This document shows, one piece after another, positions 1 to 17,408 of a DNA stretch of 17,408 nucleotides. Source of the DNA: a bacterium (GTDB lineage Bacteria; Electryoneota; Electryoneia; Electryoneales; Electryoneaceae); NCBI GenBank assembly GCA_043801585.1, contig JAZDLX010000150.1:1-17408 (forward strand), in the 5' to 3' direction. The position numbers and the translations under genes were made by a program. The notes under the pieces are model-generated. The model was not told the DNA's origin, searched no databases, and saw only the letters and a program-made list of their open reading frames with translations. The first letter of the stretch is position 1. The number at the start of each line of letters is the position of its first letter.

Positions 1-65
1 TGTGCTCGGACAGTCGAAAAGGACAGCAGTAGAATGGCGGCGAAAACGGTTGACACGCGTCTCAT
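1..65 (-). CDS. 5' part of a secreted protein gene (signal peptide); runs off the window
   Basis: Minus strand GGAGG-tttc-ATG at 65, reading MRRVSTVFAAILLLSFSTVRA (basic n-region, hydrophobic h-region, V-x-A cleavage-like motif). Confidence 0.7.
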   Translation of the reverse strand, partial: MRRVSTVFAAILLLSFSTVRA

Positions 66-178
66 GAAACCTCCCCCGGTTGAATTCAAGGCTCCTGCGG
101 GAAGGTAGCCAAAGGAGGGCAACTTTTCCTTCACGCCGAGAGGACAATAAGGTTGACTAATGATTGCCGTTTACGTCC

Positions 179-310
179 TTATACCCCTATTCCCGCCAAC
201 ACTCCAACCTGATAAATAACTACCGACAGACCATAGGCGAGAATCAGCGTGTACAGAGCAAGGAAGGCACTCCATTTCCAGGTGCCCAGCTCTTTGCGGA
301 CAACGGTCGT
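179..310 (-). pseudogene. feoB: Stranded 3' fragment of feoB (last TM helix and C-terminus)
   Basis: Translates as TTVVRKELGTWKWSAFLALYTLILAYGLSVVIYQVGVLAGIGV* (TAA at 179-181). Nearly identical to the FeoB tail at 2857-2953. No start codon; in-frame TGA at 311-313. Confidence 0.9.
210..306. repeat. Direct repeat copy A (feoB tail), distal boundary of the cassette
   Basis: Aligns ungapped to 2857-2953 (offset 2647) with 9 mismatches in 97 bp. Positions 243-295 match 2890-2942 perfectly (53 bp). Confidence 0.95.
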
Positions 311-331
311 TCAATACTCGTTATTCATATC

Positions 332-751
332 CTAATATATGTTACATTGTTTAAACGTATCAAGAAGACGTCTTTCCACTTCTTTTATGTTTCTTAATTC
401 GCATTCCCAGACAATAATAACACAATATCCAAGTTCTTTTAACTTCTTTATGTTTTCTTCATCTCGTGTTCTATTTCTATTTATTTTCTCATTCCAATAT
501 TTCTTATTTGTTTTCGGCCTGTTTTTCCCATGCTTACAATCATGTCCATGCCAAAAACACCCATGGACAAATATTGCTATTTTTTGAGTTTTATTCGCTA
601 TATCTGGTTTTCCTGGTAAATCTACAACATTAACCCTGTATCTAAATCCTTGACGCCAAAGTATGGATCTCACTTCTTTTTCTATAGATGTGTTTTCTGA
701 AGACACCGAACTCATTGCCTTCTTTCTATCTTGGATAGATAAGTTGTCCAT
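332..751 (-). CDS. vsr: Very short patch repair endonuclease Vsr
   Basis: MDNLSIQDRKKAMSSV..ENT..E, LPGKPDI, AIFVHGCFWHGHDC, YWNEKINRNRTRD and IVWECE are typical Vsr motifs. ATG at 751 follows the upstream stop (753-755) by 1 nt. Confidence 0.95.
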   Translation of the reverse strand: MDNLSIQDRKKAMSSVSSENTSIEKEVRSILWRQGFRYRVNVVDLPGKPDIANKTQKIAIFVHGCFWHGHDCKHGKNRPKTNKKYWNEKINRNRTRDEENIKKLKELGYCVIIVWECELRNIKEVERRLLDTFKQCNIY

Positions 752-752
752 T

Positions 753-1676
753 TTAGCGGATAACAATTTTTAAAGATGGATCGGTTTCACATTTTTCTAT
801 AAGTTCATTATACTTATCTATCATATCACTAATCGCTGCAGTACGACCTTTACGAATAAAATCACCCAATTCATGAATATTCGACGCCAAGAATTGTTCG
901 GCAGAGAACACATCAATGCGATCATTTATTCCAAAATTTTCAGCAAGACCAACAGCGATCGGTACACTGCGATCAACAGTCACTATTATTGGCCTAATAT
1001 CACGATCAATATTCGATCTACATTTTTCAATTAGACCTTCACTGGGTGCTGTCGTCACATGTATTGAAACATCTCCTATATAAAAATCTCCCGGCTTTCC
1101 AAGAGAATCATCTGCAGTCGAAAAGCTACTATGTTCAATTTTTATATCCTTTGTCACAAGCTCCAGTTTAGCTCCTACCATATGCTGAAGAACTGCTCCT
1201 ACATAGTTAGTTCCCGTAGATTCTTTTTGTCTCGCTTCCGCTTGCATGAGAATATCTTTAATAACAGCTCTAATACTAATAGAAGTATCTGTTTTTATCC
1301 TCATAGGCTTTGAAGAAAAATATTCCCTTACTTTACCTATCCAAAACTTCTCCACATCTTCCAAATCCACAGAACCAAAAGAATTTAATAGTGCTACATA
1401 CTTCTGCATATTACTGATGCTACCGCGACTAGTTCTCCCTCCTTCACTTGCCAATACTCTATTAATGTTATGTTTCTTTAAAATAGCTTGAACCGCGCTT
1501 TTCCCCAATCCGAGAACTTGGCCCCTTTTCTTCGTTAATAGTACTTCTGAATTCAAAGGCAGACCCATATCTTTTGCATGTTGTGTAACTACCAAAGCAA
1601 CTGACAATGGGCCTTTAGACAAGAATCTGTTATCCTTGCAAAACTTTGCAAGCTGTTGATCAAGCGATTTTTGCAT
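753..1676 (-). CDS. DUF4928-like protein, putative restriction endonuclease
   Basis: Motifs KGPLSVALVVT, GQVLGLG, LASEGGRTSRGS, GAVLQHMVGAKL and GDFYIGD..IHVT recalled as DUF4928. Lies between the C5 MTase and vsr. ATG at 1676 preferred over TTG at 1706. The nuclease role is inferred from context. Confidence 0.75.
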   Translation of the reverse strand: MQKSLDQQLAKFCKDNRFLSKGPLSVALVVTQHAKDMGLPLNSEVLLTKKRGQVLGLGKSAVQAILKKHNINRVLASEGGRTSRGSISNMQKYVALLNSFGSVDLEDVEKFWIGKVREYFSSKPMRIKTDTSISIRAVIKDILMQAEARQKESTGTNYVGAVLQHMVGAKLELVTKDIKIEHSSFSTADDSLGKPGDFYIGDVSIHVTTAPSEGLIEKCRSNIDRDIRPIIVTVDRSVPIAVGLAENFGINDRIDVFSAEQFLASNIHELGDFIRKGRTAAISDMIDKYNELIEKCETDPSLKIVIR

Positions 1677-2808
1677 GGCTCTTTTCGTCCAGTAATATGA
1701 GTTCAAAAATTTGTTCTTCTAGAAATCGAACAACTGGAACCACAACCCCGTCGCCTATTAGATAATATGCATCGTTGTAATTATCAGGGAGCTGGTAGTC
1801 CTCTGGTAATCCCATCAATCGTGCTGCTTCACGCGCAGTAAGTAATCTGGTCATCACTTGGTTGTCGTAAACTGCAATAATTGTTTGTCTGCTTGAACCA
1901 CCAGCGGGTGTTCTTAAACATCCAGCAACTCCATCAAATCTAACCTCAGCCCGCTGTAATCCGTTTCTTGTCCTGCGATACAACCCACCAACAATCGTTT
2001 TTCCTAAATTTTTCATAATTTTAACCTTCTTCAGGTTGATATCTGTCATCAAATCCAAGTAATGCTTCGTTTTTTCTTCATTATCCCAATCATTTCCGCT
2101 AAAATTAATAGATATAATATCTTTCAAGTCTTTATCTCTTTTAGGTGGCACAGGCAAATCCAACCAAAGCCATCTACTCATAACTTCGCTATCTTGGACT
2201 TTATATACTTCTTGTAATGACTTTGGATGCCACCTTTCTAAAGGTAACCTAGATAGAATTCTACCGGATTCAACAAGAAAATCTTGTATTGCGACAACAA
2301 AAAGCCTTTTTCTCGACTGCGGGACGAAAAGCTTTGCGTCAATTACAACCGGACCAATATAATACCCCAATTCGACCAATGATTTTAATATTGATGTAAA
2401 ATCCTTGCCTGAATGTGAAGTAATTGCACCAAGAACATTTTCAAGAACAATAATTTTGGGATTTCTATTTTCTCCCTTAAGCGACTTCATCAAATCATAA
2501 AAATACCAGTATGTGCCAGATCGATTACCACTTAATCCTGCGCCGTATCCTGCTAATGAAAGATCTTGACAAGGAAAAGACGCCCAAGCAAGATCTACTT
2601 TTCCTGGTAGTTCAGATACATGTAGTTCTTGAATGTTTTTAACAACTAGTTCGCTACTTCCCCAGTTGTTAATATATGATTTAGCTTTTTTGGGATCATT
2701 ATCGTTTGCAAACAGACATTTCCACTCGGGAGAGAGTGCGGCTCGCACCATTCCTCCTCCAGAGAAAAATTCGTAATATGTGTATGGCTGACTCAATGTT
2801 TTGCTCAT
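1660..2808 (-). CDS. DNA (cytosine-5)-methyltransferase
   Basis: Motif I EFFSGGG, motif IV ASFPCQDLS, motif VI LENV, motif VIII PQSRKRLF, motif IX RLLTAREAARLMGLP, motif X IGDGV. Start placed at ATG 2808 (MSKTLSQ) because the upstream ORF extension overlaps feoB. Confidence 0.95.
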   Translation of the reverse strand: MSKTLSQPYTYYEFFSGGGMVRAALSPEWKCLFANDNDPKKAKSYINNWGSSELVVKNIQELHVSELPGKVDLAWASFPCQDLSLAGYGAGLSGNRSGTYWYFYDLMKSLKGENRNPKIIVLENVLGAITSHSGKDFTSILKSLVELGYYIGPVVIDAKLFVPQSRKRLFVVAIQDFLVESGRILSRLPLERWHPKSLQEVYKVQDSEVMSRWLWLDLPVPPKRDKDLKDIISINFSGNDWDNEEKTKHYLDLMTDINLKKVKIMKNLGKTIVGGLYRRTRNGLQRAEVRFDGVAGCLRTPAGGSSRQTIIAVYDNQVMTRLLTAREAARLMGLPEDYQLPDNYNDAYYLIGDGVVVPVVRFLEEQIFELILLDEKSHAKIA

Positions 2809-2822
2809 GCGTTTTTTAGTTG

Positions 2823-5144
2823 CTAAAGTATCAGATTGTTGATGAGAATATATCCTTGATAGACCACCACCGCCAGCCCATAGGCGAGGATCAGCGTGTA
2901 CAGAGCAAGGAAGGCACTCCATTTCCAGGTGCCCAGCTCTTTCCTGACAACGGCGAGGGTGGCGATACAGGGCATATAGATCATTACGAACATCATCAAC
3001 GCCAGAGCCATGGCTGGACTGTAAGCGGAATCACCGGCGACCATCTCTCGCAGGTGAGGACGCGCTCCGTTTCCTCTCTGGCTCGCGTCCACATCCTCAA
3101 CACCATAAACAATCCCCATGGTCGAGATGATTACTTCTTTGGCGGCTGTTCCGCTGATCAGGGCGATCCCGATCTTCCAGTCGAATCCGGCGAACTTCAG
3201 TGCGGGTTCAAGCGCCCTGCCGATCCTTCCGGCATAGGAATGCTGCAGACGTTCGCTACGCAGCGTGGTCGTGTTGCTGCCGGTTAAGAGGACCGTTTGG
3301 GCGGAATTTACCGTTAGATCGGGGTTCACAAAATCACCACCAGGCACCACCGATATTCCCGTATCCATTGATGTTGTCTGGGGTGCCTGCGAATGGTTCC
3401 GGGGCAGGGACGGAAATGTCAGCAGGAACCAGATGACAAGGCTTGCGGCGAGAATGATCGTTCCCGCCTTGCGCAGATACAGTGCCCCACGCTCCCACAT
3501 GTGGGTCATCGCGCCTCGAATGGTGGGCATTCTGTAGGGAGGCAGTTCCATGACAAAAGGCGCAGCTTCACCCCGAAACATGGTTTTGCGGAACACCAGT
3601 GCCGTGAGGAACGCGATCAGCCATCCAGCCGCCCAAATCGCCCAGAAAACCAGCGCGCTGTGTTCGGTGAAAAAAGCCGCCGCCAGCATCGCGATAACCG
3701 GACTCTTCGCCCCGCACATCAGCAACGGCGTGACCAGCACCGTGATGATTCTGTCTCGCGGATTGACGAGCGTCCTTGCGCTCATGACGGCCGGGACCGC
3801 ACAACCGGTGGCGATCATGAAGGGAATGAACGACCGGCCGTGAAGGCCGAACAGGTGGAAAAAACGATCCATGACAAATGCGGCACGGGCCATATAACCG
3901 CTGTCCTCGAGCAGCGAGAGGGACAGGAACAGCAGCATCACGAGCGGGAAGAAAACCAGCACCCCGCCGACCCCACCGATGATGCCATCCACAAGCATAT
4001 TGCGCAACAGTCCGGCACGCATCACTGAGGTCAACAGCCTACCGAGTATGCTGAACCCGGAGTCGATCAGGTCCGAGAGAGGATTGCCCAGCGCAAAGGT
4101 AAACTGGTATACGAGAAACATGACTCCCAGGAAAATAAAAATCCCGCCGTAGCGATTCAGGGCGATTCTATCGATCATTTCGGTAAAATCGATTCGCTGC
4201 AGTTTGGTGCGATGTTGCACCGTCTCCCGCACGGCGCCGTGGATGTAGGCGTACCGTTGCTCCCCAACGACAACAGAGCTGTCCTCGTTGAAGTGTTTGC
4301 GAATCCACTCGCGTGCCCGGCTGGCCTCTTTGAGTACCTTTGTCGCCTGAAGGTGTTCGAGACGGATTTTCACTTCCGCGTCGGCGTCCCCTTCAAGCAA
4401 TTTGATTGCGAGCCAGTCGAGGGTATAGTGTTCGGCGAATTCTCCGTCCGTGAGGAGCTGCTCAAGAAGGCGCTGTCGCTGGCCCTCGAGCTCGCGGCCA
4501 TAGTCGATCCTGCGCTCGCCCGGTGTCCGGTCGCCTTTCGCGAAGTCAATGACCATATTTACCAGGTCTCGCACTCCACGACCCTTGTGTCCCACGGTTT
4601 TAACAAAGGGTATCCCGAGGATCGAACCGAGGTGCTCGGAGTCCACGTCGATTCCCATCTCCTCCGCTTCGTCCATCATGTTCAGAACGCCGACCACGGG
4701 GATGCCGAATTCCTGGAATTGAAGAAGCAGATAGAGGTTGCGTTCGAGGTTCGTTGAATCGAGCACGTCGACGATCAGGTCAGGTTGTTCACGGACGACA
4801 AAGTCACGAGTCACAACCTCCTCGAGGGAATAGGCAGTAAGGCTGTAGGTGCCCGGCAGGTCGACAAATTCGATCTGCAGGTCGTCGGTTTCAACGTATC
4901 CGACCTTTTTTTCGACGGTCACGCCCGGGTAATTGCCGATGTGCTGATGCTGTCCGGTTAGCGCATTGAAAATGCTTGTTTTACCGGCATTGGGGTTTCC
5001 GGCGAGAGCAACGATATACCGGCGCTTACCACCCCGCCCCCTTCCGCCAGGGGCGCCTTTCGCCCACGGACGAATCTCGGTGTCGAGCCGAAAAAACCGT
5101 TCACGAAACCAGCGACGCTCAGGTCTCTGTACCCGCTCACGCAT
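2823..5144 (-). CDS. feoB: Ferrous iron transport protein B
   Basis: G1 GNPNAGKT, G2 NYPGVTVE, G3 DLPGTYSL, G4 NMMD; membrane-domain motifs EDSGYMARAAF, FVMELPPY, AAKE and PCIAT. Confidence 0.97.
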   Translation of the reverse strand: MRERVQRPERRWFRERFFRLDTEIRPWAKGAPGGRGRGGKRRYIVALAGNPNAGKTSIFNALTGQHQHIGNYPGVTVEKKVGYVETDDLQIEFVDLPGTYSLTAYSLEEVVTRDFVVREQPDLIVDVLDSTNLERNLYLLLQFQEFGIPVVGVLNMMDEAEEMGIDVDSEHLGSILGIPFVKTVGHKGRGVRDLVNMVIDFAKGDRTPGERRIDYGRELEGQRQRLLEQLLTDGEFAEHYTLDWLAIKLLEGDADAEVKIRLEHLQATKVLKEASRAREWIRKHFNEDSSVVVGEQRYAYIHGAVRETVQHRTKLQRIDFTEMIDRIALNRYGGIFIFLGVMFLVYQFTFALGNPLSDLIDSGFSILGRLLTSVMRAGLLRNMLVDGIIGGVGGVLVFFPLVMLLFLSLSLLEDSGYMARAAFVMDRFFHLFGLHGRSFIPFMIATGCAVPAVMSARTLVNPRDRIITVLVTPLLMCGAKSPVIAMLAAAFFTEHSALVFWAIWAAGWLIAFLTALVFRKTMFRGEAAPFVMELPPYRMPTIRGAMTHMWERGALYLRKAGTIILAASLVIWFLLTFPSLPRNHSQAPQTTSMDTGISVVPGGDFVNPDLTVNSAQTVLLTGSNTTTLRSERLQHSYAGRIGRALEPALKFAGFDWKIGIALISGTAAKEVIISTMGIVYGVEDVDASQRGNGARPHLREMVAGDSAYSPAMALALMMFVMIYMPCIATLAVVRKELGTWKWSAFLALYTLILAYGLAVVVYQGYILINNLIL
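2857..2953. repeat. Direct repeat copy B (inside the current feoB 3' end), proximal boundary of the cassette
   Basis: Matches 210-306 as described for copy A. Confidence 0.95.
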
Positions 5145-6132
5145 CGAGCTCCTCCACCACCACGCAACTCGCCTCAGATCGTCTCATCGAAAGCAGGGAA
5201 CCGTTGATCTGGATCTCGATGGGATCTCGGAGGAGCGCTTCACGAAGAATCCGTCCCTCTGCGCCACGAATAAATCCCATGTCGGTCATTCGTTGACGGA
5301 TTTCTCCTGTGGCGGTGATGCGCACAACGCGGAAAGAACGTCCGGGAGTGATGTCTGCGAGAGTCCTGCGGTGCCATGTCTTTGCGGAATGCGGTTCTGC
5401 AATCGCCTCCTCCCGCCAGACAAGGATCGATGCCGCTGTCGCTGGATCCAGTGTCAATGTTTCTCCTGCGACAACCGCTTCCACGCTGCCGTCCGGATTC
5501 CGCTGAACAAGCCTCACCGAGGCACTCGTGTGCAGTCCGTTGCGTACCGCCGATTGCCGCTGTTCTTCCTCGCCGACGATACGGGCAATGTAGCCCGCCT
5601 CGCCCCGCCCCAGCTGTGACAGGGGCTTGATCGCCCCCTTTGAAGCCCCGGGAACCTGAGCGGACGAGGCACCCCGTTTCCGTGTCTTCTCCAGGTATCC
5701 CAGCCAATCTCCGCTGAACTTCTTCACGAGGTCACGGTCTACTTTTCCGGAATAGGTGAGGAATTGCGACATCGAGGAAATGCGCTCGAGGGTCTCCACG
5801 CTGATCGTGTGTTCCATTGAGCAGGCGTCCCGTTCCGCAGTATCAGGATCGACCTGGAGGAAATCCGTAAGGAATCGTTTGAGGAAGGTATGACGTTGGA
5901 AAAGGCGGAAACCCAGGCTGCGTCCCTCTTCGGTAAGATCTACATATTCACGCTGCCGGTATACAACCAACCCCTTACGGTCAAGCCGCTGGAGTGCGGA
6001 AATTACTGAGGACGTTTTGACATCCTTGATCTTCGCGATATCCCGGACACGAACAACGTCCCGGTTCTGAAGCAGGCGGAAGATGACCTCAAGATAGTCT
6101 TCGAGGCTCTCCGTCAGGCGACCGACCTGCAT
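5137..6132 (-). CDS. DtxR/MntR-family metalloregulator fused to two FeoA (SH3-like) domains
   Basis: N-terminal LTESLEDYLE wHTH, RH..L..FL and ERDACSMEH. FeoA-like repeat 1 starts PLSQLGRGEAGYIARI. Canonical FeoA repeat 2 reads TLADITPG..RQRMTDMGF..DPIEIQING..LSMRRSEA. Its stop overlaps the feoB start. Confidence 0.9.
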   Translation of the reverse strand: MQVGRLTESLEDYLEVIFRLLQNRDVVRVRDIAKIKDVKTSSVISALQRLDRKGLVVYRQREYVDLTEEGRSLGFRLFQRHTFLKRFLTDFLQVDPDTAERDACSMEHTISVETLERISSMSQFLTYSGKVDRDLVKKFSGDWLGYLEKTRKRGASSAQVPGASKGAIKPLSQLGRGEAGYIARIVGEEEQRQSAVRNGLHTSASVRLVQRNPDGSVEAVVAGETLTLDPATAASILVWREEAIAEPHSAKTWHRRTLADITPGRSFRVVRITATGEIRQRMTDMGFIRGAEGRILREALLRDPIEIQINGSLLSMRRSEASCVVVEELDA

Positions 6133-6141
6133 AAATTCCCC

Positions 6142-6159
6142 TGGTAGAATTGCCTACCA
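6142..6159. promoter_or_regulatory. Putative DtxR-family operator
   Basis: Perfect inverted repeat TGGTAG-AATTGC-CTACCA with TAG-N6-CTA geometry, located between the -10 element and the RBS of the regulator-feoB operon. Confidence 0.7.
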
Positions 6160-6188
6160 AAGGTACGGGTGTCTCCCGGCTTCAGCAA
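6160..6188 (-). promoter_or_regulatory. sigma-70-type promoter of the dtxR-feoA/feoB operon
   Basis: Minus strand TTGCTG (6188-6183), 17 bp spacer, TACCTT (6165-6160). Confidence 0.6.
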
Positions 6189-6353
6189 GGCGCAACAGGC
6201 GGGCCAGAGCCCCTCGGAGGTGCTTGCATTATTTAGCACTTAGCTGGGAGGTTCAACTGTTTTGGGGGAGGAGGGGGTCCGGATGGGTGATGTCAGGCAA
6301 CTAAGGGTTCGGTACAGCGCCGGGGTGTATGCTATTCCCCGGCATCCAACCGT

Positions 6354-6563
6354 TTACAGTGAAGCCAATTCCCTGTTGACCTCTTCGATCACCTTTTCCG
6401 TATCCTCAATCCCGGCGTCATGGATCGCCTCCTCCACCGTCTTCCAAAGAGGGGTGCCGCAACGGATGCAGACAATATTCCGCCGGGTGAGCAGGCCTAT
6501 CGCTTTCGGGTTTTGCGCAGCGAGATCTTCAAGTTCCATTTCACCTGAAATCGGAGGTGCCAT
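6354..6563 (-). CDS. Small DUF1858-like CxxC (redox disulfide) protein
   Basis: MAPPISGEMELEDLAAQNPKAIGLL..IVCIRCG..TVEEA..AGI..VIEEVN fits the DUF1858 pattern. AAGGAG RBS precedes ATG 6563. Confidence 0.75.
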   Translation of the reverse strand: MAPPISGEMELEDLAAQNPKAIGLLTRRNIVCIRCGTPLWKTVEEAIHDAGIEDTEKVIEEVNRELASL

Positions 6564-6731
6564 CTCTCGTCTCCTTCCGAACACCGCCCCGCTGGACGGC
6601 TATCTGTAAGATGAATTCTCTTGGCGAAAGTTGCTCCGATTCGGGAGCCGGTTTTCCGCAGGGTTTGCTCCATACCGAAGGAAGTGGCTATCGTGATAGC
6701 GACAACGAAACGTTTGAATGGGAGAAACGTG

Positions 6732-7421
6732 ATGAACCGACGTTTGACATTGACCCTGACGCTGGTGCTTGCACTGGGAATGGTCGCGGTGACAGGCTGC
6801 CAGAAGAAACCGCCAAAGGGCGCGCAACAGGTGCAGGCGGACCAGCAGAGAACTCCTCAGGAAGATGGAGCCGCCCCGGTCGCTGCTGATGGCACGGTTA
6901 CGGTAGGATCGCTGACCGCCATGCTGCCTGCAGGGTGGCAGTCCGTTGCTCCGTCTGCCCCGATGCGCAAGGCGGAACTTCTGATTCCGAACGTGAACAG
7001 GGACGGGATTCCCGGCTTCATCACAGTGTTCTATTTCGGTCCGCAGGCTGGAAGCGTGGATATGAACATCGAACGTTGGGCCGGGCAGTTTGAGCAAACG
7101 AACGGTCAACCGTTGACAGAAAAGATGGTAAAACGCAAAACGTTCATGGCGAATGGTCTCAAGGTAACCCTGGTTTCCTTCACCGGAACACAACGCCCTT
7201 CACAGATGCCCGGTGGCGCCCAGATGCACCCGATGAAGAAATTCATGAACATCTCCGGCATTGTCTTGACTCCCGAGGGCCCCTGGTTCTTCAAGGGCAC
7301 CGGTCCCGAGAAGTTGATGAAGGCGAACAAGTCTGGCTTCAAGTCCTTCCTTTCGAGCATGGTTTACCATGGCTCGGAGGCAGTCAACCCAAGTTCTGAT
7401 ACGCAAAGCATGGGAAACTGA
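6732..7421 (+). CDS. Lipoprotein of unknown function
   Basis: GGAG RBS at 6721-6724. Signal MNRRLTLTLTLVLALGMVAVTGC with lipobox, a low-complexity linker, then a globular domain with GSVDMNIERWAGQF and GPWFFKGTGP. Confidence 0.8.
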   Translation: MNRRLTLTLTLVLALGMVAVTGCQKKPPKGAQQVQADQQRTPQEDGAAPVAADGTVTVGSLTAMLPAGWQSVAPSAPMRKAELLIPNVNRDGIPGFITVFYFGPQAGSVDMNIERWAGQFEQTNGQPLTEKMVKRKTFMANGLKVTLVSFTGTQRPSQMPGGAQMHPMKKFMNISGIVLTPEGPWFFKGTGPEKLMKANKSGFKSFLSSMVYHGSEAVNPSSDTQSMGN

Positions 7422-7485
7422 GTCTGCACTCGATCCGACAGCATCATTGAACCGGATGCTGACTGTGTGATTGACCGAAAACGTG

Positions 7486-7513
7486 ACACCCCGTCAGCAT
7501 GGCGGGGTGTTTC
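7486..7513 (+). terminator. Probable intrinsic terminator after the lipoprotein gene
   Basis: Stem ACACCCCGTCA-gca-TGGCGGGGTGT (one G-U pair) followed by a short T run. Confidence 0.55.
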
Positions 7514-7834
7514 TCAATTGGCCTCATCCATCGAAGCCATGAGTTCATCTCCACCCCCACCGAAAAGACGTCCCCGAGAGTCAGGACGGGGCAACGGTGA
7601 TCTGCAACTTCTCTCCACGTCTCGACATAGCTCTTCGTTGCGGGTTCTTCGAACTTTCTTGCTTTCCTAACCTCTGTGGCTGCCTGCTCTTGTCAGCATC
7701 TCTCAGTGCGAAATAACTTGCTGTGGGGGAGCGAGCTGACCCTTCCTTCTCATACAACGGCAACCCTTCCGCCGTGTCATCCCGGGCAGCATGACTCCGA
7801 ACCCATTGCTCTTTGTCATCAGCCGGCGAGGATC

Positions 7835-9454
7835 ATGAGCGCAAAGAAAAACTCCACGACCTCACGGAAGACCCGTTCGGCTCCCCGCAGCGCCGCCGCT
7901 GTCGCCCGGCAGGCCCTCGAACGGGAGAAGGAGCGACAAAAAAACACTCGAAAGGGCAGAACCTCCTCCGCGGCTGGAGAAAAAGCCGCAGCAAAAACAG
8001 AGACTTCACCAATCACCCTTCAGGAAAGGGTGTCCCTGTCCCTCTTCCCGACCAACGGGTCCACGCCCGGAAATGGGCATTCATCACCGTCCATCACGGC
8101 GCGTCCCAGAAAACATCAACAGCGCAAGATCGCCCCTAAACTGTTCGTCCTCGACACCAACGTCCTGCTTCACGATCCGACTGCATTGAAGCGTTTCGAG
8201 GAGAACGACCTGATCATTCCGATCACCGTGCTCGAGGAAGTGGACAAGTTTAAAAAGGGGCCGGACCTTCTCAATTACCATGCCCGTGAAATCACCCGTC
8301 AACTGGATGAAATCGCCCGGGCGGGCGGGTTGACAAGCGATGAGGGCGCACCGCTCGGGGAAAATCTTGGAACCCTGCGCGTTGTCGTCGGAGGCAGTCT
8401 TCACCCGTCAATACAAAACGTCTTTCTCGGTGACAGCCCGGACCATCGCATCCTCTCCACGGCCTGCAAGGTTCGCGACAGCCACCCGGACCGTGATGTC
8501 GTACTGATCAGCAAGGATGTCTCGCTGCGGCTGAAAGCCCGCTCCCTCGGGATGGCCGCCGAAGACTACGAAAGCGATAAGGCTCCGGACCCGGACAAGC
8601 TGTACAAGGGCCGTTTCGAACTCAGCGGTCTCGAAGGTTCCCTGATCGACCGCTTCTACCAGCCGCCCTACATGGTGCCGCAGGAGGAGATTCTCACCGA
8701 AAATCCGCTGGCGAACTCCTTCTGGGTGCTGAAAGGTGAAGGCAAGAGCGCTCTCGCCAAATACGATCCCCGGGAGAAGGCGCTGATCCGGGTTGAAAAA
8801 CGTCCCGCCTACGGGATCATGCCGCGCAACAGCGAACAGACCTTCGCGCTCGACGCTCTGCTGAACCCCGACATCCAACTCGTGACTCTCTCGGGCAAGG
8901 CCGGCACGGGCAAAACCCTGCTCGCTCTCGCCGGTGCGCTCGAGGCACGGCGCAAGTACGAGCAGGTGTACCTGGCGAGGCCGGTGATTCCGCTCGGACG
9001 TCAGGAGATCGGCTACCTGCCCGGCGATATCAAGGAGAAACTTGACCCTTACATGCAGCCGTTGTGGGACAACCTCGGCGTCATCCGCAGCCTCTACAAG
9101 CACACCGACCCAGCCTACCAGAAGATTCAACAGATGCTTGAAACGGAGAAGCTGAAAATCAATGCATTGGCGTACATCCGGGGTCGCAGCCTGAACCGGA
9201 TTTTCTTCATCGTGGACGAGGCGCAGAACCTCACCGGGCATGAAGTCAAGACGATCATCACGCGCGCCGGCGAGGGAACGAAAGTTGTCCTCACCGGCGA
9301 TCCGCACCAGATCGACAGCCCCTACCTCGACAGCCGCTCGAACGGACTGACACGACTGATCGACCGGATGAAGGGGCAGGATCTCTACGCCCACGTCACT
9401 CTTGAGAAAGGAGAGCGCAGCCGCCTGTCCGACATCGCCTGCGATCTGCTTTAA
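7835..9454 (+). CDS. PIN-PhoH (PhoH2/YlaK-type) ATPase with N-terminal PIN domain
   Basis: PIN motifs FVLDTNVLLHDP, VLEEVDKFK, DHRIL and SKDVSLRLKA. Walker A GKAGTGKT, IGYLPG, YIRGRS, Walker B IVDEAQN, TRAGEG, GDPHQID. Start at ATG 7835 follows GAGGA. Confidence 0.93.
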   Translation: MSAKKNSTTSRKTRSAPRSAAAVARQALEREKERQKNTRKGRTSSAAGEKAAAKTETSPITLQERVSLSLFPTNGSTPGNGHSSPSITARPRKHQQRKIAPKLFVLDTNVLLHDPTALKRFEENDLIIPITVLEEVDKFKKGPDLLNYHAREITRQLDEIARAGGLTSDEGAPLGENLGTLRVVVGGSLHPSIQNVFLGDSPDHRILSTACKVRDSHPDRDVVLISKDVSLRLKARSLGMAAEDYESDKAPDPDKLYKGRFELSGLEGSLIDRFYQPPYMVPQEEILTENPLANSFWVLKGEGKSALAKYDPREKALIRVEKRPAYGIMPRNSEQTFALDALLNPDIQLVTLSGKAGTGKTLLALAGALEARRKYEQVYLARPVIPLGRQEIGYLPGDIKEKLDPYMQPLWDNLGVIRSLYKHTDPAYQKIQQMLETEKLKINALAYIRGRSLNRIFFIVDEAQNLTGHEVKTIITRAGEGTKVVLTGDPHQIDSPYLDSRSNGLTRLIDRMKGQDLYAHVTLEKGERSRLSDIACDLL

Positions 9455-9467
9455 ATGAACGACCGAA

Positions 9468-9515
9468 AAGGGGACACATACCTTTTTGCTTCGTAAAAAG
9501 AGAACATGTCCCCTT
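9468..9515. terminator. Interrupted palindrome just after phoH (terminator or REP-like hairpin)
   Basis: Outer arms AAGGGGACA/TGTCCCCTT; inner arms CTTTTTGC-ttc-GTAAAAAG. Confidence 0.55.
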
Positions 9516-9568
9516 ATTGGTCATCAACAGTGATATCAACCAGGAGGATCATCCAGGGTTCCTTGAGG

Positions 9569-9679
9569 GTGTCATCCACCAGCGATCCCGACGCTTCGGG
9601 ATCGCGCGGTGATCTCCTATTGCTTTGTACTTCCTTTGAAGATTGCCGCGTACCGACAAGTCGGTACTGGCAATGACAC
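9569..9679. repeat. Inverted doublet of GTCAT-type REP-like palindromic units
   Basis: Ends are GTGTCAT...ATGACAC. The units read AGAT-TGCCGCG-[hairpin]-CTGGCA-ATGACAC (+, 9640-9679) and AGAT-CACCGCG-[hairpin]-CTGGTG-GATGACAC (-, 9615-9569). Confidence 0.65.
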
Positions 9680-9689
9680 TGAATTGAAA

Positions 9690-9722
9690 CCCGGGAAATG
9701 GACCTTCGGTCCACATCCCGGG
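9690..9722 (-). terminator. Strong hairpin, likely xerD operon terminator
   Basis: Minus strand CCCGGGA-tg-TGGACC-gaa-GGTCCA-tt-TCCCGGG followed by TTTCAATT, about 95 nt past the xerD stop. Confidence 0.5.
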
Positions 9723-9817
9723 CCACCCGACGACCTTTCCAGAATCGCGACGTTTCTTCAGGTGAAAAACCCCGTAGAAAGCAGAAGAAGTCCGTTTTCG
9801 TTCAGACGTTCTGATGA

Positions 9818-10732
9818 TCAGGCGCGGGGATGATGTTCGGCGTGGACACGTTTCAACACGGCCCGCTCCAGGTGGGTGTAAATCTGCGTTGTCGAGATGT
9901 CGGCGTGGCCCAGCATCTCCTGCACCGCCCGCAGATCGGCGCCCGCCTCGACGAGATGGGTCGCAAACGTATGCCGGAAAACGTGTGGCGTTACCTCGAC
10001 TCGCACCTTCGCCGCGGCAGCATAGCGTGAAACCAGAATGTTCAGCATCTGCCGAGTGAGGGGACGGCCGTTACGCGAGAGAAACAGGGTGTGCCTGTCC
10101 CGGCCAAGCCCTTTCGAAAGGTGATCGCGGATTCCACCGCCGAGGTACTCGTCACGCACCCAATGGATCGCCTCTTCGCCGATCGGGACGACGCGCTCCT
10201 TGCTCCCTTTTCCGAAAACGCGCAGAAGTCCCTCCTCCCAGAGTGCATCGGTCGTTTTCAGCGTCACCAGTTCGCTGGCACGAAGCCCGCACGCCCAGAG
10301 CAGCTCCAGCATCGCCCTGTCACGAATTCCCAATGGCGTCCGCACATCGGGCGATTCCACCAGACGCTCAGCCTCCTCGACGGTCAGGTAAACCGGGAGC
10401 TTTCGTTGTGAACGATTGATCTTCAGGTGAGTGGTTGGATCTTTTTTCGAGAGATTCTCGCGCACGAGAAATTTGTGGAAATGGCGCATCGCGCTCGCCG
10501 CCCGGGCGACTGTGGCATCCGCGAGCCCCAGGCCACGAAGGGTTTTCAGGTGGGCGGTGACATGTTCCCTGGTCACATCGTCGGGTTCACTGACTCCACG
10601 ATTCGCCATGTCCTGCAGATACCGCTCCAGGTCCCGGCGGTAGGCGTCGGCGGTGTTGTCGCTGTAGGAACGCTCCAGCCGAAGATGAGCAAGGAATTCT
10701 TCCAACTCATCATTCAAAACCTGAGCGCTCAC
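9818..10732 (-). CDS. xerD: Site-specific tyrosine recombinase XerD
   Basis: SDNTADAYRRDL, RDRAMLELLWACGLRASEL, GKGSKERVVP, TPHVFRHTFATHL, GADLRAVQEMLGHADISTTQIYTH and C-terminal HHPRA. Confidence 0.93.
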   Translation of the reverse strand: MSAQVLNDELEEFLAHLRLERSYSDNTADAYRRDLERYLQDMANRGVSEPDDVTREHVTAHLKTLRGLGLADATVARAASAMRHFHKFLVRENLSKKDPTTHLKINRSQRKLPVYLTVEEAERLVESPDVRTPLGIRDRAMLELLWACGLRASELVTLKTTDALWEEGLLRVFGKGSKERVVPIGEEAIHWVRDEYLGGGIRDHLSKGLGRDRHTLFLSRNGRPLTRQMLNILVSRYAAAAKVRVEVTPHVFRHTFATHLVEAGADLRAVQEMLGHADISTTQIYTHLERAVLKRVHAEHHPRA

Positions 10733-11433
10733 CCACTCCTCCCGTTCAATCCCAATCGCAACGTGGTGTCCAGAGCGATCAATCGCCGTTCGAGTGTGGC
10801 GCGAAATTCCTCCATCTTCTCCTCGTTCGCATTGCGGGGGACAACCAATGGTTCCGCAAAACCAAACCGGACTCGCGAAAACAGAAGAGGCAGTTCATGG
10901 CGGTCCCAATTGGGAAACCTGTAGGACAGAGACCCCGCAGCCAACGCTGGCACGATCGGCACACCGGCAAGTTTCGCTATTGAAATGACTCCGGATTTGA
11001 CAACTTTTGCTGGACCTTCCGGTCCATCCACGACCGTGCCGACATCCCTTCCCTGTTTCAGCGCACGGACACTCGCTCTCAGACCTTCCGTAGATTGATG
11101 ACCGCTCGATCCACGCACCAGGCCGTAGCCCAATCCACTGAGCCACCTGGCGATGAGCTCCCCCTCCCAGACAGGCGAAACGAGTCCGACGACTCCCTGG
11201 TCACGCATCGTGAACACAAATCCCGCCAGGCTGCCGTGCCAGGTCGCCAGCAGAATTCCGCGGTTCTTCCGTCTCGCGGTTGCCAGATGTTCCTGTCCCG
11301 AAACCTGCAGGTTCCATGAATTTCCCCACGCGCGAAAAGCTGGGGCTATGAGGGTTTCCATTATGCTTGGCAATGCCGTCCAGAGAATCCCTGAAGGCTG
11401 ACCGTGCAGTTGAGTATCTTCGCTCACCGTCAT
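10729..11433 (-). CDS. DUF374 / lysophospholipid acyltransferase family protein
   Basis: ILLATWHG, VS..EGELIA, GYGLVRGSS, VDGPEGP, KSGVISIAKLAGVPIVP, NWDR..LP. GTGA overlap with xerD. Confidence 0.88.
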   Translation of the reverse strand: MTVSEDTQLHGQPSGILWTALPSIMETLIAPAFRAWGNSWNLQVSGQEHLATARRKNRGILLATWHGSLAGFVFTMRDQGVVGLVSPVWEGELIARWLSGLGYGLVRGSSGHQSTEGLRASVRALKQGRDVGTVVDGPEGPAKVVKSGVISIAKLAGVPIVPALAAGSLSYRFPNWDRHELPLLFSRVRFGFAEPLVVPRNANEEKMEEFRATLERRLIALDTTLRLGLNGRSG

Positions 11434-11668
11434 TCGCTTCCGTTTTCAAGTCCCGTGTCCATGCAGCCTACGTCAAGATGCAGTACGGTTCTCCGCGGCG
11501 CAACCATTCACCGGATTGCGGCTCATCCTGCCGATATCGGAGGATTTTGCCTGTCTGAACAACCAAATGGTATCACCGGGAAAGAGTATAATCATCAAAA
11601 CACCAACACAATCCCTTAATAAACAGTAATAAATAAAACATGCTTTGGCAATGCGACAATTCCGGAAA

Positions 11669-11684
11669 TGGCATAAGGGTTGCG
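11669..11684 (+). promoter_or_regulatory. sigma-54 (-24/-12) promoter of flgB
   Basis: TGGCATAAGGGTTGCG has exact GG-N10-GC spacing. An AT-rich tract lies upstream (~11580-11640) and a GGGAGG RBS at 11706-11711. Confidence 0.75.
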
Positions 11685-11716
11685 TTTGGATGTGCGGATA
11701 AAACCGGGAGGCCACT

Positions 11717-12154
11717 ATGCCGGAAAACAAAGTTTACGAATTCATCTTTCGGCGTCTGGACGGAATGATCCCGCTGCGCAAGGGTCTGGACGCCTATGCC
11801 ATGCGCCAGAAAGCGATTGCGTCCAACATCGCGAACTCCGAAACTCCGGGGTACGTCGCTAAGAAGGTCTCTTTTGAAGAGCAGCTCTCGAAAGTACTCA
11901 GCAAACAGAGCAGCGGATTGATCAGAACCTCCGGCGACCACATCCCGATTCGCGGTGGTCTTCGTGCGATGGACAATGTACAGGCCATAGTTGAGGATGC
12001 CGGTACGCCTGCCAATTACAACGGTGTCAATAACGTGGACATCGAGAAAGAGATGGGCGAACTGGCGACCAACCAGATCGATTTCGCCGCAGCGACCAAG
12101 ATTATGGGGATCCGTTTCAGAATGATCAAAAGCGCCATCATGGGTCATAGTTGA
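11717..12154 (+). CDS. flgB: Flagellar basal-body rod protein FlgB
   Basis: LDAYAMRQKAIASNIANSETPGYVAKKVSFEEQL, RTSGDHI, NNVDIEKEMGELATNQI and IKSAI. Confidence 0.95.
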   Translation: MPENKVYEFIFRRLDGMIPLRKGLDAYAMRQKAIASNIANSETPGYVAKKVSFEEQLSKVLSKQSSGLIRTSGDHIPIRGGLRAMDNVQAIVEDAGTPANYNGVNNVDIEKEMGELATNQIDFAAATKIMGIRFRMIKSAIMGHS

Positions 12155-12176
12155 TCAATCGCATCGCCGATTTACA

Positions 12177-12218
12177 TAAAAAACGCACGACTCCATCCTT
12201 GGAATCGTGCGTTTTTAT
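12177..12218. terminator. Bidirectional intrinsic terminator between flgB and the dtxR/mntR gene
   Basis: AAAAA-CGCACGA-ctcc-atcctt-ggaa-TCGTGCG-TTTTT between convergent genes. Confidence 0.85.
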
Positions 12219-12234
12219 ACGGCAATCAAAATCT

Positions 12235-12699
12235 TTACGAATTCTCTATCCCGGAGTGGAACGCTTTCAGGAATCCCTTGTAATCGTTACCGTTCACTTC
12301 CGTCTGGCGAAGGAAATCCAGAAACAGTTCGAAGCGTTGGGTGGTTTCATCGCTGATCAGATGCTCCACCTTGCACGCATCGTCTTCCGCCTGCTCTTCG
12401 TTTAACCTGAGAATATCCGTAAAAAAAGAGCGTAACAGCTTGTGCCTGCGATAGATCTCCTCTGCTGTGTGACGGCCTTTGTCTGTCAGTTCGATGTCTC
12501 CGTACTTCTGATGGAGAACCAGGCCTCGATCCTGCAGAACCGAGAGAGCTTCGGTAACTGATGGTTTTGAGACTCCCATGGCGTCGGCAATGTTCTTAAC
12601 CTTCGCGGTCAGCCCTTCGATGTCCTGGAGGTAGATCGTCTCCAGGTAATCCTCCATGTTCGGGCTGAGATCCGACTGCCTTGGCTTGTGAGGTGACAT
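12235..12699 (-). CDS. DtxR/MntR-family metal-dependent repressor (short form, no FeoA domain)
   Basis: LSPNMEDYLETIY, IADAMGVSKPSVTEAL, YGDIELTDKG, IYRRHKLLRSFF, AEDDACKVEH. GGAGG RBS precedes ATG 12699. Confidence 0.92.
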   Translation of the reverse strand: MSPHKPRQSDLSPNMEDYLETIYLQDIEGLTAKVKNIADAMGVSKPSVTEALSVLQDRGLVLHQKYGDIELTDKGRHTAEEIYRRHKLLRSFFTDILRLNEEQAEDDACKVEHLISDETTQRFELFLDFLRQTEVNGNDYKGFLKAFHSGIENS

Positions 12700-12795
12700 C
12701 CCGTGTCCTCCGACCGAATGCGCGATCCGTCTATTTCCGCCGTGCGCGTATCCGGGATCCTCCCCCCTGCAGAGGTCCTCGAGCACAACGATGTT

Positions 12796-12827
12796 GTTTG
12801 CTTGGCCAAACGGATAGGCCAATCTAA
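12796..12827. promoter_or_regulatory. Tandem DtxR-family operator-like palindromes
   Basis: Minus strand TTAG-ATTGGC-CTAT (12827-12814) and GTTTG-GCCAAG-CAAAC (12811-12796), both with a 6-bp spacer like the 6142-6159 box. Confidence 0.6.
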
Positions 12828-12838
12828 CAATTCAATCG

Positions 12839-12867
12839 AATTTAACCCGCCAAACACCTTGAGGCAA
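12839..12867 (-). promoter_or_regulatory. sigma-70-type promoter of the second DtxR-family gene
   Basis: TTGCCT (12867-12862), 17 bp spacer, TAAATT (12844-12839). Confidence 0.6.
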
Positions 12868-12882
12868 GCACGCGCAAACTCG

Positions 12883-14382
12883 TCACGGGGCGAACTGCTC
12901 GGTTACATCCTCATCGTCCGGTATGGTGAATGCTTTGAACTCGCCTGGATTGGTCGCGGCGTCCGAAGTCAGTCGAACGAGAATTCTCTGCTGCACCATG
13001 ATGCGGTTGATTCGATTACGCAATCCACCTTCAGTCAGAAACGTATGCAGGTCGGGATGGATATTCAGACGGATACGACGTTTGCGCGTGTGGTGAACAA
13101 AACGTGCGAGCCACCGTTCCAGCTCAGTCACCACCGTTTCCTTTGAGGGAACCATCCCGGTACCGTTGCAGTGGCGGCAGGGCTCCTTGAAGGTGAACAG
13201 CAGGGAGGGTTTGATTCTCTGGCGGGTCATCACCATCAGGCCAAAATGTCCAATCGGGGCAACATCCACCTTGGCCCGATCCCGCTTCAACTCTTTTTTC
13301 ACCTCGTCATAGATCTTCTTCCGGTTCTTCTCGTCCCACATGTCGATGAAGTCGATGACGATGATGCCGCCAATGTCACGGAGGCGGAGCTGACGACAGA
13401 CTTCGCGCGCCGCACGAAGATTGACCTTCAGGCTGTTCTCTTCGTGGTTTTTCTTTCCGACGAAACGGCCGCTATTGACATCGACGGTGACCATCGCCTC
13501 GGTGTGCTCGATGACGATGTACCCTCCACCCTCGAGCCAGACCTTCCGGCGGATGCCCTTTTCGATCTCGCTCTCGATGCCTTTCTGGTCGAAAACAGGA
13601 AGGCGGTCGCGATACTGCTCCACCCGCTCGACGAGCTGAGGGCTGGTTTCTTCCAGGTAGTTGACGATGTCCTTGTAAAGTCTGCGGGAATCGACGATCA
13701 CATGATCGATGTCCGGACCGAACAGGTCACGGATCACGGATGATGCGAGGGACATTTCCTTGTAGACGAGGCCGGGAGCAGTGACTCCCCTGGAATTCTT
13801 CTGAACCTTCCGCCAGGTCGAGATCAACCTCTCGATGTCCTGCCGCAAAACGGTGTCGTCTTTCCCGGCGGCAACGGTGCGAACGATCAGTCCGAAGTCG
13901 CTGTTCTCTCCAGCGAGCTGCTGGGCGAGTTTTTTCAATCGCCGTTTTTCACGGACATCCAGAATCCTGCGGCTGACGCCGATGATCGGTTCGTTGGGCA
14001 CGAGTACGACGAAGCGGCCGGGGAGGCTGACCTGGCTGGTCACCCGTGGCCCCTTGCCGCCGATGGGTTCCTTCGTAACCTGGACGAGAATTTCCTGACT
14101 CGACTTCAGGTTGACCTGGGTTTGGCCCCGGCCGTTGTGCTCCTCCATTTCGTACAACGACCCAACGTCGTTGAAATGGAGGAAACCGTCCTGCTCCCAG
14201 CCGATATCGATAAAGGCTGCGCTGATCCCTCCGAGCACCTTGCGCACACGGCCGAGGTAGATATCGCCCACATTCCGCTCGTGCTCCGGACGTTCGACGA
14301 AGATTTCAGCGAGTTTGCCGTCTTCGAGCAGGGCAATCCGTGTCTCGGCAGTCGAGGCGTTGATGACGATTTCTTTTTTCAC
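12883..14382 (-). CDS. rng: Rne/Rng family ribonuclease (RNase G-like, catalytic domain only)
   Basis: S1 domain VGDIYLGRV..AAFIDIG; LVQVTKEPIGGKGPRVT, VDVNSG, QLRLRDIGGIIVIDFIDM, Zn-link CRHCNGTG. 499 aa with no long scaffold tail. Confidence 0.93.
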   Translation of the reverse strand: MKKEIVINASTAETRIALLEDGKLAEIFVERPEHERNVGDIYLGRVRKVLGGISAAFIDIGWEQDGFLHFNDVGSLYEMEEHNGRGQTQVNLKSSQEILVQVTKEPIGGKGPRVTSQVSLPGRFVVLVPNEPIIGVSRRILDVREKRRLKKLAQQLAGENSDFGLIVRTVAAGKDDTVLRQDIERLISTWRKVQKNSRGVTAPGLVYKEMSLASSVIRDLFGPDIDHVIVDSRRLYKDIVNYLEETSPQLVERVEQYRDRLPVFDQKGIESEIEKGIRRKVWLEGGGYIVIEHTEAMVTVDVNSGRFVGKKNHEENSLKVNLRAAREVCRQLRLRDIGGIIVIDFIDMWDEKNRKKIYDEVKKELKRDRAKVDVAPIGHFGLMVMTRQRIKPSLLFTFKEPCRHCNGTGMVPSKETVVTELERWLARFVHHTRKRRIRLNIHPDLHTFLTEGGLRNRINRIMVQQRILVRLTSDAATNPGEFKAFTIPDDEDVTEQFAP

Positions 14383-16970
14383 AACGCCTCCCCCGCGCGG
14401 GAGAGTACGCTACGCACCGCATCCAACGGGCGCGTGATCCGCCCGTCATACCGCACGTACAACCCGAGTCGTATTGCGTCGGGACCGAGGCTGTTTCCGA
14501 GCCCCCACGCCTGGGCCAGCTCGTCCAGACGTGCGGTTGCTCCGTCCCGTACGTTCAGTCGTAACATCCACACGCCGTCTCTCTGGCGACTTACACTATC
14601 AACATAAGACCGGAGGTCCACAACTCGAGCGGTGGAACCTTTCCGTCGCTGAATTTCGTACCGATCCGTCCGCAGGAAGGCGTCAAGTCGCCGGGCAAAC
14701 GCCTTCGGTTCCTCGGGACGGAATCCATAATCAATATGCTCCACTTGTGCCGAAAGGGGGTCAGGGCGCTCGCCAACCGCCAGAACCACAACAGGAACAA
14801 GACCTTCCGGAACCTGGGCACATAATTTCTGTAGCACCTCTTCCGCCGTCAGCGCTTCCGCCAAGTCCAGATCCACATATTCATCGTCGCTGATCAAGCC
14901 AACCGGAAGCGGTGGAGAATACCGGATACGCGGATGAGGATGGTATCCTTGAGAGTATGCAACCGGAACCCCCGCCCGGCGCAAGAGGCGATCCCAAACA
15001 CGCACCATATCCAGGTGCCCTGTCCACTTCAGTGACTCTCCCCTCCGATAACGGATTCTCACGGTGTGTACAACCTTTACCGGGAGCTTGCGGGGCTCTT
15101 CTGTCGATGGCGAGGGAGGGGCGACGACAGGGTAGACATTGCACACCTTTCCACTCTTCGGAATGTATTTCATCAGGCCACAGGAGTCGCATTTTCCTTC
15201 GCGGCAGTCGGGAGCGGTCTCGTAACGTTCCGCCCGTTCCATCTCCCGGGCGAAAAAGCTCTCGGTGATTCCCTTGGTCAGGTGCGCCCAGGGAAGCCGC
15301 TCGCCACCGGCGAACCCTTCCACGAACTGCCGGAGGTCCAGGTGCTCCTCCGCAAACGAGGCGTGCCAGCGCTCCGGGTCGAACCGGTCGCCCCACGCCT
15401 CCAGCATCGCACCCTTGCGCCACACCCGCTCGATCACCCGGCCAAGTCTCCGGTCGCCGCGGGCGATGGCGCTCTCCAGGATCGCGCTTTCGGGATCGTT
15501 GCCGGTGTACTTCACCTGCGTCCTGCGGAACTTCTGCTTCAGAAAAGCAAGTTTTTCACGATACTCGCTCGCGGTGTTCTGGCTGAACCGTTGAAAGGGA
15601 GTGTGGGCTTTCGGGGCAAAGGGGTTGATGGACACCGTTACCCGCTGGCCGCTCTTCACACGTACCGCAGCCACCTTCAATGCGAGATCGACGATCCCGT
15701 CGAGATCCTCATGCGTCTCACCGGGCAGGCCAATCATGAAGTAGAGTTTGATCCCCGTGTATCCTTCGGCAAATCCGAGGGTGGCAGCACGGATCAGGTC
15801 GTCTTCGCAGGTGTTTTTGTTGATCAGGTCACGGAGCCGCTGTGTTCCCGCTTCCGGTGCGAAGGTAAGGCTGCCCTTGCGGCTATCCGGCAACGCACGA
15901 GCCATATCGAGGGTGAACGAATCGGGACGCAGGCTGGGGAAGCTGAGGCTGACGCCACGCCCGCTCAGTTCGCTGCGAAGTCCCTCAATCAAGCGCGGCA
16001 ACCCGCTGTAATCCGAGGTGGAAAGGCTCGCGAGGCTGATCTCCTCGTAGCCGGTCGACGCCACGTATTCGACCGCCTGCGCCACAACCTCCTCGGGGTC
16101 GCGTTCACGCACCGGCCTGTACAGATTCCCCGCCTGGCAGAACCGGCAACCGCGCGTACAGCCGCGCATCACCTCGATGGTCAAACGGTCGAACACCGTT
16201 TCGGTCATCGGAACCATCGGACGCTCGGGGTAGTATTCCCGCTGCAGTTTCTCGACCGTGCATCCGGTGACGAGCGGTTTGTTCGAGTCCACGGGAACGA
16301 TCAGGCGTCCCGCGGTGGTCTCTTCCACAACATGACTCGCCGGACGGTAGACCCCTTCCATCTCTTCCAGACGGTCAAGCCGTTTCGCACGCGGCCATTT
16401 TTCCTTCACGGCCCGAAGCATCAGCTTGCTAATCTCAACAACCACCTCTTCACCGTCCCCCAACACAGCGAGGTCGATGAAATCGGCGAAAGGTTCTGGA
16501 TTGAAAACCAGCGGTCCGCCCGCAATGACAATCGGGTGAGCTTCTCCACGCTCCGATGCGTGAATCGGCACCCCCGAAAGGTCGAGCAGTTCGAGCATGC
16601 CCGGGAGCACCATCTCGTAAGAGAGGCTGATTCCGAGCAGATCGCATTCATGAACCGGTGTCCCTGTTTCCAGGGTCAGCAGGGGAATTCCCTCCGACCG
16701 GAGACGTTGCGCGGCGTCCTCCTCCGGGAGGAAGACTCGTTCAGCGGCGATCTCCGGATGTGAGGTGTTGATTCGGTGGTAAAGAATCTGGAGCCCGAGG
16801 GAGGACATCCCGATCTCGTAGAGGTCGGGAAACGCGAACGCCCATCGTAATTTCGCATGGGGCTTGACGATACGGTGGAGTTCCGAGCCTATATACCTAT
16901 GCGGTTTTCGCACATAGGGCAACACCCCCCGCTCGAAGCGATCCCGCAGGGCGATTGTACTCATCGACAC
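14379..16970 (-). CDS. TIGR03960-type radical SAM protein fused to a TIGR03936/DUF2344 domain
   Basis: KPHRYIGSE, FPDLYEIGMSSLG, EVMRGCTRGCRFCQAG (CxxxCxxC), FAPEAGTQRLR, KLYFMIGLP, CREGKCDSCG, then GHLD..RRAGVPVAYSQGYHPHPRI. Start is either GTG 16970 or ATG 16964. Confidence 0.92.
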   Translation of the reverse strand: MSMSTIALRDRFERGVLPYVRKPHRYIGSELHRIVKPHAKLRWAFAFPDLYEIGMSSLGLQILYHRINTSHPEIAAERVFLPEEDAAQRLRSEGIPLLTLETGTPVHECDLLGISLSYEMVLPGMLELLDLSGVPIHASERGEAHPIVIAGGPLVFNPEPFADFIDLAVLGDGEEVVVEISKLMLRAVKEKWPRAKRLDRLEEMEGVYRPASHVVEETTAGRLIVPVDSNKPLVTGCTVEKLQREYYPERPMVPMTETVFDRLTIEVMRGCTRGCRFCQAGNLYRPVRERDPEEVVAQAVEYVASTGYEEISLASLSTSDYSGLPRLIEGLRSELSGRGVSLSFPSLRPDSFTLDMARALPDSRKGSLTFAPEAGTQRLRDLINKNTCEDDLIRAATLGFAEGYTGIKLYFMIGLPGETHEDLDGIVDLALKVAAVRVKSGQRVTVSINPFAPKAHTPFQRFSQNTASEYREKLAFLKQKFRRTQVKYTGNDPESAILESAIARGDRRLGRVIERVWRKGAMLEAWGDRFDPERWHASFAEEHLDLRQFVEGFAGGERLPWAHLTKGITESFFAREMERAERYETAPDCREGKCDSCGLMKYIPKSGKVCNVYPVVAPPSPSTEEPRKLPVKVVHTVRIRYRRGESLKWTGHLDMVRVWDRLLRRAGVPVAYSQGYHPHPRIRYSPPLPVGLISDDEYVDLDLAEALTAEEVLQKLCAQVPEGLVPVVVLAVGERPDPLSAQVEHIDYGFRPEEPKAFARRLDAFLRTDRYEIQRRKGSTARVVDLRSYVDSVSRQRDGVWMLRLNVRDGATARLDELAQAWGLGNSLGPDAIRLGLYVRYDGRITRPLDAVRSVLSRAGEAL

Positions 16971-17086
16971 AATCCCATCCGACCCCGGGCCTCAGCAGCC
17001 CGGCGCCTCTATTGGTACAACGTAAGCGCTTGCGATTCCCCCAGGGACAACCCCATCCTGGCTAACGCTGCGCGTGGCTTCGTTTG

Positions 17087-17408
17087 TCAGTCATCGTCCT
17101 TCGTCGCGAGTTCTTCCGCATCAGGCGGCGGTTGAACGCGAAGGGAGACAACTCGGTTGCCGTCCACTTTCTGTACTGTAAACGACCAGCCCTTATAGGC
17201 GAAGATCTGGCCCGGAGTCGGCACGCTTCCGGCCAGCGAAAAGATGAAACCTCCCAGCGAATCGTAATCCTCTTCCGTGGGGACGATGTCCTCGCCGATT
17301 TCATCATTGAAGTCCGACACTTCGATCTTTGCCAGAACCAGCACATCGCCGTTGTCGAGGCGCTGGAACACATGCTCTTCCGTATCGAATTCGTCCTGGA
17401 TTTCGCCG
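17087..17408 (-). CDS. HlyC/CorC family CBS-domain transporter, C-terminal part (5' end beyond window)
   Basis: Frame is open to the window edge: GEIQDEFDTEE..DYDSLGGFIFSLAGSVPTPG..YKGWSFTVQKVDGNRV, matching the CorC_HlyC domain. Confidence 0.88.
   Translation of the reverse strand, partial: GEIQDEFDTEEHVFQRLDNGDVLVLAKIEVSDFNDEIGEDIVPTEEDYDSLGGFIFSLAGSVPTPGQIFAYKGWSFTVQKVDGNRVVSLRVQPPPDAEELATKDDD

Follow-up and report, generated by a model that had tools for sequence, protein, structure and literature searches.

The question raised by this locus is how an intact feoB came to stand ahead of a second copy of its own tail, with a block of low-GC DNA between the two. In the window (the whole stretch of 17,408 nucleotides that was analyzed), feoB lies at 2823..5144 on the minus strand, as do all the features described here; it encodes 773 amino acids, scores above the TIGR00437 cut-off and is the single copy in the assembly. 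A 97-bp direct repeat is found within it at 2857-2953 and again downstream at 210-306, and the genome holds these two copies and no others. They share a perfect core of 53 bp (2890-2942 and 243-295), adjoined by a zone of 79% identity. Seven of the 9 differences between the copies are at synonymous positions and 2 change a residue (Ser/Ala and Ile/Val); a further synonymous change, CAG/CAA, sits directly outside the repeat. The 2,550 bp inserted between the copies (307..2856) is low in GC, with 37% over 311-2822 compared to 57% in feoB and 56% in the genome, and the sequence at each cassette junction is found nowhere else in the genome. The repeat, its core, the AT-rich insert and the synonymous or conservative character of the differences had all been described in a first-pass annotation, and the repeat alignment and GC content bore them out. 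The cassette had also been said to lack a recombinase, and this stood: profiles of the Pfam and NCBIfam type found no recombinase family and no mobility gene in its three open reading frames, and a tblastn search of the cassette with the window's XerD had no match. That XerD (TIGR02225 above cut-off) is encoded 7 kb outside the cassette, and no integrase lies inside the insert or at its edge. Junction hairpins are weak (-1.6 to -4.3 kcal/mol), a search with a dif-like consensus found no motif in the genome, and promoter and terminator matches showed no excess over shuffles.

The downstream tail (179..310) is an orphan open frame ending ...YGLSVVIYQVGVLAGIGV* that aligns to the FeoB C-terminus profile nearly to its own stop. 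In the feoB-borne copy homology ends at ...VYQG, and the last nine codons (YILINNLIL*) of the A+T-rich replacement end (GYILINNLIL*, 2823..2856) cannot be aligned past the Gly to that profile or to FeoB ends. Judged by these alignments, the displaced orphan is the native-type FeoB end. The empty site expected in relatives is present in the sister species G001, which belongs to the same genus and shares about 75% DNA identity; it has one tail, ending YQGAVLFGLGV*, and is syntenic on both flanks of the feoB locus. The native downstream neighbor of feoB, a prolyl oligopeptidase (S9) gene (Pfam Peptidase_S9) whose start is at 1..65, carries on in contig C206 through a 141-bp overlap and is also syntenic in G001. 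The earlier proposal that the incoming DNA carried a feoB tail is partly supported: the replacement tail is feoB-like up to ...VYQG, and its final nine codons have no FeoB homology. In the protein collection searched, FeoB sequences came no closer than 67% across the final 214 residues, and a degenerate pattern of the feoB tail gave no metagenome and no viral matches.

The insert had been called a methylase cassette. A methylase is encoded, but the cargo has three genes, methylase-DUF4928-Vsr, and by profile and structure-model evidence is predicted to be a probable full type II restriction-modification system. The C5-cytosine DNA methyltransferase (1660..2808, 382 aa; PF00145, TIGR00675, PADLOC MTase_II/DruM2) starts 14 bases past the feoB stop and has the PCQ, ENV and QxRxR motifs. 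It is followed by a DUF4928 protein (753..1676, 307 aa; PF16280), which is a predicted type II restriction endonuclease (PADLOC REase_II, E 1e-42), and by vsr, encoding a very-short-patch repair endonuclease (332..766; PF03852, TIGR00632 above cut-off), whose start codon is uncertain (706-766). Because the genes share a strand and the gap is only 14 bases, transcription of the module is probably as part of the feoAB-peptidase transcript. A sequence search of solved structures found no match to DUF4928, and its structure model was most like EcoT38I (best Foldseek match, E 2e-3), a weak but consistent likeness by VIA (Z 10.2, rmsd 15.0, 279 aligned). Palindrome avoidance in the genome gave no pointer to a recognition site.

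The methylase-DUF4928-Vsr set is a widespread module. Among 82 related loci the methylase adjoins DUF4928 in 79 and vsr is present in 60, related modules are found on 25 plasmids, and dcm-DUF4928-vsr is described as part of SGI1-related islands (PMC9035990). A search of 79 genomes from the phylum detected DUF4928 in 1 of them, no phage record contained it, and a single-protein genome scan returned 2 distant loci only. Flanking direct repeats were detected at 3 of the 36 related module loci with both flanks longer than 1 kb. The cassette reported here adjoins feoB, and none of the 82 related modules does. Of the 53 further genomes in which a tail matched, only one from the same genus and many incomplete, none has two feoB tails. 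Together with scars at nine other genes, these counts speak against the idea, raised earlier, that feoB is a hotspot or special target.

In ten genes of this genome the tail has been displaced and lies beyond unrelated cargo. An orphan-copy scan of 2,795 called genes, comparing tail, head and mid-gene segments upstream and downstream, returned 10 tail copies downstream (1 by chance) and 1 upstream, 2 head copies upstream and 1 downstream, and no mid-gene copies. The C113 locus was dropped as a chance match, and an aldehyde dehydrogenase-like locus (C18/C149) was entered by hand. The ten loci pooled have 58 synonymous and 32 non-synonymous differences, with a dN/dS of 0.13 between copies. Nine of the loci were examined in G001, and at 5 of them the cargo is missing and the flanks lie close together; G001 itself has one such scar, and the G000 genome is empty at that site. 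At the C11 locus the cargo is common to G001 but the orphan is missing there, a pattern not explained by a single simple insertion. The polarity of the copies compared to G001 was uninformative (41 gene-like, 34 orphan-like, 13 neither).

The aldehyde dehydrogenase-like locus has both a filled and an empty allele in the assembly. Compared with the empty allele, its orphan differs at 9 of the first 63 bases (in 8 codons synonymously, in 1 not) and at 1 of the following 150, and its incoming tail, in a 5' copy truncated by the contig start, differs at 6 sites, all within the last 49 bases. The two tails are reciprocal mosaics of donor and host, as a single crossover predicts. That a single assembly contains the empty allele together with both the donor and the host tail matters because the reciprocal mosaic separates a single crossover from a host-only duplication. 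A single crossover had been proposed for feoB; the evidence for it is direct at the aldehyde dehydrogenase-like locus, and at feoB the pattern is consistent with it, but we infer the mosaic from two bases 5' of the core only.

We consider the best explanation to be that a donor fragment made of a gene end plus cargo circularized and integrated by one RecA-type crossover, with a probability of about 65%. A DNA fragment from a close relative, with a feoB end and the methylase-DUF4928-Vsr cargo, would have closed into a circle and undergone one homologous, RecA-dependent crossover (with conversion) within the shared 53-bp core. Donor sequence would then remain in two places, a short segment of the orphan 5' of the core and the 33 feoB bases on the 3' side of the core. 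The final nine codons, which lack homology, would go back to an earlier illegitimate joining event in the donor lineage. Since only 3'-end events would keep the gene whole under its own promoter, the tail bias of the scars would follow. The scars at about ten genes are likely the work of ordinary homologous recombination and not of an integrase. The genome also has the competence genes comEC and dprA, a weak point in favor because they were matched in 10 of 14 control genomes too. An anchor of 97 bp at 91% identity is short for RecA. Amarir-Bouhram et al. (2011, PMC3240628) reported that trimmed and recircularized DNA with homology at one end gave lacZ-end duplications of 109-950 bp in 56 of 60 clones. 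The system described there is, like this one, integrase-free with a 3'-end duplication of variable length, but it relied on a laboratory plasmid in E. coli whose homology was identical and showed the RecA dependence that we infer here, whereas the scars of this genome are natural duplications of 35-213 bp between diverged alleles.

If the host alone supplied both copies, a long target duplication (by restriction-cleavage-induced repair) would have come first, after which selection would have acted on the gene copy while the orphan decayed neutrally. This is a simple account of a repeat that ends 34 bases before the stop, and restriction-modification repeats as imperfect as 83/96 and 89/95 are among those catalogued (PMC2853133). 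However, simulations of host duplication with neutral decay produced so few amino-acid changes at feoB with P 0.008-0.034 and a core of at least 53 bp with P<=0.003, and 0 of 1,500 matched the pooled pattern in each of 6 settings. The nine other scars, moreover, bracket cargo that is not of the restriction type. We regard a host-only origin as very unlikely, and the poor fit upholds the earlier claim that both copies evolved as coding feoB. Homology-facilitated illegitimate recombination (HFIR), or two-flank recombination from an already-scarred donor, would place the crossover upstream in feoB, so that the feoB copy is all donor and the orphan all host or older. This would yield the same synonymous-biased pair, has been proposed for displaced rhs/T6SS tails (PMC5361080), and in its two-flank form gains from the likelihood that an existing scar spreads secondarily via its flanks. 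In E. coli, though, true HFIR is described as giving deletions and as a minority product, with duplications arising from single crossovers (PMC3240628). The 5' part of the aldehyde dehydrogenase-like orphan is also not host-type, and conversion or repeated transfer would be required to set a perfect 53-bp core next to a zone of 79% identity. We judge HFIR or two-flank recombination unlikely here.

The 5' edge of the feoB repeat has an 8-bp match, which is the size of a tyrosine-recombinase overlap, and other tyrosine recombinases are encoded in the genome. Both would suit a site-specific element, e14/icd-like or CIME-like, that has decayed or was mobilized in trans: an integrase would have inserted it, its att site would have restored the end of feoB, and the integrase would later have been lost or have acted from elsewhere. 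We judge this unlikely: no recombinase remnant was detected in the 2.55 kb, nor a tyrosine-recombinase match in the 10 cargo intervals tested; a separate specificity would be required for each of the ten unrelated target genes; the 53 genomes have no second feoB-tail duplication; the feoB-tail pattern is absent from viral contigs; and only 7 of the 82 module loci have a tyrosine-recombinase match. Phage e14 encodes its own integrase, and the feoB cassette has none. The end structure is nevertheless the same as that described for icd/icdC around e14, a 15-kb prophage that excises: in both a core gene is finished by an incoming end and a displaced C-terminal fragment with silent and conservative differences lies downstream (PMC13626634). 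The assembler could also have joined two strains, or a free circle and an empty chromosome; in favor of such a chimera are the filled and empty alleles at C18/C149, which indicate that the assembly mixes strains, and a contig break 37 bases past the orphan. However, this assembly has 141-base overlaps at 161 of its 450 contig ends, and the assembler should be able to resolve a core of 53 bp, which is far shorter; with both flanks syntenic with G001 and both cassette junctions unique a chimera is extremely improbable.

Insertion of restriction-modification genes with long, imperfect target duplications has been catalogued (Furuta, Abe, Kobayashi 2010, PMC2853133), in an account that left the insertion mechanism open. 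The feoB locus shares with the cases described there homologs of M and R, an insert below 20 kb, a unique direct repeat longer than 30 bp whose imperfect identity falls within their range, the lack of a mobility gene, an empty site in a relative, an intact target gene and insertion into an operon-like run. Unlike those cases, the differences between the copies here are those of two coding alleles, the repeat ends before the stop codon is reached and the end of the gene is thereby replaced, and the scar also brackets non-restriction cargo, which argues that restriction activity is not needed. The rhs and T6SS arrays described by Kirchberger et al. (2017, PMC5361080) also anchor a module in a conserved gene and push the old 3' end downstream, but there toxin tips are displaced in stacked arrays, whereas here single events displace housekeeping ends.

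The displaced feoB tail behind a restriction cassette is a real observation and well explained. The locus itself is an ordinary defense islet, and a clean natural example of how an island can be gained without an integrase and without breaking a core gene. If this is general, displaced gene tails would be an easy marker for islets missed by integrase-based island finders. A more tentative and rather doubtful extension is that small non-replicating circles of gene end plus cargo carry defense and other accessory genes through the population of this uncultured lineage and dock at core-gene 3' ends, as a form of integrase-free exchange. There are about three scars per Mb, with filled and empty alleles coexisting, and a dedicated host route, for example hairpin-cutting nucleases or a gene-transfer-agent-like particle, could possibly feed such circles.

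The displaced tail at the 3' end of feoB (2823-5144, reverse strand) is real and belongs to an already known kind of structure. Re-comparison of the window sequence confirmed the 97-bp direct repeat noted in the first-pass annotation (210-306 and 2857-2953), with nine differences and a perfect core of 53 bp (243-295 and 2890-2942). Read in the feoB frame, seven of the differences are at synonymous positions and two are Ser/Ala and Ile/Val. Each alternative residue is also found in a closely related FeoB, Ser in that of P0122 and Ile in that of G001 (a sister species of the same genus with about 75% identical DNA). GC content is 37% between the repeat copies compared to 57% in feoB. The 3.28-Mb assembly (G000) has no further copy of the repeat and only a single feoB, so the possibility that the orphan tail (179-310) is the leftover of a separate full-length feoB paralog in the assembly was ruled out.

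The empty feoB site that had been predicted for a related genome is present in G001, where feoB ends in YQGAVLFGLGV* and an S9 peptidase gene, the same one as behind the orphan in G000, lies 138 bp downstream. The orphan ends in YQVGVLAGIGV* at the matching position and aligns to the FeoB C-terminal profile over 40 residues, compared to 36 for the feoB-borne copy, which continues as YILINNLIL* in A+T-rich DNA. Judged from the G001 end position and the profile alignment, the orphan is the displaced native-type end of feoB. Homology at the present feoB end reaches only 33 bases past the core. Because longer hydrophobic C-termini are seen in a few distant FeoBs, it is possible that the YILINNLIL* codons derive from a distant feoB. 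The polarity of the tail copies against G001 was noise (41 gene-like, 34 orphan-like and 13 neither).

When 2,795 called genes of G000 were scanned, 10 downstream orphan copies of gene tails were found, along with one tail-upstream, two head-upstream, one head-downstream and no mid-gene copies. One tail-downstream copy (contig C113) was dropped as a chance match and the locus on contig C18, which is cut by the contig start, was added by hand, giving ten loci in total. At eight of the nine non-feoB loci the copies end at most 8 bases from the stop or just beyond it, and at the ninth (C18) the copy ends 6 bases short of the stop. The anchor genes include acetate kinase, a cytochrome c assembly gene, an S46 peptidase, an XRE regulator, a GNAT gene and an FkbM methyltransferase, and the cargos include a Fic protein, a sensor kinase pair, a subtilase and an IS200-like ORF (the last at C208). 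In the pooled tail copies, 58 synonymous and 32 non-synonymous differences were counted (dN/dS 0.13). Nine of the loci were compared with G001, where five sites (feoB, C208, C86, C21 and C67) are empty and have their flanks near each other; C181 is without cargo and its far flank was not found, C42 is cut by a contig end, C18 has its cargo on another contig, and C11 shares the cargo and lacks the orphan, a pattern at odds with one simple insertion event. The same scan of G001 found one scar in 1.55 Mb scanned of roughly 3.3 Mb, a displaced tail lying 2.6 kb behind a 574-aa gene (L170:8675-13100), and G000 is without this insert. Genomes G013 and G021 gave no scars in 0.4 Mb each, samples too small to fix a rate. 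Apart from feoB and C18, the displaced-tail loci of G000 are the eight at L128 and L130-L136. The cargos at C208, C67 and C42 hold short repeats that recur many times in G001; no such multi-copy repeats were found in the feoB cassette.

The most useful addition to the known displaced-tail cases is a three-allele mosaic at a gene labeled by sequence as aldehyde dehydrogenase-like, with a filled allele (C18:1-6760; 6.4 kb of sensor kinase/regulator cargo) and an empty allele (C149:1-432) both in the G000 assembly. The DNA downstream of the empty allele is 96% identical to the DNA behind the C18 orphan. Compared to the empty allele, the C18 orphan has 9 differences in its first 63 bases (eight synonymous codons, one not) and one in the next 150, and the incoming tail is the same for 101 bases and has six differing sites, in its last 49. 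In this reciprocal mosaic a shared core is flanked by a donor-type 5' part on the orphan and a donor-type 3' part on the gene, the product expected from one crossover with a circular fragment. The feoB repeat has the same layout: two of its differing bases lie on the 5' side of the core and seven on the 3' side. Separately, a 94-bp repeat in L137, which holds the C18 locus (repeat copies at 6924-7017 and 11553-11646), consists of part of tRNA-Ser(TGA) and flanking DNA, and the ORF list holds no integrase in the 4.5 kb of genes between the copies.

For feoB, a circular donor fragment and a single crossover in the core is the most likely origin. A close relative would have supplied a piece of DNA that carried the module and had been cut some 130 bases ahead of the feoB stop. 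On entering the cell by some route, this piece would have circularised and undergone a single crossover in the core, presumably with RecA. A 3'-end bias would result if insertions there are the only ones that keep the target gene intact and driven from its own promoter. When linear DNA with one-ended homology was introduced into E. coli, 56 of 60 clones carried RecA-dependent gene-end duplications of 109-950 bp (PMC3240628). This product, a duplicated gene end, is exactly the same kind as that at feoB. Both comEC and dprA are present in G000, and both are common in control genomes too. The alternative of a host duplication was simulated by keeping the gene copy under selection and letting the orphan decay neutrally. 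Across six settings with 1,500 runs each, at most two amino-acid changes occurred at P 0.008-0.034 and a core of at least 53 bp at P ≤ 0.003. This supports two alleles over one decayed duplicate, and with it the earlier claim that both copies evolved as functional feoB. It is also unlikely that the structure is an assembly chimera, since the 141-base overlaps of the assembly greatly exceed the core in length and synteny holds on both sides.

The feoB structure qualifies as an insertion of restriction-modification genes with long target duplication (PMC2853133) and resembles icd/icdC (PMC13626634) and displaced rhs/T6SS tails (PMC5361080). The scar is genome-wide and feoB does not appear to be special. 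The idea of feoB as a hotspot was not supported, as the tail peptide was matched in 54 of 79 genomes of the phylum with two copies in G000 only (one of the other 53 is of the same genus and many are incomplete), none of 82 module loci adjoins feoB, and searches of metagenome and viral contigs with a feoB-tail pattern gave no match. A literature search of limited scope did not find feoB as a named target of such insertion.

The cargo (307-2856) has three genes in the same orientation, encoding a C5-cytosine methyltransferase (PCQ, ENV and QxRxR motifs present), DUF4928 and Vsr. Its earlier description as a methylase cassette was right about the methylase but incomplete, and a search of the cassette agreed that no recombinase is encoded. 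In PADLOC, DUF4928 is hit by a model for type II restriction enzymes (E 1e-42), and its predicted structure (pLDDT 79) is closest to EcoT38I (Foldseek E 2e-3; by VIA, Z 10.2, rmsd 15.0, 279 aligned), a weak but consistent likeness. The predicted nuclease core of DUF4928 (753-1676) has invariant D197, D202, H206, T208 and E213, apparently without the lysine of (D/E)xK, the usual motif of such cores. DUF4928 has 2,955 relatives, is adjoined by a methylase in 79 of 82 loci and by vsr in 60, and its module is on 25 plasmid records and is mentioned in SGI1-related islands (PMC9035990). The module is common and mobile, and within the phylum it was found in 1 of 79 genomes. Since the methylase starts 14 bases past the feoB stop and a promoter scan saw no promoter excess, it is plausible that the cassette is co-transcribed with the iron-uptake operon.

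Directly upstream of feoB is a DtxR/MntR-type repressor fused to two FeoA domains (5137-6132), conserved in G001, and a second DtxR-like gene is at 12235-12822. The ORFs scanned in the window include a single flagellar gene, a lone flgB-like gene for the basal-body rod (11717-12154). A related module at L094:5341-10175 is bracketed by a 145-bp, 90% repeat and adjoined by a tyrosine recombinase gene. Two further vsr-bearing contigs of G000 (C50 and C70; 58% GC) are 84% identical to each other over 2.7 kb, and across the whole genome CTAG is strongly avoided (0.20 of expected), as is CAGCTG (0.37).
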